From assembly GCA_951406725.2 (NCBI GenBank), contig OX597827.1:46872001-46936000 (forward strand): 64,000 bases of DNA. Direction: 5' to 3'. This document shows positions 1 to 64,000 of the stretch, piece after piece (positions within the stretch are counted from its first letter, which is position 1; every line of letters starts with the position of its first letter). The notes under the pieces are model-generated. The model was given only the letters and a program-made list of their open reading frames with translations, was not told the origin of the DNA and made no database searches. Source of the DNA: Octopus vulgaris (lineage: Eukaryota). Both the position numbers and the translations under genes were made by a program.

Positions 1-11
1 GTATTTTACAC

Positions 12-14
<3 letters not shown>

Positions 15-93
<79 letters not shown>
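15..93. repeat. (CA)n microsatellite (representative of hundreds of TA/CA/TATG/TATC tracts in the window)
   Basis: Pure CA run seen directly. Confidence 0.98.
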
Positions 94-98
<5 letters not shown>

Positions 99-340
99 TG
101 TATACATATATATATAAATATGTGAAGAAAAAACTATTTACTCATTTTGTTAAAAAAAAGACCGATTTCATTTAAACATAATATATACATATGTTTAAAA
201 TTTAACTCATTTTCAACCGTTTTCCAATTTATATCTTCCATATACATATAAGATACAAAAACACACATGCTTGTTCATACATATACATGCACACACATTT
301 GTGGCTATATATATATATATATATATATAATTGTATATAT

Positions 341-386
341 ATCGATATAAAATCGCCTATATGTATATAATCTCCCAAAATATACC

Positions 387-450
<64 letters not shown>

Positions 451-561
451 TCGATATGCAACCACCTAAATGTATATGACCTCCCATTATATATCCTAAT
501 ATATATATATATTCATCGATATGCAACCACCTAAATGTATATAACCTCCCATTATATACCC

Positions 562-566
<5 letters not shown>
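341..566. repeat. Three ~50-bp tandem units separated by variable-length (TA)n
   Basis: tcgatatgcaaccacctaaatgtatat..cctcccattatat..cct occurs at ~450 and ~516, with a diverged copy at ~342. Confidence 0.8.
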
Positions 567-601
<35 letters not shown>

Positions 602-1400
602 CTACATATATACATATATATACAAAGGGAGTACGCAGAGGCTTTTTTTATTGGCGATACTAATTCTGTTACCTTTGTTTGTTTATTGACGTTTTTATAG
701 TGTCTGATATTGAATCGTTTATCTGTTCTCCAATATCCCGTGCATACATACATACACAAACACATGCATACATACATACGTACATACACACATACGCACA
801 TACGTACATACATATCTGCATATATCTACACACACATATAATATATATGTACATATATATATATACATATATACATGTGTATATATATGTATTTATATAT
901 ATATATACACACATTTATTTATATCTATGTGCATACATATATGTACATATATAAATATATATATATATACATACAAATATATATGTATATATATATATGT
1001 GTGTATATATATAAACATGTATAATGTATAAACACACTCACACACACACATATATATACATATATATATATATGTACACACACACATATATATACGTATA
1101 TATACGCCCTTCATTTGGTTTTCTTCCTCAATAACCCATTGACTCTCTTCTGCAAATTTTGACTGGTTAGTCAACGCATCCTTTTATACCATTTCCATTG
1201 CTCTCCCATATCTGTTCCATTCACTCACCTAAGTATTTCTATTATGTTGACCAAAACAGGAAAAATGGGGTTTTATCAAGCACCCAATTTCCATTCTCCC
1301 CATGTAGGAATGTAAACCTTGAATCACATCATCTATATTTTAAGGATTTCGAAATTCCGAAGGAAGAAGACTAGTCTGATAAGTGCCATCATCTGAAGAG

Positions 1401-1480
<80 letters not shown>

Positions 1481-1484
1481 AATT

Positions 1485-1789
1485 AACCCTAGGACTTTTT
1501 GTATCGTCTCTTTTGCTGAACCGCTAAGTTACAGGGACGTAATCATACCAACATCGGTTGTCAAGTGATGGTGGTTGGACAAACACTGACGCACAAGCAT
1601 ATACATATACATACATACATACATACATACAAATATATATATGTTATATATATAAGGCTTCTTTCAGTTTCCGTCTACCAAATCCATTCACAAGGAGTTG
1701 ATAGGCCTAAGGCTCTAGTAGAAGACACTTGCCCAAGATGCCACGCAGTAGGGCTAAACCTGGAACCATGTGTTTGGGAAGCAAGCTTT
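1485..1789 (-). mobile_element. tRNA-derived SINE family A (partial, inverted relative to the 1801 copy)
   Basis: Reverse complement of the body of 1801-2242 (ctttcagtttccgtctaccaaatcca..caagg; gaagacacttgcccaagatgccacgcagt). Confidence 0.85.
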
Positions 1790-1800
1790 ATATATATATA

Positions 1801-1964
1801 GGCGCAGGAGTGGCTGTGTGGTAAGTAACTTGCTAACCAACCACATGGTTCCGGGTTCAGTCCCACTGCGTGGCATCTTGGGTAAGTGTCTTCTGCTATA
1901 GCCCCAGGCCGACTAATGCCTTGTGAGTGGATTTGGTAGACAGAAACTGAAAGAAGCCTGTCAT

Positions 1965-1998
<34 letters not shown>

Positions 1999-2000
1999 AC

Positions 2001-2034
<34 letters not shown>

Positions 2035-2242
2035 ATGTGTTTGTGTGTCTGTGTTTGTCTCCCTAGCATTGCTTGACAACCGATGCTGGTGTGTTTACGT
2101 CCCCGACACTTAGCAGTTCGGCAAAAGAGACCGATAGAATAAGTACTGGGCTTACAAAGAATAAGTCCCGGGGTCGACTTGCTCGACTAAAGGCGGTGCT
2201 CCAGCATGGCCGCAGTCAAATGACTGAAACAAGTAAAAGAAT
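1801..2242 (+). mobile_element. tRNA-derived SINE family A, full length with internal TA/TG microsatellite
   Basis: Head ggcgcaggagtggctgtgtggtaag (A box) and gggttcagtccc (B box); 3' tail tgactgaaacaagtaaaaga; multiple copies in the window. Confidence 0.9.
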
Positions 2243-2255
2243 ATATATATATATC

Positions 2256-2288
<33 letters not shown>

Positions 2289-2705
2289 ATGTATGTATGT
2301 ATGTATGTATGTATGTATTATGTATGAATGCATGTATGTATGTATGTACATACGTAGCGAAGTTCTTCACAGTACTAATCCTTGGCTTCACAAAAGCAGA
2401 AAGAGCGTGATTAATTTGAAAATCTGAGCTTCAAGCCATTAAAACTACTATGCTTACATGTGAACCGTGTCAAAATATATGATATTATGAGTGAACACAC
2501 AAACGTGTAGACATACAAATGCAAACATATAGAACGCAAAAATGTTTGCGCATGCGCTGAAGTGAAAAATATACACCTCCACATATCAAATGAGATCTAT
2601 GTATACAGTCATGCGTATATGTGTGTTCAGACATGCGTACATGCATGCGTATATGCATGCATACCTACATACCTGAATGCATGTGAGCAAGTTTAGAAAT
2701 AGGTT

Positions 2706-2910
2706 TTAAATTTTGGCACAAGGCCAGCAATTTCGGGGATCGTATAAGTACACTATCCAGACTCCAGTGCTCGACTCGAACTTATTTTATTGACTCTGGA
2801 AAGATGAAAGGCAAAGTCGACTCAGCTGGCATTTGGACTCAGAACGTAAAGACGAACGAAATGCTGCTAAGCATTTGCCCGGAGTGATAATGGTTTTGCA
2901 AGAACGCCAT
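2706..2910 (-). mobile_element. SINE family B, degraded
   Basis: gatgaaaggcaaagtcgac..atttggactcagaacgtaaagacgaacgaaatgctgctaagcatt matches the copies at 7302 and 51395. Confidence 0.75.
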
Positions 2911-2920
2911 CTTAGCACGT

Positions 2921-3299
2921 TTAGCTTGCTTACCAACCACATGATTCCGGGTTCAGTCCCACTGCGTGGCACCTTGGGCAAGTGTCTTCTAGTATAGCCT
3001 CGCCCGACCAAAGCCTTGTGAGTGGATTTGGGAGACGGAATCTGAAAGAAGCCCGTCGTATATATATATATACATATGTGTTTGTGTGTCTGTGTTTGTC
3101 CCTCCCCAACATCGCTTGACAACCGATGCTTGTGCGTTTACGTCCCCATAACCAGCGGTTCGGCAAAAGAGACCGATAGAATAAGTACTGGGCTTACAAA
3201 GAATAAGTCCTGGGGTCGATTTGCTCGACTAAAGGCGGTGCTCCAGCATGGCCGCAGTCAAATGACTGAAACAAGTAAAAGAATAAGAGAGTAAAAGAG
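2921..3299 (+). mobile_element. SINE family A, 5'-truncated
   Basis: Near-identical to 1825-2242. Confidence 0.9.
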
Positions 3300-3449
3300 T
3301 ACATACATACACAATAGAAACAAACATACATATATATATGTACTAAAATGCATGCATGTATACATATAAAAGTACATAACTGCATACATGCATACGTACG
3401 AAAATACATGCGTACGTACATACATACATAAGTATGGATATATAATACA

Positions 3450-3830
3450 CTAGCAGTATCGCCCGGCGTTGCTCAGGTTTGTAAGGGAAATAACTATAAA
3501 GTATTTTTAGAGATTTATAGCCAAAAAATAGCAAAAAATGGAAAAAAATGATGGTAAATTTTTTTGAGAGTTAAAAAAGGTGGAGTTGCGTCCCCTAGAC
3601 GGTCTGTGGTTTGGGTTTCTGATTCTCGACCCCATGTCGAATTTATCGATTTTTTTCAGAACTAGGGGAACTTTTCAAACTTTTCGCTGCGTTAGTTTTG
3701 AATTATGACATTGGGCTATGTGTGTGTCAAGTTTCATCAGAATCGGTTGAAAGCCGTGGTCAGAGTGAGGGTACGAGAAAACAGACACACAGAAAACGCA
3801 CAGACAAACTGCCGTTTATATAGAGAGAGA
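3450..3830 (-). mobile_element. Non-autonomous Helitron
   Basis: Minus strand starts 5'-TC and ends CTAG-3', inserted between A and T, with subterminal hairpin cctgagcaacgccggg. Similar termini at 33612. Confidence 0.8.
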
Positions 3831-4109
3831 TAAATGCATGTATACATTATTTGTTGTTTGTATTTTCATAATGAGAGAGACAGAGAGGAAAAGAGAGAGA
3901 AAGAAGGAGAAAGCGAGAGAAGGGAGAGACAGGCAGACATATAGGCAGACAGACAGGCAGTTAGACAAACAGAGAAGAAGTATTATTATATGTTCACCGG
4001 AAGACGACTTTGAGATCTTAGAAGAAACTAACAGAGCAATTAATCTTTCCAATGTGGAAAGACAACGAATGTTACATGACAGAAATAATTGTAATTTCTA
4101 TTATAATAG

Positions 4110-4380
4110 AAAGTTTATTAAATAATGTACACAAATACCCGGTAATGCAACCTCTTTCTAAGCCTGCTAAAAAAACTGATCAAATTATCTGTCCTGTATA
4201 AAAGCAAATTTGCTGTCTGCGAGGAACGTTATATAAAGCAAACAATATGATGGAGTAGCTCTGGGTTCTCCCTTCGGACTGACGTTTGCTGCATTTAATG
4301 TGGCCAAAACAGAAAATGAAGTGGGAACAACACATGAATACATTATGTATATACCACATATGTGGAAAGTACATTCTAAG
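4110..4380 (+). pseudogene. Degraded Penelope-like element reverse transcriptase fragment
   Basis: From 4240 the frame reads KQYDGVALGSPFGLTFAAFNVAKTENEV, matching the PLE RT motif Q-x-DGVAMGSPLGPxFANxYMxxxE; frameshifts upstream. Confidence 0.7.
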
Positions 4381-4654
4381 ATAAAAAAATCGCAAGAAAG
4401 AAATTTAAAATGAAAATGTCTTCATGTGTTTCGGGCAAAGCATGAAGATCACGACATGAAGTTTATCTTTCCTCGTGAATAGATGTAGCCTTGTGCCCCA
4501 GCAACACATCGATAATAGGAAATTTTAATGAGAAAATTATAAATATTGGTTTAAACCACTTCAATAATAAGATGGACTCTATTGATTTATTCATAATGGA
4601 TAAATGGAAATATAATGACATAAAAAATATGCCGACCGATAAATATAGTGAGCG

Positions 4655-4718
<64 letters not shown>

Positions 4719-4853
4719 TATATATATGTATATATATATGTAAGTATGTATGTATGATTGTGTGTGTGTGTATGCATTTAAGTGGAACAAAAAATGATTA
4801 AAGGACGGGAGAAAATGTAAATAAGTTTTCTGATGTCTTTTATATGCATGCAT

Positions 4854-4892
<39 letters not shown>

Positions 4893-5263
4893 CGTGTATA
4901 TGTATATCTATCTATCTATCCATCTATCTCCTCTATGGCTATGTATGTATATATGTATGAATGTATGCTACTTGCATCGCCTAATAAAATTGGAAGGAAA
5001 AATAACTTAGGAAGAAAAATGCACAAATGGACAAAAGAAGACACCTGAACAAAGAAAGAAACAAAATTAACGAAGACAAAGAAGAAAGAGGACAAGGATG
5101 AGGAGGAGGAGAAAAACGAGCGAGAAAAGAAGAGAAAGAAGACTACTTTAATGTGATTGAATAATAATGTAAAACTTGCTTCTTGCAAAACAAAGGAACT
5201 AAAATGACCTCCATTAAAACAAACAATAATATTCGTTGACAGCAACTACAAGCAACGTAGTGG

Positions 5264-5306
<43 letters not shown>

Positions 5307-5578
5307 GATACTGATACTGCTGCTGCTGCTTCTAAAACAGATCGAAGAATTTTATAGTATTAGTTATAACTTGCAACATCAATCTTATTACGGAATAAGC
5401 TTTCATACATGTAGAAAATTACCCTGCCATATACGGACGTACATACATGCATACGTGTACACATACACACACATATATATAGAGATATAATATATATCAT
5501 ATGTATGTGTATATTTATGTACTTGAGTAGGCGTGTGCGTGTGTACATGTGGAAAAATAGAACTCAAAGCATGAGTGT

Positions 5579-5623
<45 letters not shown>

Positions 5624-5883
5624 TTTATATATGTGTGTATATATGTATGTACGTATGTACATACGTAAAAAGTGTTAGTTCTTTGGAATTTATTTTATTG
5701 AGTCAAACAAAATGCAAGAAACACAAACATACTAAATGAAGATGGTCATTCGAGACTTTTGGAATTCTTGCCACGAACATTTCGTGGCATTTCGGTGATA
5801 AATAAGTAATAAAAAGGAAATTGCGCTTTATGCCGATTTATATGGAAGCTCACGCCCTCTCTCTTTCTCTTCCTCTGTATACA

Positions 5884-6380
5884 TTATAATGGCTGCTCCC
5901 TCGTTATCGAGTATGGCCATTGCACGAAGCTCAACTGTTGCTGGTGCTGTGATCGAATACGACCCTCCAGCCCAGTCAAAGATCTACAATGTATTGAACA
6001 AAATTGGCAACCAAAACCTTTACCGGCAACAGCCGGCTGCAGCTGCACACGGGCTTCATGTACCCCTGCATGTCGCCCAAGTCCTCCTGCCGAATCACAC
6101 TGTCCTCCACATGCCCGACAGATATGATTAGTATGGTGTGTCACACCATCACCAGTGGCCAGGCCGTCACTCATCTGTCTCGTTTTATGACTACGAAGAT
6201 GACTCTTGAGTCCAGCTTTACTGAGGCAGGGACTTGCGCAGACATTGCATGTCAGCATCAAAGGAAGACCCTTCCCTTCTGGAAGTGCAACTCGATGCCC
6301 CTCCCGACATCCCCCCCACCCCCATGTGCAACTCGAGATCCCCCAAAAGTGGCTGTCCCCTCATGCACAATCCCTCCCCA
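5884..6380 (-). mobile_element. RTE-clade LINE 3' fragment with three C2H2 zinc fingers, apparently A-to-G hypermutated
   Basis: [19 protein letters not shown] resembles the RTE C-terminal WRxxVxxGxxxFExxR. It is followed by CNVCASPCLSKAGLKSHLRSH, CRACGGQCDSAGGLGRHAGVH and CQFCSIHCRSLTGLEGRIRSQH. One frameshift near 6320; 5'-truncated at a microsatellite. Confidence 0.75.
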
Positions 6381-6420
6381 TACATGCATGCATACATGCA
6401 TATATATCTGTATACATATA

Positions 6421-6471
<51 letters not shown>

Positions 6472-6500
6472 ATATGCGTACATGCTTGGACTTATTCTAT

Positions 6501-6535
6501 ATTTCTGACGAAGTGCTCCGCTCGAAACGTGAAAT
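6501..6535 (+). ncRNA. Minimal hammerhead-ribozyme-like motif (Penelope type), degenerate
   Basis: attt-CTGACGA-agtgctccgctc-GAAA-cgtg-aaat; paralog of 26018. Confidence 0.55.
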
Positions 6536-6589
6536 TTTGCTTGTTCGTGTTTTATGTATTTCATATTATACACGCACATAATTTTTGCA

Positions 6590-6890
6590 CCCTTTCCAAG
6601 CCTAGCCAGGCTCATGGGCCCGGTTTCTCGGTTTCTATTGCGTAAGTGTTCCCCCCAGCTGGACGGGACGTCAGTCCATCGCAGCGTTGCTCAAGAAACA
6701 GGAAGAAAGAACGAGAGAAAGTTGGGGGCAAAAAGGTACAACAGGGGTCGCCACCACCTCCTGCCGGAGCCTCGTGGAGCTTTAGGTGTTTTCGCTCAAT
6801 AAACACTCACAACGTCCGGTCTGGGAATCGAAACCGCGATCCTCCGACCGCGAGTCCACTGCATTAACCACTGGGCCATGGCGCCTCCAT
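6590..6890 (-). mobile_element. tRNA-SINE family C variant
   Basis: Minus-strand head tggaggcgccatggcccagtggttaatgcagtggactcgcgg..ggtttcgattccc; shares head with 7967 and tail with 57879. Confidence 0.85.
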
Positions 6891-7118
6891 ATACACTCAC
6901 ATATATGAATGGTATGAAATGTGGTTTCAGAGAATCGTATGGCTAGCAGAGAAAGCTCTTCTTACGGTCTACATATTAATACAATATACAGAAGTGTAAT
7001 GTAGAGTGTCCATGCAACCGAAATCCAGTTGATCCGAAATTATTTCGTGAGGAGTGTATATATATATATATACATACCATAAAATCAGAGGTACAAAAGG
7101 GGGGAATATGTTTATCTT

Positions 7119-7535
7119 ATTTCTTTATTGCCCACAAGGGGTTAAACATAGTGGGGACAAACAAGCACAAACAAAAGGATTAAGTCGATTATATCGATCC
7201 CAGTGCGTAACTGGTACTTATTTAATCGACCCCGAAAGGATGAAAGCCAAAGTCGACCTCGGTGGAATTTTAACTCAGAACGTAACGGCAGACGAAATAC
7301 CTATTTCTTTATTACCCACAAGGGGCTAAACACAGAGAGGACAAAACAAGGACAGACAAACGGATTAAGTCGATTATATTGACCGCAGTGCGTAACTGGT
7401 ACTCAATTAATCAAACCCGAAAGGATGAAAGGAAAAGTCGACCTCGGCGAAATTTGAACTCAGAACGTAGCGGTAGACGAAATACTGCTAAGCTTTTCGC
7501 CCGGCGTGCTAACGTTTCTGCCAGCTCGCCGCCTT
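7119..7535 (-). mobile_element. SINE family B, tandem (complete copy 7302-7535 plus partial duplicate 7119-7301)
   Basis: Minus-strand head ggcggcgagctggcagaaacgttagc, B box gagttcaaatt, core gtcgac..tttcatcctttcggg; the tail segment is repeated twice. Confidence 0.9.
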
Positions 7536-7966
7536 ATACAGAGACATATGCAGGCACAAATATACACACACAGACACACGCAGACACATACAGACACACA
7601 CATACACAGGCAATAAAACAATGGTAAATTATTGATTCGGCACAAAAGCTTACTATTTTTGCTAGGGTACAAGACGAAGAGGTGTAAGTTTTATGGCAGG
7701 AACGGCAATTTTATGGATATTAATACATGCGTTGGAATGTAATTAAACTGAAATGGCTTCAGACTGGATATTAGAAGTCAAATAATGTTATCACAAATCA
7801 GTAAAGCTTCCCAAAGATTACATGTTACTTAACTGTACGAATCACGCCAAAATTATTATAACACTGTAGTTTTACCCGTAAAATGACGGCTCTGGAATTA
7901 TGCTTTGGCTACTATGGGAATTATAAAAAAAAACATGGTATACATACAATGGTAACAATTTAACTA

Positions 7967-8334
7967 TGGAGGCGCAATGGCCTAGTGGTTTAGGGCAGCG
8001 GACTCGCGGTTTCGATTCCCAAACCTGGCCTTGTGAGTATTTATTGAGTGAAAACACCTAAAGCTTCACGAGGCTCCGGCAGGGGGTGGTGGCGACCCCT
8101 ACTGTACTCCTTCACCATAACTTTCTTTCACTCTTTCTTCCTGTTTCTGTTGTACCTGTATTTCAAAGGGCCAGCCTTGTCACACTCTGTGTGACGCTGA
8201 ATCTCCCCGCGAACTACGTTAAGGATACACGTGTCTGTGGAGTGCTCAGCCACTTGCACGTTAATTTCACAAGCAGGCTGTTCCGTTCATCGGATCAACT
8301 GGAACCCTCGTCGTCGTAACCGACACAGTGCCAC
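7967..8334 (+). mobile_element. tRNA-SINE family C
   Basis: tggaggcgcaatggcctagtgg head; matches 41638 and 52284 in reverse complement. Confidence 0.9.
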
Positions 8335-8409
8335 AATTAAAACTTTTATCATATCTCTTGGTGCTTAATCGAACCCATGAATCGATTACTGATTTTCAAG
8401 AGAAAATAT

Positions 8410-8822
8410 CTTTTGTCTGTTATTCGTTTCAGGTATTAAATTAAATTGTGGTCATGCTGGGGCACCGTGTAGAAGAATTTTCTCGTCGAATGAATCGACC
8501 GCAATATTTATTTATTTACCTATTCTATCAGTCTGTTTTGCTGAACTGCTAAGTTACGGCTTTCAAGCGGTGGTGGGTCACAGACATATACACAGACACA
8601 CACACAGACATACACACACATATATGCGTATATACCTACATATATATGAGCATAAATACACGCGCGCGTACACACACACACAAATACGATTGGCATCTTT
8701 CAGTTTCCGTCTACCAAATCAAATCGCAAGGGTTTGGTGGGCCCGAGGCTATAGTGAAAGACATTTCCCGAAGGAGCCACGCAGTGTTACTGAACCCGGA
8801 ACCATGTGGTTGGGAAGCCAGC
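8410..8822 (-). mobile_element. SINE family A, degraded
   Basis: tcagtttccgtctaccaaat..gccacgcagtg..ctgaacccggaaccatgtggttgggaagc. Confidence 0.8.
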
Positions 8823-9483
8823 CTCATAGACCATAACCCCCTTATCTTAAAATGAAATTAGATAAACAAAACAATAACTTGGATATTTATTCTTAATGCT
8901 TCCCGGTATATTCGAACCTGAATATGCTAATCGCTGTTGTATATTGTCTTCTGAGAACGACTTGCTTCTTACTTGTTTAACTCCTCATATAAATACTCTT
9001 TCTTTTATCCCTTCGCTTCTTCCTTTTCCTCCTCTTTTTGGATAATTCTTTCTCGCTCGCCGTGTGTGCCTAGCATTCTTTTTACTCATTGCATTCCAAC
9101 AAGCCTAGTATGTGCACATATCTCTCACTTCTTACTTTAACTCTCATCGTATCTCTCTTTTGCACTTCCCTCTCTCACTATAAGGTGTAAAATGTGTCCG
9201 AGGAAATCAATCTATCAAGGAAGCAAGCAATTAAGCAAGCAAGCAAGCAAGCAAGCAACCAACCAACCAACCAACCAATATTGATTTATATCGGCTATTA
9301 TTATATAGACATTGTTACCGAGTTAACAGCGACAGTGTCGAAAAAATGCTTTGCATTTTTTATTTTCGACTCTTTATGTTTTGAGATCGATGAAGTAAAG
9401 TAGCACTGAGTCTATGGTATCAAGTACTCCCCTTTGCCTCAAACTTGCTAACTTTTAGCTTAAATCAGGAATCTTTGTGATTG

Positions 9484-9700
9484 CTTAGCCCCAGGGCATC
9501 CATGATACAGTAGGCTTATGATCAATGACGATCCAAACGTAACCTTCCACCTTGGTTTACAGACACAATGCATATTGCACCACAATATTCAGAGTGACGC
9601 TACTTTTGTTTCTTTAAAGACAATATGGTGCAATTTGAGGGAGATTTGGCTGCTATTTTCTAGCAAGCCGAGAGACCACCCTGTGGTTCCTATCATCGGC
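9484..9700. repeat. Old interspersed repeat family (also ~21130-21320, 22490-22555, 51790-51890, 58725-59490)
   Basis: Shared core gagggagatttggctgctattttctagc, or its reverse complement, in several diverged copies. Confidence 0.55.
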
Positions 9701-10366
9701 TAGTTAAAACTGCGTATGCGGATGAAACATACTCACGATTTTGAGAGAAGAGTATGAAAAAAAGAGTCATGTTACATTTTGAATTAGCACAGCAGGATTT
9801 GAACTCACTGTCTGCATGTTAATGACAGCAAAGGAATAGAAACTTTTTGCACTTCACATGTTTGTGATATAAATAGTCAATATATTGATCTTTTGTTGTG
9901 ACTACAGGTACGTACGTATCAGTGGGTGATCAGACCTATTGGCCTTTTCTCAGAAATTTAGTATCTATTTCCGATAACGAAGTGAATTGAGCCAATGTGG
10001 AATAACGCGTGGAATATCCAGAAATATAACAAAACGTTTATTCTCTTGATGAAATCTGTCAAAAGAAACATGTGAATAAAATAATTTCCTTTGTGCGTAG
10101 TAATACACAAGTAATTTGCCCATAGGTCACAAACTGTTATAGAAATCAATGCACTATATTCAGAAAGTGACGTCTGCTTTATTACGTTTCTTTAACATGT
10201 CTTTATAGAACTGTGAGAAAGTTTTTTCATCGGAAAACTGCTTTACTTTTCCCTTCAGTTATTATTTTTTTCATTTTCATAATATTCCGCTATATGTCTG
10301 AATGTTTATGCATTAAAAGAATATGAAGAAGAAATCAGATATTTTTCCTGTCAGTTAACATTCTTT

Positions 10367-10517
10367 GTATGTATGTATGTATGTATGTATGTATGTATGT
10401 ATGTATGTATGTATGTATGTATGTATGTATGTATGTATGTATGTATGTATGTATGCATGCATGTATGTATGTATGTATGTATGTATGTATGTATGTATGT
10501 ATGTATGTATGTATGTA
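10367..10517. repeat. (TATG)n microsatellite
   Basis: Seen directly. Confidence 0.98.
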
Positions 10518-11844
10518 TATAGAAAAATCGTAAGTTCTAACATCCTCCTAGGCATTGCACCTGAACGCATGACCAGAATATTTAACACCAAATGGTTCAG
10601 CTTATTTTGTTGTAAGTGGGTCCAATAGGGTTGTTTAATGGTTTACCGTTGTTAAATGCATTAAAAATGAATCGAAAATTTCTTATAGATGCTACGTTTC
10701 CCCACTAGACATATACACTTGACTGTTATCGGCACACATAGTTTGCTCAGTTGTAAATAAGTCCCACAGAGTAGTTTAATAGTTCACCACTGTTCGCACA
10801 TTAATAGTGAATCGTAAGTTCTCTGCACCTGTCTACATGGCCACGCAAGTGTCATTGGCTTACTGTAATTGTAATTGAGCACCATAAGGTTGTTTAACAA
10901 TTCACACGCTGTCAGCAACTGTAACAATGTACATCTGAGAAATATTATATTAGATTACAATGAATGCCGGCCTAAAACATTTTGAGAGATATTTGAACAA
11001 GGTGACAAGAACTGCATTAGCGATGTAAATCCAATTATAAACATACTCACACATTTTTTTTACAAGACACTTCTTATTATAAATACGAAGCACGTGACAT
11101 GTGCTGGCAGAATAGGTAAAGCCTCGTACAAAATTTTGCGGTGCTTGTTCTTGTTCCTTTTTTTGTTTTTACGTTCTGAATTAAAAATAAAACCTGCCAA
11201 GGTCAACTTTATTTTCCATCCCTTCGGAATCGATAAGGTACTTGTTGACTCCTAGGGTCATTGCCCCTACTGTTATCCTCGCAATTTCCATTCTTCCTAC
11301 CTATGTTTGAAAAGTTTAAAGGCGGTGTAGTAGTAAAATTGCTCGAGCATCTGGAAAATTCTTTGTGGTATTTGTTCTGTGAAATCTGTGTGTCAGCTTT
11401 GGTTTTGGATAAAATAAAGCAATAATGTAACGAGAATGTAAGTTGTAAGATCCGGAAAAAACCCTGTTAAACCAAGACACAACACTGACGATGTATGCAA
11501 GTATTATTGTAAGCGAAATTGTACGCCAAATTAGTATTTATATCACTGAAGCCAAACATGAAATTTTAAATCAATTCGAGTGATATATTAAATGTGCACA
11601 CACACACACACGCACGCACGCACGAACGCACACACACATATCTTTTATCATGTGTTAGTCATTGAACTACGGACATGAAGTGGTACCATTTTGAAGAATT
11701 TTAGTTGAACGAATGAATCCCAGTACCTACAAAGTTTTTCAAGTCTGGTATCTATTCTTTCGGTCACTTGTGCCAAACCGCTAAGTTACGTGGACGGTTG
11801 GTGGACGTAAAACGTAGACGGTTGGTGGACGTAAAAACTCCAAC

Positions 11845-12299
11845 AACTTTTCGAGCCTACGCTTTTCCACAGAAAGGAACACAGAAAGAAACAGGGAGAG
11901 AAAATAAAGAATGTGTAGGGGTTATAGAACAAACATTAAATTTGGGTCAACACCTTTACATACAATACCACCCTCAACATTTAATCATATATAAACATCC
12001 CCATGGTTTTCAAGCACATAAAAAATAATACATATACATAAAATTGCAGACGGTAAAAGCATATAATCGAATAAAATACAAATAGAACGACCTATCAAAA
12101 AGTTAAATATACACGACTAAAAATTCATAAACTACCAAAAAAAAACAACAAAAAACTAATAGACAAATATAAAATAAATAAAGATGAAATAAAATATATG
12201 TCCAATGCTACTTTATCTTCGTCTAATTTATATTTGATCACTTCTTTTGCAGTCCTATGAACCCTTTTGTTTTTGTAAAAGGAGACAAATATTTCTTGT

Positions 12300-12300
<1 letters not shown>
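11845..12300 (-). mobile_element. Penelope-like 3'/pseudo-LTR fragment with hammerhead-like motif (11845-11877)
   Basis: Minus strand ctttCTGTGGAAaagcgtaggctcGAAA with upstream tttctctccctgtttctttctgtgt, same family as 29481 and 47216. The extent of the fragment is uncertain. Confidence 0.5.
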
Positions 12301-12357
<57 letters not shown>

Positions 12358-12710
12358 CTTTGAAAAATTTGCGTAAGCCTCTGAGCAGGTATCGTCAAGC
12401 TTTTGCCAATATTTGAAATTTAAAATTTATTAACATAATACTATATTATATTATATTATTACAATTTACATACGATTGTTTCGATTCTCACCCATAATAA
12501 AAATAATAAAAATCCATGTTTGTGGGTAAGAATCTCCCTAGTGCAATTTTTTATACGTGAGGATTCCTAGATGCAAGAAAAGACACAATTATATTTGTTT
12601 ACAAGCGTGAGCGTCAATAAATGAAAACAAAAAGAACAATAAAAAAAAAACTAATATAAGGTATAACATATATATTTGTATACTATTAAATATTTTAATC
12701 TTAATAGGCA

Positions 12711-12748
<38 letters not shown>

Positions 12749-13397
12749 TGTTTATGAAGTGAAAACCCGTTTAGAACGTTGTTCTTCAATTTCTGGAAGT
12801 GTACGATCTTCCAAGTCAAAGACAATGAATGTTTTTCTCTAATATACTCGTAGTTCCACTGATTTTTAGGTTAACGCTTTAAAATGATCTCTAACGATCT
12901 TAATTTCGAATGAGATTGGAATTTTAATTAATTATAAAATCATAAATAATGTAGAGTTTTATTAGGGTAAAATTTCATCTGTTTTCGAATGATATTTACA
13001 AAATTAGTATTTCAATTAATATATAGATTTTTAATTAATTAACTGTAAAACCTTATATACGTTAGGGAAATTTCTGAAACTGGTTGGTGGGAAATTGATC
13101 AATTTATTATGACAGAATTCTAACGAATAACCAATTATATGATTTCGCATATGCAACAACAGTTTTTTAGATTAAATAAATTTGTATGGGTTTCGCTCAT
13201 ATAACCAAAGCAGAGCAAATATAGTTCAAAATGAGGATTGCTCCGAATTCATATGCTATAATTCTCTAAAAACATAACGATTGGTGATTGCTCTAAACAA
13301 AACAATATTGTTTCGTTCCAATATATTGAACAATAAGATATTCATGTATATAAGTATACAGTATAGAAATATATGCATTTGTGTATGTTTATGTATG

Positions 13398-13918
13398 TCA
13401 TTTTTCAGTTTTATTTCAAGATTTCTTGTCAATAGAGAAAGAGTCGATTTCTAATCTAAATACAGGGTTCTTTCATTGGAATTTCAACATCAAAAACAAG
13501 GTATTTTTGTTTGTACTTTTGTTTGTTTGTATGTATGTACGTATGTATGTACAGATTTGTATGTTTTCTGTATGTATTCTCATGCATATAGTTACATATC
13601 TAGACATACTCAAATATATTTAAATGATAAATTTCTGGTAAGTTTTATAGATTATTACAGTTCCAGTGATGGATTGGATCTGTAGTCATCCACTTAGCTT
13701 TCTCCTTTCTGGTTTTGAGAAGCCTATTTTCTCAAGATTGGTATTTTAGGAAGGGTGTTATATATCCCAGGGCCTCAATAATTACAAGTATAAGCCTGAA
13801 CTTGTAATCTGGATAGAGTAACTGCAGATTTCTCAATAGTTCAACATAGGTGTTGTGTTTTTCACTGATTTTCAACTTTATGTTAACATCCGCTGGGCAG
13901 CAAATTTCCACAACTGTG
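13398..13918 (-). mobile_element. RLE-type (R2/R4 group) non-LTR retrotransposon 3' end
   Basis: TVVEICCPADVNIKLKISEKHNTYVELLRNLQLLYPDYKFRLILVIIEALGYI...LQIQSITGTVIIYKTYQKFII* fits the restriction-like endonuclease E-xx-P..K..Y..L..PxIIGALG pattern. Stop at 13620-13622; 3' UTR ends in CATA repeats. Confidence 0.75.
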
Positions 13919-14099
13919 TACATACATACATACATACATACATACATACATACATACATACATACATACACGCATGCATACGTACAAGCCAGCATACATA
14001 CCTACATACACGCATCTATCTATCTATCTATCTATCTATCTATTCCTGCCTCCCCTCCCTCTCTATCTATCTGCACACATCCACGTACAAACGCATCCC

Positions 14100-14155
<56 letters not shown>

Positions 14156-14214
14156 GCCCACGCGAATACATATACATGCATATGTATGCATGTCTGAATG
14201 TTTATTTATTTGTT

Positions 14215-14268
<54 letters not shown>

Positions 14269-14271
14269 AGT

Positions 14272-14567
14272 GTAGGTGTATACAAAAGTGCACACACATT
14301 CATATACCAGCTTGCGCTCGAATTCAAAGAAGACTAAGACAACATCCGATTTGAATGACAAAAGATTGAACGCCACATATAATCCATTCAAGTCTACATA
14401 CACCTTAACCATGCATGAACGCCTTCTATTCCGTTTGATGTTATCTTGTAATATAATCTCAACAGTTCACTGTTGTTCACATAAAGTAATACACTTTCAG
14501 TCTTAAGCGCTGCAGATCATGTGGCCGAACTTTGATGAGACCTGCCATATTGTATATGTGCATTTGT

Positions 14568-14570
<3 letters not shown>
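14272..14570. repeat. ~300-bp local duplication, copy 1
   Basis: Aligns colinearly with 16821-17115. Confidence 0.9.
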
Positions 14571-14653
<83 letters not shown>

Positions 14654-14811
14654 GCACACACACATGTATGTATATAGATACATATATATATTACCCCCCC
14701 ATATATATATGCACACATATGCTTACATGTATATCTATATATACATATCAGGATGTAATGCAATTTTTATTAGGATTACTTTCTGACTCATCCTTGTATA
14801 TGCAGATATAC

Positions 14812-15047
14812 CAATATTCCTCGACTATCGCGAGTGTTACGTTCAAAACCTCCAGTGATAGGTGAAAATCCGCGAAGAAGAAACAGTACTGTACTGCATA
14901 ATTTTCAAAAATTATTTTTATAATTTGTATATATTTATTTTAACATAAATACGAAACAACACCATGGAGGAATTGACATAAGCTTAAATAATAAACCGCG
15001 ATAGGTGAACTACGATAAGTGAATCACTTTTTGGCGAGGGATTATTG
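14812..15047. mobile_element. Tigger/pogo-like MITE
   Basis: Degenerate TIRs caatattcctcg / cgagggattattg flanked by TA; internal repeated gataggtgaa..cgcga motifs. Confidence 0.6.
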
Positions 15048-15096
15048 TATACGTATACATATATATATATGCACACACATATATATATATACATAG

Positions 15097-15257
15097 GCAA
15101 AGGCGTGGCTGTGTGGTAAGAAACTTGCTTCCCAACCACATGGTTCCAGGTTCAGTCCCACTGCGTGGCATCTTGGGCGAGTGTCTTCTACTATCGCCTC
15201 GGGCCGACGCAAGCCTTGTGAGTGGATTTGGTTGACGGAAACTGAAAGAAGCCCGTC

Positions 15258-15308
<51 letters not shown>

Positions 15309-15540
15309 TATATATATATATATATATTTATATGTGTGTATGTATATGTTTGTGTGTCTGTGCACCATCGCTTGACAACCGATGTTGGTATGTTTACGTC
15401 TCCGTAACTTAGTGGTTCGGGAAAACAGACCAATAGAATAAGTACTAGACTTACAGAGAATAAGTTCTGGGGTCGATTAGTCGGTATTCCAACATGGCCG
15501 CAGTCAAATAATCGAAACAAATAAAAGAATAAAGAGAATA
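15097..15540 (+). mobile_element. SINE family A
   Basis: Matches 1801-2242. Confidence 0.9.
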
Positions 15541-15659
15541 TGTATATGTAGATACGCATACACACACACTCACACACATGTCTGTATGTATAAGCACATA
15601 CATAACGACTATGCATTACGATATCAGCTAATTGCACCATACAAACAGTCTGCAAGAAA

Positions 15660-15795
15660 GCCCTTATTTTCCTCAATGGCATTGCGCCATGGAGACGTGG
15701 ACATTAACCGCTGAGAATAACCAAGTTCAGCAAAATCCTAAGTTTTACGGTGTACATTAAAATGCATCCACGAATATCCGTGCAAGAAAAGCTCT
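15660..15795 (+). pseudogene. Highly degraded RTE-like RT fragment
   Basis: CAMETWTLTAE resembles YGCETWTLT; RISVQEK resembles RISWxxK. Confidence 0.4.
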
Positions 15796-16159
15796 TCGCA
15801 TGGCAAAGGTAATAAAAAAAACGGTAATAAAAGATAGAAATGATTCGGGTAATAAAAGACAGGTAATAAAAGACAGAAATGATTCGGGTTCGTAATAAAG
15901 CCATAAAAGAACGAACGATATAGTGCTGACGTTTCGGCAGTTTTAATCAAATTTCAGAGTACGTGAGAAACGATCTTAGACTTGAACTTCTTAATTTCAT
16001 GCCAACATGGAATTGCCTCTCCCAACAGAGGAGGTCATGTTGTCTGATCAAATGGATTATAGATATTCCAGCTGGTATGAGGGAACGAGTAGTTCTGAGA
16101 CGAAAAAGCGACTAAAGTAAAACCTGAGATAAATCAAAGCCGACAAAAAAAAAAAAAAA

Positions 16160-16372
16160 AAATGCTCTCAAAGAGAACCTGAACAAATTCCTCCAAGAAA
16201 TTAAAACCAACTAATCGCCGATGCCAGGATACATTTCGACAAATAACTGCCTTCTATTCGAGGGGGCTCTTATATTCCAAAACATTACTCAAAATACTAA
16301 CCCTCAGATAGGGCCACTAAGTTAGACATGGCCAGGGGCCAATAATAGCGAAGACCTGTGTAAATTATCTGT
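16160..16372 (+). mobile_element. Degraded CR1/L2-group LINE 3' end
   Basis: ALKENLNKFLQEI...PMPGYISTNN resembles the FKxxLDKFLxxIPDxPxxPGY C-terminus. Confidence 0.45.
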
Positions 16373-16446
16373 AACATAATACATGCATACGTATATACAA
16401 ACATACGTATTCATAGACATATGCACACATATACGTATGCATGTAC

Positions 16447-16509
<63 letters not shown>

Positions 16510-16569
16510 CATATATATTCACAAACATATATACATGTGTGTCTACTTACCTATCTTTCTTTCTATCTA

Positions 16570-16672
<103 letters not shown>

Positions 16673-16820
16673 GTGTGTCTGTCTGTGTGTCTGTGTGACT
16701 GACTGTCAGTTTATATACATATATATGTATCTATATGCTGACGCACATATATGCATGTTCGAATATTTACGTGTGAACATGTGTGTGTGTGTGTGTGTTT
16801 GTATGTGTGTGCGCGCGAGC

Positions 16821-17115
16821 GTAGGTTCATATAAAAGTCCGTATACATCCATATATCCGGTTGAGCTCGGATACAAAGACTAAGTCAGCATCCGATTTGA
16901 TTGACAAAAGATTGAACGCCACATATAATCCATTGAAGTCTACACACACCTTAATCATGCATGAACGCCTACTATCCCGATTGATGTTATCTTGTAATAT
17001 AATCCCAACAGTTCACTGTTGTTCACATAAGGTAACACACTTTTCGGTCTTAAGCGTTGCAGGTCGTGTGGCTGAACTTTAATGAGGCCTGCCATATTGT
17101 ACGTGTGCATTTGTA
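16821..17115. repeat. ~300-bp local duplication, copy 2
   Basis: Aligns with 14272-14570. Confidence 0.9.
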
Positions 17116-17143
17116 ACGGAAGAAATGCTACTAAGCATATATA

Positions 17144-17152
17144 ATGATGTTA

Positions 17153-17198
<46 letters not shown>

Positions 17199-17203
17199 CA
17201 ATA

Positions 17204-17275
<72 letters not shown>

Positions 17276-17320
17276 GTAATAATAATAAGGCATTATAAAA
17301 TAATAATAATATTAATAATG
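17144..17320. repeat. (GAT)n/(TAA)n microsatellite, start of a compound trinucleotide array extending to ~19920
   Basis: Seen directly. Confidence 0.97.
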
Positions 17321-17918
17321 AGGCATTATAAAATCAAAACCGCTGACAAATGGTATAAACACCATCGTGAAGCTGTGACTGAGGGAGAAAACGTGTCGAT
17401 TCTATGGGACTTCCCCGTACATACCGACAAAACTATAAAAGCTAATAAACCAGATATTATTATAAAAGATCAGACAAAAAGAATGTGTTTATTAATTGAC
17501 ATGAGTATTTCTTGCCCTCACAATATAGCGGCGAAAGAATTTGACAAGATCAGTAAATATAAAGACTTGCTAATAGAAATTGAAAAAAATGTGGCATTTC
17601 AAGGCGACTACAGTACCAGTGATTGCAGGATCTCTAAGAATGATAAAAAAAAGGTACTGAAACCTATTTGAAAATGATACCAGGCTTACCATCCCTACAA
17701 GAAGTGCAAAAAGTCGTGTTAACTGGAACGACCCATGTACTGAGAAGAGCATTATCGCTGTGAAACAACATCCCTTCATGAATTTATTTATTTATTAATT
17801 TTTTAGGTACATATTTTATCTGTGAATTTGCGTGTGTAATCTGAGAATGCATATAATGAGCTTCTCTGCCCTAGGTGTACGAAAAACACTCGGCAAGAAA
17901 CGGAACAAAATGTGAAGA
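17321..17918 (+). mobile_element. Dong/R4-clade non-LTR retrotransposon 3' fragment (RLE domain and 3' UTR) in (TAA)n
   Basis: KWYKH..ILWDFPVHTDKTIKANKPDIIIKD..CLLIDMS..KISKYKDLLIEIEK(fs)MWHFKATTVPVIAGSL..(fs)..LQEVQKVVLTGTTHVLRRALSL* with stop at 17761-17763; PD-(D/E)xK RLE motif; both flanks are TAA repeats. Confidence 0.9.
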
Positions 17919-18038
17919 AATAATAATAATAATAATAATAATAACAACAACAAAAATGACAACAGCAACACGAAGAAGAACAAGAACAAGAACAAGAACA
18001 ACAACAACAACAACAACGACGACGACAACAACAACAGC

Positions 18039-18146
<108 letters not shown>

Positions 18147-18152
18147 TATAAT

Positions 18153-18706
18153 GCCCTGATGCAGTACCAGGCAGTGGCTCTCATGGCTTCTGATCTTAAC
18201 TGATTGGAAGTGTTATCATGTACATTGTTTTGTCTTGGTATAAAAGATGGGCTACAGCAAATTTTCTGCTCAATACCACAGATTTGCTTGTCAGTTGTTT
18301 GACCTTAACCAGTTGAGCATGTCCCTTAGTGGCTGACGATATGTGCATCTCTGATCACGAGCAGAAGTAGTGGGGGAGCATCATAGCCACGTGTTGAGAG
18401 GGATTCTTTGGGGTTTGAATAATTCACCTCTGGAAACATGGGTGGTTCTTTCAACATCCTTAAACAATCTTTATTCAGGGACCTTTTGAGCGGGATGGGC
18501 TACTCAACCTGAAGAAAATTCTAACTGGGTCCCACCTGCAAGGTCATGTGCTGTTTATCTTGATATGAGATCACCATGTCGCGCACATATGGTTGTGATG
18601 CATGTGTCTGGTGTACCTTTATCAGACGGGTAGTCATGAGGGGTATATTGGGCTTCGTATATTTTACCCCAGTGTCACTTTGATGGCATGCATTGCTCTC
18701 TCACTC
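18153..18706 (+). mobile_element. 554-bp non-coding element inserted in (TAA)n, copy 1
   Basis: Same ends (gccctgatgcagtacc...ctctctcactc|aataat) and length as 19339-19892; strand inferred from the TAA orientation. Confidence 0.85.
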
Positions 18707-18730
18707 AATAATAATAATAATAATAATAAT

Positions 18731-19006
18731 AGGAAGAATTTGGTGCATGAGAACAGTAAAGGTAGTGCCTATAATAATTAGTGTTGGGGGACAGTAAGCC
18801 AAGATATAGACAAATGGCAAAATGAAATTGAAATAGAATGCCTGGTAGAGCTTCTATAGAAAGTTTGGCTCTTAGGTACACGAAGGATTACCAGGAAGGT
18901 TCTAAGAACTTGAAAGACTGCCGAAAACTTGTGGATGCCTAAGTATACAGGTAAGTAACATGCAACCTACATAAATCCTACAAGGAATCAGAATAAGCTT
19001 TGTTTC
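18731..19006 (+). mobile_element. Second Dong/R4 family 3' end
   Basis: GRIWCMRTVKVVPIIISV(fs)GTVSQDIDKW..IEIECLVELL*KVWLLGT..RKVLRT*; its 3' UTR differs from the 17321 copy; TAA flanks. Confidence 0.75.
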
Positions 19007-19048
<42 letters not shown>

Positions 19049-19053
19049 AATAC

Positions 19054-19170
<117 letters not shown>

Positions 19171-19173
19171 TAA

Positions 19174-19229
<56 letters not shown>

Positions 19230-19277
19230 AATAATGATAATAACAACAACAACAACAACAACAACAATAATAATAAC

Positions 19278-19338
<61 letters not shown>

Positions 19339-19892
19339 GCCCTGATGCAGTACCAGGCAGTGGCTCTCCTGGTTTCTAATCTTAACTGATTGGAAGTTTT
19401 ATCATGTACATTGTTTTGTCTTGTTATAAAAGATGGGTTACAACAAATATTGTGCTCTATACCACAGATTTGCTTGTCAGTTGCTTGACTCTAACCAGTT
19501 GAGTATGTCCCTTAGTGGCTGACGATATGTGCATCTCTGAACACGAGCAGAAGTAGTGGGGGGAGAATCATAGCCATATGTTGAGAGAGATTCTTTGGGG
19601 TTTGAATAATTCACCTCTCGAAACATGGACGTTTCGTTCAACATCATTAAACAACCCTTATTCAGGGACATCCTGAGCGGGATGGTTTACTCGACCAGAA
19701 GAAATTCTCACTGGGCATCACCTGCAAGGTCATGTGCTGTTTGTCTTGATATGAGATCACTATAACGCGCACATATGGCTGTGATGCATGTGCCTAGTGT
19801 ATCCTTATTAGATGGGTAGTCATGATGGGTATACTGGGCTTCGAATATTTTACCCCAGTGTCACTTTGATGGCATGCACCACTCTCTCACTC
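19339..19892 (+). mobile_element. 554-bp non-coding element inserted in (TAA)n, copy 2
   Basis: Colinear diverged copy of 18153-18706. Confidence 0.85.
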
Positions 19893-19923
19893 AATAATAA
19901 TAATAATAATAATAATAATAGTA

Positions 19924-20300
19924 AACAACACCCAAAACTATCGACCAATAAACATGTATTTCAACCATGCATAAAATACTAACATCCATCATTATTGAAT
20001 ACACATATACCAATCTGATGGATAAAAGTTATTCCCCAACAAAGTAAAATACTGTAAGCTGGAACATGGTGTGTATGGATGTAAAGACCAACTTTTAATC
20101 GATAAAATGGGTTTTTGCGAACAGCTTTAAATGACACAAAAATATTCCTTTACAAAAAACAAAAACAAAAACAAAACAAACAAAACAAAAATCGTTCAAG
20201 GGTCTTCCTTGAAACTTGGATTTAGAAATACTTGAAAACCCTTAAAATCGCCTTGGTTATTGGTAATTTTCTTTACAATAGTATGAACCTCTGGGCAATT
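19924..20300 (+). pseudogene. Degraded Dong/R4 reverse transcriptase fragment
   Basis: NYRPI(fs)CISTMHKILTSII...YGCKDQLLIDKM, typical R4 RT N-terminal motifs; multiple frameshifts. Confidence 0.75.
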
Positions 20301-20856
20301 CGCCATCTTTGATAAACATTTCAACCATAAACGCACTTCCTACCCCACCCCGCAAATCATGATGGTAACTTAAAATACGATAAAGCATTAATTAAATGAA
20401 GACGCCATTACCACCCGTCTAACTTCACTAGCACTACATCAATGACCATAAAAAAAAAAGAAATGGAAGGTTGTTTTTTTCAGTCGCATCCTGTACTTGT
20501 GAGAAATATTTTAAGTCATTCTTTGAACTAAAGAAAGTCAATTTCTTTGAACTGAAAAAATTCCTCAAATGCACTGAAAAAGTCTAAGTCTTTCGTGATC
20601 ATTTCTAAAAAAAAAAAAAAAAAAAAAAGAATAGAAAGTACAATTCTGTAGAAAGGAAACCGTATTCGTTGTCAGCCAAAGATTTTTTCAATTGATTGAA
20701 AGGGACAGTTAACGAGGACTTTCAGTCAGATAATTACGTCGTTATTATATAAAAATGCGCAGTTTAATTTTATTAATTAATTTAATTATTCAACATATGA
20801 TTATTGCATTGTAATAATATCTCTCTGTGTCTATCTATCTGTCTGACTGTCTACCG

Positions 20857-20928
<72 letters not shown>

Positions 20929-21006
20929 CTCTATCTATCTCTCTATCTCTCTCTCCTCTCCCCCTCTCTCTCGCTATCTATCTGTCTGTCTGTCTGTCTG
21001 TCTGTC

Positions 21007-21064
<58 letters not shown>

Positions 21065-22306
21065 AATTAGCGGTATATGCAATGTCGCCATAACAGATAA
21101 GTAGAGATTGTTCAAACGATCGAATTATTTTCTATGTGGCCCCTCGACGAACTAGAAATAATAACCACATTTCCCTCAAACCCAAGCCTGCTCTCTTCTA
21201 AAAGAACAGAACACATTAGAAAATGTAGTCCTACGAACGAGTAAAATGACGACGGGGTGGTTGTATAATAATTTTAATAATAGGTCTGTTATTGGAGATT
21301 TAACTGAGGACTACATAGTAAGAAGAACAATAATAGCAGCAACAGCAGTAGCAGCAGCAGCAGCAGCAGTAATAACGAAAGCGATAATGAGACTTCAGCA
21401 TTTGTAATGACGTTTAGTTGTTGATTGCTGATTAGAATTGCTTCGAGATTGTGCTTTCGTTTGTTTGCAATGCGTGTCTGTGTTTTGGTAATGAGGCACA
21501 AGAATCGATTGTCAAGTCTCCTAATTCGACTTTTGTATATATTTGAATAGGATCGACAATCAGTCAGTCACTAAAAGTAATATGTAATCGACTCTTTCTG
21601 GACAAACGCAGAACACATTCGCAGTTTTATTGGATAAAATAAAATAGAATAAAATAAAATGGAAGAAAACTGCGAATAGCATCAATTCATGCGTTAAGTT
21701 ATAAATTTCTGTCGAAATAATGCATTCCTGTCAGTGTACATATGACATATAGGTTAGTTTCCGGTCAACATTTGAACTTCCTGCAATTTTCAGAAACGAG
21801 AGCTCTTTAACATCTATTAGACGGGTGAGATCACCGGAGGACAGAGAGTTATTCATTTTAGTAGACTAAATAGGTATGCGATAAGGCAATGTTCATTCAT
21901 GCACATTCGATCGATGGCTATTGTCTACATAACCGTACTGGAAATTGATTGTAAGTTGTGTCATTTGACGACAAAAACAAAACAAAAAAAAAAAATAAGA
22001 AAAGAAAAATAAAGAAAAGCAAAATAAAAACAAACTAACATATACAACACTTGCAAAATGTTAATAGCTTTTTCGTCCACTCGGTTGCTTCTGTTGTAAG
22101 AGAAGAGGCATTACTATAAAAACTAATGACAGTTTTCGTTTCATTGAAGTGATTGTTGGTCTCGACTTCTCCTGTATATATCTTGCAACGGACCCAAGCT
22201 GGGTTAATAATCACCCTATCGATTATTTAGTTCTGATCACTAAATAGATATTTGACGACGAAAATTTGGCTAACGCACGTTCGCTCACTATTGTATTCTA
22301 AATACA

Positions 22307-22399
22307 TTCTTCTTCTTCTTCTTCTTCTTCTTCTTTCTTCTTCTTCTTCTTCTTCTTCTTCTTCTTCTTCTTCTTCTTCTTCTTCTTCTTCTGCTTCTT
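22307..22399. repeat. (TTC)n microsatellite
   Basis: Seen directly. Confidence 0.95.
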
Positions 22400-22986
22400 A
22401 ACGCCACCCACATTCTCTGAAACGAGTGGTCATCCCGATAATCCGCCTCATAGTTAATGCGACCAGTTCTTCTTTATGATTGTACGATGGTATGATCTGA
22501 CAGAAATTTAGCTCTTATTTCTAACAGATTTGAGCGACTTCATAGAAACTCCCTCATTTTGTGCATACAATCTCTGTTTATCTGTTATGGCATAATCTCT
22601 CTCTCTATATATATATCACCCACATACATATAACTGACAAAACTACGTAAACAAAATGGCACCTGCGTGAGGAAGGTTAAGGATCTGAGAAACGTGGTAC
22701 CGTTTGTATTAAGGAAGAAAGCAAGATGTAAAAAAAAAATTAAGCAGGCCGTCAATGTACTGGACGAGGCGACGATTTGAGGGACTTGTCTATAACATAA
22801 AAGTATCGAGTCTTTAGATGCAATGCACTTTTACAGAGTTCAACGAATTTCAGCACTTCATTGGTACTTAATTTATGAACCTCAGAAAAATGAAAGGAAA
22901 CGTTAACCGCGGCAGGATTCGAACACAGGACACGGAGAAACGAAACACCACTCTCTCATCGTTACCAACCATTACCCTACACATTT

Positions 22987-23222
22987 TCTTATTTCTTTAT
23001 TGCCCACAAGGGGCTAAACATAGAGGGGACAAACAAGGACACATAAATGGATTAAGTCGATTACATCGACCCCAGGGTGTAACTGGTACTTAATTTATCT
23101 ACCTCGAAAGGATGAAAGGCAAAGTCGACCTCGGCGGAATTTGAACTCAGAACGTAAAGACAGACGAAATACTGCTAATGATTTCGCCCGGCGTGCTAGC
23201 GTTTCTGCCAGTTCGTCGCCTT
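22987..23222 (-). mobile_element. SINE family B
   Basis: Matches 7302-7535. Confidence 0.9.
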
Positions 23223-23699
23223 ACTCATTTTCTGTAACAGTACTATATAAGTAATGAACGTGTCACTCAACAGAATTGTAGATCTTAGGTAGACCTGTGA
23301 AAAGTGGGTAGCTTTCTGTAATAATAACTTGAATCATTATTTCGATTTTGAATCTAGTTAGGGGCAAGGTAATTGATAATCGAAAAAAATCGAAAAATGT
23401 AAAATATGCAAATTAAGGTCTAACAGTATGGCAATTCCTTAATTGCTTATTGCCATATATATCAGCTGAAATTCAATGTTGACGTTTGGGAAAGGAGATT
23501 GGGTATGTTTTCCCTGACGAGCGACGAAGAACTTGTAAAACGGTCCTGCAGGAAATACTCCTCTTTTTCCTACTCATTAAAAGCGTATAATTTTACAACC
23601 TACAGGCAGAAATATATACGTCACCAAAATGACAAAATGCATATATTTCCGCCTTTAGGTTGTAAAATTACGGATTAGCCACCCATATGATATGATATG

Positions 23700-23733
<34 letters not shown>

Positions 23734-23734
<1 letters not shown>

Positions 23735-23951
23735 TTCTGTAGTGTCTGTGGAAAGTCATTTTATTTTTGTGCCTTATAATTTAACACACTCACCGGTAAA
23801 ATTTTTCAGTAGTTTTGACTATTGAAGAGTTTGCAAGAGGCAACGAAAATTTTAGGAAAATAAAAATAAGAAATAAATGGAAATTTTACCGGTGAGTGCG
23901 TTAAATTATAAGGCACAACAATAAAATGACTCTCCACAGACACAACAGAAT
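23734..23951. repeat. ~71-bp inverted repeat (23734-23804 / 23881-23951) enclosing a degenerate hammerhead-like motif
   Basis: Arms are near reverse complements; the spacer has tTGAAGA-gtttgc-aagag-gcaac-GAAA; a single-arm relative lies at ~38180-38305. Confidence 0.8.
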
Positions 23952-24005
23952 ATGCCTCAACACACGAACTCACCTAAAGAATCATGCAACCCAAATCCCA
24001 AAGCG

Positions 24006-24088
<83 letters not shown>

Positions 24089-24244
24089 AGTGTGTGTATA
24101 AATATATATATATATAAATATATATACGCATACATATGTAGCTTTTAATCAGCAAAAGCTAGAGTGACTCCTAGGCTAAGAGTTCCGTGCATGTACGTAT
24201 ATACTTGTGCGAGGGTGTGTTTGCATGTATATAGGTATGTATGT

Positions 24245-24303
<59 letters not shown>

Positions 24304-24305
<2 letters not shown>

Positions 24306-24423
24306 CACGTGATCACGTGACCGACCAGTCCATCAGATGTAGTTACACATCGCTGGTCACAATGCGCTTAGCATTGTTTTAGCCTTCGAATGACGCTACC
24401 CCGCTGGCTAAGCAAGCAGGCCA
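24304..24423 (-). mobile_element. ~120-bp structured mini-repeat in (TA)n, copy 1
   Basis: Same ends as 49180-49301; orientation inferred from a short tandem tail. Confidence 0.7.
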
Positions 24424-24793
24424 ATATATATATATATATATATACACATGCATATATATAGATACATATGTATATACATACATATATATATATCAATATA
24501 TATATACACACATATAAATATACATATATATATATGTACACACACATACACACACACACGTTTGCTAAGTACGGCTTATATGTATCCTTTATCTGTGGCG
24601 AAGTCATTAAGCAGAGTTTCTGCATTATAAGAGAAACAACGCAATTCTCTGCTTGATTACATTTTCATCATAACGACAACGAATCGGTGGGAATGAATCT
24701 CTCTCTTCGTATCTATTTACATAGTTGTATTAATGTCAGCAGTTGTACTTTTGTTTGTGTGTGTCTGTGTCTCTCTGTATTATGTATATATGC

Positions 24794-24794
<1 letters not shown>

Positions 24795-24892
<98 letters not shown>

Positions 24893-24893
24893 A

Positions 24894-24985
<92 letters not shown>

Positions 24986-25023
24986 CATCTATATATCTTC
25001 CTATCTATGTATATCTATCTATG

Positions 25024-25121
<98 letters not shown>
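24795..25121. repeat. (TATC)n microsatellite
   Basis: Seen directly. Confidence 0.97.
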
Positions 25122-25122
<1 letters not shown>

Positions 25123-25433
25123 ATATTTACATACAAATATATATGCATGAATATATATGTACGTGTATATATACAAGTGTGTTTGCGCATTAGTTTACAC
25201 ATGTGTTTTCTCGTGTGCCTAAATTTTGATATAGGTGAATGAAATTGTGTACGCATGTGTGTGTATATATATATGTCGTTAAATGCTCTAAATGTGGCGT
25301 AGATGAACATTCGACAACTGATGAAGGGTCATTCTTGTCTTGTATTCCACTCAAGTTTGTCTTTGTATCTCATGTTGTTTTCGTGTTTCGTATTTCATGT
25401 TATTTCCGTCTTGTGACGTCCTATACCTATATA

Positions 25434-25489
<56 letters not shown>

Positions 25490-25870
25490 AGAGACAAACA
25501 CTTTCCTCTCTGGTCAATCTTTCATCAACTTGAGCCTAGTCCTATGAAAAATTTTCTCCAAAATTAAACGTTTGAAAAAGAAGCAGAGAGGAAATAAATT
25601 TTTATAATTTTTTTTATAGTAATGACGATGGATGACGAGAAAACATTATACTATTAATGTTGTTTCTGAAAGGAGAAAGAAAAGAAAAATGTTTTGTAAT
25701 GAAATTTCAATGAATGGACCACATCAAATTGAAAAGAAACATCTCTCTTTCTCTCTCTATCTAATCTTTCCTCAAACCTCTCTCTCTTTCTTTCTATTTC
25801 CCCACTATATATATATACGTTTACCTGTATATATATATATATATATATATATGCATGTTTATCTGTATAA

Positions 25871-25909
<39 letters not shown>

Positions 25910-26017
25910 TGTGCATGTGTGTGTATATGTATATATATATATGTGTGTGTGTGTATATGTATATATAAATATATTTTTTTCCTCCGTCTTCCCTTCTTTG
26001 GATCTTTCATTTTCCTA

Positions 26018-26052
26018 TGTTTCTGATGAGAGCTCCGCTCGAAACGTTAAAC
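26018..26052 (+). ncRNA. Minimal type I hammerhead ribozyme motif (Penelope type)
   Basis: gttt-CTGATGA-gagc-tcc-gctc-GAAA-cgtt-aaac: intact core, stem II, palindromic aacgtt stem III, stem I gttt/aaac. Confidence 0.75.
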
Positions 26053-26143
26053 CATCCTTCTTTCCTGAGAGTCCAATAATCATATATTTGTTTCACGTCC
26101 TCGCGTTGTTGTGTTTTCTCTTTGTGATTTCATGTTTGGATTA

Positions 26144-26185
<42 letters not shown>

Positions 26186-26289
26186 GTGTGTGTGTGTATG
26201 TATACATATATATATGCAAGTATATAAATATATATATATATATATACACATACATATATCTGCATAAATGTATATATATGCGTATATAC

Positions 26290-26357
<68 letters not shown>

Positions 26358-26543
26358 TTTATGTGTGTAAATGTATATATATATATATACGTTTATCTGT
26401 ATAAATTCATATATGTATATCTATCTATCTATCTATCTATCTCTCTATCTATCTATCTATCTATCTATCTATTTATCTATCTATCTGTATGTCTGCCTGT
26501 TTCTTTCTCTCTTTTTCTCTCCCTCCCCTTCTCTCTTTCTCTC

Positions 26544-26580
<37 letters not shown>

Positions 26581-28325
26581 TGTATGTACGTATGTATGCA
26601 TGTATGTATCAGTATGGAACGTGCAGAAGTGCGTCGAATTAAAGGATGTACAGCATAGCATTTCGATCCTCTCTCCATTTTATCTTCATAACTCAGCCAG
26701 ATAAGCTTTGCTTTTCATCCATTATATCCACTCCCATTCTATCCACTCCCATTCTATCCCCCATCCATCCATCCATCCATCCATCTCTCCCTCCCTCCAT
26801 CCATCCATCCACTCATCCATCCATCCTCTCATCCATCCATCCATCCATCCATCCATCCATCCATCCATCCATTCATGTCTCCATTCAGTCATTCGTCCAG
26901 CCACATTCAATAATGTACTAGACAGCTATTGGAATCAATTGAATCGACCAGAGACAGCCTCTCTAAAATTTGTGGTCTTTTGTCAGTGTGAGAAATTATT
27001 TTATTATGATTGTCATTAACAAAATCCATTTTCAATGGTTTTTGCTTCAATGCTCGTAAAATAAACAGCAGCAAAAATGTCCCAATCCCTCTTCTTTAAT
27101 GCCCTGACCGCTTAGAAAGGTTCAGTGAAGTGTAAAGGATTTACAGTAATTGCATTAAGTCTCTTAAGTGATTATACAAAATAGTCGCCCAAAAATGGTG
27201 GATTTTATTGGTGTAGAGACACAACAGATAAAAATTAAAACGTCGATTCACTTAAAGATAGAGTACGGCTCATAAAATTTATCAATTAGTTTTCTTAATT
27301 AATGAATTAGTTAGTTCAAAAGATGACACATGTGAAGTTCTGAAGGAGGATATGATAATAAAAAATAAAGTTAATCCTGGAGAGGATTCCAATTTAGGAG
27401 ATGGAGGGGCCAACAAGGAATACTAATGAAGCGTTTCCATAATTGCTGTTTGACTATGTCTAAATGTGAATTAACACCGAGGCAGTGCAGAAATAGGGAC
27501 AGAGGATGTTTATGCTTTTTATCAAAGCTATTACTGACATAAAATCGAATGATTTCAAAGGAGATCGAAACAGCGTCGTTGTCTCACCTCACTTCACTAT
27601 AAACTTGAACCTTGCTCCAACACAACTACTAAATTATTCTCGTTAGTTAAATATTTGCGTTTCGACGGACCAGAGCCCCCGTGACGTTCGAATCTGGCAG
27701 AACTTATTAAGAATGAATATATATGCCAGTGTTCTGATTCTCGTGGCTCACTGTGCACACGATGATTTATTATCAGCAGGCACCAGGAAATAATTTGTTT
27801 TCTGAATTTATAAACAAGAGCCAAAAATTCTTGTTAATTCATTAGCTTGTTACAGCTTTGGCTGAGGTGACGTAACAAGGTAGAAACACCAAGTACCTCA
27901 GTCCTTTTACTCCAATGAATCGAGAATGTGTAGAAAGCATTCAGCTGAAAGGAGGTGTTCTCCAATGAAGGAATACGACAGTGTTCGACTCTTCCGAAAC
28001 GTATTAAGACTGAATATTAATGTCATCGTAGAGCTTTCGGTATTATCCCTGAAAGTATGATGGATATACGTGGAGCTGATGTCATTATAATCCATGGGCG
28101 CTTATATAGCAGCGGTAGAGACAGGCAATAACTACAACATCGAACAAGCTCACATTGGATCAAATACTGTACGTGAGTCCAAAGAAGATATGACGGCGAT
28201 GCTCTGACATGGCCAGACTCGGATGGATAAAGCAAGTAAAATAATAGAATAACAAAATAAATGATCATGTAAATAATTACGATAGTCCAGAGAAGAAATA
28301 TATGTATAATAATTAGCTTTGAAGT

Positions 28326-28662
28326 GAAGGCACATGGCTCAGTGGTTAGAACGTCGAGCTTACAATCGTGAGGTTGTGAGCTCGAATCCCGGACCGGGCT
28401 ACGTGTTGTGTTCTTGAGCAAGACACTTTATTTCACGTTGCTCCAGTTCACTCAGCTGTAGAAATGAGTTGCGACGTCACTGGTGCCAAGCTGTATCAGC
28501 CTTTGCCTTTCCTTTGGATAACACTAGTGGCGTGGAGTGGGGAGGGGGGCTGATGTACATGGGTGACTGCTGGTCTTCCATGAACAACCTTTCTTGGACT
28601 TGTGCCTGGGAGGGTAACTTTCTACGTGCAGTCCCATGGTCAGTGTCGTGACCGAAGGGGTT
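28326..28662 (+). mobile_element. tRNA-SINE family D
   Basis: tggctcagtggttaga (A box), gagctcgaatccc (B box), gtgttcttgagcaagacacttta core; relative at 54402. Confidence 0.85.
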
Positions 28663-28979
28663 CTCAGAATTAGCTTTGATTAGATACAATTCGAATGTAC
28701 CTTGTCAGAATAGCTTCTCATTTGCAACAGAACATTTTGCATATTCCGTGGAGTGTGAGGAGGTTTTCTTGTTTCTTGAGGCTCTTTTGTTGGCTAATGT
28801 ATGCGGGATTTTAGCTCGAAATATATTGTTTTATTAAATTATGTTAATGGGATATGGAGAAAAGAATAATCGATGGAACATAAAGAAGGAACGCAATAGG
28901 AAATGTAGCAAGAGAAAAAGGGTGAAGATGAAGAGAGTGAGTGAGAGAGAGAAAGACAGAAAAGGAAAGAGAGTGGAGC

Positions 28980-29099
28980 AAATATATATTTGAGTCATTA
29001 TGTCAGAAGAATGTTATACATTTTTTTCATACAATGACATAGTTTTTGAAGAAAAAAATGTATAACATTCTTCTGACATAATGACTCAAATATATATTT
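28980..29099. repeat. Perfect 49-bp inverted repeat with 22-bp spacer
   Basis: 28980-29028 is the reverse complement of 29051-29099. Confidence 0.95.
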
Positions 29100-29191
29100 T
29101 TTAACCTTTTAAAACAAGCCTTCTGTAGTTTTTTCACTTTTTACTATTTTCTATATATTCAAACACGTGCTTTCACACACCAACTTTCTCA

Positions 29192-29248
<57 letters not shown>

Positions 29249-29269
29249 ATACATATATATACGTCCAGA

Positions 29270-29605
29270 CCACCAGCCCTCTTTCACACGCACATACATA
29301 CTCTCTTATACACACACGCACCTTTGTGTTGGGGGCACCTTCATATTGGAACTCACTTGACCCTGTTATCTCCCCGACTGTCCCTCTCGCGTCTGACCAC
29401 TGTCCAAAGTCAGGACGCCATGATAGATCGTTAGCTCCTACACGCATTTTTTTCTCTCCTTGTTTTTTTTTCTGTGTATCTTTCTGTCGAAGAGCGCAGG
29501 CTCGAAACGTAAAAGACTTTTTCTATTCCTGAGCGCTATACTAATACATTTGTTTGTTTGTACTCCACCTGCCTTCGTCTTTTGTTTATTTTAGTAAACT
29601 TTCCC
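29270..29605 (+). mobile_element. Penelope-like pseudo-LTR fragment with hammerhead-like motif at 29479-29516
   Basis: tcttt-CTGTCGAA-gagc-gcag-gctc-GAAA-cgta-aaaga; downstream sequence shared with 47250-47340, 61765-61850 and, inverted, 54080-54135. Confidence 0.65.
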
Positions 29606-29607
29606 TT

Positions 29608-29687
<80 letters not shown>

Positions 29688-30129
29688 CAGTTATACAAAT
29701 TGTTCGATAAAGAGAAGAGTAAAAGAAATCGAGCGAAAGAGGGAAGGAGAGATTGAAAAACTGCGAAAAAAGCATTAGTGTATAATAGAGAGAAAGACAT
29801 TGGAAAGACATTGGAAAGAAGGAAGAGAAAGAATAGGGGATAAAATGAGAGAGTAATAGAAAGTGAGAGAAAGAGAGTGATAGGTAGATCGATAGATAGA
29901 CAGCTAGATAAACAGAGAGAGTGAGACAGAGAGGAGGAGGAGAGAGACTAGAAGTGAGTGAGAGTGTTTCAGGTGAGGTACGTTAGGAAAGAAATCGGGG
30001 AAGGGAATCAGGGAATGAGTTAAGGCGAAATTTTCTGAAGACAAGGGACTAACAATGTTAGTTCTGCGGGCGAAGATGAAGTACAAGAAGTTTCGGTTAA
30101 GTTCAAATCTCTAAAGATAAGAAATGGGA

Positions 30130-30160
<31 letters not shown>

Positions 30161-30257
30161 ATCAATTATAAAGATCATGTTTGCACGATACGTACTCATT
30201 TCATACACGCGCACGCATGTGAATGTCTGCTTCAATGTGTGTAGGTGTGTGTGTAGG

Positions 30258-30536
<279 letters not shown>

Positions 30537-30629
30537 GGTATGTAGAAAAATACAACATGGACAAGAACGTATAACTCTTAGAAGACGATACAATAAACAC
30601 GGACAGGACATTCGAAACCCTCAGTCTTC

Positions 30630-30692
<63 letters not shown>

Positions 30693-30772
30693 ATGTACAT
30701 ATATATTTATATATATGAGAATAAACGAGGCAAACAGAAAGTGAGAAATGGTAGAGAAACACAAAGAGATAG

Positions 30773-30848
<76 letters not shown>

Positions 30849-30948
30849 GTTGAGCAATAGCTTGCGCGTACACAAATGCAGTCATAGGGACACACCCATG
30901 TCTGTATGTGGGTTTACGATCACGTACGTGTGTCTGTTAGTGCCTGGG

Positions 30949-30994
<46 letters not shown>

Positions 30995-31142
30995 TGTGCA
31001 ACTGTATAGGAAGATACTCGTATGTGTATACACGTGTATGTATACGCTTATTCGCATGCATATACATATATATAAAGATATGAGATTGCGTGTGTGTATG
31101 CATGTGTATATTAATGTATGTATTTATATATATATGTATATG

Positions 31143-31192
<50 letters not shown>

Positions 31193-31363
31193 CGCACGCT
31201 TACACATATATCCACACACACGAACTCATTATATTCATATATAAATATACATAGATATGTATTTACATATACACATACATGCATACATACATACATGTAT
31301 ATATGTATACATATACAGCCATATGAATATATAATTGCGCACACGCACTCATACAAACACACA

Positions 31364-31401
<38 letters not shown>

Positions 31402-31516
31402 TCCGTGCGCATACACATGTATATCCACTCACACGAACTCATTATATTCATATATACACACGTATATACTTACATATGTATTTACATACACATATATGTA
31501 TACATATACATGTACA

Positions 31517-31582
<66 letters not shown>

Positions 31583-31638
31583 CATACATATATACATATA
31601 CATATATATATTTATATATATGCATATACACACACTCA

Positions 31639-31770
<132 letters not shown>

Positions 31771-32301
31771 TATATACATATATATAATTTTTTTTTTCTC
31801 TATTTTTCTTTACATCCAATAGCCGAGAGCTAGATAGGTAGGAGAGAATATAAAAAAAAGTATAAAGAAATGAAATTACAATAAACATAAAACGAGAAGC
31901 TAGAAAAAGACAAAAAAAAACCCCACAGTAATTTTAAAGACAGCATTGAATGCTGTGTACTAAAAACATTATCAGCTAACGTAAATGTATTGCTGGGATT
32001 AGTTAAGAAAAAGAAAATTCAAAGTAGATGAATGTGGAAATCAGTGTATTTTAGTAAGGTGATCACGTGGTTAATGGTAGTGACAAGTACAATGGTGGAA
32101 GGGGAGTGTCTTTGTTTTTATATCATACGCACTCTCTTGTTCAATGCTTTCCACGGACTAGCGTCCATTTATTCATTTGTTCGACCACCAAGCTCTCTAT
32201 TCATCAGGGCAGCAATGAGTTTTTTCTGTCTGTCTGTCTGTCTGTCTGTCTATCGATCTATCTATCTGTTTGTCTATCTATCTGTTTGTCTATCTATCTG
32301 T

Positions 32302-32359
<58 letters not shown>

Positions 32360-32899
32360 CATCCATTTACGATCTCTCTTTCTATTTGTGTATATATCTA
32401 AGTATCTATCTATATATGTACATACTCATGTATTTATGTGTCTATCCAGCCATCTATATATTCATTTACTCAGCTCTTATACTTTACGATAATCCACTAC
32501 CACCAGTTCATATAGACACACATCTTCTCTTTCCATCTATATGTTCAACCCTGCATATGTATATGTGTGTGTTTGTATGTTTGCGATCTCCTGTATGAGT
32601 ATCTGTATGCGTATAAGTGTACTAAAGGCGTTGCCCTTGTATAGCCGTAGGTGCAATGTATGAATCAATTATAAGAATACTGAAAAACGCAACTATATAA
32701 GTTTCATAAACGATTCTAAATGACAATTTTATACTCTACTTGATTTAAATGAGAAAATGGCTGCTATTACTTTAATTGTCGTTGTATTTCTAAGGGAATT
32801 ACCAACTACACACACGCACACACACACGGATACGCACACCTACGCGTACGTATCATCCCCGCCTACACAGATACACAAAGCGTATATATGAATGTATGC

Positions 32900-32971
<72 letters not shown>

Positions 32972-32979
<8 letters not shown>

Positions 32980-33149
32980 TTATCAAATCTTTTCATTGTC
33001 TGTATATAGATAGATAGATAGATAGATAGATACATACATACATACATACACACATACATACATACATACATACATAGATGAGTGTCTGTGTGTATGTGTG
33101 TGTATTTCTATACAAGCGCATATATATATATATACACATATATATATTC

Positions 33150-33229
<80 letters not shown>

Positions 33230-33439
33230 GAATATATATATATATGTATATATATATATATGAATATATATATGTGTATATATATATATATGCGCTTGTA
33301 TAGAAATACACACACATACACACAGACACTCATCTATGTATGTATGTATGTATGTATGTGTGTATGTATGTATGTATGTATGTATCTATCTATCTATCTA
33401 TCTATATACAGACAATGAAAAGATTTGATAAAAAATTAT
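32972..33439. repeat. ~470-bp near-perfect palindrome centred on (TA)n
   Basis: ataattttttatcaaatcttttcattgtctgta... mirrors ...tacagacaatgaaaagatttgataaaaaattat; arms differ essentially in microsatellite length. Confidence 0.92.
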
Positions 33440-33551
33440 CCACATTTTGAATTGTAGAAAAAGAAAGAATACGCAGATAAATTATGTGTCGAATAATGCA
33501 TGTATATAATACATATATGAATATATGTATATATGTATATATGTATATATG

Positions 33552-33586
<35 letters not shown>

Positions 33587-33611
33587 TTATATATACAGAT
33601 TTATATATATA

Positions 33612-34235
33612 CTAGCAGTATTGCCCGGCTGAACGGGGATTTCAGGGGAGACTTTCAGGGAGTCGCTGGCGGTGTATCGTGATGATCAAAAATCCGGCCT
33701 GCTAAAATTTGGTTAAAGTGATTCAAACTTCAGACTCAACGCAAAATGGTCACATTTAATTCAAAGCGTTAAAAATGTTATGAAAACAATCAGTATGTGT
33801 TCACAAAGTCCAAACGATTAATACGAAAAAATCCTCCAGGCTACATCCCGAAAATTCATTTCTTTGCCGAATTTCTACAATGTTTACGGCGATTCATTTT
33901 TATATCTTGATTTTTTATTTTTCATGCAATTTACGCATGCTTGCACGCGTGGTGAACACAGTTCACGTCAAACAGCTGACTGAGTAAAGTTCACTATTTA
34001 ATGCATAGGATAAGGCCTAAACAAACACATTATCGATTTTTGCACTTGCGAGATGAATTTCGGAACAGAAATAGCGCAGTTCAATTTTCATTCGCCTAAA
34101 CTTTTAGTGACCCACTTTTGGTGGTTCTACGATTTGTTGGCTAGGAGGAGATGTGTCGGGAAGTTAAACACACAGACACACACACAGATATACACAAAGA
34201 CACAACAAGTTGAGTTTTATATATATATATATATA
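33612..34235 (-). mobile_element. Non-autonomous Helitron (second family)
   Basis: a|ctagcagtattgcccggctgaacggg gives a 3' CTAG plus hairpin on the minus strand; the other end acagacacacac...ttttatatatat resembles the 3450 element. Confidence 0.7.
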
Positions 34236-34340
34236 TTGGTAAAAACGGTAAGATAACAAAAGAAAGAAAGAAATCTCAATATTATGTAAATAGAGGAAAT
34301 TTATCTGTAAATTAATATGCTACCATTATTCAATAGTCAA

Positions 34341-34401
34341 GATAAAACTCTGAGTTTCAGATGCCGAAGTGGAAATCCACAACACCATCTCTTCGGTTAT
34401 C
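34341..34401 (-). ncRNA. Degenerate type I hammerhead-like motif
   Basis: Minus strand gataa-CCGAAGA-gatg...catct-GAAA-ctcagag-tt-ttatc; stems I and III are intact but core U4 is changed to C. Confidence 0.45.
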
Positions 34402-34989
34402 TGGCCATCTGAAAAACGCTATGAAAAAATACCGTTATATAAAGGGAAATTACTGTGTTATAATTCCGCTACTTATATAAATTAAGATTAAATGTTCATA
34501 GTAAACACGTAAACATGGCTACTCATACGCTCACATGTGCGCTCGCGGACCCACGTGCGTACTAATACGTCACTATGAAAACGTACACATCTTCACTCGC
34601 ATTTTTCGCCAAATGTATACGCATATATATACAAACTCATACACATACACACGTACCGTAAAAGTTCATACGTACGTCTATATACGCACAAGCACAAGAA
34701 AAAACATGGTTAAAGGTAACAATACAGAAAAAAACAATACAGAAAAAAACAATACAGAAAAAAACATAAGGAAGTATACAAAGCATAAAAACCACGTTCA
34801 TATACGGACATGCCCTTATGCACTCATACACACACACGCCCATATATGTCCATACCAGCACATATTTATATACGTATACACACACACGCATACACAAAAA
34901 AGGAATATACATCCTTTATGCATTATATATAATATAATATAATATAATATAATATAATATAATATAATATAATATATATATATATATCA

Positions 34990-36266
34990 TTAGGCTGTCA
35001 AGAAAGTTCTTGCGGTTTTTTACTTTTAAATTCAGATTCACATATCTCGGCTTATACAAAACTTTATTAATCGAAATAAACACCATCAGAATCAGCACAC
35101 TTTTACCAACGCGAAACACATTTATTTATTCCAGGAGCGTAATAATCCTGCGTTCTGGTGGCAATAAAGTCATTGAAGTCGTATTTGGCATTGTCTTGGT
35201 TTTTGAAGCAGTTCTCATGCCGGAAGTTGTCGAGATGCTTGAAAAAGTGGTAGTCAGTAGGCGAGAGGTCTGGTAAGTATGACGGATGAGGCAGAATTTC
35301 GTAGCCCAATTCGTTCAACTTCAGCAGGGTCAGTTGTGCGACGTACGACCAAGCGTTGTTGTGGAGAAGAATTGGACCTTTTAGATTGACCAATGCTGGC
35401 TGTTGTCGGAGTTTCTTATGTATTTCATCCATTTGCTGACTACTTCTCCGCCGTAATGGTTTCGCATGGATCCAAAAAGTTGTGATGGATAAGACATGGC
35501 GCAGACCACCAAACAGTCACCATGACCTTCATTTGGTACAACTTTGGCTTCGGGAAGTGCCGTGGACTTCGTCGGCGCCCAACCACTGAGCTCAGCGTCG
35601 CCGGTTGTCGTAAAGAATCCACTTTTCATCGTCACAATCCGGTCGAGAAACGGGTGGTTCTTGTTGCGTAAAAGAAGGCAGGACGACACTTCAAAACGGC
35701 GTTTTTTTTGGTTGTCGTTCAATTCGTACAGCACCTATTTCTCAAGTATTTTTGTTTTTCTAATCTCTTTCAAGTGATTGGAAATTGTCGTGTACGTTAC
35801 ATCTAATTCAGAAGCAAGCTCCCGAACAGATGTACGTGGATTGGTTTCCATTAAAGCTCTTAGTTGATCGTAGTCCATATTCGATGGCCGACCACTACGC
35901 TTATCATCTTCAAGTCTCTCGTCACCGCTACAAAATTTCTTGAACCACCATTGTGCTGCATGTTCATTAGTGGTTCCTGGACCAAACCTATCGTTGATAT
36001 CGCGAGCTGTTTCAGCAGCTTATTGGCCTAGCTTGAACTGGAATAAGACAATTGTGCGAATGTGCTTTTTGTCCATGTCGTATTCAACATTCTGGAATGA
36101 ATGGCCTAATTATTCAAAAAGAAAAAGACTAACACGACTAGATAAAGCGAAAACCGGGCATTAAAATGATATATAAAGTCAAAATAATTTAACGAAAATT
36201 AATTTGAAAATACATAATTTAAAAACCAAAATTTAAAATTCCGCAAGAACTTTCTTGACAACCTAA
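34990..36266 (-). mobile_element. Full-length mariner DNA transposon (inactivated)
   Basis: 26-bp TIRs ttaggctgtcaagaaagttcttgcgg / ccgcaagaactttcttgacaacctaa (1 mismatch); TA on the right, CA on the left; 1277 bp. Confidence 0.95.
35067..36076 (-). pseudogene. Mariner DD34D transposase pseudogene
   Basis: MDKKHIRTIVLFQFKLG..LEDDKRSGRP..FLDRIVT(fs)DEKWILYDN..KVMVTVWWS..LLHNNA..PHPSYLPDLSPTDYHFF..DGVYFD*; several stops and frameshifts. Confidence 0.93.
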
Positions 36267-36320
36267 TATTATTATATATAATATTATTATATTAAAGCCC
36301 CGCATCCATTTCCAACTAAG

Positions 36321-36402
<82 letters not shown>

Positions 36403-36708
36403 AGTCTGTCTGTCTGTTTATCTTTCTATCTATCTATATATATGCTCAAAATGAGGAGTAGATAGACAGCCGACAACTGATGAAGGGTCGTTTCTCTGTG
36501 TTTACTTGTCCTGTTTTCCATTTTTTCTCTAGTTATTTACGTATTTAACTCGTTCTCTACGTATTTTCTTGAGAACATTCCTTTCTTAGTGGTAAGACCA
36601 TAGCGTATCTACTTCTAGCCTAATGGATGTCCATGTGTGTATGTGTGTGTGTATATGTATATAATTTATATAAACATCAGGCTGCAATATTTTACTAAAG
36701 AAGAGAAT

Positions 36709-37038
36709 TAAAATTGTCACTAAATGTGACGAAGATATTAAGAAACATTTACTTTGGTAGAAATATGTGCTAAAATGCTCTAATGCTGTACTTAACGCAC
36801 ATGAATGAAAAGATACTTGAATAGTTCGAAAAATAGCGATCCAGAATTCGTAATATTGACATCTATGTTCGCAATTTCCGCAATACGTCAGTATCAAGAA
36901 TTCTCGATCGGCATTTTTCGGACGATTCAGGGCCCTGTTAGTGTATAGGATTCCATTCTACAGCATTTGAATATTTTAGCTCGTATTTTTAGCAGTGTCA
37001 GTGTTTCTTAACCCTAGTCACATTTGGTGACGATTTTA
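36709..37038. mobile_element. Foldback MITE-like element
   Basis: Terminal IR taaaattgtcactaaatgtgac / gtcacatttggtgacgatttta with degenerate internal symmetry; a one-arm relative lies at ~47365-47550. Confidence 0.7.
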
Positions 37039-37055
37039 CATACACACACACACAC

Positions 37056-37141
<86 letters not shown>

Positions 37142-37663
37142 GCATATGCATTTGTACATGTACATATATATCTATGTGTGTAAGTGTGTGTGTGTGTGTG
37201 TACGCGAGTTCAATGTAAGTAATATATATGTATGTTACACAAACGGCCATTTTGATGACGTTAGCTAGTTGAAATCACATTTCAAATAACCATAACTGCA
37301 TATGGCTTCATCTTGATGAAATTCTAAGTTTTCATCTGAACCAGTTCATGAGTGGAGCTCCATTATTAGTTTGTTCAAATTCTCGGAAAAAATTGCTTTT
37401 CTCTCTTCCCCCCACCCCCTACCCCACACATGTGTATGCATTTCACGCAGGTGAATAATTATTGCAATTTACTTATAGTTAATGATTTGGCTCTGTGGTT
37501 AAGAACTTCGTTTTCTTGCCATTTCGTTCCAGATTCAATCCCATTGATTTCTAGACAAAGCAAGCTGACGACTTCAACATGGTAGTAGGGATATAGAAAC
37601 CATGAGAAAAGTCTCTCTCCCTCCCTATCCCCTTTCTTTCTCTCTCTCTTTCTTTCTTTTTTC

Positions 37664-37726
<63 letters not shown>

Positions 37727-38088
37727 CTCTTTCTTTCTCTCTTTCTCTATTTTCCTCTTTCTCTCTTTCTCACTTTTTCTCTCTCTTTCTCTCTGTCTCT
37801 CTCTTTCTTTCTCTCTTTCTTTCTTTCATCCCATCTCTCTCCCCCTCTCTCTCTTTCTCTCTCTCTCTCTTTCTCTTTCTCTCTTTCTCTCACTCTCTCT
37901 CTCTCTCTCTGTATATATATATGTGCCCCCACAGAGACATATATGTGTGTGTATGAGTATGCATGTGTGTGAACATATATGTATACATATATGCATACAC
38001 ACATTTATATATATACACACACACATATATACATATATAAGTATATATATATATACACACACACATATATATATATATATGTATAGAT

Positions 38089-38152
<64 letters not shown>

Positions 38153-38908
38153 GTATATATATGTAAGCATCAAAATTATTGAAACGGTTGCAAGACGAAA
38201 CGAAAAGTTTAGAGAAATAAAAAAGAAAACAGTGGAAATTTTACCGGTGAGTGTGTTGAAGTATAAGGCATCAAAAGAAAATGACTCTCCCCAGACACAA
38301 CAGTATATGTATGTATGTATGTATGTATCTATGTATGTATGCATGTATGTATGTATGTATGTATGTATGTATCTATCTATCTATCTATCTACCTATATAT
38401 ATATGGATGTGTATATATATATATATATATGTATACATATATTTGTATGAAATATGTTAATATATCTTTATAACGTGTATATATACGCATAAGTGTATAT
38501 ATATATATAAATATACACATACATATTTATATCTATGTATATATATATTCGCACACACACACACGCGCGTATATATATTTACTGAAAGACAAAATCATAA
38601 AAGTTCCCCCGATTCCTTAATGAATAATAAAAGAATCCCACAAAACCGAACGAACAGAACCCCGAAACATAGCTATACACAAACGTAAATTCATAAAACG
38701 TACGCTACTCATTATACGCTTCTAACGAAAATTGTTCATGGGATCATATTCAGAATAAAACGTGATATCAGAAACAAAAAATATGAAGAAATGGGAAACT
38801 AAAAAAAAATCAGGCAACAAAACAAAGGAAAAAAACCCCAAAAAACCCCCAATCTTATTCACGAACAGGAATGCAATGTTCATTCTTTTAAGGAGTTGCG
38901 AATATGTT

Positions 38909-38950
<42 letters not shown>

Positions 38951-38980
38951 TATGTATATATATATATATATATATATGTT

Positions 38981-39057
<77 letters not shown>

Positions 39058-39349
39058 GTACGCATGTATATATACAGATGACTAAAGCAATTAAAAACAA
39101 AATAACGTATTCTTTTATTGTCTGTCTATATATACATATATAAATATATATACATATCTTTGAGGAGTTGTATGTTTAAACATAAGTAATATACCTTCAT
39201 TATTCACTATATATAGAAAAACAAAGGCAATTATTTTTGGTGTACCATGCTCTGACAGCTGGCATTGAAGGACGGTGGGAAAGAAACCCACTATATTTAA
39301 CACAGAAAGTATGTACATATATAAATAGTTATGTGTATGTTTTGTATAG

Positions 39350-39403
<54 letters not shown>

Positions 39404-39426
39404 TTCACGTTATTTATTTATGTAAA

Positions 39427-39485
<59 letters not shown>

Positions 39486-39577
39486 TTATATATATATATA
39501 TAGTCATTTATAAATAAGAATACCTAAACGTGTAATAAGATAAAAATTATGCATAGGTATGTAAATGAATCCAATAA

Positions 39578-39701
<124 letters not shown>

Positions 39702-39876
39702 ATATATATATATCTATCTATCTATCTATATATCTATCTATCTATCTATCTATTTGCCTACCTGCCTGCTCGCCAATCTGTTTGTCTGTTTATATATGTA
39801 TGTACATATATAATGTGCATATTGTGTCATTCGGGAATGTGATCTTATGGCATTTTGCATATATGTATGTAGATGA

Positions 39877-39927
<51 letters not shown>

Positions 39928-40129
39928 CATACACACACACCTATATAAATGTTTTTCTTCTTATCCCTCTCCAGATCTATATTCAAATGTCTATGTCTAT
40001 GCATACCTATACGTACATACACACGTACACACAAACGCACTGAAACATATCACAAACACACGCACATGCACAGAGGCACACACAGAGACATATAAGTATG
40101 CATTTACTTACAGACAGAGCGCAAGATAA

Positions 40130-40161
<32 letters not shown>

Positions 40162-41637
40162 GTTTGTATGTATGTATTTAGGCCTACTGACATACATGCA
40201 CATATATGTGTATATATACATATTGCAATTATATGCCTCTAAGTCTCAGTGATATATATAAATAAATGTTTTTATATATTTGTACGTAAATGTATGTGTA
40301 TCTGTGCAACCTTTTTTTCATAATCTCAATATACACACCTATAGATATGTCTTTAGTGATAGGAAAATTATAAAAACATTGGAACACCTGCATAAAAACT
40401 GCACATTTCCACTTCATGTATACATCATTGTTTTTAAAAATATATAATTTACATATGCATCATTTATAAATCGTACATTTTAACATAAGCACACTTCTTA
40501 TGCAGTTTATACCTGAGCTCTAAAAGGAGACTGACGCAGAAATAACGGAATCCAATAGAATATCTTCTACATTGCTGTTGTAGTTACTAGGAATAACAAC
40601 CAAATATTCCTCCAGTCTAGCTATACCTCCATAAATGTAGTCTTACACTCTGGATTACACTGTGCACTGGCAGTTATCCTGCTTTTAGTGACGAAATCAC
40701 GTTGATACCCATTAAGCAGCTGATGAAGGAAATTCCTAGATTGTGTGATACTCAACTTTATAACATAATTATGACTGCAAGCCGTTACTGTCCGAAGATT
40801 TGTCTTCTTTGGTTTTCGTTTTTGTATTTTGGAGCACTTTACTAGCATTACACAGGTTCTTGGCTAATTTCTGACACTAGTTATGCGGTTAGATATGGTT
40901 TTATTTTTATTGAAACATGTTGTAAGTAATTATAGCTAATATGGTAATATCAATGTTATAAGGCAAATATGAAATCTGAGAAAAAGAAAAATGAGTTGAT
41001 GAGGGATGCAAAAGAAAAACGAGTGCTGGAACTGATGTAGTCTGGCATTAAACAACGAGAATAACAAGAACAACGACGACGACGAGGAAAGAAGGATGTA
41101 CTGGAGTTAGAGTAGACTGAACGTTAGAAAATTGTTCAGTGTAAAACAATATTAGGGAAATAGAGAAATTGGAACAGATTTCGAGGGGGAAGTGAAAGGA
41201 ATTTGTATCGAGAAGGGTTGAAATCAAGCCATCGTTGTGCTTCTTCGTCGAGTTCGTTCATAAAAAAAAGAGAAAAAAATATTGATTTTTGTTAAGGTGG
41301 ACATTTTTTCAATGACTAATTTCTCCCATCGGCATAAGATAATATGCATTTCTTTTTTAAATTTGAAGATAAAATTTAGCTTTTTTGTTTCTTTCTACAA
41401 CAGTCAATTTGACGCCGTTTCATAGGAATATTAACAGCCCCAATCTCATTGGTCCCGGAGGGCCTGTTGCCAATTATGAACACCAGCCCATTTATAATGA
41501 CCGATAAATAAATAACTACTATTCGCAAATTTATAACCTTAGGGCAGTTCTGCAATTAGTTCAGCACTTTAAACTATCTAGTGGTATGATCCTATGGCAA
41601 TAACGGTTTCCTGCACGAGACGTGCAGGCTCCATCCG

Positions 41638-42003
41638 TGGCACACCGTCGGTTACGACGACAAGGGTTCTAGTTGATCCGATCAACGGAACAGCCCGCTC
41701 GTGAAATTAACGTGCAAATAGATGAGCACGCCACAGACACGTTTACCCTTAAGATTCAGCATGACACAGAGTGTGACAAGGCTGGCCCTTTGAAATACAG
41801 GTACAACAGAAACAGGAAGAAAGAGTGAGAGAAAGTTGTGGTGAAAGAGTACAGCAGGGTTCGCCACAACCCTGTGTCGGAGCATCGTGGAGCTTTAGGT
41901 GTTTTCGCTGAATAAACACTCACAACGCCCGGTCTAGGAATCGAAACCGCAATCCTACGACCGCGAGTCCGCTGCCCTAACAACTGGGCAATTACGACTC
42001 CAC
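41638..42003 (-). mobile_element. SINE family C
   Basis: Reverse complement of 7967-8334. Confidence 0.9.
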
Positions 42004-42595
42004 CACAGGCCCCATTATTTAGAGAAGTTCAAGAGAGGAAATGTGATTTATGAAGAGAAGTTACTTAAAGCCATCGGAATTGAAACTGGACGTAGATTTC
42101 AATAATCAGAAAGTATTCTGAGTATTCTACGACACAACCTGGAAAAATAAAACGAATATTTAAAGAAATATAATGTTTAAATTGTCTCTTCACGAATGTA
42201 TTTTGTAGAATGTATTTTGTAGAATATTTAGTGTTTGTAGCCTGGGTAAATACGTACGTACGTACGTACGTACGTATGTATGTATGTATGTATGTATGTA
42301 TGTATGTATGTATGTATGTATGTATGTATGTATGTATGTATGTATGTATGTATGTATGTATGTATGTATGTATCTATGTATGTGTGTATGTATCTAACTA
42401 TGCACCTATTCGCCTAGGTATGTCTAAATGTATATATAAATATATGTACTCATATACATATATGTAAATAGATATATATAAATACATGCAATATATATAT
42501 GTATGTGTAAATATATATATTAATATATATCATATATTGGTATATATTATATCTATATGTCTATATATTTATTGATGTGTATACATATGTACGTG

Positions 42596-42640
<45 letters not shown>

Positions 42641-43434
42641 ATGTGTATACATATATATGTGTGCATGTTTATACACACACATATACATATATGTATAGAG
42701 AGATTTAGATATCTATGTATGAATTGATGTATATACATACATACATTACATCCATCCATACATACATACATATATATATATATACATGGATATATAACAC
42801 ACACACACACACTCACATATGTATATATACATATATATATATACACATAGATATATAGCATATAGATATATACATACATATGTATATGTGTTTATACAGA
42901 CATACGCCAAATAATAGATTCATATCGCCCCACTTAATCCTTTTTACCAACAACTAAAGAGATAAAAACACAAAACAAAACAAAACAAAGACTTCGAATC
43001 AGTTTCTGATTCCAGAGAATCGAATAAATAAAATGAAAAGAAATGAGACAACATGTAAAGGAAACCTTTTTATAAAGGGACAATTGTCATATGTAAGATT
43101 ATATTTTCCCCAGTATCTCTGTGTAAAACATTGAATATATTACACTATATACCTGGACACACACACACAGATACGCACATGTAGACAAATGCATGCATAC
43201 ATACGTACGTGCATGCACACATACATTCATATGTGCTAGTTATTTTTTTTGGCAGCCACAACCTATATATATATGCTAAACAGATACGAACGTGTTACGA
43301 ATGTATGTAGGCTACATGATAACAGGCGATTAAAAGTAATGCTTAAAAACAGACAATAATTTATGGTGTCTAAGCAATCATACTACAATAGTAAGATATT
43401 GATACATAGGCATACACACATACATATATACATA

Positions 43435-43468
<34 letters not shown>

Positions 43469-43704
43469 CGTACTTGTATGCATTGTGAATGATTTGAAAC
43501 GCCTACAAAAATCAATATCACATACACACACAGACACGTACATACGTTCTCCATTATGGCACTGCGAGTCAATCTGTGATGTTTACAAGTTTACATTTGT
43601 TATAAATAGTCTATAGCTATACTTCTCTCTTGGATGTAGAACGACATACACTATTGACATTATTTACATTGGACGGATATGTGTCCTCATCTTGTTTGTT
43701 GTTA

Positions 43705-43750
43705 CCACAACACTTCGGCTGATTTACTCTCCAGCCTTCATCAGGTGTTC
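43705..43750 (-). ncRNA. Hammerhead-like motif (degenerate paralog of 46828)
   Basis: Minus strand cac-CTGATGA-a-ggctg-gagagtaaat-cagcc-GAAG-tgtt-gtg. Confidence 0.55.
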
Positions 43751-43789
43751 TGGTAGAATTTGAACTCAACCCGTGAAGCTCTGTTTGGT

Positions 43790-44110
43790 TATTACATGAA
43801 AATATTTCAGTTGATTGATGTCTTTAAAGCCTCGATCTCATATTTGTTGAAAGTTGAAGTGTTTTCACATGATGCCATAATACAGAAGACTTTATAGAAG
43901 CATTGAGCTCATCCACTTCTGTTCCTCATGGAACAACTGGTAGTGTTTGTCGAAAGTCTCCTGACGATAATACTGTGACATTTTCCATCATGGAATTGCA
44001 ATTTCTAATGTCTTATAATGTTCTGTCAACAGCTTCAAAAGCTAGAGTGGTGAGAACCTCAACAATTGCGATAAAGATATTGCAATCTTGCAAATGCAGC
44101 CGCTTGGAGA
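43790..44110 (-). pseudogene. Helitron RepHel Pif1-helicase fragment
   Basis: AFEAVDRTL*DIRNCNSMMENVTVLSSGDFRQTLPVVP*GTEVDELNASIKSSVLWHHVKTLQLSTNMR contains Pif1 motifs GDFRQxLPV and LxxNMR, with stop codons. Confidence 0.88.
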
Positions 44111-44705
44111 GGTATTTTAGTTATCAACCCCGAAAAAAAAAAAAAAAAAATGAAAATTGATTTCCGTGAGACTAGAACTCAAAACGCTACGACATGGGGT
44201 ACTCTATCGCTCGCCCGGGGATATCCTACTAATCTAAAAATATTTCAGCCAACTGCTACAAAAAAGTTAGAATTAATATTAAAGTGAAGGCAGAATCGTT
44301 ACTGCGCCGGGTAAAATGCTTAGTGGCATTTCGTCCGTCTTTACATTGAGTTCAAATTCCACCGATAAAGTAAGTACCAGTTGAACATTGGAATTGATGT
44401 TATCAACTTATCCCATCCCTCGAAATTGCTGGCACAATACTATTTAGATTTGGGAGAAGTTCTTGCCCTGCTAAACTCTGGGCCCCTTTTATGTTGGAAA
44501 GGTAGTAATTACAGGGAAGGAAAAATAGAATTCTATGAAAAATATATCGGTAATTTTGCGGGATCTTTTCGTATTCTTTTTCGTTTAATACGATTAGGTT
44601 TATGATACGTGACATCGGGAATAGAAAAATTGGTTGTGTGTCGTCAAGTCGAAATTAAAACAATATATACATACATATACATATATACATGTGTGTATGT
44701 ATGTA

Positions 44706-44773
<68 letters not shown>

Positions 44774-44815
44774 CATATATACATACTTACATATACATAT
44801 ATACATGTGTGCATG

Positions 44816-44868
<53 letters not shown>

Positions 44869-45404
44869 TTGTATACACACACGCATACAAATACATACAC
44901 ACACACATATATATATGTAACAATCACAATAACGGCAAGTATCTTTCTTAGAGAATTAAAAGACACAGTATACAATGGAAAGAAATATTGATCTTCCAGT
45001 CTTTATATCACAAATTCAATTTATTTTGAAGACAAAAAAAAATACAAATACAATGAAGCCATACATATATTTATGCAGTAGTAGATGTTGTAGAATACTA
45101 TGAATATATATACATAATTAAATCTCTGTAAGCATGTATATATACATATATACATATATACATATATATCCACACACATATATGTGTGTATATATATATA
45201 TAAGTATATATATAGAAAGACAGACAGACAGAGGTGTCTAAGCACGTGTATATGAATATATATATGTGTGTGTGTATACACACGTATATGCTTATATACA
45301 CATTTGGTATTTGTATCTAATGTATCCATATATATATATGGAAAACAGACATTAAATGATGATGATGATGGTAGACGGAAACTGAAAGAACCCTGTCATG
45401 TGTG

Positions 45405-45759
45405 TGTATGTGGTAAGAAGTTGCTTCCCAACCACATAGTTCTGAGTTCAGTCCCACTGCATGGCACTTTGGGCAAGTGTCTTCTACTATAGCCTTGGAC
45501 CAACCTAAACAGAAACTGAAAGAAGTCCATCGTACATATGTGTGTGTGCATGTGTGTGTGGGTGTGTGTCTTTGTGTCTTGACAAGTGGTGTTGTTGTGT
45601 TTATGCCCCATAACTTAGTGGTTCAGCAAAAGCGACTGACAGAATAAGTACCAGGCTTAAAAAAAGTGCTGGGGTCAATTAATTCAACTAATAATTTTTC
45701 AAGGTGGTGCCCCAGCATGACCGCAGTTTCATGACTGAAACGAATAAAAGATAAAAGAA

Positions 45760-45760
<1 letters not shown>
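45405..45760 (+). mobile_element. SINE family A, diverged
   Basis: gtggtaagaagttgcttcccaaccac..gagttcagtcccactgc..tgactgaaacgaataaaag. Confidence 0.85.
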
Positions 45761-45815
<55 letters not shown>

Positions 45816-46180
45816 ATGTATATATCCAACAATGTGTGTAGACAGGAAGCCTTAGAATACAAACACTGGGTGATATGTTGACAAGGGACAAAAGACACAT
45901 ATGTAGAACCTATATATTGTATTCAAAGGAAATACATTTAGTATGGATTGCGTATTTACCTGTGCGTATTTGCGTGTGCGCGTATCGTATGAGAAAGAGG
46001 AAAAGGAGTGTTTGTTATATCTCTAATATCCTATTATCTGGAACAGTCAACATACAGACACAAATACATAAACACACACGCATGTATATACATATATATA
46101 TATATATAAATAGAGAGATACATACGTATATGTATAAATATATATCATATATATACAAGCAGATAATAATACATACATAC

Positions 46181-46268
<88 letters not shown>

Positions 46269-46444
46269 TGACAGGAACTGTAATCGTTTTTTTAACGACA
46301 TCATTAGAGCTTAGTCACATTTAATATAACAATTATAGTTTTCATTTTTGGTAACACATTGCGCACGTCTGTCTATCTATTTATCTATGTATCTATCTCT
46401 ATCTGTCTGTCTGTTTGTCTGTCTGTATGTATGTATATGTATAC

Positions 46445-46504
<60 letters not shown>

Positions 46505-46632
46505 GTGAAGATGTTTATGCAGAGTATATTTAAATAAGATTAAAGCACTAAACAGTCTTGCCACTATACGTAGATGCGATTATGTAAATTACGTAATGTG
46601 ATTGTTTGTGTCTGAGTGTTTGTGTGTGTGTG

Positions 46633-46697
46633 TGAAGAAGAAGAAGAAGAAGAAGAAGAAGAAGAAGAAGAAGAAGAAGAAGAAGAAGAAGAAGAAG

Positions 46698-46726
<29 letters not shown>
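46633..46726. repeat. (GAA)n microsatellite
   Basis: Seen directly; source of the poly-K and poly-F ORFs. Confidence 0.98.
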
Positions 46727-46728
<2 letters not shown>

Positions 46729-46827
46729 GTCTGCTTAGTATTACTACTGTTCTATATTTTAGAGATGAGGAATTCTGTTCATTATTTACATTGGACAAAT
46801 ACATGTCCTCATTTTGTTTTTTGTTAC

Positions 46828-46870
46828 CACAACGTTTCGGCTGATTTACTCTCCAGCCATCATCAGGTGT
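46828..46870 (-). ncRNA. Minimal hammerhead ribozyme motif
   Basis: Minus strand cac-CTGATGA-t-ggctg-gagagtaaat-cagcc-GAAA-cgtt-gtg. Confidence 0.7.
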
Positions 46871-47159
46871 CCTGGTAGAATTATTTCTACTTCAATTATT
46901 ACATGTTTTTCTCTTATAGAAATATCATATCATTGTCATTACTGTATAGATAAATAAAATAATACATACAACCCACTTATTATTGTCATATCATAAAGAA
47001 ACACAAGTTCATGTATGATATTCATCTTTCTTCTACTTTAATTATTACATGGTTTGTCTTCTAAAAATACACACAGTCAGGAGTAAATTATACATATAAT
47101 ACTTTCAATGTGGTCACGATAAACAGTAAAAGAAATTACTGGATCAACGAAAGGGGTTT

Positions 47160-47340
47160 TTAGATCGTTAACCACTACACACATTTTAATTCTCTCCTTG
47201 TTTTTTTCTGTGTCCCTTTCTGTAGAAGAGTGTAGGCTCGAAACTTAAAAATATTTTACTATTCCTGAGCGTTATACTAATACATCTGTTTGTTTTGTAC
47301 ACCACCTGTCTTCGTCTTTTGTATTTTTCGTAAACTCTCA
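47160..47340 (+). mobile_element. Penelope-like pseudo-LTR fragment with hammerhead-like motif at 47216-47252
   Basis: cttt-CTGTAGAA-gagt-gtag-gctc-GAAA; same family as 29270-29605. Confidence 0.6.
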
Positions 47341-47792
47341 TAAATGTTTCATAAAAAAAAATAATTTACAAATGTCACTAAATGTGACTAGGTTGTTAGG
47401 AAACAACTACATTCCTAGAAATAAGAGCTAAACCGCTCTGGTGCTGTAGTCAACGTACATGAATGAAAGCATATGCACTAACAGGGATCATAATGTCCGA
47501 AAAGTGCCGATCGAGAATTCGTAATACTAACGCGTCAGTTTCGGCAATTTTCGTTGCCTCATCATTTAAGACAGCTTGAATGTTCGGCCCTTTCCGGACT
47601 CCTTTCACCATTAGTATATATATTTTCGTCATCCAAATAATTGGATAATTTAGCGATTCTCTTATGTATGTGTATAAATTTAATATAAACAACTGTTTGG
47701 AATGTTTCACCAAATAAGGCGAATTATAAATGTTAGAAAATGTAACTACAATGTTAGGAAACACCTGCATTTCTAGAAAGTATTAAACGGCT

Positions 47793-47833
<41 letters not shown>

Positions 47834-47878
47834 ATGTGTATAATATATATATATTTGTATGTATAATAAGTGCATATA

Positions 47879-47909
<31 letters not shown>

Positions 47910-47955
47910 TGTATGTATGTATGTATGTATGTATGTATGTATGTGTATATATATA

Positions 47956-48295
47956 AAGTCAAGGTAGAAAATGCTAAAATAATATTATACAAAAACATTT
48001 CAGTACCGGTTTCAGTCATTGTAACTTTTTAACTGTAAGTATGGAAAACAATTAAATTTTGGACACAACGGCCTCGAACCCACAAGAGTAAACAAAAGAG
48101 AGGAAGAGACAGACAGAAACAAGGAAAATACCCCTTGTATTTGAATACTATACAAATATTCTTTAAAAAAATTTTTCTTTTGATTCTTCCAAAATTTAAT
48201 TGTTTTCCATACTTACAGTTGAAAAAGTTTCAATGCCTGAAACCGGTACTGAAATGATTTTTATAAAATTATTTTAGCCTTTTCTACCTTGACTT
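47956..48295. repeat. ~108-bp inverted repeat pair (47956-48063 / 48188-48295), Penelope-like with decayed hammerhead motif
   Basis: Arms are diverged reverse complements; the right arm has cag-ttgaaaa-agtttcaatgcct-GAAA-ccggt-a-ctg (palindromic accggt stem III, cag/ctg stem I). Confidence 0.8.
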
Positions 48296-48364
48296 GTTTA
48301 CATATATATCAACTCGTGTGTTCTTTTTCAACCTTCTACACACACACACACACACACACATACA

Positions 48365-48429
<65 letters not shown>

Positions 48430-48439
48430 GAGTGTGTGT

Positions 48440-48670
48440 CAGTGAGTGTTTGTGTGTTTTTGCGTCTGCATGTCCCTCACTATCGCTTGACAACTGGGGT
48501 TGGTGTGCTTATCTCCTCGTAACGGAGCAGTTCAGTAAAAGAGACCGATAGAGTAAGTACCCTGTTTAGAAAATAATAAGTACTATGCTCAATTCATTCG
48601 ACTAAAAAAATCCTTCGAGGCTGTGCCCCAGCATGGTCGCAGTGTAATGACTGAAGTAAGAGATAAAAGC
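48440..48670 (+). mobile_element. SINE family A 3' half, diverged
   Basis: tcgcttgacaac..aaaagagaccgatagagtaagtac..cagcatggtcgcagt. Confidence 0.75.
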
Positions 48671-49179
48671 TAAAACTAAGCGATAAAAGCGTCAAGTTTA
48701 CTTCCTAACCTCATCGACTTCACAGGGGTCCAAGAAAAACAACAACAAAAAAAGCAAAAACAAAATAAAAAAACAAGCAAACAAATAGAAAATAACCTCA
48801 AACTCAAAAGGTACTGTTTCTTTTGAATTTCGCAATAACAACAATAAAAACTACAATATAAACAACATATTTCAAACTTAGGTGTTACGAACTCAGAACG
48901 AGTAAACATTTCTAATATTGGCGCGATGCCAGAAAATAGAAGAAAATTGTCTGCGCAGAAATTAACAGCTTACGTTATTGATTCTGTAATGACGATCATT
49001 AAACATTAAAAGACACATGAATACAGAAAGTTTCCAAAGGTCAGGCGGAGTGGGTTCGGTTTATTTAAACTTTGACATTAGGCATTTAAACATTTGCTTC
49101 ACCGTAAACATATGTTTGCTGACTGAATGTGTTTACATTTTGAAAAATTTCATAACTCGTTGCGCCAAAATATAGATAT

Positions 49180-49297
49180 ATCACCGTGATTACCGTGACC
49201 GACCAGGCTATCAGATGTTGCTACACATCGCTGGTCACAATGCGCTTAACATTGTTTTAGCCTTCAAATGACGCCACCCCGCTGGCTAAGCGACCAG

Positions 49298-49301
<4 letters not shown>
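49180..49301 (-). mobile_element. ~120-bp structured mini-repeat beside (TA)n, copy 2
   Basis: Colinear with 24304-24423. Confidence 0.7.
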
Positions 49302-49338
<37 letters not shown>

Positions 49339-49501
49339 GAGTGCAAATGGCTTTTTTTACGGTGCCGTATTTTACGATCCTGTAAATAATGATAATGGTA
49401 TTTTAATATAAGCTTATAGCTTATGCCGATCACCGTACAATGACTAAGGAAAATAGTCTAGTAAAGGGGCATATAATCCCTCGACAGAAAAAAGAAGTCT
49501 A

Positions 49502-49537
<36 letters not shown>

Positions 49538-49550
49538 CGTATGTATGTGT

Positions 49551-49626
<76 letters not shown>

Positions 49627-49881
49627 TATATATATTCTTTATTTGTGAATTAAGGCTACCATTGATTTCATGTGAAGAAGAGTAGAAAATATTTTAGTAT
49701 CTTAAAATTTCAATCAAAGATACTAAGATATTTTCATACACTTCATAAAATGAAACCAATGATAGTCTTAATTCACAAATAAAGAAATTATATATCCACC
49801 GATGCGGTGTGGAGTACTTGATCTATCATTCTGCATTTGCATATACATACATACATACATACATACATACATACATGCACG

Positions 49882-49961
<80 letters not shown>

Positions 49962-51394
49962 TACACAGACATGACAGAAGTAAATAGACACACCATAAAA
50001 CATAAAACATCGTTTTATGTTGATTCTAACTTGTAAATGTTTATATATATATATTTTTTTTTTTAATTGGTATTTTTATGTTTCAGGTTCTCTATATGAC
50101 TGTTTAATCATGCCATATGCATGTGGATCATTCTGAAGGTGGACGTAGTCAGCGGAAAATCGCAGAAAACCTTGGGATACAGATCTAGTCGCAAATCATT
50201 AATGAAATCTGCTTTTAAAAAGATAGCTTCCAAGCTGCATTTCCCGTTTTCAGTGCCGTGTATATTTATCAAATTAGTTTGACTCGAGAGTCCATAACAG
50301 CGTGAGGCATATACATGTAGTAATATCCCTTAATATAATGAATGTATTTATATTTAAAAGGGAAAATTATATATTTTGTATTAATTTTTTCCTCAACTGG
50401 TTTTTCACGCTGGCTACTTCATAAATTCTTATATAGATGTTATCTTTATATATTACACACACACACACACACGCGCGCACACATATATGTGTATGTATAT
50501 CTATCTGTCTATCTGTCAGTCTGTCTCTCTATCTATCTATACACATACATACATGCATATAACTTCATATATATGCTGCGTGATCTTCGAGTAACCATGA
50601 CATTCGGAGCAGCAACAACGAGTATATATTACATTCGAATTCCTCTTGATTACTTTTTCTCTTCCTTATGGTTCCAAACGTCTTCCTTTCTCTCTTCCTT
50701 TCTCTTACCTCCTCCACAATTATATAATAGATAATTATATATTTTTTCGGTTTATATATTCCATCTCCGAATCCGTGCAACATCCTTTCTAATAACGCCT
50801 TTTTGTTGCATAGCAACTGATCATTTAAATCGTTTCAAAGTCATTGGAAGAAAAATTCGAGACAAATCAACACTGCCACCGTCGCCATGTTTTCTTTAGT
50901 GAAGAAAAACATCGACTTTTGTTCATCAAAGATAAATGATTAATCGTATTTGTTTTATTTGACTTTAATTATCTCATTCTGTTTAGTAATTAGAAGCCTT
51001 AATCTAGAAAGAGTGAAAGAATATAAGAAAGAAAATTTGAATTTAATATGAAGAAGGGAATGCTAATTTATAAAGGAGAATATATTTCTTTTTTTCTTCA
51101 TAAGTTATTAATTAAAGCAATATCAGTAGATTACTGTCAAATTATCATATAAATGTACACAAGCTCGAGGCCCTTGACGGGTGAAAATGAAAATGAATTG
51201 GTCCCAACAGATTTCATTAAGAATACTGAGGATCAGTGATCATTAATAATAAAAAAAAAATGAAAAACCAAGGAGAGAGATAAATAGAAAGAGTCACGTA
51301 TAAGAATCTGGTCTGCTTCCTTGGAAAATTAAAATATGAAGTTGTGGCGGGAATGCTTTTCTATAATTTAGTTAGTTTATACATAATGATATAT

Positions 51395-51622
51395 ATTTCT
51401 TTACTACCCACAAGGGGCTAAACACAGATGGGACAAATAAGGACAGACAAACGGATTAAGTCGGTTACGTCGACCCCAGTGCGTAACTGGTACTTAATTT
51501 ATCGATCCCGAGAGGATGAAAGGCAAAGTCGACCTCGGCGGAATTTGAACCCAGAACGTAACGGCAGACGAAATACGGCTACGCATTTCGCCCGGCGTGC
51601 TAACGTTTCTGCCAGCTCGCCT
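51395..51622 (-). mobile_element. SINE family B
   Basis: Matches 7302-7535. Confidence 0.9.
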
Positions 51623-52059
51623 TTTTACATAATGATATACTGAAGTTGAGACGTTCAAAGAAGTTCAGCATGCGTTCGAATCCTGCTGAGCTCTGTTTAG
51701 ATTTTTGTCTCAAAGGAAATAATAGACAAACGTATAATAAAACGCATGCTATTGGTGACCCTTTCGCTTTTTAGAAGTAATATGTCCTTAGAAAATATAA
51801 CCTCAACTGGCCCTTAAAAAGTAATTCAGGCGTTAGGGAAATTTAGCTGCTATTAATGGAAAGTCGGGCAACCATGTAGAAGCACTTCTTTTGATCGAAC
51901 ATCTATTAGTTTCGTACTGGGGTTGGTTAAGCTGTGCCCCCAAAGATCTGGAAGTTTTTGCTCATACAAAAAATTATCATTGATATCCAGACGAACCTTT
52001 GCAAAACAATTGAGTAAAGTAATCTTTTGTGTTTTCTCGTAGACTTGGAGGGTGACCGA

Positions 52060-52134
<75 letters not shown>

Positions 52135-52283
52135 TTCTCTCTCTCTCCTTATCTTTGTCTCTATAAAATCTTTCTCTTTCCTGATTTCTTTCTCACTCTC
52201 ACCTCTCTTCCTCGTTATCTCTTTCTCTCACTCTCTATTTGTCTGTCTATCTGTATAATGATCTATCTTTTTCTCTATCTATC

Positions 52284-52648
52284 TCCGTCGGTTATGACGA
52301 CGAGGGTTCCAGCTGATCCGATCAACAGAACAGCCTGCTCGTGAAATTAACGTGCAAGTGGCTGAGCACTCCACAGACACGTATACCCTTAACTTATCTC
52401 TCAGGGAGATTCTACGTGACACAGAGTGTGACAAAGCTGGCCCTTTGAAATACAGATACAACAGAAACAAGAATGAAAGTTGTGGTGAAAGAGTACAGCA
52501 GAGTTCGCCACAGACCCCTGCCAGATCCGTGTGAAAATTTAGGTGTTTTCGCTCAATAAACACTCACAACGTCCAGTCAGGGAATCGAAATTGCAATCCT
52601 AAGACCACGTGTCCGCTGCCCTAACCACTGGGTCATTGAGTCTCCACA
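52284..52648 (-). mobile_element. SINE family C
   Basis: Reverse complement of 7967-8334. Confidence 0.88.
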
Positions 52649-53095
52649 TCTATCTATAGATCTAGTTATCTATCAGCAACTCTTTTTCATATCTAGAAAT
52701 ACACACACGCACACACATATACATACACATATGCAAGTACACTTACAAGATAAACAGGATCATACACCAACGCCTAAAATTTTCGTTCAGCTAGCAGTTT
52801 TGTATAGATTACCATAGAGTTCTCAACGAGTTGAAAGGAATCTTTTCAATCCCTCGCATGAATATACCAAATACAGTAAAGCCAAAACAACAACATATAT
52901 CTTCTTACACGAAATCTTTATTTTTGGATAGTTATTCTGTTTACTTTGTAAACGTTATATACACACACATTACACGAATGAAATATGAGAGATTGCGGAG
53001 TACTTTTATGATTTCGTGTCACTATATCACAAGCGCAATACATTCACACGCATATACCCGTATATACAGTCATACATACGTATATACACATATTC

Positions 53096-53148
<53 letters not shown>

Positions 53149-53420
53149 TACATATATATATGCACATACATATATGCAAGAATATGAAAAGATACATTCA
53201 TATATATGTGTAAATATGTATACACAAACACACACACCACATACACATCGGCAGAAAATTTAGAAAAGTAATGAAGTTCCGAGGACTTCCTACAAAGCGC
53301 TTATCATGTCAAGGGAAAAAATATATACTCATGTATTAGGTTCCATTTCTCCTGTTTGTTCCTCCAAACCTATGTATTCATAATAACTGCCTGTCTGTCT
53401 GTCTGTCTGTCCGTCAGTCC

Positions 53421-53513
<93 letters not shown>

Positions 53514-53647
53514 ACTACCTACCTATCTATCTATCTATCTATCTATCTATCTCTCTATCTATCTATCTATCTATCCATCCATCCATCCATCCATCCATCA
53601 ATCCACCTACCTACCTACTTACCTACCTACGCTTGCTTTTCATGTGA

Positions 53648-53719
<72 letters not shown>

Positions 53720-53870
53720 CAATATAATATTAAGCCGAAAGATTCCTCAACAGTAGTAGAATACTTGTTTATTAAAGCTTTACAAGCAAAAAGTTGGTGC
53801 AGCTTCCTCCTCACCTTCTTCAGACTGTCACAGGGAACCGTAACATTGAAGTCACAATCAAAAGTTTGCT

Positions 53871-54020
<150 letters not shown>

Positions 54021-54131
54021 TGCATATATATATATATTTGTATGTATATATATCTTTATATATATATAGACAGGTGATGTAGAAAACAAACAGATGTATT
54101 AGTATAACGCCCAGGAATTGAGAAAGTCTTT

Positions 54132-54192
<61 letters not shown>

Positions 54193-54401
54193 GTCTGTCT
54201 GTCTGTTTATCTGTCTATATAAACACTTTTATACTATATTTGCTTTCCTGAGCTTCAGTGAAGTCTCTGGTACACTCTAAAATGTGAGTATGGACGAGAT
54301 ATAAGTTGCAACTTTCATGACTTAACTTCGATTAATATATCATAATAGCGATTAGTTAAATTCTTCACAAACTATAAACAAGTTGCTAATGTCTATGATT
54401 T

Positions 54402-54630
54402 GGAGGCGCGTGGCTTAGTAGCTAGGGTGGTGGACACACGATCGTAAGATTGTGGTTTCGATTCTTGGACAGGGCAATGCGGTGAGTAAAACACTTCTTT
54501 TCGCATTGCTCCAGACCACTCTGCCAGAAAAAAATGAGTAACTCTGTGACAGACTACCGTCACATCCAGCTGAGGAATATGTGGGTTACGGAAACTGAAA
54601 ATCGGACCTATGAGTCCTGGGAAGGATCTT
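54402..54630 (+). mobile_element. Degraded tRNA-SINE (family D-like)
   Basis: ggaggcgcgtggcttagtag..ggtttcgattc..acactt..ttgctccag. Confidence 0.6.
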
Positions 54631-55678
54631 TATTATTCATTTTTAATGTCTATGATATTTGGCAATATGAATATCAATTTAAGGCAGCAAATAGAAGCGC
54701 GCTGACCGAGCACAAATCAGAACGCCTCCATTGTGTGGGCAGTTACTTGAATAGAGTATGCTGCTATCGCTGAATGAATGGCAAATTCTCTTGTAAAAAT
54801 AAGTTTTTATCTTTCAGAAATAGCAGAAACAATTTATAGTACTTAATTTGAGAAGACAGAATGACCAGTACATTATTGCATAATCGATAAAGTAGTCATC
54901 TTACAGGAAATCAATGCATGCTCAGTGTTTCCCGTGAGTGGGTCTGTTGATTAAAAACAATAACAGAAGTAAACATTTTCATGAATATAGTGTATAAACT
55001 ATTTATATCATTCGCCTGTTTAGATACTGTTACTGTCAAATAATGGATGATTTAAACACAGAGGCAATCCCAATCAAAGTTTGGGGCTGTCAAATTTAAT
55101 ATTCTTTTTCAAGGAATTTTGAAATAAAAATTTTTGTTTTATGTAGCGAGTCCAGTAGCCATCTAACGCTTTTAAATAGCTCTTTTCTCGTGGGAAGTTA
55201 GCACTCATAATAACTGTTTTATTTAGCAAAATTGTTCTCGTACAGAATTGAGAGAGATCATTAATATTTTATTTCTCATGTAAGTATGTTTTGAATTTTC
55301 TTGTAGAAAATGCGAAATAAAATACATCACTATTAATTTGCGATGGGTTTTCATGAAATCTCTCAATCTTAAACCGGAACTAGCCGCATGTAAGTAGAAA
55401 ACTAAGTATTTTATTTTAGTATTTTTTTTTGCAGAAAAAACGAAATATTATTTACTTTGTTCTTGGTTTAAACTTTCAACTTTTGACCGCAAATAGAAAC
55501 AGGTAAATAGCCATGATTGTTTTTGTGTTTTGTTAGGGAAAATACGAAATAAAATAATTCCATAGTTATTTTGAAATTTCTTATTGAATATAGAATAGAC
55601 AAACATTTAATTTAGACCAGGTGCAGAAACAGGTAAATGGCTATCTCTGATCCATTGCAAGAGAGTGAAAGAAAGAGC

Positions 55679-55754
<76 letters not shown>

Positions 55755-55779
55755 AAAAATACATTTGGCTCTTTGAGGG

Positions 55780-55955
55780 AGTGGGGCCAAACGATTAAAT
55801 CGACCCCAGTACGCAACTATTACTTAATTTATCGACCCTGAAAGGATGAAAGGCAAAGTCGACCTCGGCGGAATTTGAACTTAGAGCGTAGCGGCAGGCG
55901 AAATACCGCTAAGCATTTCGTTCGGTGTGCTAAAAACTCTACCATCTCGTCGCCC
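55780..55955 (-). mobile_element. SINE family B, partial
   Basis: tcgaccctgaaaggatgaaaggcaaagtcgacctcggcggaatttgaac. Confidence 0.85.
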
Positions 55956-56934
55956 TACATTTGGCTAAACTGTTTTATAGGTTTCTTTTTTTATTCTCTC
56001 CAGTTTGCAACTCACTATATTCCATTATCTGATGATCTCAGCAAGCAATATTTTATGGGGGATCAGCGTTTGATGTTATTGAGGAATGCAGACACTAGAC
56101 ATATCAACAATGTGGATCTCAAACCTGCGTCCCCTGTACCTCTTCCCCATCGAAATTTCGTGACAATTGACTGCATGAATGAGTGGATGAGTGATTAGTT
56201 AAACTTCCGTTTACACTGATTGCTTGAGAGGATAACTTAGCATTAAGTATGGTATGTGAGATGCATTATAAAGATAACGTAAATTAGTCTTTGCACTTTA
56301 GGTTTTGTATTCATCGTCAGTCGGTAGAAAAAAAAGATAAATTATAAAAGATAAATTATAATAATTTTCTTTTATCAGTTTACGAACTGTAAATTTATCC
56401 CACCATCATGTCGCAGAAGAGAAAGTGGTATCCTTATGATGTGAAATTAAAGCGAAAAGTAATGCGCCATTCCAAGCAAATTCAAAGCGCGCGACCAAAC
56501 GGAAGAGACTGACGATCAAAGAAAGACAAACACAGAAACGGCTCGTTTCACTTTGTGTAAAAACTAAGAACAGTTTTGGCTCCACTTAACGAAACAGAAA
56601 GTAAAGTGGTGGAATAGATTCTCGAACTTCGATTCAATAGGTTATACTGTAACACGTGCAACTACTCGGCTTCCATTTCTGCAAATTACCAAAGAAAAAG
56701 AAAGTGCAACGCAGCGAATTTACAACGTGAACCTGCTGACGCTGTCGTTTTTATGAAGCGCTATGATTTCTAACCTCGTCTTAAAACGGGGTCAAAGTAA
56801 AATACCCCAGATTAAGGGAGGGAGGGGATTCCATCTAATTTGTGAATATATATATATATATAAATATGTATATAAATATGTATGTATATATATATATATA
56901 TATATGTACGTGTATATATATATATATACAAATA

Positions 56935-57022
<88 letters not shown>

Positions 57023-57226
57023 CACACACACACACACACAAACACACAAACATATATAGATATGCTTCTACATACGTATACACACACACGCATATATATA
57101 TTCGCACATACATATATCGATTTCCGAAGTGGAAACTAATTGCTTTCTTATTCAGTTTTTGCAATATTTATTATCTGTCCACCTGTAATCGATTAAATCA
57201 GAGTTAGTAAGACGCAAGGAATTGGG

Positions 57227-57257
<31 letters not shown>

Positions 57258-57404
57258 CATACATACATACATACATACATACATACATACATACATGCTC
57301 ACATATATACATACATATATGTAAGCATATATAGGTTTATAGATGCATACATAAATACTCATCCATACATATATACATATGTATTTATACACACAAAAAT
57401 ATAC

Positions 57405-57493
<89 letters not shown>

Positions 57494-57878
57494 ACATACA
57501 TACATACATACATACATACATACATACATACATACATACATGCATACATAATACATACATATACACATATCTAAAGATATACACATATAGATACACTAAA
57601 CACATAATCTCGAAAAGTTGAAGTGTTTCAGGCTAAAAAAACGCGTATTATGGAAATTGCCTTCCTCGGCAAAATTATGAAAGTTACAAAACTCTTCTGA
57701 AATGAAGCGTGGCAACTTTTTTTTGTCTTTTTAATTCTATCTCTTGCATATAAAATGGACGCGTCGCCGGTCCATCACAACGTGAAATGAAGTGTTTTGC
57801 TTAAGAACACAACGCGTTGCCCGGTCAAGGAATTGAAACCACAATCTTATGATCATGAAGGCTGACCGAATCAATAAG

Positions 57879-58188
57879 TGGAGGCGCATGGCCTAGTGGT
57901 TAGAGCAGCGGACCCGCGGTCGAGGGATCGTGGGTTCGAATCTTAGACCGGGCGATGGTGTGTTTATGAGTGAAAACACCTAAGCTCCACGCGTCTTTAG
58001 CAGAAGGAAATGGCGAGCTTCTGCTGACTCTTTTGCCACAACTTTCTCTCAGTCTTTCCTCCTGCATCTTGCGGCTCACCTGCGACGGACCGGTGTCCCG
58101 TCCAGGTGGGGTACCTACACGCTAAAGAAACCGGGAAATCGGCCCTTATAAGCCAGGGATGGCTCGAGAAGGAACAAACAAACAAAAC
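57879..58188 (+). mobile_element. tRNA-SINE family C variant
   Basis: tggaggcgcatggcctagtggttagagcagcgg..gggttcgaatc; (AAAC)n tail. Confidence 0.88.
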
Positions 58189-60980
58189 AATCTAAGCACT
58201 AAGCCACACGCTTCCACTGTGACAAGTAGAGGCTCCCTTAATAATTCTTTCTACTGGAGGCACAAGGCCTCAAAAATTTTGGGGACGGGACTTCGGCGGA
58301 TTTGAACTCAAATGGTATGGGCGGGTAAAATGCCGCTAACCATTTTACCTGGTGTGCTAACGATTCTTCCAGCTCTCCGCCTTTCAAAACTTAATGATAA
58401 TATTAACACGAAGTATATCCTCCGTTGTACTCGTGACTATTTGTGCCACATCACATCTCGCAGGCTACGCTGTTGCAATCCAAGAACAGGAGATAGCTAA
58501 GAAATACCTAGGGGACAAATGAGACAGCAAAGACCTTTCATTCCCAAGATAAAATCGTAACTATCGAATATTATCTCTCTTTTGTGATGGTCATAACACA
58601 TGTAATCAACAGGGGAAAATTTCCGACCTAATGCATTAGTAGAATATCATTTATCTTGGAAGGATAAATGGCAAAGATTCATCCAGGCTATGAACAAAAT
58701 TCGAAATCACAGAAGTTAATGAGGCTACCTCTGCGAGGTCATTCGATCGGACAGAAAGAGCAGTCAAATCTGCCTGAAATCAGGCTGTGCTAGCTTATAA
58801 GAGGACACAGTCCATAATGCGGTCTTGCATTCCTATAAAAAAAACAAAAACAAAGACGAATTGGTCGTGGTTGGAATGTCTTCAATAATAAGGCTGCTCG
58901 ATCGGGGATAACATGAGGCTAAACATCAACACCAGCAACAGCAATAACACCACCACCACGAACAAACGGAAAAGAATCCTCAGAAGAAACCTCTGTGATA
59001 TAGTTCGACTTATTAAAACTAAAAGCCAAATCTTCAAATCACTGCTATTTGAAAAAAGTTCATATTGTATGATGTAGATGCACTCTATAAATACGTGATT
59101 GTCATGTCTGGAATGTCTTTGATCACAAAAGGGGTTAAAATCACAAAAAGTTATTTACGAGATAGAAGGAACGTAATCAACTAAACACTTCGGTACATTT
59201 TAAATTCGATCCATCAGTTTTGTTTAAAGCAACGAGTATTTTAGTACTAACCACTAGGCAGCCGCTCTAGTAGCTGGACATAGCAGCCAAATATTAGTCA
59301 AATCCAATTTTATTAACTCAAGAAAATGAAGGATATATCAAATATCATAATGTTCTTCAAGATGCGTAATAAGTGGCTATAAACAACAGCAAAAAATCAA
59401 CAAACGTATTAATCCGTGATAATAATGACTGGATCATCTTGAATCATCGGGATGATTTATCAAAGATAACCTCAGATAAAACAACGTCAACAACTCTGAT
59501 ATTTGCTTTATCGATCCGGAAAACTCGGAAAGAAGAAATTTAAAATTGACCTTGACACGATTCGATCCCAGGACGTCTAGAGAAATAAGTAAATTCACCA
59601 CCCACCCTACCCTCAGGGTCGAGCGGTATTTGTCTGTCTAGCAATTATAACAACACACCGTCCGCCAGCGATGTATAATGTTGATATTATATTAAATAAA
59701 TATTTGTATATTGAAATATTTACATGGAAAAAAACCATGAGAGGATTCTCCGAGTTTATTTTTTGTTTTTTTTTGTTTTTTCTTTGTTTTCTTTTTAGTC
59801 ACGATTTCGCTTGAAACACAGATTTAATTAAGTTTTTCTTCCGTAGTATTTTTGTTGGGTTTTTAGTCGGTATTTTGAAATTTTTATTTATATATTCTTT
59901 GATTTATTTGTATTTGTGGTGTTTTGTTGAAAGAGGAGTCGGTAGAATTTTGTTGTGGTTTGTTTGTAGATTTTTTATAAAGAAAAACAAAACCCAAACA
60001 AACTGTTTTTACTAAAAGCTATAAACCTGTTACAAGTAAGTATTTTACATTTTTCCACCTCGTCTCCAACACTCATATCCCGTTTCTTATGATATATTTA
60101 TTAGCGTTCGTTGTCGTTTGAAAAACAGAAAGGAATGTAAACATAGGACTGTATTCAGTAGATATTTTATCTGAACTTCCGTGTATATATACGAAAATAC
60201 GGAACAGACGGAGAACATAAACTGATATAGAAAGACAAGAGAAATTAAGAAATAAGGAAAAGGGTGAATCTTATATTGAAAAGAAAAATATGAACGAGCT
60301 AGAGAGAGAGAGAAAGAGAGGGAGGGAGCGCACGAGAGAGTGAGAGAGTGGGTAGAGGAAAAAAGAAAGATGAAATAAGGAGAGAGAGAGAGTTGGGAAT
60401 AGGAGCTGAACGTGCTAGATTCTCTTGCTACTTAGATATAATAATAGCTAACGGAAGCACAATGCCATACATTTGAAGAGACGAGATAATCGATTGCAAC
60501 AACTTCTGTACGTGATTTGCACTTATTGAAAAACAAAGAGGTTGACCTCGGCGGACTTTGAGTATGGATCTCCGTCGGTTTCCAGGATGTGCGTTACGAT
60601 TAAATGTTCGAACAACAGAACTTGCAGAACTTTATAATTCTCGTTGAATTATGAAGTGTTGTTGTATATTCCGTATAACCCCGGGGCAGAACCGATACGG
60701 CACTCTGTATGATGAAACTGGAAACGTATAATTTCTCTCACAAGGCTATAGTAAAAGCCAATTGTCTGAACGGTCTTACATTGAAATCGAACACGTGACG
60801 TCATAATTGTGCTGATTGCTTAACCAATGGACCAAACAAATATCGTCAGAAACTTTAATCTGATGTCCTTGTTAAGATCTCTATCTTTCAAAATTGTATT
60901 AAGATGTGATCACTTCTCCATGCATTGATTTATTTCAAGAGAAATTCATGTGAGAAAACTGACAATGGAAACTGTGTTCT

Positions 60981-61591
60981 GTGTGATTCGAACTAGAAAC
61001 TTCTTTAGAGATTTCTATCGGTTTGTTTCGAGACGCATAAATTATAATGATTATCGACAAAAAAATTTTTTGTTTCGGCATATTTGGCATTAGAATTTTT
61101 CTTCTGCCCTTATCTTGTAAATTATGTATAAATTTTACCTTTAAAGGCATTTTTTGATATGCTGGCCATTGATATTATTTTTTTTCCGAAAAAATTTTTA
61201 TCCTATATTAATTATAAATAGATTAGTGTTCACTTCCGGATTCTATCACTCTGTGAAAGTTTCTAGTTCGAATCACACGTGTCTCGAGGTGCGCCGAAGA
61301 TTTTTCTATTTTGGATATATTTGGGGTACTTAAGTCTGCTCAGGACTTAGTGCTTGCTTTTTCCATGGGTATGAGTAAGTATTTCATTTATATCTCGCGT
61401 ATTTGCCGCTGAAGAGGGGAGAATTTCTTATGAATTAACCCCGAAATTGGACCAATACGGTAATAACGAATTTTTTAGAGATTTCTATCGGTTTGTTTCG
61501 AGACGCATAAATTATAATGGTTATCGACAAAAAAATTTTTGTTTCGGCATATTTGGCATTAGAATTTTTCTTCTGCCCTTATCTTGTAAAT

Positions 61592-61600
<9 letters not shown>
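60981..61600 (+). mobile_element. Penelope-like/retrozyme-like unit: ~125-bp direct repeats (~61004-61129, ~61474-61599) with a 22-bp inverted leader
   Basis: Direct repeat tttagagatttctatcgg...gtaaattatgtata with a 470-bp period; 60981-61002 is the reverse complement of 61257-61278; contains a complete hammerhead. Confidence 0.8.
61403..61463 (+). ncRNA. Complete type I hammerhead ribozyme
   Basis: ttgccg-CTGAAGA-gggg...cccc-GAA-attg-gac-caat-a-cggtaa: all three stems and the core are present; predicted cleavage after AUA at 61457. Confidence 0.8.
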
Positions 61601-61673
<73 letters not shown>

Positions 61674-61689
61674 GTCATATTGGACCACT

Positions 61690-61860
61690 GAACTCGACAC
61701 TTTTTTCTTTCTCTCTTTATTTTCTCATTCCATTCTCTCGAAGAACGTGGGTTCGAAACGTAAAAAACTTTTCCATTTGTATCGAGCGTCAAACTGATAC
61801 ACTTGCCTGTTGTTTCTACACCTGTCTTCGTTTTTATTTTTCTATAAATCTGAACTACAT
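61690..61860 (+). mobile_element. Penelope-like pseudo-LTR fragment with hammerhead-like motif at ~61733-61765
   Basis: CTCTCGAA-gaac-gtgg-gttc-GAAA-cgta; downstream acacctgtcttcgttttt shared with the 29270 family. Confidence 0.55.
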
Positions 61861-62048
61861 ATATATAATTACATAGGCACACATGTCCATATACGCATAA
61901 AAATGCATGAATACATACTTATGTGTATGTACGTACGTACGTAGTATGTCTGTCTGCCTATATGCATGTATATGTGTAGATATCTATCTCTATCAATCTA
62001 TATATTTTTAATACCCGTATATAAATATCTACATTTATTTACATCTAA

Positions 62049-62116
<68 letters not shown>

Positions 62117-62327
62117 GAATCCATATATTTAAGTAAATAATATCACAAATAAAAATTCCACTCCACCTCCTGGAAAAAAAACGAAGCAAAATCGAAAAGA
62201 AAGAGTTATTTATACATTATTTATACATTATAATACAGATATTTTATTCAATACAACTTTGATATTTTCCCGATATAAGATGAAACTATATCTATCTAGA
62301 AACCCTGGAAGTGATAAATAAGTTTTA

Positions 62328-62430
<103 letters not shown>

Positions 62431-63262
62431 TTAATAATCATTATAATACAACCCACGAACAGTATGATACAAAAAATCAAATATAAAAATGCTAACGAAA
62501 ATGGAGGAGGTTGGATCGGAATAAAAAGTTTTTAAAATAATGTGTTAACACTAAAGAAAATTTATATCAATCTTAAAAGGAAAAAAAAAATGAAAAAAGA
62601 AAAATACAATGATTAAAATTTCATCCATGTTTGACTTTCAGCTGAAGTCGTTTATAAATTTACAAAAGTTCAAAAATAAGTTTCGTTACTTTCATTCTTT
62701 GTTCTTTTATTCGGTATTTACGACCAGTCTGAAAATATATTTCCACTATTTCTTAAAGAACAAACACAAGAAATATATAAGACAAATCATTAAAAAAAAA
62801 AAAAATCAGGTGTATACTTTTTTTTGTTCTGAACAAGAGACACCATGTACCTTGTACGTAACAAAAGAGACGAATCTTTAAAGAAATTAAACAACAATTT
62901 TTTTTTCTGTCGTGCTTTCTGTTAGTTTGTTTGTGTCTCTTGTGATATCTCCTCCCCTCCACGCTGTTTTTGCTTCTTCTTTGTATTTTAAAATTGTTTC
63001 CAAAATTAAATTCTTGCCGAACAAACTTGTTTTATTCACCCAACAGATTAAATTGAATAATGATGTTGTGCTCATACGAAAATAGAACTTTCATGTATGT
63101 ATGTATGTATGTATGTATGTATGTATGTATGTATGTATGTATGTATGTATGTATGTATGTATGTATGTATGTATGTGAATGTATACAGTATGTCAATATG
63201 TATGAATGTGTGTATATATATATATATTTATATATATATATATATATATATTTGTGCGTATG

Positions 63263-63310
<48 letters not shown>

Positions 63311-63398
63311 AGTGCATATGTAAGTGGGTGTGTATATATATGTATATGTATGAATACATAGATATACATAATATACACGAACATATATACAGACAAAG

Positions 63399-63455
<57 letters not shown>

Positions 63456-63470
63456 ATATATATATATATG

Positions 63471-63542
<72 letters not shown>

Positions 63543-64000
63543 TACATATGCTTGTGTAAAATTTTATTTGCCCGCAACATCGTATTTGTATAAATTCAGG
63601 CATTTTAGTTTTTTGTATCTTTTGGTAAAATATAACGTTTGATATAAGTTTGATGTATTCCATTGAAATTTTATTTTTGAAATTTCTTTGGTGTAATTTT
63701 GTATTCCTTATCTTAAAACTTTCTTATTGTCCCTACCCAACGAAAATATACTCTTTCAACTTTCTTTATGATATGAAATTGAAAGAAACTGGAAAAAATA
63801 TAAGACTGAAATAAAAAAAAAAAATCATTCAAAATAAAACAATCTTACTAAAATTACAGATTAACAGATAAATAATTACGCCTTCATACATACATACATA
63901 CATACATACATACATACATACATACATACATACATACATACATACATACATACATACATACATACATGCATGCATGCATGCATACATACATACATACATA

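What the first reader, a model, noticed from the sequence alone, without database searches (positions are those of the whole stretch)
5884..6380. Genomic RTE-LINE copy that looks ADAR hyper-edited: a possible fossil of A-to-I edited RNA written back into DNA
Seen: (1) On the element's sense (minus) strand, 6380-6291 has 45 G and only 15 A in 90 nt, in an otherwise very AT-rich window. (2) All 15 surviving As follow G (9) or C (6), none follow T or A. (3) Internal control: finger 1 reads gga ctc aag agt cat (GLKSH), while finger 3 reads ggg ctg gag ggt cgt (GLEGR). That is four A>G differences in 15 nt, including the zinc-ligand His CAT>CGT; finger 2 has ctt ggg cga cat (LGRH where LKRH is expected). 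(4) The RTE C-terminal motif WRxxVxxGxxxFExxR..KR..RK appears as [20 protein letters not shown], and each change is explicable by A>G. The changes are patchy, with finger 1 spared. Established: ADARs deaminate A to I (read as G) in dsRNA clusters, prefer a 5' U or A and disfavour a 5' G, and are extremely active in coleoid cephalopods; APOBEC-type retroelement editing gives the opposite G>A pattern. Inference: a hyper-edited LINE transcript was retrotransposed in the germline, implying ADAR restricts or diversifies LINEs and that RNA edits can become heritable.
Basis: partly seen in the sequence, partly recalled or inferred. Interest (0 to 1): 0.88.

Follow-up and report, generated by a model that had tools for sequence, protein, structure and literature searches.

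The report
RNA-editing scars in a jumping gene
One dead copy of a jumping gene has about a quarter of its A letters turned to G on one strand only, and a second copy on another chromosome has the same changes; most likely the gene's RNA was edited by the enzyme ADAR and then copied back into DNA, which would make RNA edits heritable, though rarely.

Summary
Observation confirmed. Window 6380-5889 (minus) is a 5'-truncated non-LTR (RTE-type) retrotransposon copy. Against 29 sister copies, 36 of its 51 substitutions are sense-strand A>G and 2 are T>C; with polymorphic sites masked, 32 of 139 As are G versus 129 of 9,796 in 98 position-ordered copies. Changes are clustered, favour 5' U/A and avoid 3' U; 5'-G avoidance holds only in the 3' zone. 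Genome-wide motif searches found one more such copy (C3, same six G sites) and no antisense-edited copy among at least 1,963: about 0.1%, too rare to show a defence. The only one of 84 long copies with this copy's exact haplotype is one arm of a close inverted pair on C1, a candidate dsRNA source (rests on one rare base). Best reading: ADAR-hyper-edited RNA retrotransposed (0.8). Independent reads did not confirm the Gs. Ten paper searches found no report for germ-line LINE copies; the precedents are retroviral A>G and APOBEC G>A. This scan has noted the same phenomenon repeatedly on other DNA, in this genome and others.

The parts
5889..6380 (-). 5'-truncated 3' fragment (496 aligned nt) of a non-LTR retrotransposon: end of the ORF with three C2H2 fingers and the short 3' UTR
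   Evidence: 87-88% to 39 other genomic copies; sister copies give C2H2 and RVT_1 matches; relatives are endonuclease+RT+C2H2 single ORFs
6288..6380 (-). 5' A>G cluster at the truncation point: 12 of 28 As, including 6 of 13 with 5' G; holds a 3-nt and a 1-nt deletion
6166..6287 (-). Unedited patch (finger 1): 0 of 34 As changed; carries the rare family allele at 6238 shared with the C1 inverted pair
5932..6165 (-). 3' A>G zone (fingers 2 and 3): 22 of 71 As; 5' T 9/17, A 10/20, C 3/24, G 0/10 (three polymorphic As left out)
5960..5977 (-). Six Gs (5977, 5968, 5967, 5965, 5964, 5960; 5966 unchanged) found identically in the 96-nt copy at G000:C3:5,598,674-5,598,769 (L076)
5889..5931 (-). Unedited last 43 nt of the element (0 of 11 As)
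5878..5888 (-). Short (TAA)/(ATGT)-type 3' tail, as in sister copies
6381..6469 (-). (TATG)/(TA) microsatellite abutting the 5' junction, typical of this family's insertions

Best explanation
This is a 5'-truncated RTE-type LINE copy whose A-to-G changes lie on its sense strand only, most likely because its RNA was hyper-edited by ADAR while paired with an antisense copy and was then reverse-transcribed into the germ line. Shown: the element type, the one-strand A>G excess, the clustering and neighbour bias, the second copy with the same six Gs, the rarity, and that the element's 3' part cannot form a long duplex on its own. Inferred steps: (a) a transcript holding the element paired with an oppositely oriented copy, possibly the tail-to-tail pair at G000:C1:179.642-179.645 Mb; (b) ADAR turned about a quarter of the As to inosine in patches; (c) the family's RT, acting in trans on the intact 3' end, copied inosine as G by target-primed reverse transcription and stopped at 6380; (d) the copy has since aged like its sisters (about 13 other changes in 496 nt). 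It is a rare by-product, not evidence of a defence.
For: Spectrum 36 A>G: 2 T>C; 32/139 vs 129/9,796 in 98 position-ordered copies. Sense-strand A>G is the direction expected if the RNA template was edited; editing of the first-strand cDNA would give T>C. Context: 5' T/A 24/63 vs 5' C/G 10/82, p=3.4e-4; 3' T 1/31 vs 33/114, p=0.0016; background A>G in sisters has no such bias. In the 3' zone 5' G is 0/10 vs 22/61, p=0.025; the dense 5' cluster edits GAG/GAA, which PMC3197674 (passages) reports as relatively commoner in ultra-edited RNA; 3' A is as favoured as 3' G (14/38, 13/42), in line with the invertebrate motif in PMC5625713 (passages). A separate insertion on C3 with unrelated flanks has the same six Gs and the same skipped A; chance 0.001-0.008 under a context-only model. 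Antisense-edited copies: 0 found at simulated sensitivity 57-89%. The element alone folds with no helix over 10 bp, and edited As are not more paired, so a partner strand is needed; a candidate exists: 1 of 73 three-kb loci holds an inverted second copy, it folds with 615 long-range pairs, its sense arm is itself unedited and is the only one of 84 long copies matching the window copy at all 15 diagnostic sites. Squid ADAR editing of repeats is widespread across tissues (PMC9068888, passages).
Against: The Gs were not seen in independent data (see Tried and rejected). 5'-G avoidance, the main ADAR hallmark, is not significant over the whole copy (p=0.19), and 5' C is the least edited neighbour (4/45). 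The across-copy strand control is only 2 sense vs 0 antisense, and the two are probably not independent. The link to the C1 pair rests on one rare base (4 other copies differ from the window haplotype only there), was noticed after the fact, and none of 8 other private changes of that arm is shared. Mismatch density between the two arms does not explain the patches (11, 13, 16, 5 mismatches in 97, 122, 234, 43 nt); edited As do lie in better-paired stretches (p=0.027) but 12 of 41 other partner copies fit better. In human cells ADAR1 and ADAR2 restrict L1 largely without editing and no L1 edits were found (PMC5224506, PMC8677026; passages). No inosine, RNA or enzyme was observed.
Confidence: 0.8

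Rival explanations
1. A burst of RT misincorporation (dCTP opposite template A, for example under a dNTP imbalance) during this one insertion, without ADAR.
For: Gives the same strand and direction. 5'-G avoidance is weak overall. 5 of 14 non-A>G private changes lie within 2 nt of an A>G site (expected fraction 0.20, p=0.14), and there are two small deletions in the 5' cluster.
Against: Random errors would not repeat six sites and one skip in a second insertion (p 0.001-0.008) unless one copy descends from the other; 5' U/A preference with 3' U avoidance matches ADAR; a 122-nt error-free patch between two dense patches.
Confidence: 0.07
2. Assembly or base-calling artefact (for example polishing with RNA reads); the real DNA has A.
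For: No independent contig was shown to carry the Gs. Clustered same-type sequencing errors are known, though of the G-to-A type in capillary traces (PMC2873906, passages).
Against: At least 1,963 copies with the same context read A; two loci on different chromosomes share the pattern; changes stop at the element's ends; no inverted family copy lies in the 64-kb window that could make this locus's own RNA a substrate; the copy has ordinary truncation and tail junctions.
Confidence: 0.06
3. Deamination of dA in the chromosome after insertion (ADAR on a DNA/RNA hybrid or R-loop, or an unknown DNA adenine deaminase).
For: Would also give one-strand A>G with ADAR context; ADAR activity on DNA in hybrids is recalled from general knowledge, not checked here.
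Against: Has no reason to hit the sense strand of both copies or to repeat the same sites in a 96-nt copy; should also leave T>C copies (0 found).
Confidence: 0.04
4. Variant of the best explanation, not exclusive of it: editing happened once, and the window copy and the C3 copy both descend from one already G-bearing DNA template (or C3 from the window copy's transcript), instead of from two RNA molecules edited alike. The confidence is for this sub-question.
For: Identical pattern at all 10 As of the shared cluster; the copies differ at about 8 of 96 other positions, as expected of two copies of family age.
Against: No further daughters were found at 77-98% simulated sensitivity; editing in one duplex is site-specific, so two molecules can match; the window copy has one more G (5932) in the shared stretch.
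Confidence: 0.35

Closest known systems
ADAR-linked A-to-G hyperediting in retroviruses (RAV-1, Felder 1994; avian leukosis virus, Hajjar and Linial 1995; HTLV-2/STLV-3), as cited in PMC8586724 (passages; originals not seen)
   Same: Clustered A>G ascribed to ADAR in an RNA that is then reverse-transcribed; 5' A/U preference.
   Different: Those are infecting LTR viruses in culture or hosts; this is an endogenous non-LTR element in an assembled animal genome, aged like its sisters, inserted by target-primed RT (inferred).
APOBEC DNA-edited LTR elements in vertebrate genomes (PMC4866542, passages; PMC2873906, passages)
   Same: A deaminase footprint fixed in genomic retroelement copies, one strand only, found by comparison with sister copies.
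   Different: G>A made on the cDNA, in LTR elements of vertebrates, absent from invertebrates; here A>G (3 G>A only), made on RNA (inferred), in an invertebrate LINE. PMC4866542 does not contain the word ADAR.
A-to-I hyper-/ultra-edited repeat RNAs (PMC3197674, PMC5625713, PMC9068888; passages)
   Same: Density, patchiness, inverted-repeat substrate and most of the neighbour preferences.
   Different: Those are RNA-versus-genome differences; here the Gs are in the genome sequence itself.
RTE-2_OV of Octopus vulgaris (PMC9115989, passages and supplement search)
   Same: Single ORF with endonuclease, RT and C2H2 fingers; many copies.
   Different: Five published primers have at least 5 mismatches to the family stretches I held, so probably another family; the element's sequence itself was not seen (4 supplementary files not searched).

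Membership tests
Non-LTR retrotransposon, RTE type | Reverse transcriptase ORF upstream of this C-terminal part | tested here: met
   PF00078 at E 2.3e-16 in the C1 antisense arm and weakly in L085
Non-LTR retrotransposon, RTE type | Single ORF with APE-type endonuclease before the RT | tested here: inconclusive
   Best protein relatives (43-50% identity) carry PF03372/PF14529 + PF00078, several with C2H2, in 1,050-1,190 aa; no full-length copy of this family was among the 6 long stretches fetched
Non-LTR retrotransposon, RTE type | 5'-truncated copies with a common 3' end and short tandem-repeat tail, no LTR | tested here: met
   30 of 30 loci end at the same motif followed by (TAA)/(ATGT)/(TA) repeats; variable 5' ends
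Non-LTR retrotransposon, RTE type | RT groups with the RTE clade in a tree | not tested
RTE-2_OV | Sequence identity to the published element | tested here: inconclusive
   5 of 5 primers tried have 5-6 mismatches at best, but only the 3' part of the family was held
ADAR hyper-editing footprint | A>G only, on the RNA's own strand | tested here: met
   36 A>G vs 2 T>C, p=1.5e-7
ADAR hyper-editing footprint | Clustered sites | tested here: met
   Run of 34 unedited As between two edited zones, p=0.0009
ADAR hyper-editing footprint | 5' U/A preferred; 3' U least favoured | tested here: met
   24/63 vs 10/82, p=3.4e-4; 1/31 vs 33/114, p=0.0016. The 3' U ranking is recalled; the papers read state 3' G or A enrichment
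ADAR hyper-editing footprint | 5' G depleted | tested here: inconclusive
   Whole copy 6/36 vs 30/106, p=0.19; 3' zone 0/10 vs 22/61, p=0.025; 5' cluster 6/13 (split made after seeing the data)
ADAR hyper-editing footprint | Long double-stranded RNA substrate | tested here: inconclusive
   Not within the element's last 550-1,050 nt nor in the window; candidate inverted pair on C1; its transcription not tested
ADAR hyper-editing footprint | Inosine in the RNA, dependent on ADAR | not testable with these tools
   Needs RNA data and enzyme knock-down
APOBEC DNA-edited retroelement | Sense-strand G>A clusters | tested here: not met
   3 G>A of 130 G, within the range 0-5 of sisters

The most novel reading that the evidence does not exclude
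The genome holds a complete parent-to-daughter record of RNA editing entering the germ line: an unedited inverted pair of LINE copies on C1 made a hairpin RNA, ADAR edited it with a reproducible site pattern, and the family's RT wrote it back at least twice (C14 and C3), each time stopping inside an edited cluster. Such copies would be dated fossils of germ-line ADAR specificity and of which repeat hairpins were once transcribed.
Probability: 0.35. Interest if true: 0.87.

Novelty: new variant of a known kind. Interest (0 to 1): 0.74.

Why it matters
A-to-I editing is treated as non-heritable, and cell-culture work found ADARs restrict human L1 without editing it. A germ-line LINE copy with an ADAR-type footprint would show that edited retrotransposon RNA can complete target-primed reverse transcription and be inherited: an RNA-level counterpart of APOBEC-edited ERVs, in an invertebrate. 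It makes the long-assumed ADAR-retrotransposon contact testable from genomes alone (strand control, rate per family, source hairpins, ancient site preference). The rate here, about 1 in 1,000 copies, also bounds its importance: a real route for new sequence, not a visible defence in this family.

Tried and rejected
Independent confirmation of the Gs: none obtained. 20 listed runs hold part of the stretch, none half of it; no RNA holder listed. The best share (0.38) is no more than flank plus 0-1-difference words would give (0.41). Laid at 90% and 97% on 4 runs (contigs only), the densely edited bins had no cover at 97%; the tool says contigs drop rare variants and a hole proves nothing. Two contigs lie across the 3' junction (X2: 5860-5914, 0 differences; X4: 5700-5908, 4 differences), but neither has 31 letters on the element side, so they do not count as bridging, and neither reaches an edited site; X1 and X2 show no cover left of about 5850, unexplained. 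G-rich subfamily: rejected. Local inverted partner: none in the window. Self-folding of the element: no long helix; edited As less paired (p=0.02-0.06). Exact double-edit motif: 0 matches; single-edit motif: 14 matches, 13 aligned, none hypermutated. One search's motif held an error of mine (one built-in mismatch; simulated sensitivity 9-36%), so its 0 means little. Three weak motif hits (L091 antisense; L093, L095 sense) are ordinary copies with 2-3 changes. Search for a parent sharing the rare allele: 5 exact matches, one being this copy, one the C1 antisense arm, three of other haplotypes; the C1 sense arm is missed because of two own changes. Family-wide low-level editing: not seen. No host exon was identified in the window by ORF listing (no Pfam scan of those ORFs). 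Literature: 10 searches listed no paper on ADAR-type edits in germ-line non-LTR copies; most were seen as listings only; the 2011 paper on large-scale DNA editing of retrotransposons is not held; subscription journals and bioRxiv supplements are outside the library.

Full report
What is there. The minus strand of window 6380-5889 is the last 496 nt of a retrotransposon family with at least 1,963 copies in the 2.8-Gb genome G000 (exact 18-mer count; perhaps 3,400 allowing for decay, my estimate). The genome is probably an octopus (size, about 30 large contigs, earlier notes; inferred, not tested). Sister copies encode the C-terminal part of an RT protein with three C2H2 fingers; the nearest proteins are single ORFs with endonuclease, RT and often C2H2 fingers; copies share a 3' end with short repeat tails and vary at the 5' end. 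It is a non-LTR element of RTE-type anatomy; clade placement by tree was not done, and five RTE-2_OV primers do not match the part I held.

The observation. Against 29 similarity-ranked sisters (of 40 scored among 2,668 candidates), this copy has 51 substitutions at 493 well-agreed columns: 36 A>G, 2 T>C, 3 G>A, 1 C>T, 9 others; sisters have 0-3 A>G. To avoid selection by similarity I took 98 of the first 100 position-ordered matches (the other two are the C1 pair): A>G 129/9,796, T>C 82/7,810, mean divergence 2.9%, none hypermutated; the window copy under the same mask has 32/139. Without the A>G changes it is an ordinary copy of family age.

Signature. Edits fall in two zones (12/28 As at 6380-6288; 22/71 at 6165-5932) around a spared patch (0/34) and stop 43 nt before the 3' end (0/11); the patch is unlikely by chance (p=0.0009). 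5' T/A is favoured (24/63 vs 10/82) and 3' T avoided (1/31 vs 33/114); A>G in sisters shows no such bias. 5' G is not significantly avoided overall (p=0.19): all six 5'-G edits are in the dense 5' cluster, none of 10 in the 3' zone. Ultra-edited human RNA is relatively richer in GAG and GAA sites (PMC3197674, passages), and invertebrate hyper-editing favours 3' A (PMC5625713, passages), so the pattern fits ADAR with one soft spot. The 3-nt deletion plus A>T at 6318-6315 can also be aligned as two contractions of G runs, which would add edits (read; not counted).

Other copies. I searched the genome with motifs that match only if at least 2-3 favourable As are G. Five sense motifs (one faulty) and two antisense mirror motifs have simulated joint sensitivities of 77-98% and 57-89% for a copy that spans them. 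They returned the window copy, one more hypermutated copy, and three ordinary copies. The second copy (L076, C3) is 96 nt long, has unrelated flanks and its own tail, and carries G at exactly the same six sites with the same A skipped; under a context-only model the chance is 0.001-0.008. So the two share a template or a substrate. No antisense-edited copy was found, but 2 versus 0 is a weak control. The rate is about 0.1% of copies or less.

Where the duplex came from. The last 550-1,050 nt of an unedited sister fold with no helix over 10 bp, and the window has no second family copy, so the RNA must have paired with a copy elsewhere. Of 73 three-kb loci, one (L012/L087, C1:179.642-179.645 Mb) has an inverted second copy: a 1,045-nt sense arm and an older antisense arm 630 nt apart, 91% alike, predicted to form 615 long-range pairs. 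Its sense arm has no A>G excess and is the only one of 84 long copies to match the window copy at all 15 diagnostic sites; four others differ at one site, and none of 41 position-ordered long copies is within one difference. The deciding base (window 6238) is in 1 of 54 position-ordered copies and 5 exact genome matches, and in both arms of the pair. Against: it is one base, seen after the fact; eight other private changes of the arm are not shared; and the arm-to-arm mismatches do not single this partner out (rank 13 of 42). I put this locus as source at about one half.

Is it real DNA? Not confirmed. Contigs of four runs do not cover the densely edited parts at 97% and the junction contigs are too short on the element side to count; such contigs drop rare variants of high-copy repeats. 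An artefact is unlikely given two loci, normal junctions and thousands of normal copies, but stays open (0.06). Inheritance is inferred from the assembly and from the copy's family-like age.

Mechanism and rivals. Most likely (0.8): sense RNA in a long duplex was edited by ADAR, kept its 3' end, and was copied by the family RT, which reads inosine as G (established knowledge). RT error bursts (0.07) do not explain the repeated pattern or the context; deamination in the chromosome (0.04) does not explain the strand. Both edited copies are truncated within 3-6 nt of an edited site, which may mean cleavage of inosine-rich RNA or RT stalling (n=2, untested). The claim that ADAR restricts this LINE is not supported: the edits hit a Zn-ligand His and basic residues, but the copy was already dead, and edited copies are very rare; human L1 restriction by ADAR1/2 is largely editing-independent (PMC5224506, PMC8677026; passages). 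Selection against heavily edited RNAs before insertion cannot be seen in these data.

Novelty. Known: ADAR-linked A>G in retroviruses (PMC8586724, passages), APOBEC G>A in genomic LTR elements (PMC4866542, PMC2873906; passages), heavy editing of repeat RNA in cephalopods (PMC9068888, passages). Ten searches found no paper on such footprints in germ-line non-LTR copies, within a library that lacks most subscription journals. Earlier notes of this scan report the same kind of copy at other places in this genome and in other genomes (unchecked, not used as support); none was found by sequence for this stretch. What this locus adds is a rate, a second insertion with an identical pattern and a named candidate source. 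Verdict: new variant of a known kind; interest 0.74.

Noticed in passing
L087:4056-7457 (G000:C1:179,642,055-179,645,456): Tail-to-tail inverted pair of family copies from two subfamilies that share one rare base, possibly by gene conversion between the arms; candidate dsRNA source.
   Followed up: yes
L076:1505-1600 (G000:C3:5,598,674-5,598,769): 96-nt copy with the same six A>G changes as the window copy; truncated 6 nt upstream of the first one.
   Followed up: yes
family-wide; window 6381-6469 and 5878-5888: 19 of 24 truncated copies examined have (TATG)/(TA) repeats right at the 5' junction as well as the 3' tail: the family inserts into, or builds, these microsatellites.
   Followed up: partly
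window 6318, 6049-6048, 5976, 5959: Five of 14 non-A>G private changes lie within 2 nt of an A>G site, mostly on its 3' side (p=0.14); the C3 copy has two more near its edits. Possibly RT errors near inosine.
   Followed up: partly
window 5940 (minus): T>C turns the family's stop codon after finger 3 into Gln, so the dead frame runs on through the 3' UTR.
   Followed up: no
window 5700-5850: Runs X1 and X2 have no cover left of about 5850 although an X2 contig extends 945 letters further; X4 and X5 cover it. Possibly a structural difference beside the insertion.
   Followed up: no
window 6617-6889, 7112-7536, 7965-8334, 1484-2267, 2760-3342: Several dispersed SINE-like repeats with 4-6 copies each in the window at 70-90% identity; 7118-7485 is a tandem pair of 185-nt units. 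Not checked for A>G clusters.
   Followed up: no
window 3441-3832: 396-nt stretch 94.7% identical to the flank of L004 on another chromosome: a young repeat of another family.
   Followed up: no
window 35106-36161 (minus): Broken frames whose peptides look like a mariner-type transposase (resemblance recalled, not tested). DNA transposons like this are the negative control for a genome-wide scan.
   Followed up: no
L015:1505-2770: Two family pieces in the same orientation about 700 nt apart.
   Followed up: no
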